Translations under genes and position numbers: made by a program
Notes under the pieces: generated by a model
What the model saw: only the letters and a program-made list of their open reading frames with translations
The model's database searches: none
What the model was told of the DNA's origin: nothing
Shown: positions 1 to 64,000 of the stretch, one piece after another
How the letters are laid out: each line of letters opens with the position of its first letter
Position numbering within the stretch: position 1 is the stretch's first letter
Origin: a phage
Strand: one strand, 5' to 3'
Length of the DNA stretch: 64,000 bases
Sequence record: PZ496580.1

Positions 1-957
1 CTCGTCAATCAGAGACAGTTTATGTTCTGCTTGTGCTTTTTGTTCTCGTACAGCCTGATCATTACCTTGAATGATCGGTTGTGTGCACGTAGGACAGACC
101 CCGCCTTTCTCATGCATATGAATAACACGGTCAAAGTTCTGGATCTGCGCACCAATCTGTGCGATAGCCGTATTAATTTTAGCCAATGCCGCGCTAGGAT
201 CTTCCGGCATAACAACAGCCAATAGCTCATCGGTCAAGCGCGTTTCTTCGGCTTTAAATGCTTTAGCCGACTCTACCTCTTTATCATACATATTCTGTAA
301 ACGCTGGAGATTCTCGGCACTCGCCTTGCTAGCGTCTTCTATGTACTTTTTATGAGTGTTGATTTGTTGCTGAACGTGATTAGCTTTCATTTCCTGCATT
401 TGGATATTCTGGGTTATCTCGCGCACATACGCTTTATTCAGTTTATCCATTTCGCCTAGCGTAGCAATATCAAGCAAATCCTCGACCAGTTTACGGCGAC
501 CCGCTGCCGGAAGACTCATAAACGGAACATAACCAGCAGTGCCTAAAACAACGATCTGTTTGAAGCTGGCTAGGTTCATGCCTATGATACCTTCAAAATA
601 TTCCTGAAAGTCTTTGGTGCTTGCGCTCTCATCGATCTTTTGACCGTCGCGATGCACTTCGAATACTTCCGGCTTTTGTCCACGTTTAATATAAAATTCT
701 TTCCCGTCCAGTTCAAACCAGACTTCGACCAACAGTTTCTTTTTGTTGACGCTGTTAATCAATTGGCCTTTCTTGATACTACGAAACGGTTTACCGAACA
801 ACACAAAGCAAAGCGCCTCGATCATTGTTGATTTACCAGCACCGTTAACACCAGTGATTAGTGTCTTTTTGAATCCGTCTAGCTGAATCTCTACAGGTTC
901 AGCACCCACGCTCATTATATTTTGATAGCGCAAGGTTTTAAAATTTAACTTTGCCAT
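1..957 (-). CDS. 46: recombination endonuclease ATPase subunit gp46 (SbcC/Rad50-like), N-terminal part; gene continues beyond window start
   Basis: Minus-strand frame open from ATG at 957 to position 1; N-terminus MAKLNFKTLRYQNIMSVG...TLITGVNGAGKSTMIEALCFVLFGKPF closely parallels T4 gp46 N-terminus including Walker A GxGKST; not in ORF track because no stop in window. Confidence 0.85.
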   Translation of the reverse strand, partial: MAKLNFKTLRYQNIMSVGAEPVEIQLDGFKKTLITGVNGAGKSTMIEALCFVLFGKPFRSIKKGQLINSVNKKKLLVEVWFELDGKEFYIKRGQKPEVFEVHRDGQKIDESASTKDFQEYFEGIIGMNLASFKQIVVLGTAGYVPFMSLPAAGRRKLVEDLLDIATLGEMDKLNKAYVREITQNIQMQEMKANHVQQQINTHKKYIEDASKASAENLQRLQNMYDKEVESAKAFKAEETRLTDELLAVVMPEDPSAALAKINTAIAQIGAQIQNFDRVIHMHEKGGVCPTCTQPIIQGNDQAVREQKAQAEHKLSLIDE

Positions 958-1201
958 TAATCCACTCCGCAATCACACATTCCATAATATTAAATGCTAA
1001 CACATCTTCATCAATGTTGTAAACACTTGCCGCCTTCACTTTAACTAATGTGTCTCTGCGATCTGGCAACATGATAACATAATCCAGTGTCGCCGGATCA
1101 TATGTCATAAAGGGGTCAATATAAACCCCTTTATTCAATGCCAGATATTCGCGAAGACCTTCTATAACCCTGTGTCTAAGGTAGGTCATCGATAGAATCA
1201 T
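938..1201 (-). CDS. hypothetical protein (87 aa)
   Basis: ORF in co-directional array between genes 47 and 46; overlaps gene 46 start by 20 nt; start not verified. Confidence 0.4.
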   Translation of the reverse strand: MILSMTYLRHRVIEGLREYLALNKGVYIDPFMTYDPATLDYVIMLPDRRDTLVKVKAASVYNIDEDVLAFNIMECVIAEWINGKVKF

Positions 1202-1788
1202 TTTAGTTTATGTTCCTCTAAAAATTCTTCAATTTCACCTTGCAGGTCTTCCGCTTGCTGTTCCAGAATATCGCGAAATTCACCTACAGTCAAGCGGTAA
1301 TCACATTTCACCAGTCGATGCGGGAGAATATACCCTTTATACATTGTCTCTGACGCTTCCAGGAATACCCCGCTATGCATGACGGAGATCCAACCTGTTA
1401 ACGTCAATGGAGTATTCGGAAAATAATACTTGCTGGATTGTTTCCACTGGACGAAAGCACCATATACAATCGGATTATATTCACCAACCACACTCTTAAT
1501 AATGGATTCTACTTTGTCTTTTACAAATACGCCCATATCCATAGTGGTCATCAATTCTTGTGGATGAATCACTTTAAGGTAACGACGATAGTCATCATCA
1601 TAATACAGCTTAACTACTGGTTCACCCCACATAGACGAAATATTCGCTTTCAGATATCCATAAATCGGATTCTTATCATAGGATTGTTTTAGCGTGTAGG
1701 TATGCAACAGCGTAATAAAATGTCGCATTACCAGTTTATCTGGATCAACCGCGCCCATAGTCGTATTCATAATATGTTCCTTTCTCAA
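1198..1788 (-). CDS. hypothetical protein (196 aa)
   Basis: ORF with 4-nt stop/start overlap to neighbour; no motif recognised. Confidence 0.5.
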   Translation of the reverse strand: MRKEHIMNTTMGAVDPDKLVMRHFITLLHTYTLKQSYDKNPIYGYLKANISSMWGEPVVKLYYDDDYRRYLKVIHPQELMTTMDMGVFVKDKVESIIKSVVGEYNPIVYGAFVQWKQSSKYYFPNTPLTLTGWISVMHSGVFLEASETMYKGYILPHRLVKCDYRLTVGEFRDILEQQAEDLQGEIEEFLEEHKLK

Positions 1789-2068
1789 TTGCTTCTTGTT
1801 TCAGGTCTTCTAACATTTCATCAATAGCTTGTTTCAGCATATGACGCAGAGTAAAGTAGTAGTGTTCATCAAATTCTATTTCTCGACGGGGAATAGAACG
1901 GAACTTACATTTAACGACTGTATCAGTCATTCGTTTTTCGACCAACATACGCACTTCTTGATGTTCTTTAGAATACCAGACCATCACATGCATATCTTTA
2001 CGGCGAGCGAACATAGGCAAAGACGCATTAAACCATATTACCTTTTGTGCAAGTGTAAGGGTTTTCAT
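1745..2068 (-). CDS. hypothetical protein (107 aa)
   Basis: ORF in dense minus-strand array; start not verified. Confidence 0.45.
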   Translation of the reverse strand: MKTLTLAQKVIWFNASLPMFARRKDMHVMVWYSKEHQEVRMLVEKRMTDTVVKCKFRSIPRREIEFDEHYYFTLRHMLKQAIDEMLEDLKQEAIEKGTYYEYDYGRG

Positions 2069-2328
2069 AGTACAGACTCCATAGATCCACGCGCAATAAC
2101 ATTCTGGGTGATATCAGCAATCTTACGGGATACGATGTTTGTTAGCCCTTCTTTGGTGATATTTTCACGATCAAATGGGATTTCGTCATGAGTCCACAAA
2201 CCATAGTTAGATCGAAATGATAGCATATACTGACCATCTCGCACAACCTCAAATACATGGATCTTAGTGAATTTCGATAAACCTTCGTTGATTTCTTTCA
2301 GTGCATTAGTAATCATAACAACCTCCAA
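2065..2328 (-). CDS. hypothetical protein (87 aa)
   Basis: ORF with stop/start overlap to the downstream ORF. Confidence 0.45.
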   Translation of the reverse strand: MEVVMITNALKEINEGLSKFTKIHVFEVVRDGQYMLSFRSNYGLWTHDEIPFDRENITKEGLTNIVSRKIADITQNVIARGSMESVL

Positions 2329-2369
2329 TCAATTTTAGAGAGTATAACGGGGATTTCTCCCCGCGTCAA

Positions 2370-3404
2370 CTAACTTTTTGCGCTATTTACTTCGGCTAAA
2401 AGTTCATCAGAAATACGCTTGACCGCCGCAAGTTCTTCCGGTTCTAGGTTTTGTTCTTCCAGATATTCATAGACCATCTGAATAGTGCTTTTAACTTCAA
2501 TAACACCTGTTTCCTGTGATGCGCTACTCTCCAGTTTATGGACCACTTTTAGCTTGTGTACAACGGCCTCTAACGCGCTTTCTAACTTAGTTAACCCATT
2601 ATCAGCGACCGTTGCGATAAGACGCACACTAAGCCCCTTAAAGCGTTCTACATCGATTTTATCATCTGACGGGTAAGTGATACGCACATGATAAGTTTTG
2701 TCATTCTGAATAAACTCTTTTTTGTGTGTATCGGTATCGAATACCCAAAAACCACGCGGATCGTTTTCGTCACCCGCCGTTAGTGTGTATGGTGTACCGA
2801 TATACGTTACGTTACCCCCATCACTAATAGTATGAAAATGACCAGAAAACACTTCACGGTATTTCTTGAGGAAGTCCGCGCTATAACCTTCGGATTTTAG
2901 CCCTTTATAGAAATAGTAACCGGACAATTCCCAATGGCCTACACAATATTCGCTGAATGAGTTTTGAATAAACTCTAAAATCTCTGATTTATTGTCATCA
3001 CAAAACCACGGGAACAGATCAAATGATACACCATCAAAGGTAACTGTTTCTGGTTTATCAATAACCTTAATACAATCATACTGGCTTAACACTTCACGCG
3101 GTGCGTTAGGCTGGATCTTGTTTCGTTTAAACATATCATGATTCCCGACCGTGATATAACAAGTAATACCAGCCTCTTCCAGTAGCGGGATGATTTTCGT
3201 TCTATTAAAACGCATAGTTGCATGTGTGATTGCTTTTCGGCAATCAAACCAGTCCCCTGTCTGAATCCATGCCTTAATATTATGTTTTTTTGAATAATCG
3301 ACTGCCTTTTTAATAGTATCAAGAATATACTCATGTATCCACGGATCATCGTTGCCGATACCAGTATGCAGATCACCCAAAAGCAAAATTTTCATATTAT
3401 ACAT
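2370..3404 (-). CDS. 47: recombination endonuclease nuclease subunit gp47 (Mre11/SbcD-like metallophosphatase)
   Basis: Phosphoesterase motifs GDLH, GDWFD, GNHD; length 344 aa vs about 339 in T4; adjacent to gene 46 as in T4; start may be second ATG at 3395 (MKILLLGDLH). Confidence 0.85.
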   Translation of the reverse strand: MYNMKILLLGDLHTGIGNDDPWIHEYILDTIKKAVDYSKKHNIKAWIQTGDWFDCRKAITHATMRFNRTKIIPLLEEAGITCYITVGNHDMFKRNKIQPNAPREVLSQYDCIKVIDKPETVTFDGVSFDLFPWFCDDNKSEILEFIQNSFSEYCVGHWELSGYYFYKGLKSEGYSADFLKKYREVFSGHFHTISDGGNVTYIGTPYTLTAGDENDPRGFWVFDTDTHKKEFIQNDKTYHVRITYPSDDKIDVERFKGLSVRLIATVADNGLTKLESALEAVVHKLKVVHKLESSASQETGVIEVKSTIQMVYEYLEEQNLEPEELAAVKRISDELLAEVNSAKS

Positions 3405-3410
3405 AATCTC

Positions 3411-3965
3411 CTAAAAATTTTTAACACCATATTCACCAAAATAAAGATCAACCGCTTTGTCATAAGCTCTGGCCGCATCTTCTTCGTTGACATAATACCC
3501 AAGAGATATTAGTTTATCATTATTTCGTATTCTTGCAACCCATTTCTTCGTATGTTTATGCCAGCTAACCCCTTTATACTTGCTTGCTTTATTCTTGTAC
3601 TTTCCAACGTTACAAGCATTTTTCTTTGCGTCGGACTCTCTAAGATTGCGCGGTGCGTTGTTTAAAGGATTTCGGTCTATATGATCTATAATTTCTGGTT
3701 GTGTTCCATGCTCAAGAAACCATACAATACGATGTACATATGGCTTTAAAACCCTCCCATTATCCATAACAATTGCAATTTGGAGATGATCCTGACTTTT
3801 AAAAGTTTTTACTTTATCTCCTGCCTTATAAAACTTTCCTTCGTAATTCTTTCCTCCGGCTCGGCTATTCTTTAAATGATAAAGAATACCATCGTCGTCA
3901 TGTCTATATCTTTCTCGTATAATTCGTTGCGTTTCTTCATCCCACAATTTGGAACGTCTACTCAT
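3411..3965 (-). CDS. HNH homing endonuclease with AP2 DNA-binding domain
   Basis: HNH motif HIDRNPLNNAPRNL; C-terminal AP2-like YKGVSWHKHTKKWVARI...LGYY...EEDAARAYDKA; ATG at 3965; sits between genes 47 and 55 where T4 carries a-gt. Confidence 0.75.
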   Translation of the reverse strand: MSRRSKLWDEETQRIIRERYRHDDDGILYHLKNSRAGGKNYEGKFYKAGDKVKTFKSQDHLQIAIVMDNGRVLKPYVHRIVWFLEHGTQPEIIDHIDRNPLNNAPRNLRESDAKKNACNVGKYKNKASKYKGVSWHKHTKKWVARIRNNDKLISLGYYVNEEDAARAYDKAVDLYFGEYGVKNF

Positions 3966-4007
3966 AGTCTCTTCCTCTCTTCGTTTTCGATGCTCTCACT
4001 ATATCAC

Positions 4008-4033
4008 AGAAAAATAAAAAGGGAAACCCCTTT
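4008..4033 (-). terminator. rho-independent terminator-like hairpin
   Basis: Stem 4018-4023/4028-4033 (aaaggg/cccttt) followed on minus strand by U-run from 4010-4017. Confidence 0.45.
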
Positions 4034-4055
4034 CAGAGTCTCCCTTATAAAGCCA

Positions 4056-4343
4056 TTACAGCATACTTAATACCGTTTGCCGTGTACTAACCCACATAGC
4101 AGAAAGCAGTTCTGGCGTGTGTGGCTGTTTGTAGATATCACGTAATTTTCCGATAGCGTAGATATACGCATCACGGTTATCATCGATGATAGCTTGTTCA
4201 GCCCACCTCTTAAGGCGTGCAATCTCTCGCGAGTTCTTACGCAAGATCTTTTCCGCTTTCTTAGCGGCTTTCGCCTCTAGTTCTGCTTGTACTTTGTCTA
4301 CTTCATTCACTACAATCTGGTCATGTTGTTCATCGTAAGTCAT
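4056..4343 (-). CDS. hypothetical protein (95 aa), coiled-coil rich
   Basis: ORF; followed on minus strand by hairpin plus U-run terminator at 4008-4033. Confidence 0.45.
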   Translation of the reverse strand: MTYDEQHDQIVVNEVDKVQAELEAKAAKKAEKILRKNSREIARLKRWAEQAIIDDNRDAYIYAIGKLRDIYKQPHTPELLSAMWVSTRQTVLSML

Positions 4344-4344
4344 A

Positions 4345-4578
4345 TTATTTTCCTTCTGGGATATAGTCGATGATTAAAGAAAATTCATCTTCTGATACAT
4401 TATAGCTATGTGAGATTGTACCCGTAAAGACCTCAAGGTCCGGTGATTTGATATTGCACGGATCGATAATCACCGGAACGCCGCAATCTCTCAAAAATAA
4501 TTTGGCGAAATACGGCACAAGGTCAGTTTCAAACTCTGCTTCTTCCAGCAAACGGGAAATGTTAATTTTCAATCTCAT
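4345..4578 (-). CDS. hypothetical protein (77 aa)
   Basis: ORF overlapping gene 55 3' end by 17 nt. Confidence 0.4.
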
Positions 4579-5095
4579 AAAATTGGTCCAGGCTAGGCAA
4601 TTCCTCGGTCAATACATCTTCAACCTTTGGCGCTTTCGGTTTATTGACCGATTCCTCGTAGTTGTTGATTTTATCGTAAATGTCCTGTATGAATGCCTCA
4701 TCCGCAATCTGGCACATATCAGCGTCGCGTTCGTCATATACATGATGCACAAAATATTTGTATTTTGCGGCGGTTGCTGTTCTTTCTTTTTTAATGCGCT
4801 GTACAAAGGCATTAAAGCACGCTTGCGTAATGTAAGCATGAGGATTTTTATACTTTGTCTCGTCAAAATTAATCAAACCCTTGACCGCCGCTTCGATTCC
4901 ATCGTCGATCATTTCTTCGCGCCACGTTTGACTATAGCCAGAAAAGTTAAAACGCCGTGATAGATTTTTAGAGATTTGCATAATTGCTAGGCCGATTTGG
5001 TCGCTCATTGGCACTTGTCGACCTTCGGCTGCAATTCGTTGTTTCCAACGGCAAATTTCTTCGTAAAGCTCTTTATTGTTTACATAATCAGACAC
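4562..5095 (-). CDS. 55: late-transcription sigma factor gp55
   Basis: YVNNKEL...IGLAIM...[10 protein letters not shown]...[23 protein letters not shown]...FIQDIYDK nearly collinear with T4 gp55; GTG start at 5095 with GAGGG Shine-Dalgarno. Confidence 0.9.
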
Positions 5096-5135
5096 TTCGC
5101 ACCCTCGCTATTATTTAGGAAATAACCCTTTCGGG

Positions 5136-6605
5136 CTATTCCCCATTACCATTATACTTTCTTTGCTTAGTTATCCACACTCTAACCATCTCTACAGATT
5201 CGCCGTCAGACGGATCAAGAGTTTTTCCTTTTTTCTTCATGCGGTACTTAAATCCGTTAAATCTTGCATTCTCTTGCTCGTTAAAGTCGAACATCTTTTT
5301 AAATGATTTTCGCCCTTTACGCTCACCGCATTCTAGAGGAATCATTCGGTCTGTTATTACATTGGCATTAGGTAGAAACGTTTTTAGATAATCTACCAAC
5401 GCCCAATCAGGAACATATAGATTAACATTCTCCTTGCTCTCGTTGTCTCTCAGGTTACAACGCAAACATAATTGAAATGCTGGTTCCAGATAATCAGACA
5501 CATGACGCGCTTTCAAAAACTCGTTTGTTGGGAGATCGCAACTATTAGCAAGACCTTTTAAAATATCAATCTCCCATCGTTGAGGGTTAAAGCTGAACAT
5601 CACAGCAACATTTTTATGATGAATGTAAGAGTTAAGACCATAAGATCCGTAAGGTATCCGCTCACCAATACCATTTGTGCACGCTTCTCGGTCCCGATTC
5701 ACGGTATAAATGAAGTCATCACCACATTCATTTTTAACCATATCAACAAGACGTTCAAAGGTATTGTTTGTTTCTGACTGGTGACGCGACCATCGTTCAG
5801 AGTCCGTCATAAGGATGATATTAACTCTATCTGTATTTTTATACTCTTTGAAATATAGTCTGGATTCTAGCGCACTCGGAACAAAATCACAATTTGCATA
5901 GTATCGTAGATACTTCCCACTATATGTATCAAAGAGATTTGCACATGCTATCGTAACCTTTTTAAAGTCTCCCCACGTACCGTGTTTGTTATCGTTCAAG
6001 AAAACAATTTTCGACCCATTCTTCCGGTGGCCTTCGTTATGTTTTACCATAACGTTGATTTTCTTCTCTAATAACGCCTCATAAAGCCCTCTAAGAGAAG
6101 AATCGATCATATCAGTACCATCCTTTGCACTTTCTATCTTTTCTTTGATAGCGGCCTTCTCAGAGTCTTTTAGAACTAAGTTCTGTAGGCATTCCGATTC
6201 GTCGGCGATTGGTTCGCAATGCTTCGTGATAAGTTCAAGATTAGACTTAAACGGATACTCATTAAATTCAACCAGTTGAGGAACTTCATCAATGTAAAGA
6301 GCATAATCACCAAACATTTTTGAACGTTCCATATTAGATAACGCTGTATGTGTAATGAATATCACATCAGCACCATCTTTAACTGATTGCATTATCGACG
6401 CTTGCACTGTCTTAAGGCTTCTTAGTCTTGTGCTATCAATCAAGACAGCACGACCGCCCATTCTTTTAAACTTATTGTAAGATTGTTCACTTAAAACACG
6501 AGATGGCGAAGCAATAACCGCTTTTTCTTTTGTCTCTAGGACGTGGGAAAGTATAGCATCAGTTTTCCCCGCCGCTGGCAATGCGATTAATGTTTCAATC
6601 TTCAT
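5136..6605 (-). CDS. P-loop NTPase, helicase-like N-terminal domain (489 aa), function unknown
   Basis: Walker A LPAAGKT, helicase motif Ia-like SPSRVLSEQ, Walker B LYIDEV; C-terminal Cys cluster CLRCN; ATG at 6605 overlaps stop of upstream ORF (TAATG). Confidence 0.6.
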   Translation of the reverse strand: MKIETLIALPAAGKTDAILSHVLETKEKAVIASPSRVLSEQSYNKFKRMGGRAVLIDSTRLRSLKTVQASIMQSVKDGADVIFITHTALSNMERSKMFGDYALYIDEVPQLVEFNEYPFKSNLELITKHCEPIADESECLQNLVLKDSEKAAIKEKIESAKDGTDMIDSSLRGLYEALLEKKINVMVKHNEGHRKNGSKIVFLNDNKHGTWGDFKKVTIACANLFDTYSGKYLRYYANCDFVPSALESRLYFKEYKNTDRVNIILMTDSERWSRHQSETNNTFERLVDMVKNECGDDFIYTVNRDREACTNGIGERIPYGSYGLNSYIHHKNVAVMFSFNPQRWEIDILKGLANSCDLPTNEFLKARHVSDYLEPAFQLCLRCNLRDNESKENVNLYVPDWALVDYLKTFLPNANVITDRMIPLECGERKGRKSFKKMFDFNEQENARFNGFKYRMKKKGKTLDPSDGESVEMVRVWITKQRKYNGNGE

Positions 6606-6910
6606 TAGAAACCCTTACGTCGTGCTTTCTGACATTTCTTGATCATTTTATCAGAAATTTCGCGCTTCGGTGCAATCTCTTTCACACCGAAAGCACTAAT
6701 GCCAAATTCAGAGAGAATATATTCAACCAACAATTCACGCACACGCGCTTTACCGATATTCACGCCGTTATTTTTCAGATATGTCTGGCCTTCGACTTGC
6801 ATCAGATCTAAATCCGCGTCGGTAATATTGATTTCTTCCATGCGCCCAAATCGAGAATAAACCATGTGTGCGATTGCATTGTGTACTAACATAATATATT
6901 CCTCACTCAA
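6605..6910 (-). CDS. hypothetical protein (101 aa)
   Basis: ORF translationally coupled to the downstream NTPase gene. Confidence 0.45.
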   Translation of the reverse strand: MSEEYIMLVHNAIAHMVYSRFGRMEEINITDADLDLMQVEGQTYLKNNGVNIGKARVRELLVEYILSEFGISAFGVKEIAPKREISDKMIKKCQKARRKGF

Positions 6911-6913
6911 GAA

Positions 6914-7072
6914 TTACTTAATGATACTTACTTTACCAGATCCGTGACAATGAGCGCAACACCCATCACCACGCAATCCTGTTCCGTTACAGTGTTTACA
7001 CGTCTTCAACGGTAAAGCCATTATAGCAAATAAAGCAATAATGAACACCGAAACTAAATTCTCAATAATCAT
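6914..7072 (-). CDS. small membrane-anchored protein with DnaJ-type zinc finger (52 aa)
   Basis: Hand-translated: MIIENLVSVFIIALFAIMALPLKTCKHCNGTGLRGDGCCAHCHGSGKVSIIK; hydrophobic N-terminus then two CxxCxGxG repeats; GAGGG 6 nt upstream of ATG; under 60 aa so absent from track. Confidence 0.4.
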   Translation of the reverse strand: MIIENLVSVFIIALFAIMALPLKTCKHCNGTGLRGDGCCAHCHGSGKVSIIK

Positions 7073-7331
7073 AAATCGCCCTCAGTTCTTTATAGCCTCC
7101 AATGTGCTCGTTGTCAATGAATATCTGGGGGTATACAAATCGGAGGCTCTTTGAGTTCAGCCTCCCCGCCAGTTCTTCAATCATATCACGGTCGGGAATA
7201 ATGTCAACCCCAACCTGCTTGAATACTGGTTTAAGTGTATACGGAATACCCAGATCATCCAGTAGCTTCATTGCACTAATACAACCATAACAATGATAAG
7301 CCTCTTTCGGTATACCGTATATCTCGATCAT
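7062..7331 (-). CDS. nrdH: glutaredoxin-like redoxin (NrdH/Grx family)
   Basis: CYGC active-site motif near N-terminus, about 89 aa, next to anaerobic RNR genes; ATG at 7331. Confidence 0.65.
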   Translation of the reverse strand: MIEIYGIPKEAYHCYGCISAMKLLDDLGIPYTLKPVFKQVGVDIIPDRDMIEELAGRLNSKSLRFVYPQIFIDNEHIGGYKELRAIYDY

Positions 7332-7834
7332 TTCTCAGCCTTTAATCTTTCTAGTTCTTCTTCCAGTTCCTTAATGCGCTTCTCGCGTTCAATATCACGT
7401 TGGATCTTAGTGGCGAATACTCGTTTAAACTGACTATAGTCATCAATTTTAAATACTTCCTCTTCACCATATCGACGTACAGAAACTTCGTAGTTGTTGA
7501 AAAATTGTTCCAACATTGCATCAGTGGTCAGTTCTGCCGATACCACTTTAAAATGACGTTCTTCTGATTGCAAAAACCAGTTGTGCGCGTATTCCCGTAC
7601 ATCATCAACATTGCGGCAGGTGTATACCGTGCCATCAATTTCAATCGCAGAAACATAATCATCATCCGATGCATGGTGATCAAATGCAATAACTTTAAAT
7701 GGACGGTCGCCGATAAACTCTGCTATTGCATCATTTGCAACGCTAAAGTTTGCAAAATCTTTTCTCGTTTTCTTATCTTTCCACTGATAGGTCACGCCAG
7801 CAACAAACATATTACCATCCTCGCTCTTTACCAA
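7328..7834 (-). CDS. paralog-family protein (family A; beta-rich domain plus C-terminal coiled coil)
   Basis: Shares GxTYxWKD...GxRPFKV...IEIDG...WF...F unit with ORFs at 7812, 8649, 9118, 14038; charged coiled-coil tail. Confidence 0.55.
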   Translation of the reverse strand: MVKSEDGNMFVAGVTYQWKDKKTRKDFANFSVANDAIAEFIGDRPFKVIAFDHHASDDDYVSAIEIDGTVYTCRNVDDVREYAHNWFLQSEERHFKVVSAELTTDAMLEQFFNNYEVSVRRYGEEEVFKIDDYSQFKRVFATKIQRDIEREKRIKELEEELERLKAEK

Positions 7835-8636
7835 TCAAAAATTCAACTTCACGACGTTTAATGTCTTCTTGAAGGTCTTTAATCTTCTGTCGATCTTGCA
7901 TGATTTCGTCCATCTTGTCAAGTGCTGCAATGAAATCATCGAAACGTTCAAAGGTTTTACCTTCATTTGCTTCGCTAAATTTAACCATAGTCAGACCGTA
8001 ACGACTACTAAACAGACGTTTCAACTGTCCAACGATCTTAGAATCAGTGGTTATAACTTCCAATTCTTCTACTTCTTGAAAGAATTTTCTATCAGAATCA
8101 ATAAACCAGCTAGTTCCTTTATGGTCTCTATCTCCGGTTGCGCTCATTAGAGTATGGTCTTTACCATCAATTTCAATTACATCAATTTGCCCACATGGAC
8201 TAACATTTTTAACAGTAAAAGGTCTATAATTTATTGCTCGTGCAATAACATAATTAAGGTTAGATACGTTTTCAGCATAATGGCAGAAGTCGGTCATAGC
8301 CTTCGCATCTTTCCAAGTATAAGTTTTACCAACTTCCCATTTCTGGGGAACTTCTTCAACTTCACGAAAGAATTTTCTATCGAATGGACTAAAGAAATAT
8401 GTTGCAGTCCAAATGTCTTTTCCTGTAGCAGTTTTCGCCGTATGATAAACACCGTCTAGCTCTATTGCATTAATCCAACCGTTACCCTCGATCTCGATGA
8501 TGGTAAATGGCTTGTCACCAATAGCTGCACTAATATCGCTGTTAAGTGGAGAAAGAACACCTTCTCCGTTAGTAATAAACTCAGTTTTAGCGTTTTCATC
8601 TTTCCAAGTGTAAGTTTTACCAATTTCCCATTTCAT
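7812..8636 (-). CDS. paralog-family protein, two tandem family-A domains plus coiled-coil tail
   Basis: Internal duplication KWEIGKTYTWKDENAKTEF... and KWEVGKTYTWKDAKAMTDF..., each ending FDRKFF.EVEE. Confidence 0.6.
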   Translation of the reverse strand: MKWEIGKTYTWKDENAKTEFITNGEGVLSPLNSDISAAIGDKPFTIIEIEGNGWINAIELDGVYHTAKTATGKDIWTATYFFSPFDRKFFREVEEVPQKWEVGKTYTWKDAKAMTDFCHYAENVSNLNYVIARAINYRPFTVKNVSPCGQIDVIEIDGKDHTLMSATGDRDHKGTSWFIDSDRKFFQEVEELEVITTDSKIVGQLKRLFSSRYGLTMVKFSEANEGKTFERFDDFIAALDKMDEIMQDRQKIKDLQEDIKRREVEFLIGKERGW

Positions 8637-8648
8637 AATATATTCCCC

Positions 8649-9128
8649 TTAACCGATTTTATCAAGTTCGTTTAATGCTTTCTCTGCTTCCTGTATAGCT
8701 TGCACCCTTTCCGGCATTTTGTCAAGAAAATCTTTCAACTCTTCAAAACTGGAGATATGACGCAAGGCATTAGCACCGATAGCCGCATGTGATTTGCATT
8801 CAAAGCGAATTTTATAATTATCCATCGCCAACTTGAGAAGATCAATTAGTTTAGATTCTTCTGGAATAATAATTTCTTCAAATCTGCTACGGTCGTGATC
8901 CAGAAACCAACAAGATAGACCTACATCGGTTGAACTCATATAAGTTCCATCATGAAGATATACAGATCGCACGTATCCTTTTTTCGCATCAACCGACGCA
9001 ACTTTAAACGGTAATCTCAGATATTTCAAATAATCAACATCATACCATTTAAAAAATTGGTTTGCATCTTTTACATCTTTCCACGCATAGGTCTTACCAG
9101 CTTCCCATTTCATAATATCATCTCTCAT
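8649..9128 (-). CDS. paralog-family protein (family A)
   Basis: N-terminus MKWEAGKTYAWKDVKD...; WFLDHDRSRFEE; C-terminal helical tail. Confidence 0.55.
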   Translation of the reverse strand: MRDDIMKWEAGKTYAWKDVKDANQFFKWYDVDYLKYLRLPFKVASVDAKKGYVRSVYLHDGTYMSSTDVGLSCWFLDHDRSRFEEIIIPEESKLIDLLKLAMDNYKIRFECKSHAAIGANALRHISSFEELKDFLDKMPERVQAIQEAEKALNELDKIG

Positions 9129-9666
9129 TTTTGATACGTGATTCTAATTGGATCATACGGTCGCGCGTTTGCTTGTATTCGCGGATAGCACCGATACGGC
9201 TAGGCATACCATTTAGAACGCTCTTAATACCTTCTAGGGTAGTAATTTTAGCAATGCTATTATGTAACCCCATCTTATCGATTAACTGAATATCGTAGGC
9301 TTCCATAAGCAGACCCAGACGTTCTAAGGTTAAATCTTGTTCTTTATCTTCTTCCTTTTCTTCCGGTTCTGGGATTTCTTTGTTAATAGTAGCTTCGGTA
9401 AAGAAACGACGCTCACCTGCCCAAAACCACACACCGGAAAAGCCAATAGGGGATTCTTTTAACGTCATAGAGTCGTAACCACTGCCGATAATAGTAATTT
9501 CTCTAACATCACCATCATCGTCAATGTCTTCTACCCTAAACGGGCGACCAGCCAACAAGTCCACAATACATCTGTTAATAGACGACGAAAATTTAGTCAG
9601 TTCGGCTTTCGACGCTTCGCATTCAATCTTGTAAGTTTTACCAACTTCCCATTCCATAATAATCAC
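9118..9666 (-). CDS. paralog-family protein (family A)
   Basis: MEWEVGKTYK...GRPFRVEDI...WFWAGERRFFTE; acidic linker and coiled-coil tail. Confidence 0.55.
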   Translation of the reverse strand: MIIMEWEVGKTYKIECEASKAELTKFSSSINRCIVDLLAGRPFRVEDIDDDGDVREITIIGSGYDSMTLKESPIGFSGVWFWAGERRFFTEATINKEIPEPEEKEEDKEQDLTLERLGLLMEAYDIQLIDKMGLHNSIAKITTLEGIKSVLNGMPSRIGAIREYKQTRDRMIQLESRIKNER

Positions 9667-9667
9667 C

Positions 9668-10171
9668 TCAAATAATTTTCACTGGAATACTATTAACAAT
9701 CTTGTATTGTACTTGATTGTCGGACCCCCGCCACGGCTTCTTCGTTGGCATATCTTTAATATAACGCCCATCGATGAACATGTCAACCGATTCTACAATT
9801 TTTCTTTGCTCATCATTCAATTGGTCAAGGGTATAACCAGACCATAGCCAAATATCTTTATTTGGCATCCATGATTTTACTTCATCGATGATCCGCTGTA
9901 CACCCTTTAAATTGCGTTTATACAGTGGATCGCCACCTAAGAATGTTAGCCCCTGAATAAAATCAGGTCTAAGCAGATCCAGAATCAATCCCATTGTATC
10001 ATCAGTGAATGGTTCCCCGTTCTTAGGATTGAGTAGGCTAGCATTAAAGCAACCATCACATGCGTGTGAACATCCGGTAACGTAAAGGGAGACTCTCACT
10101 CCCTCACCGTTAACCATATCACAATCTTTAATATCGGCATAGCGTAGTTTGCCGTATGTATCAGAACTCAT
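9668..10171 (-). CDS. nrdG: anaerobic ribonucleotide reductase activating protein NrdG (radical SAM)
   Basis: Cys cluster GCSHACDGC (CxxxCxxC) near N-terminus; size about 167 aa; adjacent to nrdD; track start 10177 is TTG, first ATG at 10171. Confidence 0.85.
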   Translation of the reverse strand: MSSDTYGKLRYADIKDCDMVNGEGVRVSLYVTGCSHACDGCFNASLLNPKNGEPFTDDTMGLILDLLRPDFIQGLTFLGGDPLYKRNLKGVQRIIDEVKSWMPNKDIWLWSGYTLDQLNDEQRKIVESVDMFIDGRYIKDMPTKKPWRGSDNQVQYKIVNSIPVKII

Positions 10172-10313
10172 ATTCAATTACCCCAAACTCGTTTACAATC
10201 TGCGCTTTATAGTATCCACCGCGAGATGCTAATAGATAAGCCGGGCTTAGGTATTCGTATTCACGGATTTCTACTTGTGCGTTTTCAGTTTCCCAAATCA
10301 GTAAAGTCCACAT
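10161..10313 (-). CDS. small hypothetical protein (about 50 aa)
   Basis: ATG at 10313 preceded by AGGAGA and promoter 10356-10384; track ORF 10161-10388 extends upstream through the promoter. Confidence 0.3.
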   Translation of the reverse strand: MWTLLIWETENAQVEIREYEYLSPAYLLASRGGYYKAQIVNEFGVIEYEF

Positions 10314-10355
10314 ATTTGATTCTCCTGTAAAGTTGTATCTCGTCTTGATGAATAT

Positions 10356-10384
10356 AGTATAGGGGATCTCTCGATCCCCGTCAA
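10356..10384 (-). promoter_or_regulatory. sigma70-type early promoter with spacer hairpin (PeSL-like)
   Basis: Minus strand TTGACG(10379-10384)-17-TATACT(10356-10361); 7-bp inverted repeat ggggatc/gatcccc fills the spacer. Confidence 0.6.
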
Positions 10385-10388
10385 GCAT

Positions 10389-10718
10389 TTATTTTAAATT
10401 TTTTCGAATGTATTCAGACCATTCCTTCCCTGTCAGTTCGGTCCCATTCTGGAAACTGAAATATTCATACGGCATAGAGTCAAGATAAAACAGGATCATA
10501 CATCGCGCCATATAATACCAATCACGATTAAAGTAAACTACGTTATCACCAGTACCATCAGCACCTTTATCATAACCATCGCGGGTACGGGCGACCCATT
10601 GAATAGTATCATTTTTCTCACGGATAGTAACAGGTTCCCAATATCCAGCACCATCCAGCATGACCACACGAACAAGTAAGGAAATATTGGCCTTTTGATT
10701 TGTTGTCATCCCATTCAC
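10389..10718 (-). CDS. hypothetical protein (109 aa); start uncertain, possibly fused with upstream ORF
   Basis: Track start 10718 is GTG with no Shine-Dalgarno; overlaps ORF 10618-10938 by 100 nt. Confidence 0.4.
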   Translation of the reverse strand: MNGMTTNQKANISLLVRVVMLDGAGYWEPVTIREKNDTIQWVARTRDGYDKGADGTGDNVVYFNRDWYYMARCMILFYLDSMPYEYFSFQNGTELTGKEWSEYIRKNLK

Positions 10719-10938
10719 GATGGATTGGTTCGATCTCGTGAAACAGTGCTAAACAATCATGATTATGCAACACTGGCTTACCATCAATCAATGCATGGAA
10801 TGTATACAAACGACCAGTAGACAAATAGCTGTCCTCACGCTCAACCAGTTCAATAGCAATCTTTTTAGCTCGTTCCTTGTGTCGTTGTGCTTTACGCTTA
10901 CGGTTTAATGATTTCATATTCACCTCACACATTATCAA
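10618..10938 (-). CDS. hypothetical protein (106 aa), basic N-terminus
   Basis: ORF overlapping next ORF; see frameshift finding. Confidence 0.4.
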   Translation of the reverse strand: MIMCEVNMKSLNRKRKAQRHKERAKKIAIELVEREDSYLSTGRLYTFHALIDGKPVLHNHDCLALFHEIEPIHREWDDNKSKGQYFLTCSCGHAGWCWILGTCYYP

Positions 10939-11480
10939 AGGTCGCGATATAGTACATTATGAAAATGAGAACTTGCATTACCAATATTGTAGATAATAAA
11001 TTCTTCATCCGGCGCTTGCGCTACAAATTGAGTATGAGCAACCGCTACAACCTTAAAAATACGATCCGTGATCTTGTGTTTAATTTCTGTTCCTACTTCC
11101 ATAGGAACATATTCATGTGTTTCTGTTTCAGTCGCAAAACAGCCATCTTCTTCATAAGCACGAACAAATCGATCGCAATCAGTACGCTTAACAAATTCAA
11201 GAGTATATAATTCTCGTGAATTGTCGGTATAAACCAACACAGAATTATTCTGATAGCGAATCACATACAGGTTATTATCATCGTCAATTACGCAAAAGCT
11301 ACGGATTTGTGTTCCTTCGCCTTTACTCCAGCAGATATTAACCACCGTTCCTCTAATAAAAAAACTTTCCTTTAAATTAAAACTAGCCAATGTGCTAGCG
11401 TGCATTTTAACAACAACACCATCGCCAATTTCCAGTTTACGAAGTTTAACTTCTTTGCTCAGCACACAAAACATCATCAT
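10935..11480 (-). CDS. hypothetical protein (181 aa)
   Basis: ATG at 11480 downstream of promoter 11510-11537; start is MMMFCV. Confidence 0.5.
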   Translation of the reverse strand: MMMFCVLSKEVKLRKLEIGDGVVVKMHASTLASFNLKESFFIRGTVVNICWSKGEGTQIRSFCVIDDDNNLYVIRYQNNSVLVYTDNSRELYTLEFVKRTDCDRFVRAYEEDGCFATETETHEYVPMEVGTEIKHKITDRIFKVVAVAHTQFVAQAPDEEFIIYNIGNASSHFHNVLYRDL

Positions 11481-11509
11481 GTTGTCCTCTCGTTGTTTTC
11501 GATGTGAGC

Positions 11510-11537
11510 ATTATACATTAGCTAATCAGGTTGTCAA
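11510..11537 (-). promoter_or_regulatory. sigma70-type early promoter
   Basis: TTGACA(11532-11537)-16-TATAAT(11510-11515), just downstream of nrdD terminator. Confidence 0.6.
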
Positions 11538-11542
11538 CACCT

Positions 11543-11576
11543 AAAAACGAAAAAGCCGACCCTTTCGGATCGGCTG
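11543..11576 (-). terminator. rho-independent terminator after nrdD
   Basis: 8-bp stem with one G.U (11554-11561/11568-11575), then U-run on minus strand. Confidence 0.6.
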
Positions 11577-11580
11577 AAAA

Positions 11581-13443
11581 TTACATGTGCTTAACGCGGT
11601 TTACCATCTCGGAATGTTTCCCGTGGTTAAATGGACGCAGATCAACAGATCCAAGATATCCACTAACGCGACGGATAACATTCATTTTTTCCAGATTATC
11701 ATTTCCGCAATCAGGGCAAACAAAACCAGACTCGGTCGCTCTCATTTCCTTAGTAGATCCGCATACATGACACACATCAGAAGGGGTATTAACACCGAAG
11801 TAGTGCAATTTATCCATTGCATAGTCTACTACAGTTTCAAGCCCTTTAATGTTGTTTTTCATGTCTGGAAACTCAACATAAGAGATCATGCCACCGGACG
11901 CCAGCCAGTGATAGTCTTTCTCAAAGTCGATTTTCTCAAACGGTGTGACTTTCCGGTCTACGTCAAGGTGGAATGAGTTGGTGTACCAGTCTTTATCGGT
12001 AGCACCCTTAACAATACCAAATTGCTCTCGGTCCAGTCGATTAAATCGATAGCAAAGGCTTTCGGCTGGCGTACCGTAAAGACTAAACCCAAGTCCGGTT
12101 TCGTCCTTCCATTTTTCAGTATAATGACGCAAGATCTTAAGAATATGTTTACCGTATCGCTGCGCATCTTCCGAATCAAACGGATGAACACCAAACAGGA
12201 CGCTCAATACCTCATGTAAACCAATATACCCAAGAGAGATACTAGCGCGACCATCTTTCAACACTTCCAAAATTTCATCGTTTTGATGAATACGGAAAAA
12301 TGCACCTTCGGTATACAGTACAGGAGCAACATTGGCTTTAGCGCCTTTTAAAGCGTCTACGCGACTCATGAGCGCATCAAAACAAATAGGCATACGATTA
12401 GCTAGCTCTTGTTCGAATAGCTCAATTCTGCGCATTACAGACGCTTTACCAGCACGACGCGCGGCAATAAGGGCAATACGCGGAAGATTCAGAGTAACAA
12501 CACCTAAGTTATTACGTCCGTCTAATACTTCTTCGCCTTTCTCATTATGCCACACACCCAGGAAGCTACGACAACCCATCGGGCTAACCGGAACACTAGA
12601 TCCAGTGATACTACGGTTATTCTTCGCAGAGATATAATCAGGGTAAAGACGCTTACTAGAACATTCCAATGCAAGTTGTTTAATGTCGTAGTTCGGATCT
12701 TCCGGTTTAAGGTTTAATCCTTCTTCTAAGAACATCACCAGCTTAGGAAACACCGGAGTTATACCATCTTTACCTAAACCTTTAGTTCGAACTTTCAGGA
12801 TCGCTTTCTGAATCAGTTTTTCTTCCCAGCTAGTACCCATACCAAATGTTAAAGTCACAAAAGGTGTTTGACCGTTGGTGGAGAACAAAGTGTTGATTTC
12901 ATATTCCAACGCCTGATACCCGTCTAGCGTTTCTTTTTCTGTCTTCTCTTGTGCATAGAGAGTATCAGCTTTGATTCCGTAGGTTTCGGCATCAGCAAGG
13001 TGTTTATGATATGTTTTCTCAACATACGGTGCTAACACCTGATCGATGTTTGCAATTGTGGTCCCGCCATATTGATGACTTGCCACCTGTGCGATAATTT
13101 GAGCGGTTACAGCACAAGCAACGCCGATTGATTTCGGACTTTCGATTTGTGCGCTACCCAATTTAAAACCATTCTCTAGCATGTCTTTTAGATTAACAAG
13201 ACAGCAGTTAGTAAACGGCATAGCGGGTGCATAATCCATATCATGATAATGAATATCACCGTCTACATGCGCTTTATAGATGTGCTCAGGTAACACGGTT
13301 TTAGCAATCTGTTTAGACACAGCGCCAGCAATCAGATCTCGACGTGTCGGGAATGTTCGCGCGTCTTTGTTCGCGTTCTCTTTGCTTACTTCGTTTTCTT
13401 TACCCGTTGCGATCTCTGTAATGTCTTTGATTAGTTTTTCCAT
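11581..13443 (-). CDS. nrdD: anaerobic ribonucleoside-triphosphate reductase NrdD (glycyl radical enzyme), uninterrupted
   Basis: 620 aa; C-terminal glycyl radical motif RRVSGYLGS followed by CxxC...CPDCG zinc ribbon; ATG at 13443; terminator hairpin 11543-11576 after stop. Confidence 0.92.
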   Translation of the reverse strand: MEKLIKDITEIATGKENEVSKENANKDARTFPTRRDLIAGAVSKQIAKTVLPEHIYKAHVDGDIHYHDMDYAPAMPFTNCCLVNLKDMLENGFKLGSAQIESPKSIGVACAVTAQIIAQVASHQYGGTTIANIDQVLAPYVEKTYHKHLADAETYGIKADTLYAQEKTEKETLDGYQALEYEINTLFSTNGQTPFVTLTFGMGTSWEEKLIQKAILKVRTKGLGKDGITPVFPKLVMFLEEGLNLKPEDPNYDIKQLALECSSKRLYPDYISAKNNRSITGSSVPVSPMGCRSFLGVWHNEKGEEVLDGRNNLGVVTLNLPRIALIAARRAGKASVMRRIELFEQELANRMPICFDALMSRVDALKGAKANVAPVLYTEGAFFRIHQNDEILEVLKDGRASISLGYIGLHEVLSVLFGVHPFDSEDAQRYGKHILKILRHYTEKWKDETGLGFSLYGTPAESLCYRFNRLDREQFGIVKGATDKDWYTNSFHLDVDRKVTPFEKIDFEKDYHWLASGGMISYVEFPDMKNNIKGLETVVDYAMDKLHYFGVNTPSDVCHVCGSTKEMRATESGFVCPDCGNDNLEKMNVIRRVSGYLGSVDLRPFNHGKHSEMVNRVKHM

Positions 13444-13455
13444 TGTATCACCTAT

Positions 13456-13479
13456 GAAAAAGCGGGATTTTCTCCCGCT
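13456..13479 (-). terminator. terminator-like hairpin immediately upstream of nrdD start
   Basis: Stem agcggga/tcccgct (13461-13467/13473-13479) followed by U4-5 that abuts the nrdD Shine-Dalgarno. Confidence 0.5.
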
Positions 13480-13488
13480 CGTTGATAG

Positions 13489-13983
13489 TTATTTTACCAG
13501 TTCTGCTAATTCTTTTTCTTTAGCTTCTAGTTCAGCTTTAAGCTGTTTAATCTCTTGTCGCTTCTTATTAGCGGCTTCTTGCTTACTATTTCGGATAACC
13601 TGATCTAGATACAACTCCCAATCCTGAATATTTTTGATAATGTAACCGTCAACATTAATTGGTCGGAGATTCAGTACAGCTTCCAGTTTAGTTGCAAAAA
13701 CTTTAATTGCTGGGGTGAAGTATTCATATTCGTTATCTTCAAACCAATAACCTAGACTTGCATTATCAATACGAAGACGAAGTTCAAGATCAAGGTCTTT
13801 ATCTTCGGTGTATAGGTCTTTTACACCCCCCATCGAACCAACAACAACTTTAAAACGAATTTTATCAACACCACCAAACACATCAGTAAGGATACCAGCA
13901 ATTGAGCTATTAGCGCAAGATTGGTCGCTGAATGCGTCAAGGTTTTCTTTAGTTACAGTATACCAAACATCTTGTTTCCACAT
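13489..13983 (-). CDS. hypothetical protein with C-terminal coiled coil (164 aa)
   Basis: ATG at 13983 downstream of promoter 14008-14041; C-terminus KQLKAELEAKEKELAELVK. Confidence 0.5.
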   Translation of the reverse strand: MWKQDVWYTVTKENLDAFSDQSCANSSIAGILTDVFGGVDKIRFKVVVGSMGGVKDLYTEDKDLDLELRLRIDNASLGYWFEDNEYEYFTPAIKVFATKLEAVLNLRPINVDGYIIKNIQDWELYLDQVIRNSKQEAANKKRQEIKQLKAELEAKEKELAELVK

Positions 13984-14007
13984 AATATAATCCTCTCGTT
14001 GTTAAGT

Positions 14008-14041
14008 GGGAGTATTATAGCATACTCCCTTTGCATGTCAA
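14008..14041 (-). promoter_or_regulatory. sigma70-type early promoter with hairpin across -10 (PeSL-like)
   Basis: TTGACA(14036-14041)-16-TATAAT(14014-14019); 8-bp inverted repeat gggagtat/atactccc (14008-14015/14022-14029). Confidence 0.6.
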
Positions 14042-15216
14042 GCACGAACTTTTTTCTTTACTGCTTTCACCTTCTGGCGAATTGCTCGAATCTCTTCGAT
14101 CTCTTTTTCAGTCTCTTTAACAATTTCTTTGCGATTCTGAATATCTGTATCGAGATTATCATCAAGTTTAGGCAGCATGTCAATCAAGAACTTTTTAAAG
14201 TCTTTCAGGTTTCGGATAACAGCACCTTCACCCATTACCGCCACCCCTACACCATCCGGTAGATCACCAAACAGTTTAACCAGTTCAGACAGATGATCAT
14301 GATCTTCTAGTGCTTCTTCCGGTTCAGATGGTAGTTCAACAAAGTAATAGCGTTCATCATTGCTGATCAGGTGATACCAGCAAAGCCCAAAAGATTTAGG
14401 AGTATATTCTACACCATCAACTTCAACCGCGTCAACACTTCCGAAAGAATCTACTTTAGTTACCTTAAATCCGTGTTCCAGCTTTTGAACAATTTCAATA
14501 ACATGACTGGATACGGTTTCAGTGTTAAACCAATGAGGCAAATTATGTGGATTTGGTTTGTAGCGTTCGCCCACTTTAAATCTCTGACCACGCTCTTGCA
14601 TACGGACATATTCAACTCGCGTTATTTCCGCGAAGTATTCAAATTCGCTACCGTCAAACACACAAGCCCATTGATCACAAAAACGATCCGCCTTAACAGT
14701 TTCACCTTTCGCGGTGATCATGGTAGCCGATCCGTGAAATTCTTCTTCAACTAAAAAGCCATATTCGACAAAATCAACAAGTTTCATGGCTTCTTTGTGC
14801 TCTGGATCATGCTCTCCCCAGAATCGCTTAAATTCTTGCAAACCTTCCGGGGTAAACGAATAACATTTACCTTTTTCAAAGTAAGTCGGCATTGCATCCT
14901 CTTTCTTGTTCATCGCTTCGTATGTCTCTTTTGAGATACGTTTAAAGTATTTGCGCTCATTGTGCATAATCATAGTAGCCCAATAATCCACAATATCATT
15001 AGCGGAATAAACTACATCTCCAGCTTCAATAGTAATAACATGACCGTGGTCATCTTTTTCTAATACTTTAAAGCCCTTTTCTACGATTTCAGCAACCCGA
15101 ATATGACCACGGCGCGAAGCATCAGTCAGAATAATTGAATAGCGAGAAAAGTCTAGAAACTCATCTTTACCGCCTTCACGGAATGCATAGTAATGCCCTT
15201 CAAAGAATTTAGCCAT
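14038..15216 (-). CDS. paralog-family protein, multi-domain (392 aa) with coiled-coil tail
   Basis: Several repeated about 90-aa units (e.g. HGFKVTKVDSFGSVDAVEVDGVEYT... WYHLISNDERYYFVEL) related to family A; ATG at 15216. Confidence 0.55.
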   Translation of the reverse strand: MAKFFEGHYYAFREGGKDEFLDFSRYSIILTDASRRGHIRVAEIVEKGFKVLEKDDHGHVITIEAGDVVYSANDIVDYWATMIMHNERKYFKRISKETYEAMNKKEDAMPTYFEKGKCYSFTPEGLQEFKRFWGEHDPEHKEAMKLVDFVEYGFLVEEEFHGSATMITAKGETVKADRFCDQWACVFDGSEFEYFAEITRVEYVRMQERGQRFKVGERYKPNPHNLPHWFNTETVSSHVIEIVQKLEHGFKVTKVDSFGSVDAVEVDGVEYTPKSFGLCWYHLISNDERYYFVELPSEPEEALEDHDHLSELVKLFGDLPDGVGVAVMGEGAVIRNLKDFKKFLIDMLPKLDDNLDTDIQNRKEIVKETEKEIEEIRAIRQKVKAVKKKVRA

Positions 15217-15241
15217 AATATAATCCTCTCGTTGTTTAGAT

Positions 15242-15276
15242 GGGAGTATCTTACTACTCCCGTTTCATCATGTCAA
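15242..15276 (-). promoter_or_regulatory. sigma70-type early promoter with hairpin across -10 (PeSL-like)
   Basis: TTGACA(15271-15276)-17-TAAGAT(15248-15253); inverted repeat gggagta/tactccc. Confidence 0.6.
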
Positions 15277-15857
15277 GCGTTAAATGACTTTTGGATCTCT
15301 TTCAGTTCAGCTACTTTATCGGCGCTATACTTTGCTTGATGTTCCATGCGCTTAAGCTCACCTTTGATATAGGTTTCTAGCTTAGGTTTATTCTCAATCA
15401 GAAAATCTTTCAAGTCATCGGCATTTTTAAAGTATAGCTGATTATCAAAGCTAAAATCTTCCAGCGTCAATGATACCAAAGAAGACTTCGCAAACAAGTT
15501 AATCAGATCTTCCAGAGATTCTTCTTTCTTAACTGGTTTCATTTCTTCAAACTGCTTTTTAGTGATGCGTTTAAAGTATTTGCGCTCGCTTGCATCAATC
15601 AGAATCGATGCACCCTCATAATCATGAGTTTCTACCAAATACACATTACCCATAACATTAACGGTCAGAACTTTAAAGCCATTGCGAAGCACATCATGCA
15701 GGAATTTGTTATGTTGCGGGTATAGTTTAACAAATTCAACAGCAGCATTAGCACTACGGAAAGTGTAGTAACGGCCTCTTTCAAAAACAGCATCATTGGA
15801 AGATTTAGCCGGATATACTTTGTATGTTTTCTGCACCATAATATAATCCTCTATCAT
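15273..15857 (-). CDS. paralog-family protein (194 aa)
   Basis: NGFKVLTVNVMGNVYLVE...SERKYFKRI unit similar to 14038-15216; coiled-coil C-terminus. Confidence 0.5.
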   Translation of the reverse strand: MIEDYIMVQKTYKVYPAKSSNDAVFERGRYYTFRSANAAVEFVKLYPQHNKFLHDVLRNGFKVLTVNVMGNVYLVETHDYEGASILIDASERKYFKRITKKQFEEMKPVKKEESLEDLINLFAKSSLVSLTLEDFSFDNQLYFKNADDLKDFLIENKPKLETYIKGELKRMEHQAKYSADKVAELKEIQKSFNA

Positions 15858-16126
15858 TTCACTAATTGAACAGCACGGAACAGAATGCGATCACATGGAA
15901 GTAGCATAAAGTTCCAGCTCGGATCAAAGTCTTTAGCGGTGTAGGGTTTCCCATCAACAGAGATTTCACTTACATAACCAATGGGCGACACTTTAAGAAC
16001 AGTAAATCCATTCTTGATGACTTCGTAGGTATCTTTCAGACCTTCGTAGTCGTCCTCTAAGAAGTCTTTACGTGCTTGCTCAGATTTAAAAACATAGGCC
16101 ACACCAGCTTTAAACATCTTACGCAT
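15854..16126 (-). CDS. paralog-family protein, single domain (90 aa)
   Basis: ATG at 16126 downstream of promoter 16152-16186; NGFTVLKVSPIGYVSEISVDGKPYT motif. Confidence 0.5.
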   Translation of the reverse strand: MRKMFKAGVAYVFKSEQARKDFLEDDYEGLKDTYEVIKNGFTVLKVSPIGYVSEISVDGKPYTAKDFDPSWNFMLLPCDRILFRAVQLVK

Positions 16127-16151
16127 TGTTGATTCTCCTTCTTGATTAGAT

Positions 16152-16186
16152 GGGAGTATTTTACTACTCCCATTTCATGTTGTCAA
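16152..16186 (-). promoter_or_regulatory. sigma70-type early promoter with hairpin across -10 (PeSL-like)
   Basis: TTGACA(16181-16186)-17-TAAAAT(16158-16163); inverted repeat gggagta/tactccc. Confidence 0.6.
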
Positions 16187-16192
16187 CTACTA

Positions 16193-16666
16193 CTATCTTA
16201 ATTTTTGTATGAATTGTTTCTTATACTTCTTCGTGATTTCTTCTCGTGTATCAGCGTCGCAGTAATCGAAACCTTCTGCGTCCATAATAGCAACCATCTC
16301 CGCGCGTGTCAAGCGTGAAAATCGTTTTACTTTATCAACAGCATATTGAGGATGTAAATGATTGTTGGTGTAGTCTCCTTTGATGTAATTAACATAGTTT
16401 GTAGCCCAAACAACGAAATCAGCACCTAAAGCACCAACCCCAAACCGCTTAAAGTCTCCGGTCAGCGATCCTTCTAGGCGGTTGCAACACGAATGAAGCA
16501 ATCCCCTTACGCGGCCTTGCCCTTTCCCATCTAGATCGTGATCATGGTCAAGATGGTTTTTGCTCATATCCTCAAAAAGTGGCAATTGACAAAGGGGGCA
16601 AATGCCCCCCTGTTTTTCGAATAGTTCTTGTTTGTACTCTTTAGCACTCTTAGCAGTCAGTAACAT
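16193..16666 (-). CDS. 49: endonuclease VII (Holliday junction resolvase) gp49
   Basis: MLLTAKSAKEY...GGICPLCQ...NHLDHDHDLDG...RVRGLL...CN collinear with T4 endo VII; track start 16681 is TTG, ATG at 16666. Confidence 0.85.
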   Translation of the reverse strand: MLLTAKSAKEYKQELFEKQGGICPLCQLPLFEDMSKNHLDHDHDLDGKGQGRVRGLLHSCCNRLEGSLTGDFKRFGVGALGADFVVWATNYVNYIKGDYTNNHLHPQYAVDKVKRFSRLTRAEMVAIMDAEGFDYCDADTREEITKKYKKQFIQKLR

Positions 16667-16690
16667 AAATTCACCCTCCAAAGAAGGTAT

Positions 16691-16972
16691 TTAACCATTA
16701 ATCTTGTTTTTGACTACAAAGGACCGGAACTCATCAAAGCCACCGATATAATCACCATTATAGAAAATCTGCGGCATGGTGGCAATAACTTCTACCCCTG
16801 CGCGATCCTGAATATCGGCAATGATAGAATCAATCTTTACCGGGCGACCGTTTTCGTCAACACCATCATTAACCGGAATGTAGATGTAAGGGATCTTACG
16901 CGCTTCACAAAGGCGCTTTGCATTCTGGCAATACTTACAGTTGTAACCTTCAAAACCAAAAATTTCTACCAT
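16691..16972 (-). CDS. nrdC: thioredoxin/glutaredoxin NrdC
   Basis: CKYCQNAKRL active site and TMPQIF...IGGFDEF resemble T4 NrdC; track start 16984 is TTG, ATG at 16972. Confidence 0.8.
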   Translation of the reverse strand: MVEIFGFEGYNCKYCQNAKRLCEARKIPYIYIPVNDGVDENGRPVKIDSIIADIQDRAGVEVIATMPQIFYNGDYIGGFDEFRSFVVKNKING

Positions 16973-16980
16973 GTTATACC

Positions 16981-17793
16981 TCAATCTACGTTAGTTACAT
17001 AAACTTCTTGCGTATCAGAAGACTTGCCACCTGAACGATCTAGGCAATAGGTCTTATTCAACAGGACGCAGTTTAAATCGTTCCGCTTGATAAAGTCAAG
17101 AAGATGATCATTTACCTTTCCCTTATGATGTGTGACATTACTGATACCAAACTGAAAACCACGCGCCATAATAGATTCTACCCACTGATAGAATTTAATC
17201 TCTTCCTCGTCACTCCAGAACTTATTATATTCCGCAGAAGTGATAAGGTACGGCGGGTCCAAATAAACGAAATCACCTGGCAAGATCTCGATCTCGTCAT
17301 ATCGTCCAGAAGTAAAATTGATTCGACCGTCTTTGTTTTCTTCTTTAAAATTCAGGACACGCTCTACCGCGTTTTCGTTAAAAGTCCGGCGACCAAAGTT
17401 AGCATTAAATTCGCCCTTCCGGTTATGGCGGTTAATGTTGCTAAAACTATGCTGAATCAACACAAACAGAGATAGCGGATCTGGATTCTCGTTATACTTC
17501 TTGCGGAATGCCATATAAGAATCTTTATCATCACGAGACAAACCATTCTCGGCAATAATCCGCTTGATCGTAGAAACCGGATCAGGACACTCGTCAATCG
17601 CTTTGTACGCGTCAATTAAGCGGTGATCATAGTCATTAGCCAGCACATCCCCTTCGACGTACAGAGACACGCTCAAGCCGCCACAAAAGGCATCAACAAA
17701 GCGGTTATAGTGCTTAGGGAAATACTTACTAACACCAGGCAATAACTTTTCCTTATTGCCCGTATAGGGAATTAAACCTAATGCTTTCTTCAT
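16981..17793 (-). CDS. dam: DNA adenine methyltransferase Dam (alpha class)
   Basis: IPYTGNK, FVDAFCGGLSVS (motif I), DFVYLDPPY (motif IV), YNKFWSDEEE; collinear with T4 Dam; ATG at 17793. Confidence 0.88.
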   Translation of the reverse strand: MKKALGLIPYTGNKEKLLPGVSKYFPKHYNRFVDAFCGGLSVSLYVEGDVLANDYDHRLIDAYKAIDECPDPVSTIKRIIAENGLSRDDKDSYMAFRKKYNENPDPLSLFVLIQHSFSNINRHNRKGEFNANFGRRTFNENAVERVLNFKEENKDGRINFTSGRYDEIEILPGDFVYLDPPYLITSAEYNKFWSDEEEIKFYQWVESIMARGFQFGISNVTHHKGKVNDHLLDFIKRNDLNCVLLNKTYCLDRSGGKSSDTQEVYVTNVD

Positions 17794-18224
17794 TATCCCT
17801 TCCTCAAATAAGTTCGCTCAATCTCTACCAGTTCGAAAAAATCTTGCCAACCGCAAGGAAAATTGCAGTTTCCGAAATGATCCTCTTTGTAAAGTTCTTT
17901 ACCGGATGGCAGCTTAATATCTGTTACGCTGTAGTATCCGCAACAATCGCAATCACCCTCTGTATATTCTGTTTTAGTCGGAATATCCATCATTGCCAGA
18001 TACAAAGGTACATCGTCTTGCTCAAAGTTCATGTAACCTTCATGGTCAAACGAAACAAAATTGTCATCACCACCGAAAGGGATATAATGGTCATAGTCGG
18101 TTACAGGTTGACCGTGTAATTCCCATTCTACAATTTTAATATTACCGCTAAAATTGATACCCATAATTTCAACAAGAAAATGAGTATCGTCAATGTAAAT
18201 CTTACTAGGAGTTGGATAAACCAT
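17793..18224 (-). CDS. hypothetical protein (143 aa), Cys-rich
   Basis: ORF; CDCCGYY and CNFPCGW clusters; start not verified. Confidence 0.45.
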   Translation of the reverse strand: MVYPTPSKIYIDDTHFLVEIMGINFSGNIKIVEWELHGQPVTDYDHYIPFGGDDNFVSFDHEGYMNFEQDDVPLYLAMMDIPTKTEYTEGDCDCCGYYSVTDIKLPSGKELYKEDHFGNCNFPCGWQDFFELVEIERTYLRKG

Positions 18225-18234
18225 TATATAATCC

Positions 18235-18531
18235 TCATATCTCAGAGAATAGAATCTCTGTTAGCTTCACTGACTGCTCTCTGAATGTTAGCGTATACTC
18301 GAAAGGAAAGTCAACACCTAATTTCAGAAGAGAATAGCCTACCGCCTCTTTATGCTTATCGGTTAGGGCAATCCTAACCAATTCCCGTTGAATCTCTTTA
18401 GGCGGTGAATGGATAGTAACACTGGTATCATGCAATGTCCAGTCACCATTACGAATCAAGATTAACGGTTTATCGTCATTGAAGATCACCGACCCCTTTC
18501 CGGTCGGTGAGTGTTTTATACTAATCATCAA
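18235..18531 (-). CDS. hypothetical protein (98 aa)
   Basis: ORF in minus-strand array. Confidence 0.4.
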   Translation of the reverse strand: MMISIKHSPTGKGSVIFNDDKPLILIRNGDWTLHDTSVTIHSPPKEIQRELVRIALTDKHKEAVGYSLLKLGVDFPFEYTLTFREQSVKLTEILFSEI

Positions 18532-18742
18532 ATTCTAAGAAATATTCTGGAACGATATAACCGTTAAAGTCATTGCACTTATAAAAATGTGGTGCATTTA
18601 ATGCTGGATGAGCGTTTGTAAACCTCACGTCAGCCAGAAACAGAACGTAATTAACAGGTCTGATACCGACAGAATCAGGATCTAATCCCTTTTCTCTCAG
18701 TTCAGCCAGCGTTAAAACTCGTCCAGATCGTAACTTAGCCAT
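18521..18742 (-). CDS. hypothetical protein (73 aa)
   Basis: ORF in minus-strand array. Confidence 0.4.
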   Translation of the reverse strand: MAKLRSGRVLTLAELREKGLDPDSVGIRPVNYVLFLADVRFTNAHPALNAPHFYKCNDFNGYIVPEYFLEFDD

Positions 18743-19028
18743 GATTTACCCCCAATTCATCAAGATTATGTCGCAGCATTTCAGAGTATTTTTCTACTTC
18801 CTTGATCTTAGTGTGGATCTCCACGATCTCATCTTCACTATCAGAAAGTTTAATGGCAATAGCGGTGCTGCTTTTACCCGCCTTGATCGCTTCTTTCAGT
18901 TCAACCAACATGTCCGCGTGTTTCAATAGTAATTCTTCACGTTGAACATAAGCGACGGTCAAAGCCTCATCAGCGATTTCTAAAGCATTTTCAGCGACAC
19001 CAACAACCATTTTACGAGTAGACAGCAT
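18735..19028 (-). CDS. hypothetical protein (97 aa), helical
   Basis: ORF in minus-strand array. Confidence 0.4.
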   Translation of the reverse strand: MLSTRKMVVGVAENALEIADEALTVAYVQREELLLKHADMLVELKEAIKAGKSSTAIAIKLSDSEDEIVEIHTKIKEVEKYSEMLRHNLDELGVNHG

Positions 19029-19042
19029 AAATTCACCTCACA

Positions 19043-19351
19043 TTATTTCACGTTAACGCCGTCATCAATCCAGCCGACGCTATTTGGTTTAACAGTTTTA
19101 CCATAGGATGCATACTTAATCAAGCATGGTTTAACATCATTATCAAATCTTCCTAAACGTACTCCAAAATCAGGAATATCCATGTATGCGGCTTTATATC
19201 CCCATGTACCGTATTCAGAATCAATCTCAACCGGACGGCCTTTAAAAGCATACACGACACCGTGACGGTCAACGATAACATAGCAATAGCCAGCCGGAAG
19301 ATACACAGTTTCGCCGTAAACTTTAACTGGAGTAGCAGAAGAGATAAACAT
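19043..19351 (-). CDS. hypothetical protein (102 aa)
   Basis: ATG at 19351 downstream of promoter 19380-19414. Confidence 0.45.
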   Translation of the reverse strand: MFISSATPVKVYGETVYLPAGYCYVIVDRHGVVYAFKGRPVEIDSEYGTWGYKAAYMDIPDFGVRLGRFDNDVKPCLIKYASYGKTVKPNSVGWIDDGVNVK

Positions 19352-19379
19352 AATATAATCCTCACATCGTTCATTTGAT

Positions 19380-19414
19380 GCGGTTATTATATGATAACCG
19401 CATTTTCATGTCAA
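19380..19414 (-). promoter_or_regulatory. sigma70-type early promoter with hairpin across -10 (PeSL-like)
   Basis: TTGACA(19409-19414)-17-TATAAT(19386-19391); 8-bp inverted repeat gcggttat/ataaccgc. Confidence 0.6.
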
Positions 19415-19420
19415 CAGTTT

Positions 19421-19795
19421 TTAAAAATCTTCTTCCGGTTTATATCGACCGTCGTCTTCTTGTTTTGGAGTAAATCCTTTATGCGTGCGCGGCTTCGCTT
19501 CCGGTTTACCAGCAATCATCAAACCAAAACATTTCAGCCCTTTATAACACATAACAATATTAACCACGGTCCACGTTATAGGCCATATAATAGAACAAAT
19601 GGCATATGCTCCAGTATCGACCTCTTTGGTGTCCTTGTCGAATCTAGCATACAAGCAAATTATAAGATAGGTGATCATTGCACCAGTAGGCCAGATATAA
19701 AGTACATTAACAATATCTTGTGACGTCACGTTATCCTCCTTACATGTCTTGCAGTGCATAAAAGCATTTTTCTTCATAGTCATAGAAAATGTCAA
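19421..19795 (-). CDS. hypothetical membrane protein (124 aa)
   Basis: Two hydrophobic segments; start not verified. Confidence 0.4.
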   Translation of the reverse strand: MTFSMTMKKNAFMHCKTCKEDNVTSQDIVNVLYIWPTGAMITYLIICLYARFDKDTKEVDTGAYAICSIIWPITWTVVNIVMCYKGLKCFGLMIAGKPEAKPRTHKGFTPKQEDDGRYKPEEDF

Positions 19796-20018
19796 AGTAT
19801 GCTTTTTCTACATACTCGCCATTGATCCAAGCGGCAGTAACAATCAGAGTGGTCCAGTTAGATCCGCTCTCAACCGTAAAGGTTTTAATACCCAGCTTCG
19901 CTGCTAAGTCGAACGCAAACCGGACGCAACCACGGCAGGAAGTGATATTGGAAGTTTTGATTTTGATGCCACCGCGAGTTTTAGAAATTTCTACTTTAGC
20001 GAAAGACAGGTTGCTCAT
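19740..20018 (-). CDS. hypothetical protein (92 aa)
   Basis: ORF downstream of promoter 20061-20089. Confidence 0.4.
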   Translation of the reverse strand: MSNLSFAKVEISKTRGGIKIKTSNITSCRGCVRFAFDLAAKLGIKTFTVESGSNWTTLIVTAAWINGEYVEKAYFDIFYDYEEKCFYALQDM

Positions 20019-20060
20019 TTTGATTCTCCTTAAGAAAGTGTGTTTCGTTTTGATGTGTTT

Positions 20061-20089
20061 AGTATAGGGGATACGTGATCCCCTGTCAA
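20061..20089 (-). promoter_or_regulatory. sigma70-type early promoter with spacer hairpin (PeSL-like)
   Basis: TTGACA(20084-20089)-17-TATACT(20061-20066); inverted repeat ggggat/atcccc in spacer. Confidence 0.6.
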
Positions 20090-20105
20090 CAACTTTTTTA
20101 TGATT

Positions 20106-20426
20106 TTAGTGAATTAACTCTACACCAAAATGAGGCACAGAGAACGCCTTACGAAACACATATTCATCATGTTTAGGGATCGCCCCTAACCTCTCTATTT
20201 CGCTCGCTAACACGATAAACTGTTTATCTGGTGCATATGCCTTGTGTGCTTCAACAACGCACGGAAAACGCGTTTTAGAGAGTTCTGGATAGTTTTCTGA
20301 ATCCAGAAGGACGATGAATACCCTATTACATTGATTGTAGAATCCTGTTTTTGATTTCATCAAGTTTTTTTCTATGTACATTTCGTGCAATCTTCCTTTC
20401 ATGATTTCGTTGGTTCTTGTCTTCAC
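20106..20426 (-). CDS. hypothetical protein, C-terminal segment of a possibly frameshifted gene
   Basis: Track start 20426 is GTG; no Shine-Dalgarno before first ATG (20402); overlaps upstream ORF by 100 nt containing an A7 tract. Confidence 0.4.
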   Translation of the reverse strand: MKTRTNEIMKGRLHEMYIEKNLMKSKTGFYNQCNRVFIVLLDSENYPELSKTRFPCVVEAHKAYAPDKQFIVLASEIERLGAIPKHDEYVFRKAFSVPHFGVELIH

Positions 20427-20667
20427 AGTTTACCCACTCAACAAGATCTTTACCTAACTCGAAAGCCCATTCTCGGTCCTGCTTTACGTTTTGTAGGTAT
20501 GGACTTTCCGACACTCTACGAAGTGATGTTGTCGTAACAAGAATGATCCCAGGAATGGTCGGATGTTCCTTGCCATAAACAATAGGACGCGAGTCACTAT
20601 CAATACCTTGTAAGAAGGTGTATCCTGAATCACTTAGAATCATATACATTTTCATTTCACACATCAC
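20326..20667 (-). CDS. hypothetical protein, N-terminal segment of a possibly frameshifted gene
   Basis: ORF reading through the A7 tract at 20365-20371. Confidence 0.4.
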   Translation of the reverse strand: MMCEMKMYMILSDSGYTFLQGIDSDSRPIVYGKEHPTIPGIILVTTTSLRRVSESPYLQNVKQDREWAFELGKDLVEWVNCEDKNQRNHERKIARNVHRKKLDEIKNRILQSM

Positions 20668-20921
20668 AGTTTCCTCAACCAGTTATTAAAGCGAGCAAAC
20701 CATGATGCTTTTCGTGCTTCTTTTACTTTATGTGCACGAAAACCACTGAAACACCATTCATAATCATCACCGAAACATGATTCAACAGGAACACCCGCAT
20801 TTCGTAGTTCTCTGGTCTTTATCATGAATCCTTGACATAAGGGGCGACCTTCAACAATGATAGGAAGTTTAACTTTTTCCATGAAAGTATACCCAGCACG
20901 GTCAATAATTTCAATCTTCAT
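20664..20921 (-). CDS. small paralog-family protein (family B, MKIEIID type)
   Basis: MKIEIIDRAGYTFMEKVKLPIIVEGR... paralogous to 20940-21137 and 23263-23484. Confidence 0.5.
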   Translation of the reverse strand: MKIEIIDRAGYTFMEKVKLPIIVEGRPLCQGFMIKTRELRNAGVPVESCFGDDYEWCFSGFRAHKVKEARKASWFARFNNWLRKL

Positions 20922-20939
20922 AATATAATCCTCAATTAG

Positions 20940-21137
20940 TTATACTGCCCATGCTTCATTTGCACGAAAACACCATTCATACTCAGGAAAATAACCTTTA
21001 ATTGGTACGCCAGCTTTTTGTAGTTCCTGCGTTTCTACAAGATAATCAAGCCCATAACGACGACCTTCCACAATAATAGGAAGTTTAACGCCATTCATGA
21101 AAGAAAATCCACCATCATCAATAATTTCAATTTTCAT
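20940..21137 (-). CDS. small paralog-family protein (family B)
   Basis: MKIEIIDDGGFSFMNGVKLPIIVEGR...YEWCF. Confidence 0.5.
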   Translation of the reverse strand: MKIEIIDDGGFSFMNGVKLPIIVEGRRYGLDYLVETQELQKAGVPIKGYFPEYEWCFRANEAWAV

Positions 21138-21382
21138 TTTACATTGTCTCCATAGATCTTTCCATCAATACCAATTTCACCAGCACGAACATCTAGGATA
21201 AGATGCGGTAGGTGTATGCAGTTTTCCCACCCTACGCGCTTCATTTCTGAAACAGTGACGTAAGCCCATCCGTTCGCTGTAATAAAGTCTACTTCAACCT
21301 TGAGAGGAAAGCAAGACTTTTCTATGTTTTCAAATCCGACAATGTGTTTTGTCGTTGAATATGGAATATATCCGGTGATCAT
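21134..21382 (-). CDS. hypothetical protein (82 aa)
   Basis: ORF with stop/start overlap. Confidence 0.4.
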   Translation of the reverse strand: MITGYIPYSTTKHIVGFENIEKSCFPLKVEVDFITANGWAYVTVSEMKRVGWENCIHLPHLILDVRAGEIGIDGKIYGDNVK

Positions 21383-21840
21383 TTTGTGATCTCCTTATAC
21401 TCAACACACCATAAACGGGTCGCCCATGATAAACGCTCATAACGCTGGCAGAAATCAGACCATAGATATTGTGTACCGTCTTGCATAGTTGAAATATGCG
21501 TTTTCTCTCCTACTTTCACGAATGAAGTATTCGATTTTGTGATCTCGACCGGAGTATATCCGAAAGCTGGTTCCAAGTCAACATCTGAACTAAATGCTAA
21601 TTTAACAGAATTTGTTTTTCTGACCGCTGTCCGGTTTCCTTCTGGGTATAGCACAGCAGGTTTAGCGCCTAAGCGGATAAACTCAGTGTTTTTAATGAAC
21701 AGAATATCATGATAACCGTCATATTCCGACACTTCCATAGTAACAGGAAAATCGACATGTTCTAAACCTGGTAGATCTCGCATATCATGAAATGTAGCCA
21801 TCAACTTTTTCATCTTGTATTCCTCACTCTTCTGTTTCAT
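21379..21840 (-). CDS. hypothetical protein (153 aa)
   Basis: ORF; start not verified. Confidence 0.45.
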   Translation of the reverse strand: MKQKSEEYKMKKLMATFHDMRDLPGLEHVDFPVTMEVSEYDGYHDILFIKNTEFIRLGAKPAVLYPEGNRTAVRKTNSVKLAFSSDVDLEPAFGYTPVEITKSNTSFVKVGEKTHISTMQDGTQYLWSDFCQRYERLSWATRLWCVEYKEITK

Positions 21841-22060
21841 TTCTTTTATATGGTACTATAACAGGATTAATACAGCAAGCACCAATTACGTTATGAGCAC
21901 CACAATTTAAGCATTTATAATCATGGAACTTATTAAGGAATCGACCAAACTCATAGCCGACTAACGCCGCGTGTACTTGAGTCTCGATCTCATCCATATC
22001 AGCCAATGTTTTAACCTTCATAATATAATCCTCAAATGGTAGTTTTGCGAAGATGGTCAT
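21824..22060 (-). CDS. hypothetical protein (78 aa) with CxxC...C cluster
   Basis: CLNCGAHNVIGACC motif. Confidence 0.4.
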   Translation of the reverse strand: MTIFAKLPFEDYIMKVKTLADMDEIETQVHAALVGYEFGRFLNKFHDYKCLNCGAHNVIGACCINPVIVPYKRNETEE

Positions 22061-22322
22061 TACATGCTTTTAATGCATCAGTCGCGGTGTCATAGCGAGT
22101 ATTATCATAGCACCAGTAACCATCTGTCAACTGATAAATCAATCCGTCCCTTTTAGCTTCGATGAAAGATAACTCTTTGAAAGTTTCTACTTTCTTTGCT
22201 GATACTCCACGGTCACGGCGCTTATAGAGTTTAGCTAAAATGCGTTCAGCTTGTTCCTCTTTATCACCAGACAGATCCCAAATAATGTTGCGGATATGTT
22301 TGATTAATTGTTCAGTGGTCAT
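22032..22322 (-). CDS. hypothetical protein (96 aa)
   Basis: Downstream of promoter 22352-22379. Confidence 0.45.
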   Translation of the reverse strand: MTTEQLIKHIRNIIWDLSGDKEEQAERILAKLYKRRDRGVSAKKVETFKELSFIEAKRDGLIYQLTDGYWCYDNTRYDTATDALKACNDHLRKTTI

Positions 22323-22351
22323 CTTTGATTCTCCTTAGTTGGTATGTGTGC

Positions 22352-22379
22352 ATTATAGCATTGTGATTATCTTTGTCAA
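22352..22379 (-). promoter_or_regulatory. sigma70-type early promoter
   Basis: TTGACA(22374-22379)-16-TATAAT(22352-22357). Confidence 0.6.
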
Positions 22380-22383
22380 CACC

Positions 22384-22416
22384 CAAAAACAAAAAGGCTA
22401 CCCCGAAGGATAGCCC
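22384..22416 (-). terminator. rho-independent terminator (UUCG tetraloop)
   Basis: 8-bp stem with one G.U, loop uucg on minus RNA, followed by U-run; just after the stop of the glycine-rich gene. Confidence 0.6.
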
Positions 22417-22422
22417 ATAAAA

Positions 22423-23208
22423 TTACACGCGAGCACCGTAGATCGTGCCTACTTTATCCCAGCGAGGGGCATTGCCAGTAACAGCCTTACCAGCTGCGCC
22501 ACCCGAGTGAACAGTTCCTCCAGTACCACCTTGAATATATGAAGATTTGCCAGCAGACCCCAAATCTCCACCATTTCCTCCATAGTGAACCCCAGAAACA
22601 GTGCCTTTACCTGGGGCAGAAATTGTACCAGCAGATGCTGCCGCTGCGCCGCCTCCTGCCTTACCAGCAGCACCAAATGGACGGCCTCCGCCGCCTCCAA
22701 ATATCATATCCATTTGAGGGAAAGGATGGTATCTAGCACCAGCACCGCCACCACCGCCACCACCAATAATACCATTATTGTTTATTCTTAAACGAGTTCC
22801 AATTCCGTTATTTATTGCATTTCCTCCTGCTCCACCAGCAGAGTTACTTCCGCCATTTCCTCCCCGACCTAATACATGAACACCAGAGTTAATGATTAGT
22901 GTCACATATTCATTTGTTAGTGAGCTAGGGAAATCAAGACAAGGAACGCCAGTAGATTGGGAAACAATATTACCTGTGATAGTAATTACTACCGGAGTAG
23001 ATCCTTGTGCTTTCATCCAGTTAATAAGAGTGTCTTTATTGTAAGAGTTACTAGCGCCAATGCTATAATGAATCTCTTTAGAACGTCCGACCATCGCTGA
23101 CATATACGCCGGACGACCTAAGCGTACAGCTTGCATTGCGGCGCTCATCCACCGTTGACCAGTCTCAGACACAGCCGATGATCCGACCCAACCTGCTTTA
23201 ATTGCCAT
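22423..23208 (-). CDS. glycine-rich protein (261 aa), function unknown
   Basis: ATG at 23208; about 110-aa N-terminal domain then low-complexity Gly-rich C-terminus (GGGGGGGAGARYHPFP...GGGGGRPFGAAGKAGGG...); bracketed by terminator-like hairpins. Confidence 0.55.
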   Translation of the reverse strand: MAIKAGWVGSSAVSETGQRWMSAAMQAVRLGRPAYMSAMVGRSKEIHYSIGASNSYNKDTLINWMKAQGSTPVVITITGNIVSQSTGVPCLDFPSSLTNEYVTLIINSGVHVLGRGGNGGSNSAGGAGGNAINNGIGTRLRINNNGIIGGGGGGGAGARYHPFPQMDMIFGGGGGRPFGAAGKAGGGAAAASAGTISAPGKGTVSGVHYGGNGGDLGSAGKSSYIQGGTGGTVHSGGAAGKAVTGNAPRWDKVGTIYGARV

Positions 23209-23224
23209 AAAGTTTCCTCACAAG

Positions 23225-23244
23225 AAAAGCCCCAATTAAGGGGC
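23225..23244 (-). terminator. weak terminator-like hairpin
   Basis: 5-bp GC stem gcccc/ggggc with 6-nt loop then short U-run; lies between family-B gene and glycine-rich gene. Confidence 0.35.
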
Positions 23245-23262
23245 ATTGATTAATAATATTAC

Positions 23263-23484
23263 TTAGATGACCTCTGCTTCACCATTCAGGAAGAAAGACC
23301 ATGTTTTGTTAGGATAGCGAAGCGCCCATGATTCAGCAGTTTTAACACCAGCTTCGAACAATTGACGGCTGGTCACTTTAGCCATGCCATCTTCGATGGC
23401 AACGTTTTCAATAATCATTGGGTACTTAGCGCCACGCATGAAACCGAAGCCAGCGGAAGATTTGATAATTTTAACAGTTGCCAT
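23263..23484 (-). CDS. small paralog-family protein (family B)
   Basis: ATG at 23484 with GGAGA Shine-Dalgarno, downstream of promoter 23525-23553; MATVKIIKSSAGFGFMRGAKYPMIIEN... Confidence 0.5.
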   Translation of the reverse strand: MATVKIIKSSAGFGFMRGAKYPMIIENVAIEDGMAKVTSRQLFEAGVKTAESWALRYPNKTWSFFLNGEAEVI

Positions 23485-23524
23485 TTTGATTCTCCTAGAA
23501 AGTGTATCTCGTTTCGATGTGTGT

Positions 23525-23553
23525 ATTATGCAATAACACCGGAACGCTGTCAA
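23525..23553 (-). promoter_or_regulatory. sigma70-type early promoter
   Basis: TTGACA(23548-23553)-17-CATAAT(23525-23530). Confidence 0.55.
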
Positions 23554-23571
23554 CACTTTCTAAGAAAAATT

Positions 23572-23856
23572 TTAAATTAATCGAATATAGCCCAGAATTT
23601 CAGCACCTTTAGCCAGTCCTAAAACCTCCCATTCAAGGTCGCCGTAGTCATAATTTGCAACCATCAGTTCACCGTTTTTCATGCAGCAATCATGAGAGAA
23701 AATTTGCCCCGCATAAACTACGATAGTAATAAACTTTCCTGATTCTGGCGGTGTGGAAGACAAAGCGACCATATGACCATTCAGCTTAGTCACCAGTGAT
23801 GGAACAATAAAATTCGGGCTTACCTGAATACCGTTAAATTCGTTTGTGTCTTTCAT
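23572..23856 (-). CDS. hypothetical protein (94 aa)
   Basis: ORF in array. Confidence 0.45.
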   Translation of the reverse strand: MKDTNEFNGIQVSPNFIVPSLVTKLNGHMVALSSTPPESGKFITIVVYAGQIFSHDCCMKNGELMVANYDYGDLEWEVLGLAKGAEILGYIRLI

Positions 23857-24203
23857 GCCAGACCTCGCAAAACACTAATAGCATAATCATGCTGGTTATT
23901 CATAATATCAATTGCATTGTGATAACGAGCTAAACCATCAAGGATAAATTCTTGTTTATCCTGTTTCAGTTTGGTATCACGCGCAGCCATAAGAGCATCA
24001 AGAACAGGTCCAAAGTGATTATCTAATTCATCTTCGGTTGCAATGTTTCCTATTGCCTCGTCGATCCGTGATTCTAATGCTTGCTTTTCGTTGATCGCTT
24101 GCTGGGTATATTCCAACACATCAAGAATATCGCGGGTAACGTCTCCGTGATAAGGTATTCCCGCATGAAGATGATCAATTAATCGCTGAATATCAATGTT
24201 CAA
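23853..24203 (-). CDS. hypothetical protein (116 aa)
   Basis: ORF with overlap to neighbours. Confidence 0.45.
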   Translation of the reverse strand: MNIDIQRLIDHLHAGIPYHGDVTRDILDVLEYTQQAINEKQALESRIDEAIGNIATEDELDNHFGPVLDALMAARDTKLKQDKQEFILDGLARYHNAIDIMNNQHDYAISVLRGLA

Positions 24204-24538
24204 TTGTAACCCTCCTCTGAAAGTACATCCCAGATAATCGGTTCAAGGTGCATTAAATTCCACATAATAGAGTCATAACTACCGGAGCCATAAGTAAAAA
24301 TTACATCACACTGGCGATAGGTCTTATGAAAATCGGTAGCGGTCTTTGCGTTAATAGGCATATCGTCACCGGAAAGCACCAGACATTTAAGAATCATGAT
24401 TCGGTTAGCCGTTGGTGCTTCCTTAGTCGCTTCGGCGTATTTTTCGATGATCCGTTTTGCCTTTTCTTCTTTGATACGTCCAGAATAGACACGGTTTCTA
24501 TATTGATTCATAATAATTTCAATCATATCATTTTGCAT
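24200..24538 (-). CDS. hypothetical protein (112 aa)
   Basis: ORF with overlap to neighbours. Confidence 0.45.
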   Translation of the reverse strand: MQNDMIEIIMNQYRNRVYSGRIKEEKAKRIIEKYAEATKEAPTANRIMILKCLVLSGDDMPINAKTATDFHKTYRQCDVIFTYGSGSYDSIMWNLMHLEPIIWDVLSEEGYN

Positions 24539-24737
24539 TCTTCACGGTCTCCATAATTGTTTTGTAAGCCAGTTTAAGATGATCACCGAAAAACTTTGCA
24601 GTGTTACCCTTCGGATCGCGGAGCATGGTTTCTACGATCTCATCGGCAGTAACAATTTCTCCTTTCTTTGCTGCATGTTCTACCATATACTTCAAAGTTT
24701 CTTCGGAAGCAAGTGCTGCGGCTACTGGATTAATCAT
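24528..24737 (-). CDS. hypothetical protein (69 aa)
   Basis: ATG at 24737 directly downstream of promoter 24767-24795. Confidence 0.45.
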   Translation of the reverse strand: MINPVAAALASEETLKYMVEHAAKKGEIVTADEIVETMLRDPKGNTAKFFGDHLKLAYKTIMETVKNAK

Positions 24738-24766
24738 TTTGATTCTCCTTTGTTGTCGATGTGTGC

Positions 24767-24795
24767 ATTATGCTATACCCTATTCCGGTTGTCAA
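24767..24795 (-). promoter_or_regulatory. sigma70-type early promoter
   Basis: TTGACA(24790-24795)-17-CATAAT(24767-24772). Confidence 0.6.
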
Positions 24796-24800
24796 CACCT

Positions 24801-24832
24801 AAAAACGAAAAAGCCACCCTTTCGGATGGCTT
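24801..24832 (-). terminator. rho-independent terminator (GAAA tetraloop)
   Basis: 7-bp GC stem 24813-24819/24824-24830, loop gaaa on minus RNA, then U-run; after the stop of the 715-aa gene. Confidence 0.6.
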
Positions 24833-24843
24833 TTGATTATATT

Positions 24844-26991
24844 TTATTCACGTCCATTTGTATAGTAGTGTTTGAATCGACCATAGCCAGTTTCAATAGA
24901 CATATCCTTCTGGCGGACAATAGCCCAATAACCATTACACGAATCTTGAAGATACAAATCCTTACCTTTTAGGAACTCATTAAAGATAGTGATTTGCCAG
25001 TCATAGTAGACAGAATCTTCAAGTTTATCCATCCAACCATGCGGATCTTCCATCAATTCGACAAGCTCATCAATCACCCAATACGGACACGGACTAAATC
25101 GACCTTTGCTAAACTCGTTAAACATAGTAACAATTTTAACTTCCGGTCTAGGTTCATCCGGTCGCACAGGACGTTTATTAACTACAACCTGAACATATTT
25201 TGTATACCCGACAATCTCGCCAGGATCTAGTTCATCGTTGCTGTTTTTATCAGCAAATGCAACAAATCGATAAACACCAGCATCCTCTAGCGTAACGTTT
25301 GCTTTACGGTAAATCGGACTTCTTGAGTCTTCCATTTCCATTTTAACACCGTTTTTACTAAACTCATAAGTCGGAACATATGAGGCTGGCGGTTTTAGCA
25401 TGGTTGCTTCTAGCGTCAGAGTATCACCTTCCGTAACCTGTACCGGATGAGGACCGTCAAACTCCATATTCGGCACTACTTCAACATGATAGGTCGAACG
25501 ACCAGCAATATCAAAATCAGTATGCGCACTAAATGGATCTTTACTCGGACTATCACGATATTCATGCGCCCAGATGCCGTTATGGTCTCGGTCCGCAGAG
25601 TCGGTGATCTTATATTCCTTAGTACCTAGCGGAAGTTCCGTTACTTTAACGTCGTTTTTGGTGATAACCAAAGTTCGCGTTTGTTCGGGATCATCACTAG
25701 CTGGCGGTTCAGGATCTACGATCTTGAGAACAATAGGTTCACCCACTTCAATATTACGATAATCATACTCTTTATCATAAATCTCAAGCATACGACGATC
25801 ATAAAATAATGGGCGACCGTTAGGAATCACCTGTTCACCCGCTGGATTGGCAGGAGCAACCAACAATTGAAGCGCAACGCTGTTATCATATTGCAATCCA
25901 GATAGCGTTATCCGGTCATAACCCTCATCGCCATATTTTTTACTTTGTAGTTTCTTACCGCCAAGCATCCACGTAAAGTAAACGTTGTTAGTAAGCATAC
26001 CATAATGACGATTCCATGAGCTATCGGCTTGCATCACTGGCATATCAAGGTTTACAGTAGATCCAGAAGGATAACGAAAATCAATAGCACTAAAATCACG
26101 GCTAAAAAATTCGTTTTCTTTTACGTTAACTGTAAATTGGTGTCGCTGTCCATCAATATATTGTTCACCAGATCCGGGTCCATTAACAACCTTATACGCA
26201 CGAACAAAAGCAACATAAACCCCAGCATCTGACGGTTGAGCGTGTTTAGTCACGTATAGAGTCTTATCTTTAGACTCATAAACCAAGCTACCATCATTAC
26301 GCTCTAGTCGATATCGGACAATAGTATATTCCGCCTGATTAGGTGCATCATCCTCTACAGTAAAATAAGCAGGTGCATATTTTTGTACGTTGAATACTTC
26401 CTTATTTTCAGTGATGTTTGCATAGAAAGGATATACAAATTTAACCTCACCATGTTCATCACTCAATTCCATTTTATATGTACCGGAAAATTCAGGCCAC
26501 GCGAATTTTGCAATTTTAAATTCACGATGGTCCAACCCCAGATCACCATCAACGGAATCAACCAAACCATCATTATAATAGAGGTCAACCGAAATATTAG
26601 GCTGGATATGACTACGAAAAACAATCTTTGCCTTGATTTCATCACCAATATTAAAAGACGTCGGCGGGTATACATGTTCCACATATGGATTGTCAAAAAG
26701 TTCAAAGGTGAAGTTTTCCGTGCCGATATCTACGGATTCGCCAGAAAGATTTTCATCATCTTGAGCAAAACCACGAACATTAACAGACCAACCTGTTTTA
26801 TCTTCCTCTTTAACAGATTTTAGTGGAAAAGATGGACCATCTGTCATTGTGATCAACTTATCATTCTTTTTCCACAAATAACCTTTTCGTCTTTTCTCTG
26901 GGTCTTCCGACTCAGCAACAATAGAACATTCAAAAGTATGAGGAAGCCAAATTTGAGAGTTAATTGTAGTGTTTTTGATTTCTGCTGGCAT
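24844..26991 (-). CDS. large protein with repeated Ig-like domains (715 aa)
   Basis: ATG at 26991; recurring Ig-type signatures (SDAGVYVAFV, EDAGVYRFVAF); longest ORF in the early region. Confidence 0.6.
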   Translation of the reverse strand: MPAEIKNTTINSQIWLPHTFECSIVAESEDPEKRRKGYLWKKNDKLITMTDGPSFPLKSVKEEDKTGWSVNVRGFAQDDENLSGESVDIGTENFTFELFDNPYVEHVYPPTSFNIGDEIKAKIVFRSHIQPNISVDLYYNDGLVDSVDGDLGLDHREFKIAKFAWPEFSGTYKMELSDEHGEVKFVYPFYANITENKEVFNVQKYAPAYFTVEDDAPNQAEYTIVRYRLERNDGSLVYESKDKTLYVTKHAQPSDAGVYVAFVRAYKVVNGPGSGEQYIDGQRHQFTVNVKENEFFSRDFSAIDFRYPSGSTVNLDMPVMQADSSWNRHYGMLTNNVYFTWMLGGKKLQSKKYGDEGYDRITLSGLQYDNSVALQLLVAPANPAGEQVIPNGRPLFYDRRMLEIYDKEYDYRNIEVGEPIVLKIVDPEPPASDDPEQTRTLVITKNDVKVTELPLGTKEYKITDSADRDHNGIWAHEYRDSPSKDPFSAHTDFDIAGRSTYHVEVVPNMEFDGPHPVQVTEGDTLTLEATMLKPPASYVPTYEFSKNGVKMEMEDSRSPIYRKANVTLEDAGVYRFVAFADKNSNDELDPGEIVGYTKYVQVVVNKRPVRPDEPRPEVKIVTMFNEFSKGRFSPCPYWVIDELVELMEDPHGWMDKLEDSVYYDWQITIFNEFLKGKDLYLQDSCNGYWAIVRQKDMSIETGYGRFKHYYTNGRE

Positions 26992-27012
26992 GTATCCCCC
27001 TTGTGACTGACA

Positions 27013-27411
27013 TTAAGCCAGTCGAGTGAGTTTATAAATTGTTTTAAAGCATAGAACTTTGATATCGTCTAAAACGCTCTGTAACGAGCTATCAACATCA
27101 TTATAAATCTCACTAGCCATTTGCGTTAACTCTTGCAAATAGGCAATTTCGCTAATCTCCTTGCGGACGACCAACGTTGGCTGATAACGACCAGTGATCC
27201 CAATATTGGTTTCAGTGAAATTATCAACCAATTCTTGCATTTCAAGATAGAACTCTTCTAAAGCCTTATGTTTTGCATAAGATCCTGGACCAGTTACCCC
27301 AAAATGCGCAGAATGCATATAAGTAACACTCATCAGACATTCACCGATAAAGCGGTCAACTTTATTAGCTTTCCCCTCTTCGGACGTCTTTCGAAAATCA
27401 CTGAATTTCAT
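27013..27411 (-). CDS. Dps/ferritin-like four-helix-bundle protein (about 132 aa)
   Basis: YMHSAHFGVTGPGSYAKHKALEEFY resembles the Dps signature HYHWNVKGPNF..LHE.FEE.Y; ATG at 27411 with GGAGA; track start 27510 lies inside rI. Confidence 0.5.
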   Translation of the reverse strand: MKFSDFRKTSEEGKANKVDRFIGECLMSVTYMHSAHFGVTGPGSYAKHKALEEFYLEMQELVDNFTETNIGITGRYQPTLVVRKEISEIAYLQELTQMASEIYNDVDSSLQSVLDDIKVLCFKTIYKLTRLA

Positions 27412-27700
27412 GTTCTCGATTCTCCACATTATGCAACATAACAAATTGTTGTGCGGCATATTCCCCCATAATAAAACACTGCTTAGAATCCATACATTTA
27501 CTACGAGCATACATCTTCATAATATGGGCATGAAATTTCTGGCTGGTTTCAATGGAAGGAGATATTTTGTTTACATATACTATCATTGCACCGTCGAAAT
27601 AATCAGTAAAGTCACCAGTTGGATCATATTGATCAGCACTGACGCTTCCGACCGCAGTCAAGCATATTGCCGCTGTTAGAGTTTTACGAATAAATGACAT
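27398..27700 (-). CDS. rI: antiholin RI (lysis inhibition), signal-anchored periplasmic protein
   Basis: N-terminal signal-anchor LTAAICLTAVGSVSA then periplasmic domain; DP..DF and conserved Cys spacing resemble T4 RI; position next to tk as in T4. Confidence 0.7.
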   Translation of the reverse strand: MSFIRKTLTAAICLTAVGSVSADQYDPTGDFTDYFDGAMIVYVNKISPSIETSQKFHAHIMKMYARSKCMDSKQCFIMGEYAAQQFVMLHNVENREHEIQ

Positions 27701-27709
27701 AAGTCATTC

Positions 27710-27749
27710 CCCCAGATTGAAAATATTCAGTTATATTTATAATCTGGGG
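27710..27749 (-). promoter_or_regulatory. T4-type late promoter TATAAATA embedded in a 9-bp inverted repeat, upstream of rI
   Basis: Minus strand TATAAATA at 27734-27741; inverted-repeat arms 27710-27718 and 27741-27749. Confidence 0.5.
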
Positions 27750-27768
27750 CTTTATTTATGATTAACTC

Positions 27769-35760: not shown

Positions 35761-35961
35761 CTAAAATTTGTTAACGACGAATTGCATAATTAGACTAATC
35801 ACAAACATTGCAAACCAAGTATAAATGCAACAGATAAAAGCTACATACAATTCAATCTGGTCAGAGAATACACCGGGTAAAAGCATTAGCAAAATAAAAA
35901 CAGTAAAGACGCTAGCGATACCCGCAACAAAACCAATATCATTTTTACTAATCGTCATCAA
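35761..35961 (-). CDS. small membrane protein (66 aa)
   Basis: Hydrophobic. Confidence 0.4.
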   Translation of the reverse strand: MMTISKNDIGFVAGIASVFTVFILLMLLPGVFSDQIELYVAFICCIYTWFAMFVISLIMQFVVNKF

Positions 35962-36155
35962 GTCACCGTTTTGTAAAGAAACACAATAAAATCCAAGACA
36001 AGAAAGACAGTGTAAATGATCATCGTCAAGACAGTAAACACTGTCAAATTTTCATCGTTAGTTAATTCATAGTCGCCCATCCATACAATCACAAGATATA
36101 GCATTGAAAGAATGGAAGCACCTACTAAGTTGAAAAACATATTCTTGAGCGTCAT
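35958..36155 (-). CDS. small membrane protein (65 aa)
   Basis: Hydrophobic. Confidence 0.4.
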   Translation of the reverse strand: MTLKNMFFNLVGASILSMLYLVIVWMGDYELTNDENLTVFTVLTMIIYTVFLVLDFIVFLYKTVT

Positions 36156-36156
36156 A

Positions 36157-36339
36157 TTAACAATCCTCGCGGCTTAAGTCAACAGCAATTGCATACAGCA
36201 TAATGAATATGCTAGCCGATCCGAGAATCAACGCACCGTCACATTTTGAAACTCGCTCATCAAAATGTAACATTATCCATCCGAGGATGTTAAAGGCGCA
36301 TACCGCGCCTATGTTCGCTAGCCAATTAATCTTTTTCAT
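36157..36339 (-). CDS. small membrane protein (60 aa)
   Basis: Hydrophobic. Confidence 0.4.
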   Translation of the reverse strand: MKKINWLANIGAVCAFNILGWIMLHFDERVSKCDGALILGSASIFIMLYAIAVDLSREDC

Positions 36340-36347
36340 AATATACC

Positions 36348-36674
36348 TTAGAAAGAAACCGTTTTCAAGAAATCCAGATTTTCAGTACCGAATACAGAAA
36401 AGTAGTGTTTTCCTTTTTCGGTTTTAGAGAAAGCGATTGTCTTCTCTACATGGTGACGGAAGCCAGACAGACGATCACCCAGGTCAAGGCGGCAAGCGTA
36501 AGTAGTGCCGTTTTCGAAAGTAACCTCGATTTGAGTTTTGTCATATTCGCTTTCATAGGCTTTTGCTGCCGCGTCCTGTGCTTTACGCTCGAAGTCTTCG
36601 AAGTGGAATACTTCGTTTGCGTTAGCGAATACAGAAGATTCAGAGAAGATAACTTTAACAGATACTGGTTTCAT
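36348..36674 (-). CDS. hypothetical protein (108 aa)
   Basis: ATG at 36674 with Shine-Dalgarno, directly downstream of promoter 36706-36740. Confidence 0.5.
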   Translation of the reverse strand: MKPVSVKVIFSESSVFANANEVFHFEDFERKAQDAAAKAYESEYDKTQIEVTFENGTTYACRLDLGDRLSGFRHHVEKTIAFSKTEKGKHYFSVFGTENLDFLKTVSF

Positions 36675-36705
36675 TTTGATACTCCTTAGTGTGTTTCGTT
36701 TCGAT

Positions 36706-36740
36706 GGGTGTATTATGCTATACACCCTCTCGTATGTCAA
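36706..36740 (-). promoter_or_regulatory. sigma70-type early promoter with hairpin across -10 (PeSL-like)
   Basis: TTGACA(36735-36740)-17-CATAAT(36712-36717); inverted repeat gggtgta/tacaccc. Confidence 0.6.
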
Positions 36741-36747
36741 CAACTTT

Positions 36748-36948
36748 TTAGTCTTTTTTCAAAATTTTTAAGGCAGTATCTACCGCACCTTTCCAACCCT
36801 CCCACATAATGGACATAGCCAAATAGTTAAAAGTAGAATTTGGGCTTGGATTGAATTTGTTATCAATAAACCATTCAACAAATCCTTCGCTCATGCCGTG
36901 GTCTTTAGCCGATTCTCGAACTAATACAAGTTGCTCTTTAATATCCAT
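36748..36948 (-). CDS. hypothetical protein (66 aa)
   Basis: ORF. Confidence 0.4.
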   Translation of the reverse strand: MDIKEQLVLVRESAKDHGMSEGFVEWFIDNKFNPSPNSTFNYLAMSIMWEGWKGAVDTALKILKKD

Positions 36949-36957
36949 AGTATCACC

Positions 36958-37146
36958 TCAACACTTAACGTTATTCAAACGATTTTGAAAGTACATATAG
37001 CAAGCATAATTTTGCTTTGGCTGTACCGTATCAGACAGACACGCTTTTACAGCCTCTCGATCAGATGGATCTACACCCTCAGCTTTAAGTAATGCTAAAA
37101 TCTGGTTATAGCGTACTCTTAGTTGCACTAATGGTTTCTCTCCCAT
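36958..37146 (-). CDS. hypothetical protein (62 aa)
   Basis: ORF. Confidence 0.4.
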   Translation of the reverse strand: MGEKPLVQLRVRYNQILALLKAEGVDPSDREAVKACLSDTVQPKQNYACYMYFQNRLNNVKC

Positions 37147-37155
37147 ATTACCCCC

Positions 37156-37377
37156 TCACAGTTGATCAGCGATGTAAGCGTGACAAGCGCGGAGTTTCAT
37201 TAATGCACTACCTTTCACTTCGCCTACGATGTTCATAACTTCTAAGCGATCAGATGGATTCATTTTAGAGCACCAGATCTGGTTAGCCAATTCCAGTTTG
37301 CTCATATTTGGTTCCATCTCAAACAGTTCGCGCTCAAAGTCGATAATTTCTTTTGCTGCGTCTTTAAAGTTAATCAT
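37156..37377 (-). CDS. hypothetical protein (73 aa)
   Basis: ATG at 37377 downstream of promoter 37407-37435. Confidence 0.4.
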   Translation of the reverse strand: MINFKDAAKEIIDFERELFEMEPNMSKLELANQIWCSKMNPSDRLEVMNIVGEVKGSALMKLRACHAYIADQL

Positions 37378-37406
37378 TTTGGTCCTCCCGTTTCGTTGAT
37401 GGTTGT

Positions 37407-37435
37407 ATTGTAGGGGAGTTATCCTCCCCTGTCAA
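37407..37435 (-). promoter_or_regulatory. sigma70-type early promoter with spacer hairpin (PeSL-like)
   Basis: TTGACA(37430-37435)-17-TACAAT(37407-37412); inverted repeat ggggag/ctcccc. Confidence 0.6.
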
Positions 37436-37443
37436 CACTTTTA

Positions 37444-37629
37444 TCAGAAATATGCAATATAGTTTGCCAGTCCTACAGAGTCATCATTCGGCATTGCTTT
37501 TACTGCCAGTTCAAACCCTGCTTCAACTTTCTGTTTAGCGGATTCTTCGTTATAACCCCAGATAACCAGAATAGCTACTACGTTTTCTTTGCTTACTGCT
37601 TTCAGTGCTTTAGTGATGCGACGTGCCAT
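37444..37629 (-). CDS. hypothetical protein (61 aa)
   Basis: ATG at 37629 downstream of promoter 37676-37704. Confidence 0.4.
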   Translation of the reverse strand: MARRITKALKAVSKENVVAILVIWGYNEESAKQKVEAGFELAVKAMPNDDSVGLANYIAYF

Positions 37630-37675
37630 AATTTGATTCTCCGTTTAAGAAAGTGTGTTTCGTTTCGATGGGTGT

Positions 37676-37704
37676 ATTATGCTATAGGCCGGATCTGGTG
37701 TCAA
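37676..37704 (-). promoter_or_regulatory. sigma70-type early promoter
   Basis: TTGACA(37699-37704)-17-CATAAT(37676-37681). Confidence 0.6.
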
Positions 37705-37728
37705 CAACTTTTTTAAAAAATTTAGGCA

Positions 37729-37755
37729 ATAAAAAAGCCACTCCGAAGAGTGGCT
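37729..37755 (-). terminator. rho-independent terminator (UUCG tetraloop)
   Basis: Perfect 8-bp stem agccactc/gagtggct, loop uucg on minus RNA, then U6. Confidence 0.65.
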
Positions 37756-37756
37756 T

Positions 37757-37900
37757 ATAGGGAAGGTAGCGAATCTTCCTTGTCTCCAACCTGCTAGCGG
37801 CCTAGCAAGTGAATGCTTTAGCGTACCGGATCACCCCATACGCTGTAATAAATGCGGCTAGGTGACGTCCAAATCATTCTAACCGCGCTGTCTTTAGTTC
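37757..37900 (-). ncRNA. structured noncoding region (candidate small RNA or structured 3' UTR)
   Basis: About 145 nt with no ORF, GC-richer than surroundings, three local hairpins; ends at the strong terminator; occupies the slot where T4 carries its tRNA/small-RNA cluster. Confidence 0.3.
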
Positions 37901-37904
37901 ATTA

Positions 37905-38123
37905 TTATTTATATCGCTTTCTCTCGCGACGTTTTTGATCTTCTTCCTTGATAGAGTTAAATGCATCAAAAAGACACATGACACTGATAATAAACATAAC
38001 CGTATTTTCTACGATATCCCACGGCTTCGCATCAGTACAGATCCCCCAAACGGTAAGAAATGCAAATAAGGCAGAAGAGATCACAAGCATGATACTTGCT
38101 AAGATATAAAAAGTCATTTTCAT
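37905..38123 (-). CDS. small membrane protein (72 aa)
   Basis: Hydrophobic N-terminus; basic C-terminus. Confidence 0.4.
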   Translation of the reverse strand: MKMTFYILASIMLVISSALFAFLTVWGICTDAKPWDIVENTVMFIISVMCLFDAFNSIKEEDQKRRERKRYK

Positions 38124-38314
38124 GGTTTTACCTCAATTCTTCGATATTCATCACACATCCACGCAGTAAGCAAGAATCCCAACACATAAGCAACAAAATA
38201 CGTTAATGCTTCTTCTGGTTCGGTGCTATGCGCCATCATCAGACCAGCGAGAAAGGTCTTAACAATTACATTTAAAATAATTAGCCACGCAAATAATTTC
38301 ATCGTTTGCCCCAT
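38120..38314 (-). CDS. small membrane protein (64 aa)
   Basis: Hydrophobic. Confidence 0.4.
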   Translation of the reverse strand: MGQTMKLFAWLIILNVIVKTFLAGLMMAHSTEPEEALTYFVAYVLGFLLTAWMCDEYRRIEVKP

Positions 38315-38538
38315 TTCGGACGAGTCTTTTCAAACTTATACATTCCGTAACAATCTCGAATCATCCACGTAACAAGAGCACCAGTCAACACAGACAATAC
38401 ACAGAAGAAGTAAAACGGTCCGGTTGCATTATCAACATGAGCAAGCCATGTAAAGAAAACACATGCAAGGAATGTAAAGAACATCATAAAGCACAAGAAA
38501 GCGAAATATTTTATACTACTCATAGCGCCACCATACAA
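38299..38538 (-). CDS. small membrane protein (79 aa)
   Basis: Hydrophobic. Confidence 0.4.
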   Translation of the reverse strand: MYGGAMSSIKYFAFLCFMMFFTFLACVFFTWLAHVDNATGPFYFFCVLSVLTGALVTWMIRDCYGMYKFEKTRPKWGKR

Positions 38539-38626
38539 CAGATCATAAGAAACCCCAACGCAATAAGAATTGCATCAAATTTAGTGAACTCCGGTCCACC
38601 TATCAACATCATTCGTTCCTGTTCAG

Positions 38627-38872
38627 TCATAGATCACAGATCCATCTTAAAGCACCACATAAAGCGATCAGAAGACTAGGTATAAACGAGACTAAAACAA
38701 GATTACAAAAATCATCTAAGGTAACGCCGGAATAGCTACCAACTGTAACAACACCGATCATCAGACACAGAAAGAAAACAAATGCAATCAGAAACAAAGT
38801 ATTGCTAAACAGTTTAGTGATCATTAGACACCCCACGACGGTCAATTTCAAAAACTTTCTTATCACCAACAA
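38627..38872 (-). CDS. small membrane protein (81 aa)
   Basis: Hydrophobic. Confidence 0.4.
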   Translation of the reverse strand: MLVIRKFLKLTVVGCLMITKLFSNTLFLIAFVFFLCLMIGVVTVGSYSGVTLDDFCNLVLVSFIPSLLIALCGALRWICDL

Positions 38873-39017
38873 AGCAGGTCACTACCGCCTCGTTGACTTC
38901 CGCAAATTGTTGTGTTACCCACTTAAGGTCAGATCGAAACAATGTTCTATTAATAACAAAACTTTTGCCGCTCTTATCCTTACCCATAAATTTTGCTTTA
39001 ACCATATCCAATTCCAT
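38814..39017 (-). CDS. hypothetical protein (67 aa)
   Basis: ORF. Confidence 0.35.
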   Translation of the reverse strand: MELDMVKAKFMGKDKSGKSFVINRTLFRSDLKWVTQQFAEVNEAVVTCFVGDKKVFEIDRRGVSNDH

Positions 39018-39026
39018 ATTATCACC

Positions 39027-39185
39027 TTATTTGCTAATCGCTAAACCTAATCCGAAGAGAGCACCCGACGCTACAGTATACCCGAAAGTTTCAAAGGCAG
39101 TAAAGATATCTAAGCCACCAGCTAACAGAGTTGCAGTAAACAGAGTACCAGCTACGAACATAAAAGTTTTACCGATAAATTTCAT
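39027..39185 (-). CDS. small membrane protein (52 aa)
   Basis: Hand-translated MKFIGKTFMFVAGTLFTATLLAGGLDIFTAFETFGYTVASGALFGLGLAISK; AGGAGA Shine-Dalgarno; downstream of promoter 39211-39245. Confidence 0.35.
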   Translation of the reverse strand: MKFIGKTFMFVAGTLFTATLLAGGLDIFTAFETFGYTVASGALFGLGLAISK

Positions 39186-39210
39186 TTTGATTCTCCTTTC
39201 GTTTGTTTGT

Positions 39211-39245
39211 GGGGGTATCTTACTACCCCCGTTTCATGTTGTCAA
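39211..39245 (-). promoter_or_regulatory. sigma70-type early promoter with hairpin across -10 (PeSL-like)
   Basis: TTGACA(39240-39245)-17-TAAGAT(39217-39222); inverted repeat gggggta/taccccc. Confidence 0.6.
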
Positions 39246-39251
39246 CTGTTT

Positions 39252-39629
39252 TTAAGAATATTTTACTTCGTCTACAATGTCTTTCATGACATTGATTTCC
39301 ATTCCGGTCAGAACACGTTGGAACATGTGCTGAACATACGCTTTCAGGTATTCATTTGACGGCTTGCTATCAAAAGTCTTTTTAGTGTAGTAGTCATCAC
39401 CGAACGCTACTGTAATTACATTTTCGTCGTCATTCCAAGCGATATAAGCAAATTTGCCGTTATCCCAGAAGCGAGCACTAATTGCTACTTTTGTTGAATC
39501 GAATCCTACTTCGCTGTGAGATTCAAGAACTACTTGCGTGCCAGTTTCTTTATGAATGTAGTAGCGGGATACTAAGTCAAAGTTACGGGTGTAGTGACAT
39601 TCGAATTTATCTTTAAACATCATCATCAT
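39252..39629 (-). CDS. hypothetical protein (125 aa)
   Basis: ATG (first of four consecutive Met codons) at 39629 with AGGAGA, downstream of promoter 39667-39695. Confidence 0.5.
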   Translation of the reverse strand: MMMMFKDKFECHYTRNFDLVSRYYIHKETGTQVVLESHSEVGFDSTKVAISARFWDNGKFAYIAWNDDENVITVAFGDDYYTKKTFDSKPSNEYLKAYVQHMFQRVLTGMEINVMKDIVDEVKYS

Positions 39630-39666
39630 TTTGATTCTCCTAAGTGTGTTTCGTTTCGATGTGTGC

Positions 39667-39695
39667 ATTATGCTATAGTCGTTTATGGTTGTCAA
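39667..39695 (-). promoter_or_regulatory. sigma70-type early promoter
   Basis: TTGACA(39690-39695)-17-CATAAT(39667-39672). Confidence 0.6.
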
Positions 39696-39699
39696 CACA

Positions 39700-39732
39700 T
39701 AAAAACAAAAAAACCCCGAAAAATTTTCGGGG
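39700..39732 (-). terminator. rho-independent terminator after gene 57B
   Basis: Stem ccccgaaaa/ttttcgggg followed by long U-run on minus strand. Confidence 0.6.
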
Positions 39733-39739
39733 TATAGAA

Positions 39740-40204
39740 TTACAGTTTGGTCGTCCACTCCAGATCTAGATCTTCGACATACTCATGAGATCGGACAATC
39801 TCTAAATCGAACTCTAGGTCAGTGCCAAATTTACGCGCACCAACATCATAAGAAAGCGTGATATGCGGTACATATTCAGGATAATCCCACGTCGCACCTA
39901 AAGCAGTTCCGATATCGTGTCTGAATTGCATGTAGTCGCTTTCAAATGCCAGCACCAGTGCATTAGTACCGGATTGAGTTTCAAACACTTTCAGGTGGCA
40001 TAGAGAGCCTAAAAACTTTTCACCCTCTTCTGGGATAAACGGAACATAGACACGAGAATATAAGATAGTGCTATGCAGTTTATCACGAGGAACGGCATTA
40101 GGCAGATCGTAGAACTCCTGCAATTTTTCAATGCGGTCTAGTGTATCCTCAGTGAATTTAACCGCCGCATATGTACCTTTAACGGATTCTCGAAACGGGG
40201 TCAT
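39740..40204 (-). CDS. 57B: gp57B-like 2H phosphoesterase (Acb1-type anti-CBASS candidate)
   Basis: Two HxT motifs (KLHSTILYS and VPHITLSYD) at spacing typical of 2H/LigT-fold phosphoesterases; synteny 57B-57A-1 as in T4; ATG at 40204 with GGAGG (track start 40210 is TTG). Confidence 0.7.
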   Translation of the reverse strand: MTPFRESVKGTYAAVKFTEDTLDRIEKLQEFYDLPNAVPRDKLHSTILYSRVYVPFIPEEGEKFLGSLCHLKVFETQSGTNALVLAFESDYMQFRHDIGTALGATWDYPEYVPHITLSYDVGARKFGTDLEFDLEIVRSHEYVEDLDLEWTTKL

Positions 40205-40206
40205 AA

Positions 40207-40458
40207 TCAAGCCTCCGTGATCAGTTCTACTTCCTCTTCTGCTTCTTCGTCTTTAGGGAGAAGTGCTTTTACTTCTTCGACGATAGCATCAAGGGAAACA
40301 GTGCCATTTTCATCTGGCTGAATACCCAGAATGCGTACCAGTTCCATCAATACACGCTCACGATCTTTCAGTTGGCCTTCTAAGAATGCGGCCTTTTCTT
40401 GAGTGTCAAACAGACGGACTTTCAGGACATTAATCATTTGTTCATGCTGATTGGACAT
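40207..40458 (-). CDS. 57A: gp57A-like small coiled-coil chaperone of tail fibre assembly
   Basis: About 83 aa, acidic coiled coil, immediately upstream of 57B and downstream of gene 1 as in T4; ATG at 40458 with AGGAGA. Confidence 0.6.
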   Translation of the reverse strand: MSNQHEQMINVLKVRLFDTQEKAAFLEGQLKDRERVLMELVRILGIQPDENGTVSLDAIVEEVKALLPKDEEAEEEVELITEA

Positions 40459-40490
40459 ATTCACATCTCCTACTTGTTGATAACTTTTTA

Positions 40491-41147
40491 TTAAATGTTC
40501 GCGAGAATCGCGCTTTCAAATTCTTCTAATGTACCATTATTTATGATAATGGTTTCACCGTCAATAGGCACAATTCCTTTTTCGGTGGAGTGAGTCGATA
40601 CAATACCAGTATCACGCTGAATATGCAGCACCTTAGCACCCATAGAACGCATGAGAGCAATTTCAATAGGCTGACGCACATCAACCACTACAAAATACCC
40701 TTCTTCATTTTTTCGCTTCATAAACTCATTCACGAAGAGATTACACCAATAAAGCGGATTGATCAAGTTAACCATTATATCAGTACCGAGAGTGGTTAAC
40801 ATGAGACGAATGGACCAGACGTTATTATGTTTTTCGCCGATCTCATTAACGACCTTGTAAATCTCAGCCAGACGATCACAAGTAAAGGAACTACCGCCAT
40901 ACTTCGAATCTAGCATAAGCAGACACTGAATAAACCACTTATGCGCGGTATAGGTATCAATACCTAGATCGGCTTCTCTGTCACGCCCTAACCCGTCAAA
41001 GTCAAGATAAGTCAGACCTAAGTCTGGTTGACATTCGCATAAGATTTCTTTGATCGGTGCTGCCAGTTGATAACTATGTCCATCAATGATTAACGCGGCA
41101 GTGTCTTTTCCTACTCGCTTTTTACCACAAAGTGCAATCAATTTCAT
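40491..41147 (-). CDS. 1: deoxynucleoside monophosphate kinase gp1
   Basis: MKLIALCGKKRVGKDT P-loop collinear with T4 gp1; ATG at 41147. Confidence 0.85.
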   Translation of the reverse strand: MKLIALCGKKRVGKDTAALIIDGHSYQLAAPIKEILCECQPDLGLTYLDFDGLGRDREADLGIDTYTAHKWFIQCLLMLDSKYGGSSFTCDRLAEIYKVVNEIGEKHNNVWSIRLMLTTLGTDIMVNLINPLYWCNLFVNEFMKRKNEEGYFVVVDVRQPIEIALMRSMGAKVLHIQRDTGIVSTHSTEKGIVPIDGETIIINNGTLEEFESAILANI

Positions 41148-41162
41148 TATATAAGCCTCTTA

Positions 41163-41753
41163 TTACTTTCTAAAAGCAGGGTGCATAGCTTTAATACCTT
41201 CCACCCGCTGACGATCCGCCGCCTGAATTGCAGGGCGAGGAACGATCAGTTGACCATCACGTTCAATGCTCATTGTTTTAAATGGAAGAATTGCAGTACA
41301 TACCAGAGATTCATGCATATCATCGGTGTATGTTAACTCAAGTTCCCCCAATTGTGAACACCAACAACCATAAAAGTTAAAAGTGCATACAATGTTACGG
41401 CGTTCATTGTCCATCATGTGAACTTGAACGGCTTCCGGCATTGAATCCTTCCACGCTGTGGAGTTACCGTTATTGTAGTCTACTATAGAAAGCATCCATG
41501 TGTAAAGGTTTAGATAGCTTTCTAGATGTTCATCGACAATAAACCGAACTACCAACGGGTCAAACTCCACATGACTAGACGGATAATCAGCAACCGCCAA
41601 ACCATATTGACCAGCAACTTGCTTAGTCGGTGGAATGGTTATAGCAGGAAGTGTAACACCTTGAGCATTTAAAGTAAAGCCTTTTGTTAGTTGACCATCT
41701 GGAATGGCAATCTGCCAGTTGCTAGGGTTAGCATAGTTAAAGAGATTGGACAT
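41163..41753 (-). CDS. 3: tail completion / sheath stabiliser protein gp3 (by synteny)
   Basis: 196-aa ORF between genes 1 and 2 as in T4 order 1-3-2-4; ATG at 41753; no diagnostic motif recognised. Confidence 0.55.
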   Translation of the reverse strand: MSNLFNYANPSNWQIAIPDGQLTKGFTLNAQGVTLPAITIPPTKQVAGQYGLAVADYPSSHVEFDPLVVRFIVDEHLESYLNLYTWMLSIVDYNNGNSTAWKDSMPEAVQVHMMDNERRNIVCTFNFYGCWCSQLGELELTYTDDMHESLVCTAILPFKTMSIERDGQLIVPRPAIQAADRQRVEGIKAMHPAFRK

Positions 41754-41942
41754 TTTCGATTCCTCAAATGAAAATATTTATTAACAATTGTCGCTTTGCG
41801 ACGTGCCGTAGGCACTGACTACTTTTTAACCGAAACAAATTTTTATTATTCTAAAGATCTTTCTTCGTTTTGGTTATGTTTTAACCAATAACTATATTTT
41901 TATACAGTAATAAATAAAACGGGTACTATACGAGGACTTCTT

Positions 41943-42197
41943 ATGACAGAAGACATTTTGTTAAAACTCTATGATCGTTTGGATAACGAATTAGCAACAT
42001 TGCGGGGTGAAGTTCTCTATTTGTCTAAATGCAATACAGATCTGCTTAAGCAGATTGCAGAAAGGGATGACCAAATAAAATCCCTTTCAGGTGCATTACG
42101 TGATCGCGACAAGGCATTAGAGATTTTACAGCGTGTTACCAATAAGGAAGAATTAAAAGACTTCTTACATGGTTATGCTCATGCTATCGATCTATAA
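41943..42197 (+). CDS. small coiled-coil protein (84 aa), hypothetical
   Basis: Plus-strand ORF in divergent region between genes 3 and 2; GAGGA upstream of ATG; followed by bidirectional hairpin 42204-42222. Confidence 0.35.
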   Translation: MTEDILLKLYDRLDNELATLRGEVLYLSKCNTDLLKQIAERDDQIKSLSGALRDRDKALEILQRVTNKEELKDFLHGYAHAIDL

Positions 42198-42203
42198 TAA
42201 AAA

Positions 42204-42222
42204 AGCCCGTCAATGACGGGCT
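42204..42222. terminator. bidirectional terminator hairpin
   Basis: 8-bp stem agcccgtc/gacgggct, 3-nt loop; A-run on one side and T-rich on the other; between the plus-strand small ORF and gene 2. Confidence 0.55.
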
Positions 42223-42227
42223 TAATC

Positions 42228-43049
42228 TTATGCATCCTTCCAAACTTTCCTTGCGTCGTATTTCTTGCCTTTTGACATAAACTGATATGTAGGCATATAG
42301 ATAATATTGCTCCAGTCTTTCGGGCTAATCTCAACAAGTTTTGTTTTAATGTGTCCCGGTAGATATGCTTTGATCATGTGATCACTTCCACGCATACCTT
42401 TTACATCGCTCCATTTGATTTTTAAGCGTGTTTTATTGCTCAATGTAGGAGTAGATGCATATTGCTTTAAAAGTGCTTCCAGAAACTGCTGACGGGCTTT
42501 AGGCGTTACATAGTGTAAGTTAAGACCCAACATTACAGTATTACCCGCCTTTGTCTTAGAATCACCCAGACAAATGATCAGCGGGAAAACATCCCAATAT
42601 GGCAAAGTGTCTTTATACTTCGCATCATACATAAAGGTATAGATTCGCCCTACTTGCGGTTTTACAATCTGGTGTCCCTTTATTCCCGTTTTTATTGTTT
42701 TAGTAAACCATTCCTGTGATTTTTCTTTAGGACGACTTTTGGATACAGCACGCATAGACGCACGAAAATCATTAATCATCATCATTGCGCGTTGCTGCTT
42801 ATTGAGACCCTTTGCACTTTTCCCTTTTAGTTTTTCAACTTCTATTGCTGTTTTAATTTCGCTGGCATAACGAGACATACTTTTAGTGAAAGTCGCATAG
42901 GCTATTCCCTTAGAATCTGCAAATACTTTAGCTGTCATGCCTTTGGCTTTTGCTTTCGCAAATTCTACACCCAATTCGACCCACTGTTTAGACTTTCGTT
43001 TTTGGGGAGACGGCTTTTCGTCTTCTGTGATTATTTCAAATACGCTCAT
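42228..43049 (-). CDS. 2: DNA end protector protein gp2 (by synteny and size)
   Basis: 273 aa (T4 gp2 about 274 aa), basic N-terminal region, between genes 3 and 4; ATG at 43049. Confidence 0.6.
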   Translation of the reverse strand: MSVFEIITEDEKPSPQKRKSKQWVELGVEFAKAKAKGMTAKVFADSKGIAYATFTKSMSRYASEIKTAIEVEKLKGKSAKGLNKQQRAMMMINDFRASMRAVSKSRPKEKSQEWFTKTIKTGIKGHQIVKPQVGRIYTFMYDAKYKDTLPYWDVFPLIICLGDSKTKAGNTVMLGLNLHYVTPKARQQFLEALLKQYASTPTLSNKTRLKIKWSDVKGMRGSDHMIKAYLPGHIKTKLVEISPKDWSNIIYMPTYQFMSKGKKYDARKVWKDA

Positions 43050-43060
43050 AATATTATCCT

Positions 43061-43537
43061 CTATTTGTTAAGCCCTTTAAAGCCAAACACTTTCTTTAAT
43101 GCATGTTCGGTTATGATCTTAAACTCCATGTTATGCTTTTGGCACAAATCAACCGCAGCTTTCCACTTTTCCGTGTTTACAGTATATGTGTAACACTCTT
43201 GCATATATCTTTGCTTAGTCTTAGTGGTTATTCTTTTTGGCCTTTCCGGTGGCCTTGTCTCTTTTGCTGGTTTTATTTCCCATAAATGCTCTTTACCATC
43301 ATCAAACTTAACGTATATATCCATGTAGTAGCGCCTTTTTTTGTTATCGGCGCTGGACCAGTATGGAATCACTACGGTCTCTGACCCCCATTTAGCGACT
43401 CTAGGGTTACGGTCTAGCCACTTAAAAATGTGCAACTCCCAGCTTGACCTATACGTTATTTTATGCAAGTTATTCCCTTTGTACTTCTCAGGATTTTCCG
43501 GTCTATACTTGCCCTTATAAGTGTTAGATCCTCCCAT
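43061..43537 (-). CDS. 4: head completion protein gp4
   Basis: About 158 aa from ATG at 43537; position divergent from gene 53 as in T4; track start 43657 overlaps gene 53. Confidence 0.7.
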   Translation of the reverse strand: MGGSNTYKGKYRPENPEKYKGNNLHKITYRSSWELHIFKWLDRNPRVAKWGSETVVIPYWSSADNKKRRYYMDIYVKFDDGKEHLWEIKPAKETRPPERPKRITTKTKQRYMQECYTYTVNTEKWKAAVDLCQKHNMEFKIITEHALKKVFGFKGLNK

Positions 43538-43592
43538 TTTAGCACCCTTTATTATAAATACATAATAATATTTATCAATTGAGGGTGCTAAA
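43538..43592. promoter_or_regulatory. divergent late-promoter region bracketed by a perfect 10-bp inverted repeat
   Basis: Arms tttagcaccc (43538-43547) and gggtgctaaa (43583-43592) each abut a start codon (gene 4 and gene 53); plus-strand TATAAATA at 43553-43560; minus-strand GATAAATA at 43569-43576. Confidence 0.55.
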
Positions 43593-44147
43593 ATGCTCTT
43601 TTCTTTCTTCCCTGCCATTGAATACAACGGCAAGATGATTACTGACATTGTGCGCAATTACCGCGCATATTTCAACGCAATAATTTCTGATTATAACATA
43701 CAAACATATTACATTCAAGGTAGTCCACGACCGGAACAAGTTGCATATGAAGTATACGGAAACCAACAACTTTACTGGATCTTGCTGATGCTTAATGACG
43801 TATACGATCCGTTCCATGACTGGATCACCGATCAAGAGACAGCATATGAATCAGCCGAACAGCGATATGCAAATGTAGGAGGAAATCAAGTATTATACCA
43901 CGTTGATATTGACGGAAACAAGTATTGGAATCTTACCGAATATCCTAAAGGATCAAGCAATTGGTATGATAAAGGGGATATTCATCACCGTCATTTGCAG
44001 TTTCATGGTGCATTATCGGCAGTAGACACACTGGAAGATGCGATCCTCCGTAATGAGGAACGACGCAAGATCAAGATCATAGATCCTACACAAATTAAAC
44101 AATTTATTAACGCATTCATTCGAGAAATGGAAAAGGCTGATGTGTAA
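43593..44147 (+). CDS. 53: baseplate wedge protein gp53
   Basis: 184 aa directly upstream of gene 5; TATAAATA late promoter at 43553-43560. Confidence 0.7.
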   Translation: MLFSFFPAIEYNGKMITDIVRNYRAYFNAIISDYNIQTYYIQGSPRPEQVAYEVYGNQQLYWILLMLNDVYDPFHDWITDQETAYESAEQRYANVGGNQVLYHVDIDGNKYWNLTEYPKGSSNWYDKGDIHHRHLQFHGALSAVDTLEDAILRNEERRKIKIIDPTQIKQFINAFIREMEKADV

Positions 44148-44158
44148 GGTGATTAATT

Positions 44159-45958
44159 ATGCTAATGTTTAATAACTCCGTTAAATGGTTTACCGGAATT
44201 GTAGAAAACAGGGAAGACCCATTAATGCTGGGGCGTGTTCAGGTTAGGATTCATGGTATACATCCCTCGCTATCCGCGCACGGTGACATTCAAGGTCTTC
44301 CAACCGAAGATCTATTATGGATTACGCCAGTACAAGATATTACAAGCGCGGCGATCTCCGGTATAGGTCAAAGCCCTACTGGTATTGTTGAAGGTTCAAT
44401 GGTATTTGGTTTGGCTTTAGATGAACGTTATTTAAACTGCGTTATTCTGGGTACTATTGCCGGACAATATACAGAGAAACCACTCACTACAGAAGGTTTT
44501 TGCGACCCTTCTGGTGCATATCCTCGTTATATTGGTAATGATGTTAATATTCTTGCTCGTGGCGGTATTAACCCAGAAACCGGGCAAACAACAAAACCTG
44601 ATAGTGTCTATATTCGAGATGAAAACACTGGAGTTGCAGTAAATCCAGACGACGAGCCATTAGATCAAATTCCGGTTGATGATAATCCTGATTTTACAAT
44701 AGAAAAAATGCTGCGTGGCGATGAGGGATATCGCGAGAAATGGTATCTTGATTCAGAAGGATATCCGACAATAGGCATCGGGCATTTGATCATTTATAAG
44801 AAAACCAGTGATCTGGGTATTATCAATAATGAACTTTCTAAGCTGGTAGGGCGCGAAGTTACAAACGGAAGACTTACTGCCGAAGAAGTTAGCAAAGTAT
44901 TTGCTGACGATATAGAAAAAACTCGTCGTGATATGCGCAAACATCCACGAATTGCACCTGTCTATAATAAATGTAATGCTTCTCGTCGTATGGCATTAGA
45001 AAATATGGCGTTTCAAATGGGTGTTGGTGGCTTAGGGAAATTTAAGAATAGTCTTGCTGCAATGCTGGCGGAAGAATGGAAACAAGCCTATGATGGATTA
45101 CGTCAATCGGTATGGGCTAACCAAACTCCAGGACGTTCAAGCCGTGTATCTAAAATTATTCTGACTGGTAACTTAGAATCATATGGCGTAATTGCTCCAA
45201 AGAAAGAGGAATCAATTTCTGATGACCCGCGAGCACGTTTGAGAAATGCCCGTATTGCTGCCTATAAGACGCAGAGAGCAGAAGAAGACCCAGAAGCACC
45301 GTTTACCCCACAAGACACACGAATCATGTTTAAAGAGCCTAAGAGTTCGTATTCTGCAAGGTATCCATATAACCATGTATACGAGTCAGAGAGCGGTCAT
45401 ATTATCGAGATTGATGATACTCCTTCTCACGAACGTTATCATCGTAAACATCCTTCTGGTACATTTGAAGAAACCAGACCGGACGGAACGAGGGTAGAAA
45501 AGATTGAAGGCGATGACTATTTGATCGTTAAACAAGGCCGGAAAGTAAACGTTAAGGGTAATTTGCAAGTTGTTGTTGAAGGTGACGCGCAAGTTTATTA
45601 TATGGGTAATGTGATGCAAACCGTTGATGGTAACGTCACTGAATTTATTCGTGGCAATGTTAATCAGACCGTTGAGGGTACTGCAAATATGCATGTTGTA
45701 GGTGATGTTATCGCACAGCTTGACGCTAATTTGACGGCTAATGTCAAGGGTAATGCTGAATTAATGATCGAGGGTAACACTACAGAGACAATTAAAGGTA
45801 ACTATGATTTAACCGTTGAGGGTAATTTTAATATGACCGTCAATGGCACTAAATCAGATCAGGTTAATGGTGACTGGTCCCGTAATTGTGGTGCAAGCGT
45901 TAAAGATATTGCATCTGGCACAGTTAAAATTGATGGTAGCCGTATTGATCTTGGGTGA
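44159..45958 (+). CDS. 5: baseplate hub and tail lysozyme gp5
   Basis: N-terminal OB domain; central T4-lysozyme-like domain (EGYREKWYLDSEGYPTIGIGHLI...NQTPGRSSRV); C-terminal VxGxxxxxx beta-helix repeats. Confidence 0.9.
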   Translation: MLMFNNSVKWFTGIVENREDPLMLGRVQVRIHGIHPSLSAHGDIQGLPTEDLLWITPVQDITSAAISGIGQSPTGIVEGSMVFGLALDERYLNCVILGTIAGQYTEKPLTTEGFCDPSGAYPRYIGNDVNILARGGINPETGQTTKPDSVYIRDENTGVAVNPDDEPLDQIPVDDNPDFTIEKMLRGDEGYREKWYLDSEGYPTIGIGHLIIYKKTSDLGIINNELSKLVGREVTNGRLTAEEVSKVFADDIEKTRRDMRKHPRIAPVYNKCNASRRMALENMAFQMGVGGLGKFKNSLAAMLAEEWKQAYDGLRQSVWANQTPGRSSRVSKIILTGNLESYGVIAPKKEESISDDPRARLRNARIAAYKTQRAEEDPEAPFTPQDTRIMFKEPKSSYSARYPYNHVYESESGHIIEIDDTPSHERYHRKHPSGTFEETRPDGTRVEKIEGDDYLIVKQGRKVNVKGNLQVVVEGDAQVYYMGNVMQTVDGNVTEFIRGNVNQTVEGTANMHVVGDVIAQLDANLTANVKGNAELMIEGNTTETIKGNYDLTVEGNFNMTVNGTKSDQVNGDWSRNCGASVKDIASGTVKIDGSRIDLG

Positions 45959-45966
45959 GGTAACTA

Positions 45967-46533
45967 ATGGTTGAAATTCTTCCTGTGAGTTCAAAATTGG
46001 AGGATATCAGCGAGCGAGAAATCTTTGAGGTGGTGTTCTCTTATAAAGCAACGCCACCTGATGCAAACACCACATACACGATTAAAGAGTTTAAGATCAG
46101 CGAGTATCGCCCTAATAAGGGCGTTACCGTTGAAGAAACTAAAATATCTGGTGAGTATCGGGATAGTTTTTCGCTTGGCGCGGATTCTCTTAAATATATA
46201 ACGAAAGATCGAATTAAAAAATCTGCCGGAAGTTTTGATGATTTACCAGATCCAACTACCGCAGATCTATATTATTTTAACGCTCCTACACGTCTACAGG
46301 AGGTTTATACTTATAAAGTAACCCTAACCTATATCCAATCTGTTTCAGAGTCTTCTGGTGGTTCCGGTGAAGGAAATAGTGGTGGTTCTAATAGCCGAGA
46401 GGGTGCTGGTGAAACTAATCCGCCTCCGGTAGTAACCGAACACACAATAGAGAAAGTTTATACTCAAACCGTTTTTGGAAATTGGGATGTGTGGAGTAAA
46501 CAGTTAAGAGATTATGTACATAGGGGTGTTTAA
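45967..46533 (+). CDS. hypothetical protein at gp5.1 position (188 aa)
   Basis: ORF between gene 5 and the PAAR gene; Gly/Ser-rich C-terminal segment. Confidence 0.55.
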
Positions 46534-46826
46534 TGGCTGGATTATCCTACGATAAAGCTAAAACTACAGGGCACGGAAACTACCCACCTACGGTAATTAA
46601 TGCAACTCAATCTAAGGTATTTGTTGAGGGTATCCCTGTATTAGTCGAAGGAGACCCAATTACACCACATACAAAAACAACAAAACCTTATGATACACAC
46701 GGGGGAACTACGGTCGCCAGTACCCCGAAAGTATTTGTTACCGGAAAGAAAGCAATTCAAATGGCAGATCGTATTAGCTGTGGCGATACCGTCGCTATGG
46801 CATCACCGAAGGTATTCATAAAATGA
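46533..46826 (+). CDS. 5.4: PAAR-repeat baseplate spike tip protein gp5.4
   Basis: 97 aa, same length as T4 gp5.4; PAAR-type pattern [18 protein letters not shown]...KVFVTGKKA. Confidence 0.85.
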
Positions 46827-48727
46827 CAAAGCAAAAGATTACACAAATTCCTGATATTTTTAATGCTGCTACATTCGATGAAATTAAAAGCGCATTAACA
46901 GACTGGATGAGAAACCAGGAAGAATTTAAAGATTTTGATTTTAATGGTGCTGGTATTAACGTATTGATGGACTTGCTCGCATATAACACTCTGTATATTC
47001 AGCAATTCGCTAACGCCGCTCTATATGAATCTTTTATCAGAACTGCAATTAAACGTAGTTCAGTGGTTCAAGCCGCGCAAGATTTAGGATATTTGCCAGC
47101 AAGTAAAACTAGTGCATCAACTACAATTATGTTGCATGTATCACATCCGCGAAATCCGGCAAGTATTCGAATCCCACGAGGAACTAAATTTATTGCAAGT
47201 GTGGATCGCCAGACGTCTTATCCGTTTGTGACTACAGAAGACGTTGTGAGCGTTTTAGGTTCAAATGGTTTATATACGCCTATGCTTAAAGTCGCACAAG
47301 GTCGTATTGTTCGTACAGAAATGTTATTTGATCCGAAGAAACAAATTCTGATCCGTGACCCTGATATTGACCGCGCTCAGGTTAAGTTGTGGGTAGACGG
47401 TGCTGAATGGAAAGACTGGACGCGAGAAAGTATTGTTAATGCAACTGGCGCTAGTAATATTTTCTATATGCGTGAAACCGTAGACGGACATACAGAAATC
47501 TTCTTTGGTGAAGGTGAATCAACTTTATCTGCTGCTGGCGGTGCACTGGAAGCAAATTATATTGGTGGACTTAAGCCGTCAACTGGTGCTAATATTGTTA
47601 TTGAATATATCAGCACTAAGGGCGCGGAAGCAAACGGTTCAGTTAATTTTACATATGCGGATACATTGGCATCAATTTCTATTGTTAAAATTATTGAGAA
47701 TCCGACAAATGATCGTGATTATGTCGGTGCAGATGGTGGTGGTGATCCTGAATCAATCGAACGTATTCGTGAACTTGCTCCGGTAATGCGTGAATCTCAG
47801 CGTCGTTGTGTAACTGCTTCCGACTATGAGGCTTTTGTGTCTAGCCGTTTTGGTAGTATTGTTCAGGCTGTACAATGTTTCACCGACCGAGAAAAACCGG
47901 GTTATGCTTTTGTTGCTGTTAAGCCTAAATCTGGCTTGCGTTTGACAACTGTTCAAAAAGAAGATATGCGGGATTATCTGGCAAAATATAATCTTGCCCC
48001 TATCACGCCGAGCATAATTGACCCTAACTATCTGTATATTAAACAGAATATTAAAGTTTCCTATTCAATCAACGACTTGTCAGAATCAGAGCAGTGGTTG
48101 CGCGGTGCGGTTATTGATCAGATTGATGCATATTATACCGACGAAGTGGAAATTTTTAACCAGACATTTAGTAAGTCTAAAATGCTTGCTCGTATTGACA
48201 AAGCTGACGTGTCTGTGATAGGTTCTAGTGCAGAAATCGAGATGGTGCGAGAGATCGACAACTTCTATAAAGCACCTATGGCTGGAATCAAGTTTTTAAA
48301 CCAGTATAAGAGCGGAATTAAGTCTAGTTCATTCAACTTCGAAAAGGACGACAAGCAATATCCGATCCATTATGTAAGTACAGAAATGAACAAAGAATCC
48401 GGTTTAGCTAAATTGCTGGTTGGACCTTTCCCTGTTGGTTCTACAATCGCTTTACCGCACTATTCCGGCACTGATTTTGATAAAGAGGTTATCGACGGTG
48501 CGGACCTATACTTTGAGGTTGGAGAGGTTCAGCATTATGAAGACCTTATTTCATGGGATCTGGGTAAACTGAATATCAATAGCGATCGCTTTACTGGTTC
48601 ATATATTGAGTTGACAGCTAAACCGATTGCTGATAACATCTTTACTAAAGACGGTTCTTTGATCGTGTTTGAAAACGATCTCCGTCCTCAGTACACAACT
48701 ATTAGTCTGGAGGCAATTGCTCAATGA
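46823..48727 (+). CDS. 6: baseplate wedge protein gp6
   Basis: [32 protein letters not shown]...[14 protein letters not shown] nearly identical in pattern to T4 gp6; 634 aa. Confidence 0.85.
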
Positions 48728-51700
48728 TTAAAGCGCCTAGTGTAACTAGCTTGACAATAGAAAAATTGTCTGCTAATCAGGCGTATATCACATGGGATGA
48801 CGTAGGCGAAAACTTCTTTTATTTTGTGGAGTTAGCCGAAACCAGAACACGAGACGGGGAGATCATCCCCGTCGATGAGTTAAGCTGGGTAAACCTGGGA
48901 TATACTGCCGACCAAAACTGGTTTGAGGACAAAAACCTTTTTCCAGAATATTATTACAAGTTTCGTGTAGCAGTAGCCGCAGAAGGATTTGAACAAAGTA
49001 AATGGGTTGAGACAGAAGAGTTTCAGACATTTAAAACAAACGCATATAATTTTTCTATGATGCGAGAGTTCAACCTTGCAAACGAGTTTATAAAGGAAAA
49101 ATTTACATACGATAATAGAGAGTATGTCAAGTTTAACACTGACCTGATTCAAGCATCCTTGATGAAGGAAGATTTTGTCTTTAGTCCTGAATATGCAAAC
49201 ATGACAAATATCTCAAACTACATTGTAGTTGACGAGAACTTTCATGAAATACAGGACCACATAGAAAAAGTTTGTACTGATATAAACCGCACGATGTTAG
49301 CGGAAATGAACGGTGTTTTATACCTTTTCGAAAGGTTCCAGCCGATCGTGAAAGTGTCAAATGATAAAGGTCAATCATGGAAAGCATACAAGGCTTTTAA
49401 TGATCGTGTAGGCAATCCGGTTTCCCGTACATGCGTTTATCAGTCTAAAACCACTACTTACGTTTTAGGATATGACCGAATCTTTTACGGACGACAAGCT
49501 AGCGATACTCGATGGAGCGCGGACGATGTTCGATTTAGTGATGATACGATCACTTTTGCAAAGGTTGGTGACGAAAACGACTTAGGGTTTGATGTTGAGG
49601 TCTTTGGTGTATTTTCCAGATTAACAGGGGACACCACAAAATACGCCGAAGCTATGGCGTGCAGTGATGACTATTTGTGGGTTGGAGCTAAAGATGTTAT
49701 TCGCCGGATTCGTCTTAAGAATACTCCTGTTGATACCGTACAGGGTTCTCCTACGTTTGGAGAAAAAATATTCGATCCTGATGTTATCCGAGTAACAGGA
49801 AATGATAAAGCTGTCATTCAGAAAATGGATGTGATCGACGGTAAATTGCTTGTGTTTGTTACTGGTGAAGTTAAACAGCGTTATCAAGATCCAACCAAAC
49901 CAGAAAACGTTGTTCCGTCAGATGATGCGGGTGTATACTTAATAGGGAGTGATGGTCTGTCTTTTCAGAGAGTATTTGGCAACACTCCACAGGAAAGGGA
50001 ATATATTCAGCATGGGTTCAGTAATATGTCAACCAATGGTGATGAGGTGTTCATAAGCCATTATAATCATCACTTCGAAAGCATTTTACCTGATCCAGAA
50101 ACTGCCGCGAAATATGAATTAAGCGAAGCTGTAAAATATTCTCAGGAGCCAACTTATCTAACTGATAAGAAAATACATCAAACTACTTTCAGAGCAAGTT
50201 ATGATGATTTGCGTATTTGGGAGCTAGGTCCACAAGCATATTATAACGAGGCTGATTATACATGGATGCGTCGAAACGGTGTCCGTGTGTGGATCACAAA
50301 TGATAATCGCCCGTTGGTTGTTTATCCAGAGGTTATCTATACTCAAGAAGTTGATACGTCTGGCATTCTTGACCAAAATAGGGTCAACCGAGAAGTTTAT
50401 GATAAAGGGACCGTGACCTGTTATCTTAACAATGTTAAATTTGAAGGATTCAAACAATATGCATCCGGTGTAATGTTCCATAAAAACACGGGAGAGATCA
50501 TTGGATTCTATCAATTTAATTATCGTGTTCGTGATCAAGTTGGTGTATATTGGAAACCTACAAATGTAGCATTTGTTGCTGAATTGCAAAATCAGGTTCG
50601 AGAGGTTCCCTGGGTTCCTGTTCATTATGACAGAGAGCAAGATCCAGATTTGCGACCTTTACTGAATAAGATGACACCGGATAGCTTTTTACTTGAGAAC
50701 GAAAATTTCAGAAAATTCTCTGAATATTATCTGCAATTCTTAAGTGATGGTTCAGGAACATATTATAATAAACTAAAAAATCTGATTAAAAACAAATATC
50801 CACGCGAGCAAGATGCATATGAGTATCTTTGGTCAGAGATGAACAAACGAAACATCTATGCAGATAAAAACAAGCGAGATGCGGTAGTAAGATTCTTTGA
50901 ATCCCGCAAATCAGATTTTTATTCCACTAAGGGCGTGGAGGCTTCTTATAAGTTCTTGTTTAAGTTACTTTATAATGAAGATGTGGAAATTGAGGTTGAA
51001 TCACAAGCCGGACTAGAGTATGATATTGTTGTTAGTTCAACGAACATTGACGAGGATATCGTAGGTCGCACGATTTATACTCAAACCGGACGGGCTAACG
51101 TGACGTATCTTGAAAGGGAATATGAAGGTGGTCGCCTACGCTGGCGAGTAACCATTCATAACCTGATCGGGCGGTTCGAAGAAGGTCAAGTGATCAAATC
51201 AGAGAAAACAGCGTTTGAAGGGATGATCCTTGTTGGTGTACGTGGTAAAGAGTTGTTGAGTAGTTCAATCGACTATATCAACCGCTCACGAAGCCAATAC
51301 ACCATGAAGATTAAAAGCGCATTGCCAGTTTCGCGCTATGCAAATGATGTAATGCGATTCGTTCATCCTGTCGGCTTTGGGTTTATCGGTGTTACCCTGC
51401 TTACGATGTTCATTAACAGCGGGTTAAGCATGAAACACACAGAGACGATAATTCAATCTCTAAAAAATTATAAGTTTGACAGCGGATTGCCTAGCGTGTA
51501 TCCTGATCGGGTGGCAGACCTTGACGTTGACGGAAACATTAAGAAAGACCCGCTTACCGGAAAAGCATTATATTTGACTTCACCTTTAATTGGCGATGAA
51601 TTTCCGGTTCCTCCTGAATATGATCAGGAGAACAGCGAATTGTTCCACGGACTTAAAGCAAGTGAACGAAGATTTGCAATGAGTCCACTGTTTGACCAGT

Positions 51701-51810
51701 CGGCGGTAACATTCTCTATGTTCCGTGAACTTGTAGATAAACGGTTGAAGGATAATATAGGGAATCCACGCGATCCGAAGAATCCGACACAGAGGAAAAT
51801 TAATGGCTAA
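48724..51810 (+). CDS. 7: baseplate wedge protein gp7
   Basis: 1028 aa (T4 gp7 1032 aa) between genes 6 and 8. Confidence 0.8.
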   Translation: MIKAPSVTSLTIEKLSANQAYITWDDVGENFFYFVELAETRTRDGEIIPVDELSWVNLGYTADQNWFEDKNLFPEYYYKFRVAVAAEGFEQSKWVETEEFQTFKTNAYNFSMMREFNLANEFIKEKFTYDNREYVKFNTDLIQASLMKEDFVFSPEYANMTNISNYIVVDENFHEIQDHIEKVCTDINRTMLAEMNGVLYLFERFQPIVKVSNDKGQSWKAYKAFNDRVGNPVSRTCVYQSKTTTYVLGYDRIFYGRQASDTRWSADDVRFSDDTITFAKVGDENDLGFDVEVFGVFSRLTGDTTKYAEAMACSDDYLWVGAKDVIRRIRLKNTPVDTVQGSPTFGEKIFDPDVIRVTGNDKAVIQKMDVIDGKLLVFVTGEVKQRYQDPTKPENVVPSDDAGVYLIGSDGLSFQRVFGNTPQEREYIQHGFSNMSTNGDEVFISHYNHHFESILPDPETAAKYELSEAVKYSQEPTYLTDKKIHQTTFRASYDDLRIWELGPQAYYNEADYTWMRRNGVRVWITNDNRPLVVYPEVIYTQEVDTSGILDQNRVNREVYDKGTVTCYLNNVKFEGFKQYASGVMFHKNTGEIIGFYQFNYRVRDQVGVYWKPTNVAFVAELQNQVREVPWVPVHYDREQDPDLRPLLNKMTPDSFLLENENFRKFSEYYLQFLSDGSGTYYNKLKNLIKNKYPREQDAYEYLWSEMNKRNIYADKNKRDAVVRFFESRKSDFYSTKGVEASYKFLFKLLYNEDVEIEVESQAGLEYDIVVSSTNIDEDIVGRTIYTQTGRANVTYLEREYEGGRLRWRVTIHNLIGRFEEGQVIKSEKTAFEGMILVGVRGKELLSSSIDYINRSRSQYTMKIKSALPVSRYANDVMRFVHPVGFGFIGVTLLTMFINSGLSMKHTETIIQSLKNYKFDSGLPSVYPDRVADLDVDGNIKKDPLTGKALYLTSPLIGDEFPVPPEYDQENSELFHGLKASERRFAMSPLFDQSAVTFSMFRELVDKRLKDNIGNPRDPKNPTQRKING

Positions 51811-52798
51811 TGAAAATAGTGTGATCTATCGCTCAATCATTACTAGTAAATTCAGAACGGAAAAACTTCTGAATTTCTATAATTCTGTAGGCGATGGGGC
51901 AAATCAAATTACAATTTATGGAACGTTTGGACGTTCGGAGCCGTGGTCAGAAAACGAAAAAGAGGTGGGCTTTGCCCCACCTTATCCAACCGACTCAACG
52001 GCTGGCGTTGTTGATATGTGGACCCATATGATGGGGGCGGTTAAGATTAACAAATCACTTCTTGATGCGGTTATCCCTCGTAAAGATTGGGGTGATACCG
52101 GACAGGATAACCCGCGCACGTTCTTTATCAATGACATTGTTGTCGTAAACTCAGCACCATATAACCGTACAGATGTTGGTAGCGGCTGGATGGTGTATCG
52201 CGTAACCGATGTTCCTGATCGCGGTTACTGCTCGATTTCAAGCATTGACGCTAAAGTAGAGTGTTTGAAGCTGGGCGGAAAGTGGACACCTACTCATGAA
52301 TCAATCGCGCCACCTGTAGGAAAGGGCGATTCTATTGATATGGGTGATGGGTATCGTTGGGAATATCTGTACACAATTCCACCTGATGCGGCGATCAACC
52401 GTTGCACCAATGAACATATTGTTGTTCCATTCCCAGATGAATTGAGACAAGATCCGGCGCGTTGGGGATATGATAATGTGATCACCTGGTATAATGACTA
52501 TAATCTGCTTTATCGGCTGAAAGTAGTAACTTTGCGTTTTCAGGCTTATATGGACTCAGCGCAATTCCCAACTACCGCGTTAGTGGGTAATACTGGCTTC
52601 CGTCAGTTAAGCATTATCCTTAACCCATTGGAAAAGAAAGCACGCCCTAGCGATCCAGATGTTAAAGCGGTTAAAGATAAGTACCGTCCGCAAGACTTAG
52701 AGCCACACTCAGGAGAAATGATCTACATGGAAAACCGACAACCTATCGTTCGGTCATTAGATCAAACAGAACTTGTTTCTGTATTGTTTGAGTTCTAA
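51803..52798 (+). CDS. 8: baseplate wedge protein gp8
   Basis: SVIYRSIITSKFRTEKLLNFYNS...GRSEPWSENEKEVGFAPPYPTDS...EMIYMENRQPI collinear with T4 gp8. Confidence 0.88.
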   Translation: MANENSVIYRSIITSKFRTEKLLNFYNSVGDGANQITIYGTFGRSEPWSENEKEVGFAPPYPTDSTAGVVDMWTHMMGAVKINKSLLDAVIPRKDWGDTGQDNPRTFFINDIVVVNSAPYNRTDVGSGWMVYRVTDVPDRGYCSISSIDAKVECLKLGGKWTPTHESIAPPVGKGDSIDMGDGYRWEYLYTIPPDAAINRCTNEHIVVPFPDELRQDPARWGYDNVITWYNDYNLLYRLKVVTLRFQAYMDSAQFPTTALVGNTGFRQLSIILNPLEKKARPSDPDVKAVKDKYRPQDLEPHSGEMIYMENRQPIVRSLDQTELVSVLFEF

Positions 52799-52810
52799 GT
52801 GTATGATTTA

Positions 52811-52840
52811 AAAGCCAATTCGAGAGAGTTGGCTTTTTCC
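52811..52840 (+). terminator. rho-independent terminator after gene 8
   Basis: 7-bp stem aagccaa/ttggctt followed by T5. Confidence 0.55.
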
Positions 52841-52850
52841 ATTTTGGGGG

Positions 52851-52878
52851 TTGACAATCTTGTCTGATAAGGTATAAT
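52851..52878 (+). promoter_or_regulatory. near-consensus sigma70 promoter driving the inserted 3-gene cassette
   Basis: TTGACA(52851-52856)-16-TATAAT(52873-52878); GGAGG Shine-Dalgarno and ATG at 52908. Confidence 0.65.
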
Positions 52879-52907
52879 GCTCACATCTAAACAACGGAGG
52901 ATAAATT

Positions 52908-53165
52908 ATGGCACGTCGTAAATTTACAGATAATTGTGAAGCAATTCAGGTATCCCCTTGCGGTTGGGATGTGATCGCGAACGGTGAAAAGATCGGAGAG
53001 ATCATCGATCATACTCATTCATCACTAGCCGATTACACCGATGAACTATGGGAGGGTATTAATTGCGCTAACGTAACCAAACGATTCAAGACTATTGATG
53101 AAGCTATACATTTTGTGTATAATCCAACTTTCGGTATGTGGAGTGATAGAAAATGGCACGCGTAA
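52908..53165 (+). CDS. hypothetical protein (85 aa), first gene of inserted cassette
   Basis: ATG at 52908 with GGAGG, 30 nt downstream of sigma70-like promoter. Confidence 0.5.
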   Translation: MARRKFTDNCEAIQVSPCGWDVIANGEKIGEIIDHTHSSLADYTDELWEGINCANVTKRFKTIDEAIHFVYNPTFGMWSDRKWHA

Positions 53166-53482
53166 ATATTAAACTGCATTATACAATGGGTAAACCAAAA
53201 CATCCAATGTATAAAGTGTTTTGGGGCTTGCATCTTCAAGAAAAATGGCACGATAACTATTGGTTTTGTGACCATGATAAGAAGTGGCATTCTCAAGATG
53301 AAGTTAATGCGATGATGGAACAGGGTATCAAATTTAATTACTCTAATTATGACCATAGCATTACTTGTATTCGAAAATTAAAACGGTTTATTCGAAAGAA
53401 TCCGCAATTTAAAAACTTTGTGTTCTTTATGTCTCATGTTTATTTGGGGCATAGCGTTACCGTAACAGCAAAGGTTAAATAA
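53153..53482 (+). CDS. hypothetical His/Trp-rich protein (109 aa)
   Basis: Overlaps upstream ORF by 13 nt. Confidence 0.5.
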   Translation: MARVNIKLHYTMGKPKHPMYKVFWGLHLQEKWHDNYWFCDHDKKWHSQDEVNAMMEQGIKFNYSNYDHSITCIRKLKRFIRKNPQFKNFVFFMSHVYLGHSVTVTAKVK

Positions 53483-54321
53483 TGGCACGACTTTCTAAAC
53501 AAGAACAAAAATTACACGATCGAGCAATGGAGTTGATTAATTCAGATCGTCCATTGACCTATGAAGAAAAAGAATTTTGCTATAACAACTATCAGGGCGA
53601 TGGTCTAGGTGGTTCCGGTGCATTCTTTACCCCAGAAGGTCTTGCATGGGATTTTACCATCGATGCACATTGCACAGGAAAAGTATTAGATCTTTGTGCT
53701 GGGATCGGTCGCTTATCTTTTTGTATGTTACATCGTTGTAAGCCAGAAAAGATCGTATGCGTCGAACTCAATCCAGAATTTGCGCGTATAGGTAAACGAC
53801 TATTACCGGAAGCAGAATGGATCACCAGCGATGTATTCGAATTTGAGTCAAACGAAAAATTCGATGTGGTGATCAGCAATCCACCTTTCGGGAAAATCAA
53901 TACAACCGACACAAAGGATGTATTTGAGTACACTGGCGGCGAATTTGAATTTAAGGTTATGACATTAGGCCAGAAGTTTGCCGATGTAGGTTATTTTATT
54001 GTTCCTGTTGGTTCCGCTGGTTTTGCCTATTCCGGTAGACCTTATTATGACGGGACCATGAAGTCTAATAAATATCTAAAATGGAGCAAACAAACTGGTT
54101 TGGTGACTTATGCCGGATGTGGGATCGATACATCAATCTATCGCGATGAATGGCATAGTACCAACGTTTTAACAGAAGTGGTTGAGGTTCGGTATTACGA
54201 GAAAGAAGCCGTAGAAGCGCCTAAATCGCGTCCTAACGAACAAATAGAAGAAAGTAAGGAGATTACCTTACCGAAACAGGAAAGCGAGTCTGGGACACTC
54301 TCAGATTTGTTTGACATTTAA
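53482..54321 (+). CDS. SAM-dependent methyltransferase (NPPF motif; probable N6-adenine or amino-group MTase)
   Basis: FFTPEGLAWDF (motif X-like), VLDLCAGIGRLS (motif I), VVISNPPFG (motif IV), order X-I-IV; 279 aa; followed by terminator 54326-54351. Confidence 0.65.
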   Translation: MARLSKQEQKLHDRAMELINSDRPLTYEEKEFCYNNYQGDGLGGSGAFFTPEGLAWDFTIDAHCTGKVLDLCAGIGRLSFCMLHRCKPEKIVCVELNPEFARIGKRLLPEAEWITSDVFEFESNEKFDVVISNPPFGKINTTDTKDVFEYTGGEFEFKVMTLGQKFADVGYFIVPVGSAGFAYSGRPYYDGTMKSNKYLKWSKQTGLVTYAGCGIDTSIYRDEWHSTNVLTEVVEVRYYEKEAVEAPKSRPNEQIEESKEITLPKQESESGTLSDLFDI

Positions 54322-54325
54322 TTAT

Positions 54326-54351
54326 AAGCCGTCCTTGTGGGCGGCTTTTTT
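54326..54351 (+). terminator. rho-independent terminator after the methyltransferase gene
   Basis: Stem aagccg/cggctt with inner pairs, then T6. Confidence 0.55.
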
Positions 54352-54361
54352 GTATGTATTT

Positions 54362-54369
54362 TATAAATA
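54362..54369 (+). promoter_or_regulatory. T4-type late promoter for gene 9
   Basis: Exact TATAAATA about 28 nt upstream of the gene 9 ATG. Confidence 0.6.
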
Positions 54370-54396
54370 ATACACCATAACATGAGGAATTAAACA

Positions 54397-55251
54397 ATGG
54401 CACAAGTTCCAAAGAAAAGAATAGACACAGGTACTGTCGGCAATCCATCGACTGGCGATATCTTATATGATGGCGGTAATAAAATTAACGATAACTTTGA
54501 TTCAATATATGACGCATTTGCTGATCAGCGGTTTAAAGACGTAGACCACGGCGTAGGAAGAATGGTTATTCATGCAACCGGATACTATCAGAAACATCCA
54601 CGTCAAAGCTACGCTGGTTCCGCTGTTGAGATTGGGAGTCTACACGATATCGATACAACTCAAGGCGCACTTATTGCTATTCTACCTAAAGCAAAGGTTG
54701 GTGAGGGTGTTGTATTCATAAATAGTAACGGTAGCCTTTCAACGACGACACCGCTCAATATTCGAACTCAAGCAGGTGATTCTATTAGCGGGTATTCCGG
54801 TGATGCTACAATAACACAACCATTTTCAAAAGTCACTGTTTGGTGTACTGCCGTTGAAGGTAGTCGCGTAACATGGCGATTGGGTATCGAAAGTATGTTT
54901 ACCGATACAACAACGCCATTAGATAAAACAGTTAACGTAACTGGAGTAGCAACAAACGTTGCTATTGCCGCAAAAACAGAATACGTTTCCATCAAATTAT
55001 TAACTACCGCTAGCAATACATCCGGTTCAAAAATGCGTTCAAGTGAAACGCTACTGATGATTGATTCTAAAGCCGGAAAAGTTTATGCGACGGAATATGC
55101 AGTTTTGCAGAAGACAGAAGATGAACTATACACGGTTCGTTATTTCATCGGTTCCGGCGATAAAGTATATGCAGAGTATAAGGCTACTGGCGAAAATATT
55201 CGTTTAGCAGTTAAAGCCGTAGACACTATTAAAATCGGGGTTGCTACATGA
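54397..55251 (+). CDS. 9: baseplate wedge / long tail fibre socket protein gp9
   Basis: KKRIDTGTVGNPSTGDILYDGGNKINDNFDSIYDAFADQR...IHATGYYQKH collinear with T4 gp9; TATAAATA late promoter at 54362-54369. Confidence 0.9.
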   Translation: MAQVPKKRIDTGTVGNPSTGDILYDGGNKINDNFDSIYDAFADQRFKDVDHGVGRMVIHATGYYQKHPRQSYAGSAVEIGSLHDIDTTQGALIAILPKAKVGEGVVFINSNGSLSTTTPLNIRTQAGDSISGYSGDATITQPFSKVTVWCTAVEGSRVTWRLGIESMFTDTTTPLDKTVNVTGVATNVAIAAKTEYVSIKLLTTASNTSGSKMRSSETLLMIDSKAGKVYATEYAVLQKTEDELYTVRYFIGSGDKVYAEYKATGENIRLAVKAVDTIKIGVAT

Positions 55252-57050
55252 AACAATTAATTAATATCGGTAACGTTGTTGATGACGGTACAGGTGATTA
55301 TCTAAGAAAAGGTGGTCAAAAGATTAATGACAACTTTTCTGAACTTTATACTAAGCTGGGGGATGGCGATATCCCTCATGCATCCGGCGCGTGGAAAACT
55401 CACACACAACCAGTATTAAAACCAAATTTTGGTGATGCGTGGGCGATTAATACAACGAACAACGCTGTTTCTGTTGAATTGCCTAAAGGAAGCGCGAGTG
55501 ATTATAATAAAACAATTAAACTTCGTGATGTTTGGCGCTCATGGGCTGCACATAACGTAACGTTGAAGCCAGCACAAGGTGATACCATTAAGGGATCTCC
55601 AATCGACCGTGAGTTGTATAAAGATTTCATGGATGTTGAATTGGTTTATTGTGCGCCTGGACGTTGGGAATATGTCGAAAATAAACGAGTAGATACTATC
55701 ACCACTTCCGATTTAAGCACAGTCGCTAAGGAAGTTTATATCGCAACCGAAGGACAAACAGACTTCCCTAATGTGTTTGGTTCCAATACTTACAATATTC
55801 GAAATGTTGAAGTTTATTATCGCGGTAACTTGCTTTATTATGGCAAGGATTTAACCGATGATTCTAACTATGGTTCAATCGGTGAAAACGGTGATATTGT
55901 TCCGCTGGACGGTAAAAGCATTAAATTACGCTTCCCTTGTTCGGCGGGTGATACCATTCAAATCATCACTTATATGGACGGTATCGCATCCTTCCGGTCA
56001 AGCTATATTACTCATACAATCCGCGTCTATGAGACAGGAATGACAACTTTGGAATCCATCCCAGGTGAAGTTTGGGTTGGTGAACTAGCTAATAAGAAAG
56101 AATTTACTAATGCTGAATTAGGCGTAAGTAAGCGAGATCTTATTAATCCAAATTCATTTGAATTGCTGATCAACGGCACACAAATGATTAAAGCGGGTGA
56201 TGCGGATTTACCTTCCTTTATTTGTGAAGGTGCTGACGGTGAAACGGAAGAAACCTGCGTACTTGCTGGCGGTCAATGGGTGGAATCTGGCGAAGATTAT
56301 TCATTAATGTTTGACGAAAACAGCGTGGTGACTGGTATTAAATTATCTAAAGCACTAGATAACCGAGATACTATCACAATTCGCTGGTTTAATAATGATA
56401 TCGGAACATTAATGGAATGGGACGGTGTAGGCGGTATTAAAGAAAAAGCAGATAAAATCTATCTTAATAACGAAGATGAAGTTACTCTGACAAATCGAAT
56501 TGAATATACCGATTTCCAGAATCCAAGTCAAGCAACTAAACGCCCGATGGAAGATTATACAGGTCGTGTGATGGATATCTATTCCATCTTTGATATTTTC
56601 CATCCTATAGGCACAATTTATGAAAACGCGCATAACCCAGCTAACCCGGCGACCTATATGGGAATTGGTACATGGGTACGTTATGCGGAAGGTGAATTTC
56701 TGGCTGGTTGGTCATCTGACGCAAGTGACCAGAATTTTGCATTAAACAATAATGATCTTGATACACATGGTCAACCGACACATACCGCAGGTGGTAAAGG
56801 TGGTGATGTTGCATACCAGATCAAGAAAAATATGATTCCTGAATTACAGAGCAACGATCGAGTTCTTGTAAAAGATGATAACGGAAATATTATTATCGGT
56901 GGTTGTCAGGTAGACCCTGATGCAGTAGGTCCAGCATTTACCAAATACCGCGAGGATACTGTAAAAGTTAATCAGGGGAATACAGACCCATCAATGATGG
57001 GTATTCTTCCTCCATACAGAACTGTCTATCGTTGGCTAAGGGTAGGTTAA
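55248..57050 (+). CDS. 10: baseplate wedge protein gp10
   Basis: MKQLINIGNVVDDGTGDYLRKGGQKINDNFSELYTKLGDGD collinear with T4 gp10 N-terminus; 600 aa. Confidence 0.88.
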   Translation: MKQLINIGNVVDDGTGDYLRKGGQKINDNFSELYTKLGDGDIPHASGAWKTHTQPVLKPNFGDAWAINTTNNAVSVELPKGSASDYNKTIKLRDVWRSWAAHNVTLKPAQGDTIKGSPIDRELYKDFMDVELVYCAPGRWEYVENKRVDTITTSDLSTVAKEVYIATEGQTDFPNVFGSNTYNIRNVEVYYRGNLLYYGKDLTDDSNYGSIGENGDIVPLDGKSIKLRFPCSAGDTIQIITYMDGIASFRSSYITHTIRVYETGMTTLESIPGEVWVGELANKKEFTNAELGVSKRDLINPNSFELLINGTQMIKAGDADLPSFICEGADGETEETCVLAGGQWVESGEDYSLMFDENSVVTGIKLSKALDNRDTITIRWFNNDIGTLMEWDGVGGIKEKADKIYLNNEDEVTLTNRIEYTDFQNPSQATKRPMEDYTGRVMDIYSIFDIFHPIGTIYENAHNPANPATYMGIGTWVRYAEGEFLAGWSSDASDQNFALNNNDLDTHGQPTHTAGGKGGDVAYQIKKNMIPELQSNDRVLVKDDNGNIIIGGCQVDPDAVGPAFTKYREDTVKVNQGNTDPSMMGILPPYRTVYRWLRVG

Positions 57051-57051
57051 T

Positions 57052-57696
57052 ATGATTTCGAAAACACGTTCAAAAGCTAGTGTATTTTCCAGCGATGCGG
57101 CGTTTATTTCATACGATCCAGGATCGAAAGATCCTGTTATCGGTGGTTCTCGTCCAATTGGTGGCGTTAATGTCGATCAATCAAGAAAAGGTTCCTATGT
57201 AAGCAACGTTCAATCTGCAATTGATGACCTTTATTCATTGTCAATGATCCGAATTGGTGACGTTTTAGTAACAACAAATTCAACTGCACCACAATCGGCA
57301 GGGCAAATTGAAACATTAACATTTGCAGGAAGCGTTAATAATCAACATAACCCAGAAGCAAAGAAAGTATTAATTGATGTTTTGGGTTATCCATTTATTG
57401 TTGATGTTGGGTCTTCCGGCGTTTCTCTATGTGAGAAAGTAACGGAAAAATTTACCGAACTAATGAATAAAAACATTATGTTCAAAGAAGTAAAAAGAAA
57501 AGGAAGTAGCAACGACCAATTAGAAATTCATTATATCGATTCTCTTGAACATCCACCAACCGATATTAACAAGTACGGAATTACAATCACAGGAAATGTT
57601 GATTCCCCTGCCCGTGTTGGTTATGGTTCATGGTCTCGAATGGGTACAGAAGAGAAATTTGGAACTACCCTATATTATTTCAAACGTATTGCATAA
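57052..57696 (+). CDS. 11: baseplate wedge protein gp11
   Basis: 214 aa; C-terminus GYGSWSRMG...TLYYFKRIA parallels T4 gp11. Confidence 0.8.
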   Translation: MISKTRSKASVFSSDAAFISYDPGSKDPVIGGSRPIGGVNVDQSRKGSYVSNVQSAIDDLYSLSMIRIGDVLVTTNSTAPQSAGQIETLTFAGSVNNQHNPEAKKVLIDVLGYPFIVDVGSSGVSLCEKVTEKFTELMNKNIMFKEVKRKGSSNDQLEIHYIDSLEHPPTDINKYGITITGNVDSPARVGYGSWSRMGTEEKFGTTLYYFKRIA

Positions 57697-57707
57697 GGTG
57701 ATGTATA

Positions 57708-59108
57708 ATGGCAAACAATACTATTAACCACGTAAAAGACGATGCTCAATACGTCAAGTTTAACCCTGTAAATGATTGGCCTCAAAGCATTACCAACGTA
57801 CAAGCGGCTTTAGCCGCTATTAACGGCTTTGCTGTAAATGGATTACCGGACGCTACGGAAGATACAGCCGGGATCGCTGCAATCGCAACACAGGAAGAAG
57901 TAAACGACGGTACTGTAGACAATAAGATCGTGACTCCAAAAACATTGGCGGTTAAAATGTCGCGTCCAGATGCTACAAAAGAAGTAAAGGGTATCACTCG
58001 TTTTGCCACGATGGAAGAATCGCTGCAAGAGAGCAACGAGAACATGGCAATCGGTCCAGACACACTAAACCATTACTTCACCACTAAAAAGGCGTCAGAG
58101 AGCGTTCAGGGGACTATTAAGATATGTTCTCTTGAGGCAGCAAAGATTGGCAGTGATGACACAATGGCAGTAACACCGAAAAAGATGCACACTGCCATTG
58201 CACAGATTGTACCGGGATTGATTCCAGAGCAAAACACAGCAACCGAAAGCGCACAAGGTTTAGTTCAGTTAGCAACCAATGCGCAAGTTTTACAAGGCCA
58301 GATTCGAGAAGGTTTTGCAATTAGCCCTTATGCATTTGCAAATGCTCGCGCCAATGAGAATCAGGCGGGTACTGTTAAGATCGCCAGCCAGTCACAGATG
58401 AATGCTGGTTCAGATGATACTGTAGTTGTTTCTGCTAAGAAGTTTGCAAGCACTAAGGCAACAACGTCTCAATACGGTATTGTTAAACTACGAGACACCG
58501 TAGGAAGTGAGGCTAACGCTGCACTATCAGCAAATGCTAAGGTTCTTCCTAGCACTGGCGGTACGGTAAGCGGAAACGTCTATAAAGGTTCTAACTCAGA
58601 CGGCAACCAGTTTGTTACTAAAAATGAATTAGCGAATCACGCAATGCCAATTGGTGGTATTATCCTTTCTGGATTCAATGCTGATCGCGGTGACTTTCTG
58701 ATCTGTAATGGTCGTTCACTGAATAAAAATCAATATCCGCAATTATTTTCTGCGATTGGTTATACCTTTGGTGGTTCAGGTAACAATTTTAACCTTCCTG
58801 ATATGCGCGGTTTAGTTGCTCGTGGTTGCGATCATGGAAGAAACCTTGATCCAGGTCGTCGATTTGGTTCTTATCAAGAAGACGCAATGCAGAGAATTAC
58901 TGGTAAATTCCCTGTAGCTGACCGCTGGCGCGGTTGGTATGGTGGCGCATTTACTGCACAGCGCGGTCAATGGAGCACGAACTATAAAAACGGTGGGGGT
59001 GATGATTGGGGTTCTACTGTTAACTTTGACTCAGGAAGATCTGTAAGAACGGCTAACGAGACTCGCGTCAAGAGTCTGGCATTAAACTATATCATAAGGG
59101 TGCGCTAA
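57708..59108 (+). CDS. 12: short tail fibre protein gp12
   Basis: N-terminus NHVKDDAQYVKFNPVNDWPQSITNVQAALAAI and repeated ...ATQEEVNDG...NKIVTPKTL segments parallel T4 gp12. Confidence 0.88.
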   Translation: MANNTINHVKDDAQYVKFNPVNDWPQSITNVQAALAAINGFAVNGLPDATEDTAGIAAIATQEEVNDGTVDNKIVTPKTLAVKMSRPDATKEVKGITRFATMEESLQESNENMAIGPDTLNHYFTTKKASESVQGTIKICSLEAAKIGSDDTMAVTPKKMHTAIAQIVPGLIPEQNTATESAQGLVQLATNAQVLQGQIREGFAISPYAFANARANENQAGTVKIASQSQMNAGSDDTVVVSAKKFASTKATTSQYGIVKLRDTVGSEANAALSANAKVLPSTGGTVSGNVYKGSNSDGNQFVTKNELANHAMPIGGIILSGFNADRGDFLICNGRSLNKNQYPQLFSAIGYTFGGSGNNFNLPDMRGLVARGCDHGRNLDPGRRFGSYQEDAMQRITGKFPVADRWRGWYGGAFTAQRGQWSTNYKNGGGDDWGSTVNFDSGRSVRTANETRVKSLALNYIIRVR

Positions 59109-60877
59109 TGATTGAACAATTAAACATCCACGAGATCCCAAATGTTGACGGTGTACCAGGCGAAGGACAGCACCGGATTAATTGGATCAAGAATGGCGAA
59201 TGTTTAAGCGCAGCAACGACACAGACTGGCAATGACGGGACGCTTAACCGCGCCCCGGTTGCAATTCAAGAAAACGTTGCACGCGTAAACGAAAACGCAA
59301 AATCAACCGTCGCTAAAGTTAACGAGGTTGTAACGGCGGTTAATGATATTAAAACAACTTTAGGGGCAATTTCTGACGGAAGTATCATTGATGTGGTTAA
59401 CCAGACTGTCGCAAAAGTTGAATCCGTCGAAGAGAACTTAGGAGAAACAGCAAAAACTCTGCAAACAGCGGTAGACGCTGTATCAGAACTTAACATCAAG
59501 ATTGGTGATCGCCCCGCTGCCGATCCGAGCACAAGAACAATCTATGATGACATTTCTTTCATCAAACAAGAAATGGGTTCTTATCCTAACTTTAATATTA
59601 ATGGTTCGCCTGATGCTGGTAATTCCGGTTCCGGCATCAAATACCGAGTTATTCAGAATACCGCAGCATTAAATGACCACGGTCGCCGAATCGTTCAGCT
59701 AGAAAACGACTGGCAAGATTCTGGCGTAGGCGAGTTAACAAAACAAGTTAACAAAATGCGCAGTGAGATCGGCGACACGTCTCTTGCAACACAAGAAAAT
59801 GTGTATGTTCGTCTCCGCACCAACGCAAGAAACATTGCTAACTTATCAAATGAAGTTCTAGAAGTCAAGAAAGCAATTTTGTTTGATTCAATCCCTGATA
59901 TCGGGACTAAAGTCACTACGCTAGGCACTAATTATGAACGTCTAAACAATGATGTTAATGGTGTAGATTCCGGTATTCGTCCTCGTCTTCTGGCAGTTGA
60001 AAACAAGATCGGTACTCCTCAATCTGCTGGTAGTATTGATTATCGATTAACCAACACAGAGCGAGAATTTTTAGATCTTAAACAGGTTGTTGGTGTAAGC
60101 GGTGCTGACGGTTTGCGCGGTGAAGTTGCTCGACTTTCTAATGAGATTGGTACTGACAGCGATCGACATACTCTAGCCGGACGTCTTAAAGTTGTAGAAA
60201 ACACTCAGGGTCGGTTAGAAGCAAGCGTACAGGACATGGAACAGCTTGTAGGTGATCGCGAATCAGGTTTGACCGCTGGCGTTATTAAACTATCAAGTGA
60301 TATCTATGGTGATGATGGTTCAGAAGATCCATTTACTCAGAAAGGCGTGATTAAAATCGTCAAAGAGCTACAAACATCTAACGGAAACAAAGTAGATGAT
60401 GTACCTGATGACGGTTTCCATTATCTGCGTAAGCGCGGAGAATGGGTGCAAGTTGCATATGCTGCTGGAGCATTTAAAAATACCGCAGATATTACGGTTG
60501 AACTTAACGAACAGGATGTTTATAAACCGATTCCGCTTAACGACATGGCGGCGGAAGTTAATGTGCGTCAAATGGTGAAAAGTGAATCTGTTGTCACCGT
60601 TCAGGACAAAGGTTTATTCCGTTGTGTATTCCGTTGTGCTGTACACGCTCAACATAATGCAACATTCATTGTTGCGATTTTCAAAAATGGACAGATGGTA
60701 TATGAAGCGAAAAATGGTCATTACGGCACAGACGAATTGATCAGCTATTCTACCAGTGCTTTCCTAAATATTGAAAAGGGCGATCAGATTAACATCCGTA
60801 TTAAGGGTGTATCTGTCGAAGCAGTAGCACAACCAGTACAAATTAAAGAGTTCCTCTTTGGGATTTCTCCGGTATAA
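59108..60877 (+). CDS. wac: fibritin (whisker) Wac
   Basis: N-terminus HEIPNVDGVPGEGQHRINWIKNGE matches T4 fibritin; long coiled-coil body; C-terminal PDDGFHYLRKRGEWVQVA-type foldon-like segment. Confidence 0.88.
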   Translation: MIEQLNIHEIPNVDGVPGEGQHRINWIKNGECLSAATTQTGNDGTLNRAPVAIQENVARVNENAKSTVAKVNEVVTAVNDIKTTLGAISDGSIIDVVNQTVAKVESVEENLGETAKTLQTAVDAVSELNIKIGDRPAADPSTRTIYDDISFIKQEMGSYPNFNINGSPDAGNSGSGIKYRVIQNTAALNDHGRRIVQLENDWQDSGVGELTKQVNKMRSEIGDTSLATQENVYVRLRTNARNIANLSNEVLEVKKAILFDSIPDIGTKVTTLGTNYERLNNDVNGVDSGIRPRLLAVENKIGTPQSAGSIDYRLTNTEREFLDLKQVVGVSGADGLRGEVARLSNEIGTDSDRHTLAGRLKVVENTQGRLEASVQDMEQLVGDRESGLTAGVIKLSSDIYGDDGSEDPFTQKGVIKIVKELQTSNGNKVDDVPDDGFHYLRKRGEWVQVAYAAGAFKNTADITVELNEQDVYKPIPLNDMAAEVNVRQMVKSESVVTVQDKGLFRCVFRCAVHAQHNATFIVAIFKNGQMVYEAKNGHYGTDELISYSTSAFLNIEKGDQINIRIKGVSVEAVAQPVQIKEFLFGISPV

Positions 60878-60883
60878 GAAATT

Positions 60884-60908
60884 AAAGGGGCGTTAAGCCC
60901 CTTTTTCG
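60884..60908 (+). terminator. rho-independent terminator after wac
   Basis: 8-bp stem aaaggggc/gccccttt, 5-nt loop, T-run. Confidence 0.6.
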
Positions 60909-60923
60909 TTTATAGGTGATATT

Positions 60924-61856
60924 ATGTCAGGATATGTAACCAATAACCCAAGAGAATTAAAAGACGCTATTCTGCGTCGTTTAGGCGCACCAGTAATTAA
61001 CGTAGAAGTAACAGAAGACCAGATTTACGATTGTATTCAGAGAGCACTAGAACTCTATGGGGAATATCATTTCGATGGTGTGAATAAAGGATATAAAGTA
61101 TTTCGTGTTAGTGCAGAGCAAGCGCAACATGGGGTATTTGATTTAAGCGATTCTGGAGTATTCGCAGTAACTAAAATAATTCGAACAAACGTAGGTAGCG
61201 CGGCTACGATGGATGGTACTGCCGTTTATCCGTGGTTTACTGACTTTCTGTTGGGTTTAGCGGGTGTAAATGGCGGTTTAGGATCTGGCTGTAGTAAATT
61301 TTATGGTCCAAATGCAATGGGTGGTGATCTAGGATATTTCGAACAGCTTATGAGCTATCGAGCCACTATGCAAAATATGCTTAATCCACTGCCAGACTAT
61401 TGGTATAATAGCGCAAACGGACAACTTAAGATTACAGGAAACTTCCGAGAAGGTGATCTCATTGTTGTTGAATTATATGTTAAAAGCTATGTAGACGTTC
61501 CTGATATGATCGGCGCGGTTGCTGGTTATGCTCATGCGGGAGGATGTTCTACCGCTGGCGGGATTAGCGCCGTTTATGATAATCCAACTGCTGGTTTAAG
61601 CGGGATTGTTGCTGGCATGGGACCAATCAGTGAGAACAAACAGGGCGCATATAATAACCGTTGGGTTAAAGACATGGCAACCGCTTTCACTAAGGAGGTG
61701 TGGGGGTCCATCATGGCTAAACATCAAGGTCTGCAATTACCCGGCGGTGTTACCGTGGATGGTATCCGAATCATTGAAGAAGCACGCGCCGATATTGAGA
61801 AATTGCGACAAGAACTAGAATTATTAGATCCTCCGTTCGGCATCCTCATGATTTGA
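60924..61856 (+). CDS. 13: neck protein gp13
   Basis: [42 protein letters not shown]...[10 protein letters not shown]...LDPPFGIL collinear with T4 gp13. Confidence 0.88.
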
Positions 61857-61892
61857 TTTATTGGGGGAGTATTCCCCCATTTGGAGTAACAT

Positions 61893-62633
61893 ATGTTTAA
61901 CAACACTCTTTTTGCTCGCCTTGAATCGCAAAAGGATTATGAGAATACACGACAAACAGAGATTCTCAATCCTTATGTGAACTTTCACAAATATACAAAT
62001 ACTCAGACGTTAGCCGACGTTATGGTCGCAGAAGCTATCCAGATGCGAGGTGTAGAATTATATTACATCCCTCGTGAATTTGTCAAGCCAGATATGATCT
62101 TTGGTGAAGATGTTCAAAGCAAATTCACTAAAGCATGGAAATTTGCGGCTTATATTAACTCGTTTGATGGTTATGAAGGTGCGGGTAATTTCTTCTCTAG
62201 TTTCGGGTATCAAGCTAATGATGAATTAACTTTTACGGTTAACCCCAACCTATTCAAGCATCAAGTAGATGATCAAGAGCCAAAATCAGGTGACTTGATT
62301 TATATTCCAATGAGTAATGATCTTTTTGAAATCAATTACGTCGAGCCATATCAGCCGTTTTTTCAGGCTGGCAAAAATGCCATGCGTAAAATTATTGCAG
62401 AGAAATTCGTGTATAGCGGTGAGGAATTGCGACCAGAATTACAACGCAATGAGGGAATTAATGTTGATGAGTTCGCGGATCTGGATCTTGCACCGATCAC
62501 TAATCTGGACGGGTTAACAGATATCAACTTAGATCAGTACAAAGAAGATAAGCAATTCAGAAGCGAAGGACAAGATTTTATTGACCCATTTGATCCTATT
62601 AATGGCAAGGGTTCACCTTTCGCCGATTTTTGA
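61893..62633 (+). CDS. 14: neck protein gp14
   Basis: 246 aa following gene 13 as in T4. Confidence 0.75.
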
Positions 62634-63493
62634 TAAATACTCATAAACAAGGGGGTCAAATGTTCGGTTGGCACTATAATTCGTCAATTAGACGGTATAT
62701 TGTATTGCTGGGTAATTTATTCTCCGGCGTACAAATTAAAAGGGTGCGTAGTGACGGTGAGCGTTTTATTAAAGTTCCTATCACCTACGCAAAGAAAGAA
62801 AAATTCATGATGAGTCTGGACAAATATAACAATATCTCAAGTGAGGAAGACGTAGCAAAGGTAGAAACTATTTTACCGCGTATGTGTCTTTCTTTGATTG
62901 ATATGACATACGCCCAGAACTTTAAAACCAATATTGCAAATAAGACAGTACCAAAATATACGGCTGATGGAATCAGGAGCGTGACACAATATAATCCTGT
63001 ACCATATAAGTTTACTTTCGAGTTAGGGATTTATACGCGTAACGAAGATGATATGTTTCAGATAATTGAACAGATTCTTCCTTACTTCCAGCCTCATTTT
63101 AACTGTAAGATTAAAGAACTACACGGTAATGATGTATGGATTGATCGAGATATTCAGGTCACAATTAGTTCTATTACTCCAGATGAACAGGTAGGCGAAG
63201 ATAAGTTTTCTCGTCGTCGTCTTGAGTGGACCATTATGTTCGAATTTATCGGCTTTATATATCCTCCGGCTACCGACGTTAAGGGGGAAATTAGAACGAT
63301 TTATCTTGATTTTCATGCTAATTCTCGTGAATTAAATCCTAGCGGTAATTTTGAATCTGTGGATCACGAGGTCGTTAAACGTGATGTTGAGCAAGAAGAA
63401 TGGGACGGAACAATCAAAGAATCATATTCTAGTGATATTCCTGTACCAGTTGCACCGACTCCACCGGGTCCACGTATTGTAAGAGAATTTTAA
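62630..63493 (+). CDS. 15: tail sheath stabiliser / tail terminator gp15
   Basis: 287 aa between genes 14 and 16 as in T4. Confidence 0.75.
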
Positions 63494-63506
63494 GAGGTAA
63501 TTTATT

Positions 63507-64000
63507 ATGTCAGATCTAGGCTTAGATATGAAGCAATTAATGAATTTCGAAAGTCTAGGTCTTCCGGGGTCATTCGACGCGGAAGAAGATCGAGTGAGCT
63601 ATGATCCGCTCGTCTTGACTCCGGTCGAAAGTCATCCAGAAGATCGTAATATTGACTTACAACGAGATTATAATGAGGCACGTCAGAATATTCATTTTCA
63701 GAATCAGATGATGATGGACGCCGCAAAGATTTATCTTGAACTTGCAAAAAATAGTGAGTCGCCACGATTCTTACAAGCATTTAACGGCCTCATGCAGCAA
63801 ATGAGCAATAACAACAAAGAATTGCTGAATATCCATAAGGATATGAAGAAAATCACCGAGCAAGCTGGAGAGAAAAAGAAAGATAATACTCCAGCCGCAC
63901 CAGTTAATATCCAGAATGCGACCGTCTTTATGGGTTCTCCTAGTGATTTAATGGATGAAATCGAAGACGAGGAAGCGCGAGTTATTGAAGGTGAGACAGT
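63507..64000 (+). CDS. 16: terminase small subunit gp16, N-terminal part (continues beyond window end)
   Basis: MSDLGLDMKQLMNFESLGLPG...NIHFQNQMMMDAAKIYLELAKNSESPRF...NNNKELLNIHKDMKKITEQ collinear with T4 gp16; ATG at 63507; open to window end. Confidence 0.85.
   Translation, partial: MSDLGLDMKQLMNFESLGLPGSFDAEEDRVSYDPLVLTPVESHPEDRNIDLQRDYNEARQNIHFQNQMMMDAAKIYLELAKNSESPRFLQAFNGLMQQMSNNNKELLNIHKDMKKITEQAGEKKKDNTPAAPVNIQNATVFMGSPSDLMDEIEDEEARVIEGET

Follow-up and report, generated by a model that had tools for sequence, protein, structure and literature searches.

The rI locus and its transcription unit

The window, i.e., the whole 64-kb stretch of DNA that was analyzed, is a segment of the genome of a Krischvirus coliphage (RB49/Phi1-like, Straboviridae), its closest match being phage Brandy (97.8% over 4.4 kb). 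Downstream of rI, the minus strand encodes a 715-aa protein (ORF715) within the following arrangement of features:

24767..24795, minus strand: strong sigma-70 early-type promoter, TTGACA-17-CATAAT, which starts the next unit and marks the downstream boundary
24809..24834, minus strand: intrinsic terminator (11-bp stem, GAAA loop, T-run), end of the rI/rI.-1/ORF715 unit
24844..26991, minus strand: coding sequence of the 715-aa Hoc-like protein, ATG start, 82 kDa, pI 4.9
24847..25092, minus strand: C-terminal alpha/beta domain (aa 634-715), homolog of the Hoc capsid-binding domain at profile level
25093..25173, minus strand: basic and proline-rich linker (aa 607-633), pLDDT below 50, predicted to be disordered
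25174..26991, minus strand: six predicted Ig-like beta-sandwich domains (AlphaFold2 model, Foldseek, Pfam Ig_3 on aa 514-578)
26995..27000, minus strand: Shine-Dalgarno sequence GGGGGA, 3 nt 5' of the ORF715 ATG
27013..27411, minus strand: rI.-1 (DUF5856, Dps-like), separated from ORF715 by 21 nt
27398..27700, minus strand: rI (antiholin, lysis inhibition), first gene of the putative late unit
27734..27741, minus strand: T4-type late promoter box TATAAATA, about 34 nt 5' of the rI start

The initial annotation, made from the DNA sequence alone, had placed the 715-aa ORF at exactly these coordinates and had described it as the largest of the early region. No ORF of the minus-strand block is longer, and within the window it is exceeded only by a baseplate gene of 1028 aa on the plus strand. 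It had also been placed between an nrdC/dam block and rI/tk, which is roughly right, since dam and nrdD/G lie downstream and rI.-1, rI and tk upstream. However, gene 38, which encodes a glycine-rich tail-fibre adhesin (22423..23208, minus strand), had been overlooked. This gene is separated from the other tail-fibre genes; a terminator (23244..23229) precedes it, and its upstream region lacks TATAAATA. It is co-oriented with ORF715 and lies 1.6 kb downstream of it. Because a virion adhesin is encoded in the same co-oriented block, this block is not purely early.

The linkage between rI.-1 and ORF715 is kept in all carriers of the gene and in a 60%-identity homolog, and the order tk, rI, rI.-1, ORF715 is retained even in this homolog, whose downstream genes differ. 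The TATAAATA box upstream of rI is perfect and found at the same position in the window, SSG23, JK32, Phi1, KFS-EC and a divergent metagenomic locus (L008), and no second copy lies within the 3.4 kb surrounding ORF715. Over both strands of the whole window, TATAAATA occurs four times, compared with 6.3 copies expected from shuffles (87 of 100 shuffles gave at least four), a frequency within chance. The terminator, which had been correctly noticed as belonging to this gene, lies directly 3' of the stop codon, its 11-bp stem and T-run extending from 24834 to 24809. In L008, a terminator of different sequence stands at the same place and the downstream early-type promoter has an equivalent, TTGACA-17-TATAAT. 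No promoter was found in the 21-nt gap between rI.-1 and ORF715, no strong terminator between the TATAAATA box and 24834, and no MotA-box middle promoter in the rI region upon a non-systematic look by eye. In the GenBank record of SSG23, rI is unannotated, a 156-nt ORF on the opposite strand having been called instead, and the rI.-1 start is over-long. The longest rI.-1 frame in the window (165 aa, from 27510) overlaps rI, the conserved start being the ATG at 27411.

The proposal that ORF715 is expressed early is thus unsupported, given the lack of a promoter of its own, the conserved TATAAATA 5' of rI and the lack of a strong terminator before 24834. Since transcripts of T4 rI are made early as well as late, late co-transcription of ORF715 is plausible. 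ORF715 would probably be transcribed late, as the last gene of a rI/rI.-1/ORF715 unit extending from TATAAATA to the terminator, and it may also be transcribed by read-through from early promoters. The canonical hoc locus of SSG23 (inh, the 846-aa gene described below and hoc) has no TATAAATA on the coding strand, and the motif is therefore a weak discriminator of late expression.

Domain architecture of the 715-aa protein

The AlphaFold2 model of the 715-aa protein, built on a 16-sequence alignment, has a mean pLDDT of 76. According to this model, the N-terminal part forms a linear string of six Ig-like domains (aa 1-100, 101-195, 196-292, 293-405, 406-506 and 507-606), as is typical of Hoc-like proteins. 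Foldseek searches against the PDB matched the model to the six-Ig ectodomains of contactin, neurofascin and DSCAM over about 680 columns (E about 1e-17; 2e-17 for the best match, to contactin/neurofascin ectodomains). These matches bear out the initial Ig inference. The two DAGVY strand motifs on which it was based are present (SDAGVYVAF, aa 254-262, and EDAGVYRFVAF, aa 569-579). The Ig assignment comes from the predicted fold, the sequence signal being weak. Indeed, the Pfam Ig_3 match on domain 6 (E 1.3e-4) scored 22.8 bits for a gathering cut-off of 30 and is sub-threshold, so that ORF715 does not reach Ig_3 or I-set membership by the Pfam gathering threshold. Besides, in the exhaustive profile search described below, the first Ig domain (aa 35-80, 26752..26889) matched many giant multi-repeat proteins of up to 6973 aa and 23 repeats, with E-values down to 2e-30, which suggests that domain 1 is a member of a widespread Ig-repeat subtype.

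Several comparisons relate the C-terminal domain of ORF715 to Hoc proteins. PHROG 1149 ("Hoc-like head decoration") matched aa 512-698 of ORF715 with an E-value of 9e-10, and the last 118 aa alone with 7.5e-7. With phmmer against PDB sequences, residues 272-361 of the 376 of T4 Hoc aligned with aa 597-689, and the C-terminal fragment of T4 Hoc used in tblastn on the window gave its sole significant match inside ORF715. Profile-profile comparison (hhalign) of the C-termini of the ORF715 family with those of Hoc gave a probability of 93-94% (E about 1e-7), compared with 0.6% for a reversed alignment and at most 10.7% for 20 column shuffles. When a Hoc-only HMM was run on the 617 reading-frame segments of the window, ORF715 was the sole match (E 6.7e-6; next best, 0.2). 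In the opposite direction, a full-length ORF715-family profile was searched exhaustively with HMMER against 1.84 billion representatives. Only two full-length clusters were retrieved, both of the ORF715 family. The profile also matched a Hoc-sized protein (P0100) over the last Ig and C-terminal domains with a library-wide E-value of 6.8e-4, and this protein is a T4-type Hoc (E 1.8e-35 to 5vf3_Z). The domain contains the motifs PYWVIDELVEL and QDSCNGYW, for which T4 Hoc has GWWVMDEIQKM and QESRNGYI.

The capsid-binding domain of T4 Hoc folds as a four-stranded beta-sheet carrying a three-helix bundle (PMC10385173). When the last 110 aa of ORF715 were modelled with an alignment rich in C-termini of Hoc, the core was confident (pLDDT 83-91) and comprised three helices lying on a beta-sheet, a predicted topology that may correspond to that of T4 Hoc. 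The relationship is remote: Foldseek gave no significant match of the C-terminal model in the PDB, pairwise BLASTP of ORF715 against the Phi1 Hoc was marginal (E 0.017), and a word-indexed profile search with the C-terminal alignment returned one fragment only. A tblastn search of 50,697 phage records with the C-terminal 152 aa found just the six carriers and a remnant in Phi1, with no BLAST-level link to Hoc. Taken together, profile comparisons identify the C-terminal domain (aa ~634-705) as a remote homolog of the Hoc capsid-binding domain (T4 Hoc ~281-376).

This domain is also the most conserved part of the protein, with a mean pairwise identity of 0.89 within the family, compared with 0.62-0.78 for the Ig domains. 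The family thus follows the Hoc pattern, with a constrained anchor and variable Ig domains. The computed pI of 4.87 for the whole protein (4.62 for its C-terminal domain) falls in the range of about 4-5 typical of Hoc-like proteins and is similar to those of the SSG23 and Phi1 Hoc (4.90 and 4.64, respectively).

The initial annotation had suggested either a surface or adhesion role or an early interaction scaffold. A surface or adhesion role remains plausible, but an early intracellular scaffold is disfavoured by the Hoc-type anchor. More generally, an early-expressed protein absent from the virion, acting as a scaffold or as a surface or adhesion factor in or on the infected cell, would fit the co-orientation of ORF715 with early genes and the possible read-through from upstream early promoters into a gene that has no promoter of its own. 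Against it stand the Hoc-type anchor being the most conserved part of the protein and the conserved late promoter box upstream in the same unit. Moreover, no signal peptide or transmembrane segment is predicted in the 715-aa protein, which therefore cannot reach the cell surface before lysis, and such an early role is improbable. Association with the tail or its fibres, as for the Ig domains decorating tail proteins in many phages, could be evoked from a weak match of PHROG 3995 ("tail protein") on one Ig domain (E 3.5e-4) and from the proximity of gene 38. However, this match covers a generic Ig domain only, no tail-protein domain is present and the sole non-Ig domain is of the Hoc type, making this location highly improbable.

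T4 Hoc contacts gp23 through Y293, H295, R300, Y304, W306, W309, W310, Q354, the loop E355-S-R-N-G359 and Y360, and contains an internal salt bridge, D313-R357; the positions conserved in Hoc-like proteins for gp23 contact or loop geometry are Y293, H295, R300, W309, W310, D313 and the loop E355-S-R357-N-G359 (PMC10385173). The 715-aa family retains these residues only in part. In the HMMER alignment, W310 (W638), D313 (D641), Q354, S356, N358, G359 and Y360 are kept, and W309, E355 and Y304 are conservatively changed to Y, D and F, respectively. Five positions are replaced, namely Y293 by I, H295 by T, R300 by F, W306 by P and R357 by C (C685), the last of which abolishes the D313-R357 salt bridge. 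The YVHPxPxR strand of Hoc aligns with a stretch of the linker whose residues are not conserved with it. The alignment with T4 Hoc is free of indels between the WVxDE helix and the SxNG loop.

All five replacements are invariant throughout the family. Together with the lost bridge, they could reflect a re-targeted anchor, the protein being associated with the virion but docked off the gp23 hexamer centre, on a subset of capsomers, the gp24 vertices, the neck or the tail. Such an anchor would let it coexist, and not compete, with the canonical Hoc and the 846-aa paralog, both of which keep the conserved contact residues including YVHPIPWR and ESRNG, since only one site per hexamer is available for three Hoc-like proteins. 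Nevertheless, Q, S, N, G and Y of the loop as well as W310 and D313 are kept, and no positive evidence points to another site. Besides, the gp23 segment aligning to the Hoc-docking region of T4 is identical in a carrier and a non-carrier of ORF715 (SSG23, L012:39-1637, and Phi1, L004:1-1222, respectively), and the hypervariable gp23 segment does not track carriage. A re-targeted anchor, although the foremost alternative, is therefore doubtful.

Distribution, remnants and companion genes

The ORF715 gene is present in six of 59 related phage records (Brandy, SSG23, SFHK24, UPWr_E1, vB_EcoM_G2248 and JK32), all of which annotate it as a "hypothetical protein". The non-carriers Phi1, KFS-EC and ECD7 harbor decayed remnants at the same place in the genome, in which the start codon is changed from ATG to ATA, an early in-frame TAG is present and the Shine-Dalgarno sequence is weakened to GTGGGA or TTGGGA. 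Internal deletions differ from phage to phage, one of them lying between two copies of GGTCGATTC. The small "hypothetical" ORF084.1 annotated in Phi1 (L002:2344-2472) is part of such a remnant. These remnants indicate that the gene is ancestral and was later lost, and a recent insertion or mobile element was rejected on account of such decayed copies with a mutated start codon. Most sequenced Krischviruses have lost ORF715, its decay being seen in the three non-carriers examined closely. The initial annotation had also raised the case of a known virion component at the same locus in characterised relatives; this is not what was found, RB49, Phi1 and JSE lacking the gene there.

In public data, ORF715 has 15 clusters of homologs, of 706-718 aa and 58-98% identity. 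The dN/dS ratio between ORF715 and the JK32 copy was 0.11, with a dS of about 1.45, and decreased to 0.05 for the C-terminal domain alone. Such intact homologs and low ratio indicate a functional gene and no chance frame, and ORF715 is under purifying selection. The decay of ORF715 in most sequenced Krischviruses could suggest a dispensable gene on its way to loss, devoid of current function in the carriers; this selection analysis largely refutes such a reading, which is barely tenable.

The six carriers all possess a canonical hoc gene (408-410 aa) between gene 24 and inh. Between inh and hoc, the same six phages, and none other among the related records, carry an 846-aa Hoc-like gene (L005:4411-6951, XHY52999.1 in SSG23), labelled "hypothetical protein" in most of the six records. 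This gene, and not ORF715, is the second Hoc location detected by tblastn in carrier genomes. Its product has strong Pfam Ig matches, a canonical anchor (YVHPIPWRR ... LESRNGY) and a PHROG 1149 match with an E-value of 9e-50. In Phi1, the small "hypothetical" ORF168.1 (L004:6647-6811) consists of the first 34 and last 36 codons of the 846-aa gene fused together; this gene is therefore ancestral too and was lost in most RB49-like phages. Its product is matched over the first 34 and last 37 residues by two PHROGs of "unknown function", 19377 and 32100, which are thus probably remnants of the 846-aa gene as well. Carriers of ORF715 therefore encode three Hoc-type proteins, i.e., the canonical Hoc, the 846-aa and the 715-aa proteins.

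Functional coupling as an explanation for the co-occurrence of the 715-aa and 846-aa genes was rejected: an unrelated 576-aa ORF shares the same six-phage distribution, and the pattern thus marks a lineage. In SSG23, this ORF lies with another extra one of 310 aa between g23 and g24 (L005:11871-14551), in the middle of the head gene cluster. The 310-aa ORF gave weak coiled-coil and tail-fibre matches, and no family match was found for the 576-aa ORF. A gp23 surface variant matching carriage was rejected as well. Within Krischviruses, gp23 is hypervariable at residues 133-217 (64-84% identity, a 4-aa indel) and about 99% identical elsewhere, and this variation is mosaic and does not track the Hoc-like genes.

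A predicted head-decoration fibre among known Hoc proteins

With its divergent version of the capsid-binding domain of Hoc, ORF715 is best explained as a further fibre decorating the capsid, and not as an early intracellular scaffold. We consider it probable, at about 0.65, that ORF715 encodes an additional, divergent Hoc-like head-decoration fibre, for which we infer capsid binding, its site, late timing and an adhesive role. The Hoc-type C-terminal domain would serve as its anchor on the gp23 lattice of the expanded capsid. From there, the six Ig-like domains, which are acidic, would extend outward and form a fibre of about twice the length of T4 Hoc (18 nm). As proposed for Hoc, such a fibre could adhere weakly to bacterial or mucosal glycans. 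Because carriers also encode the canonical Hoc and the 846-aa protein, their heads may display up to three kinds of Ig fibres. Literature searches on virion proteomics or structure of the carrier phages and on Krischvirus Hoc paralogs returned nothing relevant. A more elaborate scenario, which we hold to be rather unlikely, would combine three Ig fibres on one T4-type head with a re-tooled anchor (R357C, loss of the YVHP strand, invariant Cys635/Cys685) docked at a different site or capsomer subset, with synthesis coupled to the rI/rI.-1 lysis-inhibition operon, and with a loss that, together with that of the 846-aa gene in Phi1, marks adaptation to hosts or conditions where these fibres are useless.

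Hoc is the textbook case of a dispensable Ig fibre, presumed to modulate how phages adhere to mucus and cell surfaces, and a major scaffold for phage display and vaccines. Close relatives with one or three Hoc-type fibres, with intact copies or remnants, offer a ready comparison for addressing the purpose of these fibres. A diverged anchor in which half of the known gp23 contacts are replaced could reveal how tolerant the Hoc-capsid interface is, and a second, orthogonal docking site, if it exists, would be useful for dual display. Besides, six GenBank "hypothetical protein" records can be re-annotated, as can the two "unknown function" PHROGs that are probably remnants of the 846-aa gene. The finding would not surprise a T4 specialist. 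Multi-Ig Hoc fibres and two Hoc-type proteins per phage are already known. What is new is a third Hoc-type gene, ectopic, strongly diverged and without a connection to Hoc by BLAST, its altered contact residues, its position behind rI and rI.-1, and the fact that most sequenced Krischviruses have lost it, the three non-carriers examined still containing decayed remnants.

The initial comparison with Hoc was apt beyond the abundance of Ig domains, ORF715 also bearing the divergent C-terminal domain. Like ORF715, T4 Hoc (5vf3_Z, 8t1x) and RB49 Hoc (3shs) consist of a string of Ig domains followed by a small alpha/beta C-terminal domain; they share with it the WVxDE helix and the Q(E/D)SxNGY loop at identical spacing, acidity, and variable Ig domains next to a constrained anchor. 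However, they have three Ig domains and ORF715 six, and the anchors are about 23-30% identical, with Y293, H295, R300, W306 and R357 replaced. Furthermore, hoc lies between gene 24 and inh, whereas ORF715 lies at the rI locus and coexists with a canonical Hoc gene, and its capsid binding is a prediction. About 650 Hoc homologs have been described, with architectures of up to 10 Ig domains, including a 1174-aa Hoc with 10 Ig domains and a second, 314-aa Hoc in Serratia phage Muldoon, and two Hoc-like proteins in Enterobacter phage PG7 (PMC10385173). Elongated Hoc fibres, and phages with more than one Hoc-anchor protein, thus have precedents, but here there are three Hoc-like genes, one of them ectopic with a markedly diverged anchor not linked to Hoc by BLAST. 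A metagenomic protein of 245 aa (P0071) has the Hoc capsid-binding domain at its N-terminus (VHPIPWR ... WWIFD ... ESRNGY), followed by other beta-rich domains, an inverted architecture similar to that noted for PG7 (PMC10385173). The 846-aa protein resembles the 715-aa one in being a multi-Ig fibre with a Hoc-type C-terminus, found in the same six phage records and lost in RB49-like phages with a remnant; it differs by its canonical anchor and strong Pfam Ig matches, the anchor of the 715-aa protein being divergent and its Ig domains barely detected by Pfam. Finally, T5 pb10 and other Ig-bearing decoration proteins are monomeric, bind at the hexamer centre and display an Ig-like domain, but the pb10 anchor has no sequence relationship with that of ORF715, the weak match between them (5lxk_A, E 0.73) being just a generic Ig one.

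Follow-up and report, generated by a model that had tools for sequence, protein, structure and literature searches.

Here, we describe a conserved, structured and non-coding stretch of about 145 nt in an RB49-like coliphage, which probably specifies a functional phage RNA, as judged by comparison of related genomes. It occupies positions 37757 to 37900 of the window, i.e. the whole stretch of 64,000 nt of phage DNA (PZ496580.1) that was analyzed, and its RNA sense lies on the minus strand. Our preferred reading, to which we assign a probability of roughly 45%, is a functional structured non-coding RNA from the minus strand that would be made early as well as late and would act in trans. The kind of feature is already known, namely a phage small RNA or a functional 3′ end, while the RNA family itself appears to be new.

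The window belongs to Krischvirus, i.e. the RB49/Phi1-like T4-type coliphages, and its nearest relatives are RB49, Phi1 and GEC-3S. A query of 801 bases around the element matched 59 phage records with 95–99% identity, all of them RB49-like coliphages of the genus Krischvirus, including RB49, Phi1, GEC-3S, JSE and ECD7. In annotated relatives, all genes of the region and the annotated regulatory signals are located on the minus strand of the window and thus the RNA sense of the element is the reverse complement of the window. The gene order on this strand is gene 1, 57A, 57B, ORF125, ORF124, dmd, ORF122 through ORF118, a gap of 278 nt, and ORF117. In Phi1, this ORF118-ORF117 gap is the largest intergenic gap within the first 65 kb of the genome, and the GC content of the element amounts to 49% as opposed to 40% across the window, in agreement with the original prediction of a sizeable, GC-richer segment free of ORFs. 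The annotation of GEC-3S places a terminator and an early promoter inside the gap.

The upstream gene, the ORF118 homolog (37905–38123, minus strand), encodes a predicted membrane protein of 72 aa and is the last gene of the early operon; its homologs were found at identities of at least 83% only. Around 145 non-coding bases separate it from a 9-bp UUCG terminator (37756–37735). The promoters of the early operon are located near 39695 and 39245, and the element sits directly before the first terminator downstream of both. On the far side follows ORF117 (DUF7421; 37444–37629, minus strand), which is driven by the early promoter of a PeSL cassette (37676–37704, minus strand; TTGACA, 17 nt, CATAAT). 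This promoter begins 30 nt past the terminator and is also annotated in GEC-3S.

Homologs of ORF117 with 75–79% identity were found in phage JMPW2 as well as in unrelated phage contigs that measure about 50 kb, beside genes for DUF7174 and DUF4884 proteins. In the contigs of about 50 kb the gap upstream of the gene measures 72 nt and does not contain the element. A link between the element and ORF117 was rejected for this reason, and ORF117 appears to move among phage groups without the RNA element. At the other end of the region, the 57B homolog (39740–40210, minus strand) has, in related contigs, a precomputed Pfam match to Acb1 (PF23474), a family of anti-CBASS nucleases, and dmd is located 0.7 kb downstream of it. 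The operon that ends in the element thus sits among genes for counter-defence proteins, namely Dmd and the 57B protein with its Acb1-family match.

No credible ORF exists in 37757–37900 on either strand. The only overlapping ORFs comprise 28–36 aa and either overlap ORF118 or run through the terminator. Furthermore, relatives differ by indels of 1 and 2 nt in the 5′ tail, in the loop of the second hairpin and in the U tract, which excludes a coding function, including that of the ORFs placed there by some pipelines. Automated ORF calls over the element in phages FL15 and SSG23 contradict each other, and several automated pipelines evidently put spurious ORFs over it. The non-coding character that had been predicted is therefore confirmed.

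The covariance-model and tRNA scans proposed along with the original prediction were carried out. ARAGORN reported no tRNA or tmRNA gene in the whole window, the Rfam tRNA models gave no match even at E-values up to 10, and a T arm with a loop of the GUUCRANYC type is absent from 37729–37900, so that the predicted lack of a tRNA cloverleaf or T-loop motif is borne out. With Rfam 15 at gathering score, no match was obtained in the window or in positions 1–150 kb of Phi1. The best sub-threshold scores, obtained in E-value mode, were in the range of 18–23 bits compared with thresholds of 41–100 and represent terminator-driven noise. By these scans, a tRNA, a tmRNA or any known Rfam family is ruled out, and the element would represent a new RNA family that is restricted to the genus and its close metagenomic relatives as sampled.

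The minus-strand RNA of the core folds into four hairpins, H1 to H4, followed by the terminator; only three local hairpins had been expected. The RNAalifold consensus consists of the same four hairpins and the terminator as the single-sequence fold. The folding z-score of the core was −2.75, with one of 200 shuffled sequences folding as well, and reached −4.8 for the core together with the terminator; the plus strand scored −3.4. After regression on GC content, the core ranked 148th among 6386 windows of 145 nt from the 64-kb window, at about −2 SD. The thermodynamic folding signal is therefore real but moderate.

In detail, the RNA begins with a 5′ tail (37887–37900, GAACUAAAGACAGC) that is unpaired in both the minimum free energy and the consensus folds and shows G/A changes as well as a 1-nt indel in an A run. 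Hairpin H1 (37854–37886) consists of an 8-bp outer stem, an AA/C internal loop and a 4-bp inner stem with the loop UUGGAC. Eleven of its twelve pairs are invariant, and the remaining one changes from U-A to U-G in phage Brandy, which keeps pairing on the minus-strand RNA only. The AU-rich single-stranded linker that follows (37845–37853, AUUUAUUAC) is unpaired in all folds, varies solely at the position adjoining its last base (A, G or U; alignment A3 column 55), and might serve as a candidate RNase E site. Hairpin H2 (37820–37844) has a 7-bp stem with a GG/CC inner pair and a hypervariable apical loop. It is the sole helix with a compensatory change, a G-C pair being replaced by G-U (loci L007 and L008) and by A-U (L003, L011 and L033), and the neighboring pair changes from A-U to G-U. 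In its apical loop (37828–37837), at least eight variants occur, including length changes of 1–2 nt in a G run, which could reflect slippage in an unconstrained loop or diversifying selection.

Hairpin H3 (37785–37813) contains an invariant 8-bp core (CUUGCUAG/CUAGCAGG) with the loop GCCG and a weak 4-bp extension. A single loop change (GCCG to GUCG) and a single C to A change, which breaks a pair of the weak extension, were observed in it. It is connected to H4 by a purine-rich linker (GGUUGGAGACAAGG, center at 37780–37784) with a GGAG and an AAGGA-like motif. This linker is nearly invariant, as only one change (A to G, in L028) occurs among 24 haplotypes, and it may act as a seed or a protein site. 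Hairpin H4 (37761–37779) has a 5-bp stem (GGAAG/CUUCC) and an invariant 9-nt loop (AUUCGCUAC); one A-U pair is changed to G-U in L007 and L008, again pairing on the minus-strand RNA only.

Standard pairs make up 888 of the 891 pair cells on the minus-strand RNA; for the plus strand, the figure is 786. The four helix changes that affect one side only are all of the wobble type, and since the G-U states correspond to C-A mismatches in the complementary strand, the helix changes fit the minus-strand RNA only. Just two changes break pairs, one in the weak extension of H3 and the other beside the hypervariable H2 loop, where the alignment is ambiguous. Variable columns are about three-fold rarer in helices, with 7 of 94 paired compared with 18 of 80 unpaired columns (Fisher p = 0.008; p = 0.03 without the H2 apex). 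Covariation between homologs, which had been named as a check, gave a divided answer: the changes within helices are indeed wobble or compensatory, but covariation is thin, as 41 of the 47 pairs are invariant and one pair shows a double change across 19 distinct sequences. Taken together, the comparative evidence supports a selected, structured RNA of the gene strand with maintained helices, in line with the predicted structured RNA, with few independent events behind it.

For the analysis of selection, 31 loci were collected and yielded 24 distinct haplotypes of the region; nucleotide diversity was calculated over 20 full-length haplotypes. It amounts to 0.027 in the element core and to 0.009 in its 3′ half (37813–37757; H3, linker and H4). 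Third codon positions reach 0.174 in ORF118, 0.105 in ORF119 and 0.050 in ORF117, and the early-promoter spacer 50 nt downstream, used as a nearby proxy for neutral change, reaches 0.124; even the first and second codon positions of ORF118 are at 0.046. The element is thus slower-changing than the silent sites on both sides and than the spacer of the same block. Divergence along the locus is mosaic, the element sharing a low-divergence block with the promoter and ORF117, and recent recombination of this block could explain part of the conservation. The contrast to the spacer and to the third positions of ORF117 makes block exchange insufficient as an explanation, and we conclude from these comparisons that the element is probably under measurable purifying selection.

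The conservation expected among relatives was found throughout: the element is present in all 59 Krischvirus records carrying the core genes 1, 57A and 57B, with 96.7–99.5% identity, and additionally in close metagenomic relatives. All carriers are closely related, with sequences 94–99.5% alike. As far as sampled, the element thus seems to be universal in the genus and restricted to it and its close metagenomic relatives. Both the window and the complete Phi1 genome contain one copy of the element and no paralog. Searches of E. coli genomes gave only generic terminator matches, those of plasmids gave no match to the element, and those of other phages gave matches at the terminator only. A host origin or mimicry was rejected, since the terminator alone matches E. 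coli and nothing matches in plasmids.

Exact-pattern scans of viral, metagenome and genome collections detected only Krischvirus-like contigs and two 22-mers, in a Streptomyces genome and in a Thermodesulfobacteriota MAG, which were dismissed as chance matches. A gapped H1 pattern occurred in 120 unrelated viral contigs; none of the 80 on which the covariance model was run matched. A scan of the phage genome for antisense targets among Phi1 transcripts gave complementarity of at most 12 nt, which is not above chance. Complementarity of the H2 loop (GGGGUGAUCC) to the 3′ end of 16S rRNA was dismissed as well, the loop being the hypervariable part. Literature searches found no transcriptome of a Krischvirus.

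The intrinsic terminator (37729–37756, minus strand) consists of the stem AAGCCACUC-UUCG-GAGUGGCUU followed by UUUUUUAUU with its tract of six U, and is preceded by CUAUAA (37762–37757). It was detected by a terminator scan and is annotated as a terminator in GEC-3S; its RB49 counterpart was predicted by TransTerm (PMC1524935 supplement). The strong UUCG terminator of the original prediction was thus recovered, but its stem has 9 rather than 8 pairs, 7 of them in a GC-rich core. The stem is invariant among relatives. The loop (37744–37747) is mostly UUCG and is exchanged for CGAA in FL15 (L019), GAAA in L033 and UUAG in L014, the CGAA loop of FL15 being the exact inversion of UUCG. Near-copies of the CUAUAA-plus-UUCG terminator with 87–88% identity follow hoc and gene 32 in Phi1 (100300–100329 and 140863–140896), which suggests a shared terminator type in this genome. 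The module is thus not specific to the RNA of the element.

Promoter cassettes recur in the window at 23484–23573, 24749–24822, 36671–36760, 37396–37442, 37635–37724, 39182–39264 and 39626–39722. All of them carry the 5′ leader motif CATCGAAACGAAACACAC besides GTTGACA and a −10 box, and a terminator hairpin lies ahead of the cassette at two sites at least, near 37756 and 39733. They correspond to the PeSL elements (promoter-early stem-loop) that Arbiol et al. 2010 (PMC2839356) reported from RB49/Phi1. The terminator hairpin and the early promoter immediately downstream of it (37756–37676) form such a cassette, the promoter part of which recurs in the window. In contrast, only one copy exists of the 145-nt element that precedes the hairpin; it lies outside the repeated unit and was therefore rejected as a part of it. 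A term search of the same paper for ORF117, ORF118, tRNA, small RNA and non-coding returned nothing. The breakpoints of the metagenomic contigs L003, L008, L009, L010 and L011 fall on the PeSL leader motif or on the terminator beside the element. The ends of L010 and L011 at the terminator were considered as evidence of a transcript and rejected, since L010 starts inside the repeated PeSL motif, which fits an assembly break at a repeat and not a transcript end.

A feature missed by the original prediction is a candidate late promoter box of the T4 type, TATAAATA, at 37913–37906 on the minus strand (37906–37913), which shares its sequence with the ORF118 stop and the two codons ahead of it (TAT AAA TAA). 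In T4-type phages, the late promoter consensus TATAAATA is located at −13 to −6 (PMC1524935). With the box lying about 6 nt upstream, the predicted start would be near G37900, as in a T4-type late unit. The window contains four such boxes. The other three lie 28–34 nt upstream of ORFs on the same strand and coincide with late promoters of RB49 predicted by Nolan et al. 2006 (PMC1524935 supplement); the box before the element is absent from the late promoters listed there, which counts against it.

The complete Phi1 genome harbors 16 boxes, 14 of which lie within 80 nt upstream of a gene on the same strand (53, 9, 18, 22, 23, 24, uvsW, 51, 34, 36, ORF247, 31, 57A and rI). The remaining two are located 170 nt upstream of ORF161.1 and before the element. 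From the composition alone, about as many boxes as these 16 would be expected by chance, but as about 94% of the Phi1 genome is coding, random boxes would mostly fall within genes, and none does. This distribution indicates that non-functional boxes have been purged and that the remaining ones are used. A similar overlap exists 32 nt upstream of gene 22 in Phi1, where the box likewise forms TAT AAA TAA with the stop of gene 21. The box before the element is invariant in 23 of the 24 haplotypes and deleted in one (L015), and we regard it as the best argument for a putative stand-alone RNA gene. In the exceptional contig (L015 3325–3400; MAVA01000028.1), ORF118 has two extra A in its A run and a 14-nt deletion, which removes both its stop and the box and gives a new C-terminus, while the element is intact; this, too, speaks against the promoter. 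The ORF161.1 box (Phi1 96351–96530; L025 46351–46530) is located in a gap of 308 nt after gene 23, past two terminator-like hairpins, and may be a late promoter with a long leader.

On the preferred reading, the element would be transcribed in two ways. Early, it would form the 3′ end of the operon transcribed from the promoters near 39695 and 39245 to the terminator. Late, a discrete RNA of about 170 nt would run from the TATAAATA box, with a start near 37900, to the shared terminator and would accumulate as a stable small RNA. Judging by the constraint pattern, the nearly invariant 3′ half would be the active part. In it, H3, the linker GGUUGGAGACAAGG, H4 and an A/U-rich stretch are followed by the terminator and its U tail. 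The RNA would exert its effect in trans, either by pairing with a host or phage partner or by binding to it.

Some bacterial small RNAs that depend on Hfq or ProQ, such as CpxQ and SroC, are derived from the 3′ ends of mRNAs. Similar to these, the element is located at the 3′ end of an operon, shares the terminator of this operon, carries an A/U-rich stretch immediately ahead of this terminator, and ends in a tail of six U. Moreover, its best conserved part comprises the last 90 nt or so, and a possible internal promoter overlaps the end of the upstream gene. This likeness in layout favors a trans-acting RNA, and we infer by analogy that a trans-acting small RNA is the most likely mode. The order at the 3′ end, namely CUAUAA, hairpin and UUUUUUAUU, is that of an Hfq-type end; as the same module also follows hoc and gene 32, it is not diagnostic. 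Differences exist as well, in that the conserved unpaired segment of the element is purine-rich and resembles a ribosome-binding site instead of being complementary to one, and in that the candidate promoter is a phage late promoter.

A more far-reaching form of this idea, which we consider unlikely, is that the locus would be the first late-promoter-driven small RNA gene in a T4-type lytic phage, and that its invariant purine-rich 3′ half would sequester a host factor in the manner of a decoy or sponge. Candidates for the sequestered partner could be Hfq, CsrA, ribosomal protein S1, RegB or a host small RNA, and the linker ACAAGGAAG resembles the CsrA SELEX consensus. As an alternative to the decoy, the RNA could modify RNA polymerase in analogy to the put RNA of HK022, which would then read through the many PeSL terminators downstream. 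If true, the phage would, in either case, use this RNA at late times of infection to reprogram the expression of its own or of host genes.

The main rival of the trans-acting RNA is a purely cis-acting role in stability or processing, without a trans function or a separate RNA, which we regard as doubtful. The hairpins of a 3′ UTR would then shield the early ORF125-ORF118 transcript from 3′ exonucleases or set its lifetime by processing, with the AU-rich linker as a possible site for RNase E, the unpaired GGAG for RegB and the 12-bp helices for RNase III. In favor of such a role, no other terminator lies between the 39695 and 39245 promoters and the one that follows the element at the end of the early operon, and the contig L015 keeps the element without the TATAAATA box. 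Furthermore, T4 RegB is reported to cleave GGAG with an unpaired GGA (PMC3014915), and Phi1 encodes RegB and has this motif in the invariant unpaired linker. However, one strong terminator hairpin is normally enough and other operon ends in this genome have only that; the constraint on loops and linker (0.009 in the 3′ half) exceeds the needs of simple protection, and the position of the box argues for an independent transcript. The same box could alternatively make the element a late leader of ORF117 and the genes beyond, the hairpins and the terminator controlling read-through as an attenuator or in a riboswitch-like manner. The layout of promoter box, structured leader, terminator and gene would suit this, as would the 170-nt leader behind the ORF161.1 box of Phi1, but folding did not reveal the mutually exclusive antiterminator and terminator pairings of an attenuator, which was thus rejected: without the 3′ arm of the terminator, the 5′ arm forms few weak pairs and H1–H4 remain unchanged, the folds being modular. 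Together with the missing match to any riboswitch family in Rfam and the early promoter that ORF117 has of its own 30 nt past the terminator, this renders leader control very unlikely.

The element might also be a decaying remnant of a lost gene, tRNA or mobile element, devoid of any present function and with a conserved look that is due to recent block exchange. The close relationship of all carriers (94–99.5% identity), the mosaic divergence with a low-divergence block shared with ORF117 and the weak covariation are compatible with this. On the other hand, the promoter spacer of the same block, at a distance of 50 nt, has a diversity of 0.124 versus 0.027, and the third positions of ORF117 show roughly double the diversity of the element. 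Loss or truncation of the element was seen in none of the carriers, though the region is, according to the PeSL paper, prone to gene gain and loss (PMC2839356). Substitutions avoid helices and, where they occur in them, preserve pairing, and searches gave no similarity of the element to any tRNA, gene or repeat. We therefore judge a remnant to be quite unlikely. Highly improbable is a role at the DNA level, for example as an origin of replication, as a signal for recombination or packaging, or as a cruciform bound by a protein. The hairpins are inverted repeats in the DNA too, and the plus strand also folds well (z = −3.4). Nevertheless, G-U pairs occur in five helices and the one-sided changes are without exception of the wobble type, which gives mismatches in the complementary strand and is irrelevant to duplex DNA, and neither iterons nor repeats were found.

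Among known systems, the RNAs rnaC (species 1, 139 nt) and rnaD (species 2, 119 nt) of T4 are comparable as small structured non-coding RNAs. Like the element, they are found at the 3′ end of an early-strand transcription unit, in a variable region that begins a few kb past 57A/57B. The predicted correspondence in position is accurate: in T4, 57A-57B is followed within 1.4–3.5 kb by the tRNA cluster with rnaD/rnaC, and in Phi1 the element is located about 2 kb downstream. The order is 57B, ipI, trna.2-4, tRNAs, rnaD and rnaC in T4 and 57B, ORF125 through ORF118 and the element in Phi1. This shared location downstream of 57B concerns the position only and thus says nothing on homology. A blastn-short comparison of the element with the T4 tRNA/rnaC/rnaD region gave chance matches of at most 10 nt, and the covariance model of the element (R1) had no hit on the T4 region (L023) at E-values up to 10. 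Homology to rnaC or rnaD was rejected on these grounds, and the parallel is an analogy only. In addition, rnaC has a tRNA-like T arm (CCGGGUUCGAAUCCCGG) and lies within a tRNA cluster, whereas the element has no T loop and, unlike rnaC and rnaD, ends in its own intrinsic terminator. RB49-like phages are devoid of tRNA genes (PMC1524935).

RNA I of ColE1 (RF00106) likewise consists of a series of stem-loops ending in a terminator and was the top sub-threshold Rfam match of the element. However, its score of 22.8 bits, with an E-value of 0.08 on 801 bases, is far below the gathering score of 47. Generic hairpins and the terminator account for the alignment, and the context of plasmid replication is missing from the element.

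A review of 2010 states that no trans-acting regulatory RNA or riboswitch had been functionally characterized in T4, calls the roles of RNA C and D unknown, and points to the genomes of T4 relatives as a possible source of candidates (PMC3014915). The locus described here is such a candidate: it is small and well delimited, present in all 59 Krischvirus genomes of the collection and equipped with a candidate promoter and a terminator. As RB49-like phages are used or collected for phage therapy, an unannotated conserved RNA gene would represent a gap in their annotation.

Elsewhere in the window, four direct repeats of about 69 nt were observed at 8282–9662, with 67–75% identity to the reference copy and a spacing of 291–544 nt. 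Probably, these are the conserved ends of genes that form a small paralogous family.

Follow-up and report, generated by a model that had tools for sequence, protein, structure and literature searches.

The open reading frame described here very probably encodes the Krischvirus orthologue of Acb1, a metal-independent phosphodiesterase of the 2H fold that would remove the signals of CBASS. It lies on a phage DNA of 64,000 nucleotides (PZ496580.1), hereafter the window, which is that of a Krischvirus, an RB49/Phi1-like T4-type coliphage. The identification is supported directly by homology, by the conservation of functional residues, by synteny, by an intact frame under purifying selection and by expression signals. 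A preliminary description of the same DNA had taken the product for a gp57B orthologue of the Acb1 type, had placed its gene at the 57B position and had named T4 gp57B as the founding Acb1 enzyme. These points were borne out: the protein is a full-length member of the Pfam family PF23474 and is 53% identical to a crystallised Acb1, the gene follows directly after gene 1 and 57A, and the founding role of T4 gp57B is confirmed by the literature (PMC9117128). The window thus carries an unmistakable and intact version of the Acb1 gene known from T4-type phages. This is an unremarkable member of the family, one that has already been catalogued, and it brings no new biology.

The acb1 gene (gene 57B) extends over positions 39740..40204 on the minus strand, a strand that the preliminary description left unstated. 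It is 465 nt long, begins with ATG, ends with TAA and specifies a protein of 154 aa. An alternative in-frame TTG at 40210 was considered, which would make the protein two codons longer and overlap the stop of 57A. This candidate was rejected and the ATG at 40204 was preferred because the sequence GGAGG is found 7 nt upstream of it, because the N-terminus of the protein lines up with T4 gp57B from the ATG onward (alignment A1), and because the same ATG is annotated in the Phi1, RB49 and JSE records.

A search against Pfam was used to assign the family. The protein scored 174.4 bits with Acb1 (PF23474; gathering score 27, E=1.5e-51), and the match, which spans residues 9-152 of the protein and profile positions 1-143 of 144, is full-length. 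Among all PDB sequences the sole match (E=1.8e-43) was the Acb1 of the Erwinia phage FBB1, entries 7T26 and 7T27; the identity is 53% across 142 residues, and the entire crystallised chain is covered. T4 gp57B (NP_049750.1) is 47-48% identical over its full length. NCBIfam holds no model for the acb1 protein or its three downstream neighbours. By tblastn, homologues were found in 1476 records, and 56 phage records encode a protein with an identity of 99% or more.

A single-sequence AlphaFold2 model was tried as a check of the fold and was unusable, with a mean pLDDT of 37.5. The predicted compact 2H phosphoesterase fold with a C-terminal lid rests on the 53% identity to the crystal structure along the whole 7T26 chain, a match that includes the C-terminal EDLDLEW segment.

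The preliminary description had drawn attention to two HxT motifs, HST and HIT, spaced as in 2H-fold enzymes. Both are present, at residues 44-46 and 114-116, respectively, and their spacing of 70 residues compares with 69 in T4. The protein contains no other H-x-T/S motif, and two of its five histidines fall in these two. When the residues were shuffled, however, at least two HxT motifs appeared in 5.8% of the shuffles, so the motif count by itself is barely above chance. The two motifs were therefore dropped as standalone evidence, and the case must rest on homology. The weight of the observation lies in the full-length homology and in the alignment of both motifs to columns that are invariant in the family.

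The alignment to T4 Acb1 that the preliminary description had called for placed both motifs on the catalytic tetrad. In the T4 enzyme H44, T46, H113 and T115 are positioned over the scissile phosphate and the H44A/H113A mutant is catalytically dead (PMC9117128). The residue numbers of that study match T4 when counted on alignment A1, if one residue is added at the N-terminus of the old X03016 translation. H44 and T46 of the first T4 motif correspond to H44 and T46 of the window protein, and H113 and T115 of the second correspond to H114 and T116 (alignment A1, residue check). Furthermore, a nine-sequence alignment (A2) was made of the window protein and the homologues of Krischvirus G2494, T4, FBB1 and Acinetobacter, Aeromonas, Vibrio, Klebsiella and Pseudomonas phages, reaching down to 34% identity. 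It contained 15 invariant columns, among them H44, T46, H114 and T116.

The residues that bind the ligand were compared in the same way. T4 Acb1 stacks the bases with the aromatics Y12, W74, F107 and W147, contacts adenine N6 with E141, and closes with a lid formed by the C-terminal residues 145-152 (PMC9117128). In the window protein, Y12 is retained, the adenine-reading glutamate is E144 and the stacking tryptophan of the lid is W150. The two remaining positions of the aromatic cage differ from T4, W74 being replaced by F74 and F107 by Y108, and in both cases the crystallised FBB1 enzyme has the same residue as the window protein.

Taken as a whole, the likeness to T4 Acb1 extends from the gene slot directly after gene 1 and 57A and the length of the protein (154 aa in the window, 152 aa in T4) to the identical HxT/HxT tetrad, Y12, glutamate and lid tryptophan, and to a stem-loop and early promoter that follow the gene in both phages. 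Apart from the two aromatic substitutions, the window protein differs from T4 Acb1 by insertions of a single residue near position 80 and of two residues before the last strand, and the next gene is ipI in T4 whereas it is an unrelated ORF of 126 aa in the window. The closest solved structure is that of FBB1 Acb1, determined as the apo form (7T26) and with a 3'3'-cGAMP analogue (7T27), which shares with the window protein the tetrad, the lid, phenylalanine at position 74 and tyrosine at the position of T4 F107. It differs in host genus and in a two-residue insertion of the window protein before the C-terminal strand, where the window reads LEFDLEIV and FBB1 reads YK--VPVV.

Within the genus, nothing of substance distinguishes the window protein from gp57B of RB49, Phi1, JSE and more than 50 other Krischvirus genomes. 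The 3.5-kb stretch around acb1 is 96-98% identical at the DNA level to Brandy, Phi1, JSE, RB49 and about 55 others. The protein is 100% identical to gp57B of Phi1, RB49 and JSE, and one residue separates it from gp57B of pEJ01 and from that of G2494, the latter being 99% identical. Relative to the window, four intact Krischvirus orthologues carry 7, 6, 8 and 13 nucleotide substitutions, and because 33 of these 34 substitutions are synonymous (the four comparisons are non-independent), the intact acb1 frame shows the signature expected of purifying selection.

Frameshifted copies of acb1 were observed in two public Krischvirus records. In Cognac (MZ504877, positions 301-764) a 1-nt deletion lies in a T5 run at about codon 64, and the annotation splits acb1 into two small ORFs; in vB_Eco_TB34 (OX001802, positions 301-767) acb1 has two 1-nt insertions. 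These frameshifts could be sequencing errors, or they could reflect a natural loss of the gene like that in the BASEL phage Bas43 and in Panoptes escapers (PMC13577387). In some relatives, AV108 and phiS among them, a homing-endonuclease insertion was found within the same 3.5-kb stretch around acb1.

The position of the gene was examined next to that of its T4 counterpart. All genes of the neighbourhood are on the minus strand, in the order gp3 (41163..41753), gene 1 (40491..41147; gp1, dNMP kinase, Pfam DNMK PF21448, E=5.9e-68), 57A (40207..40464), 57B/acb1, an ORF of 126 aa (39252..39632; ORF125 of Phi1), an ORF of 52 aa (39027..39185; ORF124) and dmd (38814..39017). The tail-fibre assembly chaperone 57A was assigned from the Phi1 annotation and a Pfam match to GP57 (PF17594, E=3e-06) of 27.3 bits, the cut-off being 27; the 126-aa ORF belongs to phrog_15253 and had a sub-threshold match to Pfam Gp30.7 only. 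The T4 order is gp3, gp1, 57A, 57B and ipI, so that the order 3-1-57A-57B, with dmd nearby, is as in T4 and Phi1. The TGA stop of 57A lies 2 nt before the acb1 ATG, and the GGAGG of acb1 is inside the last codons of 57A. A sigma-70-like site, TTTAGA-17-TATAAT, was found by the promoter scan at 41174..41146 as a consensus match only. Gene 1 is probably the first gene of a 1-57A-57B transcription unit and acb1 would be the last gene of that transcript, a co-transcription which we infer because of the T4 layout.

In both phages acb1 borders a region with other anti-defence genes, ipI in T4 and dmd in the window. The ipI gene of T4 is an anti-defence gene (PMC9117128), and the slot of this anti-restriction gene is filled in the window by the 126-aa ORF (39252-39632). 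The 126-aa ORF, the 52-aa ORF and dmd may be members of an anti-defence cluster. Other differences in gene content were seen in the surroundings. Compared with Phi1 (5239-6247), about 1 kb is missing from the window (at about 42216-42230), between ORF130 and gene 2; in Phi1 this segment holds ORF130.1, which encodes a hypothetical protein of 343 aa, and its flanks align at 97% and 90%. T4 has a tRNA cluster about 1.4 kb downstream of 57B, and ARAGORN found no tRNA genes in the window (1-64000).

Expression signals are also present 3' of acb1. The terminator scan identified an intrinsic terminator on the minus strand at 39713..39733, a stem-loop of ACCCCGAAAA/TTTTCGGGGT, also given as CCCCGAAAA/TTTTCGGGG, followed by a T7 run. 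The stem-loop begins 7 nt past the acb1 stop codon, its RNA folds with -12.8 kcal/mol (z = -4.1), and none of 200 shuffles was as stable. The same stem-loop is annotated as a terminator in G2494 and TB34. Directly after it, the promoter scan identified an early-promoter-like site, TTGACA-17-CATAAT (11/12), on the minus strand at 39667..39695. PeSL (promoter-early stem-loop) recombination and regulatory cassettes have been described in RB49 and Phi1 (PMC2839356), and the stem-loop with its early-promoter-like site fits a cassette of this type. It forms the border between the conserved core block and a variable region with ORF125, ORF124 and dmd. At the equivalent place T4 has a stem-loop and the early promoter PE2.

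The -10 box, leader and Shine-Dalgarno sequence of this promoter (CATAATGCACACATCGAAACGAAACACACTTAGGAGA, window 39636-39676) recur with 92.7% identity in 16 Pseudotevenvirus-type phages, whose hosts are Cronobacter, Klebsiella and Enterobacter. In Cronobacter phage leN (901-941) the element precedes a gene unrelated to its counterpart in the window (BLASTP E=1.6). The element looks like a mobile promoter-leader module. The possibility was considered that acb1 had been lost or replaced in Cronobacter, Klebsiella and Enterobacter relatives, a suspicion that arose from phages of these hosts which matched the 3.5-kb region and not the acb1 coding sequence. It was rejected: what matches is the 41-bp promoter/leader element in unrelated Pseudotevenvirus genomes.

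The function of the protein is assigned by analogy with family members that have been studied directly. T4 gp57B is responsible for the cleavage of cGAMP in infected cells, and T4 delta-acb1 has a replication defect of more than 300-fold on a CBASS host and none otherwise (PMC9117128). Both 3'3'-cGAMP and cAAA were cleaved by 10 of the 10 Acb1 homologues tested, of which none is reported to come from the Krischvirus clade, and lysates of T4-related phages degraded CBASS signals in the screen of the same study (PMC9117128). Krischvirus vB_EcoM-G2494 was among the phages screened (Supplementary Table 1, PMC9117128), while RB49, Phi1, JSE and Krischvirus are absent from the main text of that paper. 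In the searchable literature we found no biochemical or genetic test of the window protein or of any Krischvirus Acb1, and no paper that combines Acb1 with RB49 or Krischvirus. The activity of Acb1 is metal-independent, and adenosine-containing cyclic di- and trinucleotides are cut, but not cGG or cA4. The enzymatic activity, the substrate range and the anti-CBASS effect in vivo of the window Acb1 would be expected to follow those of its studied relatives.

By this analogy, the window protein would be a small metal-independent 2H phosphodiesterase produced early in infection. Judging from T4 and FBB1, its ligands would be 3'-5'-linked cyclic di- and trinucleotides that include one or more adenosines (3'3'-cGAMP, cUA, cAAA and cAAG, for example). 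Y12, F74, Y108 and W150 would sandwich the ligand, with E144 reading adenine N6, and the C-terminal lid would shut over it. With the adenosine strained, H44/T46 and H114/T116 would drive the attack of the 2'-OH on the 3'-5' phosphodiester, and the ring would open via a 2',3'-cyclic phosphate intermediate to give a linear product with a 3'-phosphate. An attack by the 2'-OH, a 2',3'-cyclic intermediate and a linear 3'-phosphate are the steps of the 2H mechanism reported for Acb1 (PMC9117128). The second messenger would then be gone before the CBASS effectors are activated, and the phage would escape abortive infection. The removal of a host second messenger is an aim shared with Apyc1 and Acb2, neither of which is homologous to the window protein; Apyc1 is a Zn-dependent cNMP phosphodiesterase of the MBL fold, whereas Acb2 is a sponge that binds the signals without cleaving them.

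It is very unlikely that the protein is instead an RNA-repair or RNA-processing 2H enzyme, that is, a LigT/ThpR-like 2'-5' RNA ligase or 2',3'-cyclic phosphodiesterase acting on broken tRNA or mRNA ends. This reading has names on its side, since the protein falls in phrog_755, whose PHROGs label is 'RNA ligase', and the gene is named likewise in RefSeq for RB49, Phi1 and JSE; the label, however, was apparently carried over from similarity of the fold. The 2H phosphoesterases of the LigT/ThpR type (PF13563) also have two HxT motifs and a metal-independent acid-base chemistry via a 2',3'-cyclic phosphate, the HxT/HxT chemistry being common to all 2H enzymes. Acb1, however, forms a compact family of its own, set apart by a lid and by an aromatic cage that accommodates cyclic oligonucleotides. 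Pfam 2_5_RNA_ligase2 (PF13563) matched weakly, with 19.4 bits (E=0.0011) over residues 70-126 only, which is below its cut-off of 27 bits, compared with an end-to-end match to Acb1 at 174 bits. Moreover, the residues for cyclic oligonucleotides, Y12, the aromatics at 74 and 108, E144 and the lid tryptophan, are all present, and the T4 orthologue has been shown to act as a cGAMP-cleaving enzyme in infected cells.

That the protein is an Acb1-family enzyme whose main target lies outside CBASS, for example cA3 of type III CRISPR or another cyclic-nucleotide pathway, or whose substrate range has shifted, is likewise highly improbable, and this would refine the anti-CBASS reading more than compete with it. 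In favour of it are the small insertions of the clade and its identity of only 47-53% to tested enzymes; in addition, Acb1 degrades cA3 in vitro, and Panoptes senses the depletion of cA3 or decoys (PMC13577387). On the other hand, the named specificity residues are all conserved or as in the crystallised FBB1 enzyme, the same activity was found in 10 of 10 homologues across the tree (PMC9117128), and nothing points to a shifted range. A smaller change is conceivable, in that the substrate range of the Krischvirus Acb1 could differ from that of T4 in detail because of the two insertions, one residue near position 80 and two residues ahead of the last strand. The 47-53% identity, F74/Y108 and the two-residue insertion ahead of the lid strand make it conceivable that the range is altered outright, sparing Panoptes decoys or reaching extra signals, for example, and that the Cognac and TB34 frameshifts are escapes from Acb1-sensing guards. 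We regard this combination as unlikely, though somewhat less so than the alternatives discussed here. A role as an accessory factor of tail-fibre assembly, which the name 57B beside 57A might suggest, is barely credible. Only adjacency and the probable co-transcription with 57A speak for it, whereas the growth of T4 delta-acb1 like wild type without CBASS indicates that virion assembly does not require the gene (PMC9117128), and the protein has the fold and active site of a phosphodiesterase.

The identification of the protein as Acb1 bears on how its relatives are named. In public records gp57B of Krischvirus goes under the names 'RNA ligase', 'hypothetical protein' and 'conserved hypothetical protein' instead of Acb1. 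The 'RNA ligase' label occurs in many records of Krischvirus, Klebsiella and Vibrio phages, and an anti-CBASS name was seen in one listed record only (GADU22). The lag in the annotation of Acb1 is systematic. Dozens of Krischvirus records still give the gene an outdated 'RNA ligase' or 'hypothetical protein' label, which should be changed to Acb1. By analogy with T4, the phage probably carries a broad-spectrum nuclease against CBASS signals. The presence of Acb1 is useful for the prediction of host range, for example when therapeutic phages are chosen. It is also a known liability, since Panoptes systems of both type I and type II restrict phages that express Acb1, and such phages escape via inactivation of acb1 (PMC13577387). 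Acb1 thus also predicts sensitivity to guards of the Panoptes type, which are triggered by the depletion of cyclic nucleotides (PMC13577387).

Follow-up and report, generated by a model that had tools for sequence, protein, structure and literature searches.

The region that we analyzed was a 64,000-nucleotide stretch of sequence record PZ496580.1 (hereafter the window) from a Krischvirus, a T4-type phage resembling RB49 and GEC-3S. The locus of interest is bounded by two baseplate genes on the plus strand: gene 8, for a baseplate wedge subunit (positions 51803–52798; Pfam Phage-Gp8, E = 1e-143, with the same annotation in GEC-3S and RB49), and gene 9, for the baseplate tail-fibre connector (54397–55251; Pfam T4_gp9_10_N, E = 1e-40). 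In T4, genes 8 and 9 are separated by just 63 bp, whereas here they are separated by a 1.6-kb unit which, read from gene 8 towards gene 9, opens with a stem-loop terminator and a TTGACA-16-TATAAT promoter, continues with three ORFs whose ends overlap, and closes with another terminator followed by a TATAAATA late promoter. An earlier interpretation of this DNA made from its letters (the sequence-only reading) had proposed a cassette inserted between these genes relative to T4 and equipped with its own sigma70-type promoter and terminator, and these proposals were borne out, as all of the elements were located and both the promoter and the terminator are annotated as such in GEC-3S. The insert is already annotated in approximately 59 public genomes. 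At the gene 8/gene 9 locus, the cassette is restricted to Krischvirus and close relatives of that genus; it is not a feature of all T4-like genomes. The unit has its own promoter and terminator, its cargo is non-structural and its site is empty in T4, while the methyltransferase (MTase) that it carries is located elsewhere in RB43, Phynn and Mm5. These are the hallmarks of a moron, and we designate the unit a moron-like accessory cassette of Krischvirus (RB49-like) phages.

The regulatory elements of the cassette all lie on the plus strand. Immediately downstream of gene 8 is a stem-loop followed by a T-run (52810–52837; 12-bp stem, −16.6 kcal/mol, z −4.7), which is the predicted gene 8 terminator and is annotated as a terminator in GEC-3S; its stem-loop also forms part of an element of the PeSL type, described below. 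The position of this stem-loop and the GGCTTTTT run are kept in RB49, GEC-3S and two metagenomic relatives (L092 and L095). It is followed by a predicted sigma70-type early promoter (52851–52878; annotated in GEC-3S) with a −35 hexamer TTGACA at 52851–52856, a spacer of 16 nt and a −10 hexamer TATAAT at 52873–52878. The sequence-only reading had called this promoter near-consensus; a promoter is indeed present, but its hexamers are perfect (12 of 12 consensus matches) and the departure is confined to the spacer (16 versus 17). Perfect sigma70 promoters were more frequent in the window than expected (6 observed versus 0.12 expected), and that of the cassette was the sole one on the plus strand. 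Its −35 hexamer was unchanged across five related loci. At the other end of the cassette, an intrinsic terminator with a 9-bp GC-rich stem and T6 (54326–54347; −15.9 kcal/mol, z −5.1; annotated in GEC-3S and arranged in the same way in L092) precedes a T4-type late promoter for gene 9, TATAAATA (54362–54369), which was read from the sequence and is also present in L092.

The 5′ end of the cassette, that is, the promoter together with the stem-loop, fits the published class of promoter-early stem-loop (PeSL) elements (PMC2839356), known from cassettes of RB49 and phi1 (Arbiol et al. 2010; Comeau et al. 2014, PMC4122927). The promoter is intergenic and is followed by GGAGG and then ATG, and on its upstream side, 13 nt from the −35 hexamer, is a stable stem-loop (z −4.7). 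As in the PeSLs of RB49 and phi1, a near-perfect sigma70 promoter and an adjacent stem-loop occupy the space that separates the stop codon of the preceding gene from the Shine-Dalgarno sequence of the next, and the element drives non-core ORFs while late virion genes are shielded from read-through. The cassette differs from them in that its stem is A4GCCAA...TTGGCT5, where typical RB49/phi1 stems are polyG/polyC, and in that it sits inside a block of virion genes and not in a hyperplastic region. A stem upstream of the −35 hexamer, as seen here, is one of the five described PeSL subclasses. Neither the PeSL fit nor the polymerase-like clamp-peptide tail of the MTase, considered below, had been noticed in the sequence-only reading. 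An element of this type would be expected to turn the cassette on early in infection, and the terminators on either side would insulate it from the late baseplate operon.

Directly behind the PeSL are two small orphan genes on the plus strand, ORF1 (52908–53165; 85 aa; phrog_16603) and ORF2 (53153–53482; 109 aa; phrog_12630). The start of ORF2 overlaps ORF1 by 13 nt, and the start of the MTase gene overlaps the stop codon of ORF2 by 1 nt (TAATG). No function was indicated for either small protein by Pfam, NCBIfam or PHROG, and neither word-indexed nor exhaustive HMMER searches identified relatives of them beyond Krischvirus and rV5-like phages (approximately 70% identity for ORF1). The 154-aa ORF upstream of the MTase gene in L095 and the upstream ORFs of RB43 and Phynn were considered as possible relatives and proved to be unrelated. 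A fold search with ORF2 was not justified because its AF2 model was of low confidence (pLDDT 56).

The sequence-only reading had interpreted the three translationally coupled genes as one module, in which the Cys-containing and His/Trp-rich small proteins would assist the MTase as partners in specificity, regulation or anti-restriction. Their overlapping reading frames, their common promoter and terminator and the retention of all three genes in the approximately 59 Krischvirus genomes are in keeping with that idea, but several observations on the distribution of the genes oppose it. The rV5-like phages have the ORF1–ORF2 pair, with the same 13-nt overlap, and lack a homologue of the cassette MTase. 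Conversely, L092 has the arrangement gp8-PeSL-MTase-gp9 with no small ORFs, and in L095 the MTase gene, again between genes 8 and 9, is preceded by the unrelated 154-aa ORF. The cargo between PeSL and MTase among relatives can therefore be nothing, a 154-aa ORF or ORF1 plus ORF2, an indirect indication of possible recombinational shuffling or mini-circle formation mediated by the PeSL, and relatives without the small ORFs still have the PeSL, the MTase, the terminator and the late promoter. In addition, ORF1 is annotated as two CDS in the RB49 reference, a 73%-identical allele of ORF2 has been swapped in within the genus (the other allele is 98% identical) while the MTase remains 96–99% identical, and the MTase has different neighbors in RB43-, Phynn- and Morganella Mm5-type phages, in which it lies between the helicase gene 41 and the primase gene 61. 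As such, a functional unit of three genes is quite improbable, and we assign ORF1 and ORF2 as exchangeable cargo behind the PeSL and not as obligate partners of the MTase.

The conserved core of the cassette is the third gene (53482–54321, plus strand), whose 279-aa product is made up of an N6-adenine amino-MTase core (aa 1 to ~238), a linker and a putative tail of the clamp-binding type. Three motifs were invariant in 22 homologues: motif X, GAFFTP (aa 46–51; 53617–53634, plus strand), motif I, the SAM-binding loop LCAGIG (aa 71–76; 53692–53709, plus strand), and motif IV, the predicted catalytic NPPFG (aa 133–137; 53878–53892, plus strand). The protein thus has the features of the gamma class, namely a motif I, a motif IV of the form (D/N)PP(Y/F) and the order X-I-IV with an FxTP-type motif X; GxFFTP and NPPF arranged in this order typify DNA adenine MTases of the gamma class. 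Consistent with this assignment, the AF2 model has the Rossmann strand-helix pattern around motif I. Matches to curated profiles of DNA N6-MTase families were divided: the PHROG family is labeled "DNA methyltransferase", and the protein scored above cutoff against Pfam Eco57I (27.4 bits; cutoff 25.3) and the generic MTS profile (38.6; cutoff 23) but below cutoff against N6_Mtase (16.8; cutoff 20.4). Residues ~150–238 are modeled as a small family-specific subdomain, and no large target-recognition domain was obvious in the 279 residues. The motif and profile evidence agrees with the proposal of the sequence-only reading that the protein is a methyltransferase with motifs X-I-IV and NPPF, here identified as a SAM-dependent amino-MTase; the alignment showed no variation in the residues for SAM binding and catalysis, which removes the concern raised there that SAM-binding residues might be missing. 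We designate the protein an orphan gamma-class N6-adenine methyltransferase.

Assignment of a substrate is less straightforward. A profile search had been suggested as the means to separate DNA MTases from RNA or protein MTases, but neither profiles nor fold distinguished DNA from rRNA N6-adenine enzymes: METTL5 and PH1948 match the cassette MTase as strongly as DNA enzymes do. In the predicted model, the closest folds were those of N6-adenine MTases. An alternative is that the protein is an RNA enzyme (rRNA m6A/m2G, METTL5/RsmC-like) or a protein enzyme (PrmC-like) that remodels host translation, with its tail serving some other purpose. Supporting this alternative are the best PDB sequence matches, PH1948 and RsmC, the top NCBIfam match, PrmC, and existing annotations, since several GenBank records read "release factor glutamine methyltransferase" and the RB49 note reads "similar to rRNA guanine-N2-methyltransferase". 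Every NCBIfam match, however, was far under its cutoff. PrmC (TIGR03534) scored 37.6 bits versus a cutoff of 199.1, with a match restricted to the generic Rossmann/NPP segment at aa 64–137, and RsmC scored 29 bits versus 295, and we rejected both annotations because these scores are so far below the curated cutoffs; the public designation as a release factor glutamine methyltransferase is thereby corrected. The small N6-adenine MTases of the METTL5/PH1948/lmo1582 type have 14–24% identity to the cassette MTase and all lack a clamp-binding tail, and METTL5 is an rRNA enzyme that requires TRMT112. The motif order of the gamma class also argues against an RNA or protein enzyme, and the clamp-type tails, replication-module position and adjacent second DNA MTase of the family, all described below, suit a DNA enzyme. 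We consider the alternative rather unlikely and infer that the substrate is DNA.

The catalytic core is followed by an acidic, disordered linker (aa 239–271; 54196–54294, plus strand; pLDDT ~40 from residue 251 through 279) that is missing in bacterial and prophage homologues. The protein ends ...GTLSDLFDI, directly before the stop codon, so that a short hydrophobic and acidic peptide forms its extreme C-terminus. We identified the octapeptide TLSDLFDI (54295–54318, plus strand) as a putative gp45 sliding-clamp-binding peptide based on its resemblance to the end of the phage's own DNA polymerase, gp43 (...ASLTDLFDI; SLTDLFDI in RB49), with which it matches at 6 of 8 positions and is identical in the last five residues. 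When TLSDLFDI was compared to the C-terminal octapeptides of the 762 ORFs of the genome, gp43 was the best match with a score of 32, and all others scored ≤24, with DNA ligase second. The tail also aligns with the C-terminus of T4 gp43 (ASLDFLFG), and T4 gp55 ends SLDFLYEAND. Among 20 Krischvirus MTases, variable sites numbered 13 of 33 in the linker and 30 of 238 in the core, and there were none in the last 8 residues. At the nucleotide level, the last 14 nt of gene 43 and of the MTase gene are identical and the upstream codons differ; this identity could reflect a copied segment, that is, a recent DNA copy, and not independent selection. The combination of a gamma-type MTase core, a disordered acidic linker and a TLSDLFDI tail resembling the end of gp43 is new here.

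In T4, the C-termini of gp43, gp33 and gp55 are ligands of the gp45 clamp, and these clamp-binding tails are interchangeable and use common sites on gp45 (PMC2988020). The C-terminal peptide of gp43 is what docks on gp45 in both T4 and RB69. The MTase has the same layout as these ligands, an extreme C-terminal hydrophobic/acidic peptide behind a variable flexible linker. It differs from the known gp45 ligands in its function, as those comprise the polymerase and the clamp loader together with the late sigma factor and its co-activator, with no methyltransferase among them in PMC2988020 or PMC9690074. Judged from its sequence, the tail probably binds gp45, and its similarity to the peptide by which gp43 holds the clamp suggests that DNA methylation is physically coupled to replication.

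Homologues of the MTase outside Krischvirus were informative as to the tail. All nine IMG/VR loci with the MTase gene between gp41 and gp61 had tails of the (S/N)(D/E)LF(T/D)F type, and the gp43 C-termini at such loci are SLSDLFDF, SLNDLFGDW or SLNTLFGDDW. Distant homologues had tails such as QLSLFGDAA, QLDLFGMAA and QASLFGDAA, and the phages concerned often have a DnaN of their own. Tails of the form Q(L/A)(S/D)LFGxAA were present at 12 of 12 loci with a phage-encoded DnaN and also in Rhizobium phage RHph_TM3_3_14B, in which the MTase gene adjoins genes for a second DNA MTase, helicase, primase and DnaN. The consensus for binding to the bacterial beta clamp is QL(S/D)LF (PMC9690074), a motif of Pol II/III/IV/V, MutS/L and Hda; it is found in the distant homologues and not in the MTase of the window. 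When the C-terminal 12 residues were examined, 29 of 37 MTases had a loose form of the beta motif, compared with 3 of 2356 other ORFs at the same loci. Prophage and bacterial homologues end directly after the catalytic domain and have no tail.

These data bear on whether the resemblance of the tail to gp43 is due to chance or to noise from low complexity, with the tail being an extension that has no function. The motif comprises just 8 residues, and acidic, hydrophobic C-termini are common. Against this, gp43 was the best of 762 ORFs by a wide margin, the octapeptide is without variation behind a highly variable linker, beta-clamp motifs appear independently in the distant homologues at a frequency far from that of the background ORFs, and tail type split perfectly by clamp type across 21 loci, which makes chance an extremely remote explanation. 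There are limits to the correspondence. In T4-like phages outside Krischvirus, the MTase tails resemble the cognate gp43 C-terminus and are not identical to it, so for these phages we claim similarity of class only. Strict covariation, in which the MTase tail of RB43 and Phynn would equal that of the cognate gp43, was rejected, as the core (S/N)(D/E)LF(T/D)F is common to both but the MTase has three extra residues, (R/T/V)IE. The tail is also absent or different in several phages that are T4-like or large and encode a clamp themselves (Aeromonas phages, phiM7, GAP32 and Morganella Mm5), and clamp tethering is therefore not universal. On balance, this widespread family of phage adenine MTases may well have repeatedly acquired C-terminal clamp-binding peptides matched to the replicating clamp, with peptides of the gp45 type in T4-like phages and of the QLxLF beta type in phages that encode DnaN.

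From the arrangement of the cassette and the tail of its MTase, we propose that the locus probably encodes an early-expressed DNA adenine methyltransferase that is tethered to the sliding clamp. The flexible acidic linker, of ~30–40 residues, would carry TLSDLFDI to gp45, and the enzyme would ride on clamps at replication forks, or on clamps left behind there, and methylate adenines of nascent phage DNA during its synthesis. The presumed benefit is protection of progeny DNA against host restriction. Genes of the T4 hydroxymethylcytosine/glucose pathway are absent from Krischvirus DNA; the RB49 annotation lists neither gene 42 nor an alpha- or beta-glucosyltransferase. A different purpose for a clamp-binding tail would be regulatory, with the MTase competing with gp43, gp33 or gp55 for gp45, thereby influencing how polymerases exchange or when late transcription begins, and with methylation secondary. 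The near-identity of the tail to that of gp43, and the interchangeability of T4 tails at the same gp45 sites (PMC2988020), would accommodate such a role. Nevertheless, the catalytic motifs are unchanged in hundreds of homologues, and homologues without a tail are common, indicating that what is conserved is the enzyme activity and not the tail. The beta-clamp motifs on the same enzyme in unrelated phages likewise point to delivery of the enzyme to DNA. We regard a regulatory purpose as very unlikely and favor tethered methylation.

The phage has a second adenine methyltransferase, Dam, as stated in the sequence-only reading; its gene lies on the minus strand at 16984–17793 and was identified by tblastn with RB49 Dam (98.5% identity). 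The cassette MTase resembles orphan phage DNA adenine MTases, such as T4 and RB49 Dam, in being phage-encoded, stand-alone, free of a cognate nuclease and presumably protective against restriction. Dam, however, belongs to a different family, acts at GATC and lacks a clamp tail (the C-terminus of RB49 Dam is ...VYVTNVD), whereas the cassette MTase is gamma-type (X-I-IV, NPPF) with a putative tethering tail.

A close parallel is eukaryotic: Dnmt1 is a DNA methyltransferase with a short linear clamp-binding motif, and PCNA brings it to DNA that has just been replicated (PMC9690074). The two enzymes are not homologous. Dnmt1 is a large C5-cytosine maintenance enzyme that binds PCNA via an internal PIP box in its N-terminal region, whereas the cassette MTase is a 279-aa protein of the N6-adenine type with a putative motif for phage gp45 at its extreme C-terminus, and with homologues whose motif is of the beta-clamp type. 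In the searchable literature, whose coverage is incomplete, there was no prior report of a clamp-bound phage or bacterial methyltransferase, and the beta-clamp partners described there did not include an MTase. If our proposal is correct, it would be, within that literature, the first time that DNA methylation coupled to replication via clamp tethering is described for a prokaryote or virus, a functional analogue of Dnmt1-PCNA, and methyltransferases would join the gp45 and beta-clamp "toolbelts" as a novel type of client. The usual view of orphan phage methyltransferases is that they are free-diffusing anti-restriction enzymes; tethering would explain how nascent, otherwise unmodified DNA is methylated while a lytic phage makes hundreds of genomes in minutes. 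The correspondence of tail type to clamp type would also provide a simple sequence rule for finding replisome-associated phage enzymes. RB49-like phages serve in phage therapy, and restriction evasion bears on their host range.

Between gp8 (Pfam Phage-Gp8, E 1e-143) and gp9 (T4_gp9_10_N, E 1e-40), every element that had been proposed from the sequence was found: a stem-loop with a T-run (52810-52837; -16.6 kcal/mol, z -4.7), a TTGACA-16-TATAAT promoter (52851-52878, hexamers 12/12), three overlapping ORFs, a second terminator (54326-54347, z -5.1) and TATAAATA (54362-54369). ORF1 (52908-53165) overlaps ORF2 (53153-53482) by 13 nt, and ORF2 overlaps the methyltransferase (MTase) ORF (53482-54321) through TAATG. 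The observation is confirmed because each element is present, the promoter and terminator annotations of GEC-3S are identical, genes 8 and 9 of T4 are separated by 63 bp, and the Dam gene mentioned in the sequence-only reading does lie elsewhere in the window (16984-17793, minus strand). GEC-3S was the closest (97.3%) of the 59 phage records matched by megablast with 52400-54800, all of which were RB49-like/Krischvirus phages at 90-97% identity. The unit is not new to databases, as it is annotated in public genomes as hypothetical proteins plus a 'DNA methyltransferase', and a 2006 listing included RB49ORF143w with a weak methyltransferase Pfam match (PMC1524935). All three ORFs open with ATGGCACG (Met-Ala-Arg; start codons at 52908, 53153 and 53482) and gene 9 (54397) opens with ATGGCACAA. 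The MTase N-terminus, MA(K/R)(L/I)(T/S)K, is kept throughout the family alignment, and the shared opening codons of the other ORFs may reflect a translation-initiation preference.

Perfect -35/-10 promoters were strongly over-represented in the window (6 observed, 0.12 expected), and that of the cassette was the sole one on the late-gene strand. The other perfect TTGACA-N15-18-TATAAT sites (11510-11537, 14014-14041, 19386-19414, 22352-22379 and 62057-62086) are on the minus, early-gene strand, and these five are probably additional early promoters or promoter-early stem-loops (PeSLs). PeSLs of RB49 and phi1 are near-consensus sigma70 early promoters joined to terminator stem-loops, located in the interval that separates an upstream stop codon from the next Shine-Dalgarno sequence, which drive non-core ORFs and 'prevent inappropriate spill-over' to the late genes of the virion (Arbiol et al., PMC2839356); within the conserved core they accompany plastic, non-essential adaptive genes (Comeau et al., PMC4122927). 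The cassette stem-loop lies upstream of the -35 hexamer, as in one of the five PeSL subclasses (PMC2839356), but its stem differs in type from the polyG/polyC PeSL stems, and we therefore refer to the regulatory frame as PeSL-type rather than as a proven PeSL. The PeSL concept, the cassette, its promoter and its terminators are already known.

ORF1 (phrog_16603) and ORF2 (phrog_12630) had no match in Pfam or NCBIfam. Outside Krischvirus, relatives of both were confined to rV5-like phages (e.g. FV3, FFH2 and HMD-6; ~70% identity), which are unrelated phages that carry the pair with the identical 13-nt overlap. The proposal that the three genes form a functional unit was not supported by comparison with other loci: no MTase homologue was found after the pair in HMD-6; one metagenomic relative of Krischvirus (L092) has gp8, stem-loop, TTGACA-16-TATAAT, MTase, terminator, TATAAATA and gp9 with the small ORFs absent; and in another (L095) their place is taken by an unrelated 154-aa ORF. 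The annotation of the RB49 reference divides ORF1 into two short CDS of 51 and 32 aa (L099 603-849 = RB49 73902-74148), owing to a frameshift or else to an error in sequencing; this split copy suggests that ORF1 is dispensable. Two ORF2 alleles occur within Krischvirus (about 98% versus about 73% amino acid identity; window 53153-53482; L010 3756-4330) beside ORF1 and MTase genes that are >92% identical, and by this comparison the divergence indicates a local mosaic replacement; the AF2 model of ORF2 (pLDDT 56) was too poor for use. From these arrangements, the conserved core of the insertion is PeSL, methyltransferase and terminator. ORF1 and ORF2 are swappable cargo and the three genes are no obligate module. 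A true three-gene module, with the overlapping frames on its side and these separations against it, is quite improbable.

The new point is the MTase tail, which appears clamp-matched across the family. The literature searched yielded no earlier report of a family of methyltransferases whose tethering tails match the clamp, and the sole clamp-bound methyltransferase named in a sliding-clamp review is eukaryotic Dnmt1-PCNA (PMC9690074). Homologues in bacteria and prophages (53-61% identity, 236-243 aa) end directly after the catalytic domain; those of phages add a Pro/Glu-rich linker that leads into a short motif at the C-terminus. The window MTase ends in ...ESGTLSDLFDI and the RB49 DNA polymerase, gp43, in ...KVASLTDLFDI, which aligns with the tails of T4 gp43 (...EEKASLDFLFG) and the late sigma factor gp55 (...SPSLDFLYEAND). 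In the T4 family, clamp-binding C-termini can replace one another and sit on linkers that are flexible and variable; a crystal structure of the RB69 clamp contains the last 11 residues of RB69 polymerase (PMC2988020). When 762 ORFs spanning the Krischvirus genome were compared with the last eight MTase residues, gp43 scored highest (BLOSUM score 32, self-score 39), followed by DNA ligase (24), with all remaining ORFs at 14 or lower. In 20 distinct Krischvirus sequences 30/238 core sites and 13/33 linker sites were variable versus 0/8 in the terminal octapeptide, which is what a short linear motif under selection should show. A resemblance of the tails by chance, which short peptides might allow, is extremely unlikely beside these scores. 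The final 14 nt, TGTTTGACATTTAA, are identical in the MTase gene (window 54308-54321) and the 3' end of gene 43 (L006 15793-15806), but the codons upstream differ even though residues are shared; the tail may be a copy of the gene 43 end or a product of convergence. The RB49 gp30 DNA ligase (L007 4126-5622, minus) ends in ...TTANTVKEVFDV, which ranks third in the genome against the terminal octapeptide of MTase and gp43 and may be a further C-terminal clamp-binding peptide. The third annotated 'DNA methyltransferase' of Krischvirus, RB49p189 (238 aa, FPPC motif; L101 39891-40607, minus; RB49 115890-116606), is unrelated to the cassette MTase and has no clamp-type tail.

Scanning IMG/VR with the MTase family alignment gave 80 loci in four groups. 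Krischvirus loci (group 1) have the tail TL(S/T)DLFDI. Group 2 consists of nine T4-like loci (RB43, RB16, KP15 or Phynn type) in which the MTase gene separates the helicase (gp41) and primase (gp61) genes and, in 9/9, encodes the tail (S/N)(D/E)LF(T/D)F(T/R)IE; their gp43 C-termini (SLSDLFDF, SLNDLFGDW or SLNTLFGDDW) have a core in common with the MTase tails but are not identical to them. Group 3, GC-rich contigs of 40-66 kb and Rhizobium phage RHph_TM3_3_14B, has tails (QLSLFGDAA, QLDLFGMAA, QASLFGDAA, QADLFGVAA and the like) that fit the bacterial beta-clamp consensus QL(S/D)LF (PMC9690074), and the bacterial-type clamp DnaN was encoded within 10 kb of the MTase, among helicase/primase genes, in 12 group 3 loci and the Rhizobium phage. 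Prophage copies (group 4) are tail-less. A loose beta-motif pattern was present in the last 12 residues of 29/37 methyltransferases versus 3/2356 other ORFs of the same loci, and for the 21 loci with a readable clamp or replisome type the partition of tail type by clamp type was perfect (9/9 and 12/12). Exceptions were the homologues of Aeromonas phages, phiM7 and GAP32, with little or no tail, and of Morganella Mm5, with a different tail. A clamp-matched tail could also belong to a clamp competitor or regulator, a role that we consider very unlikely.

The best-supported reading, which we hold to be probable, is that of an early-expressed orphan adenine MTase, putatively tethered to the sliding clamp by its tail, that would methylate phage DNA while it is being replicated. 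We infer each of its parts, namely DNA substrate, clamp binding, timing and anti-restriction benefit. The clamp-tethered reading fits because dCMP hydroxymethylase and glucosyltransferases were not found in the RB49 annotation, because RB49 is without MotA and middle promoters (PMC1524935), and because the gene is inside the replication gene cluster of other T4-like phages. An enzyme acting on RNA or protein is an unlikely alternative.

Homologues without a tail (53-61% identity) abound in the chromosomes of Citrobacter, Enterobacter, Salmonella and Klebsiella (L002-L005 8001-8717; L014 10001-10726), at the extreme end of lambdoid-type prophages of about 30 kb, beside tail-tip, lysozyme and GIY-YIG genes. 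One of the three non-MTase ORFs with the beta motif, a 78-aa ORF of a DnaN-type viral contig (L073 2100-2336), ends in ...QAAQLELFS. In RHph_TM3_3_14B (L091 4559-6310, 8204-9001 and 9001-9840) 'AANDN' is shared by the C-terminal tails of three neighbours in the replication module: the MTase (...LAANDNSPQLSLFGDAA), a second DNA methylase encoded next to it (...PASLFAANDNVASVQEAA) and the helicase (...AAANDNLADWEWDDEVPF). Many IMG/VR group 3 MTase tails contain it as well, and it may represent another linear motif.
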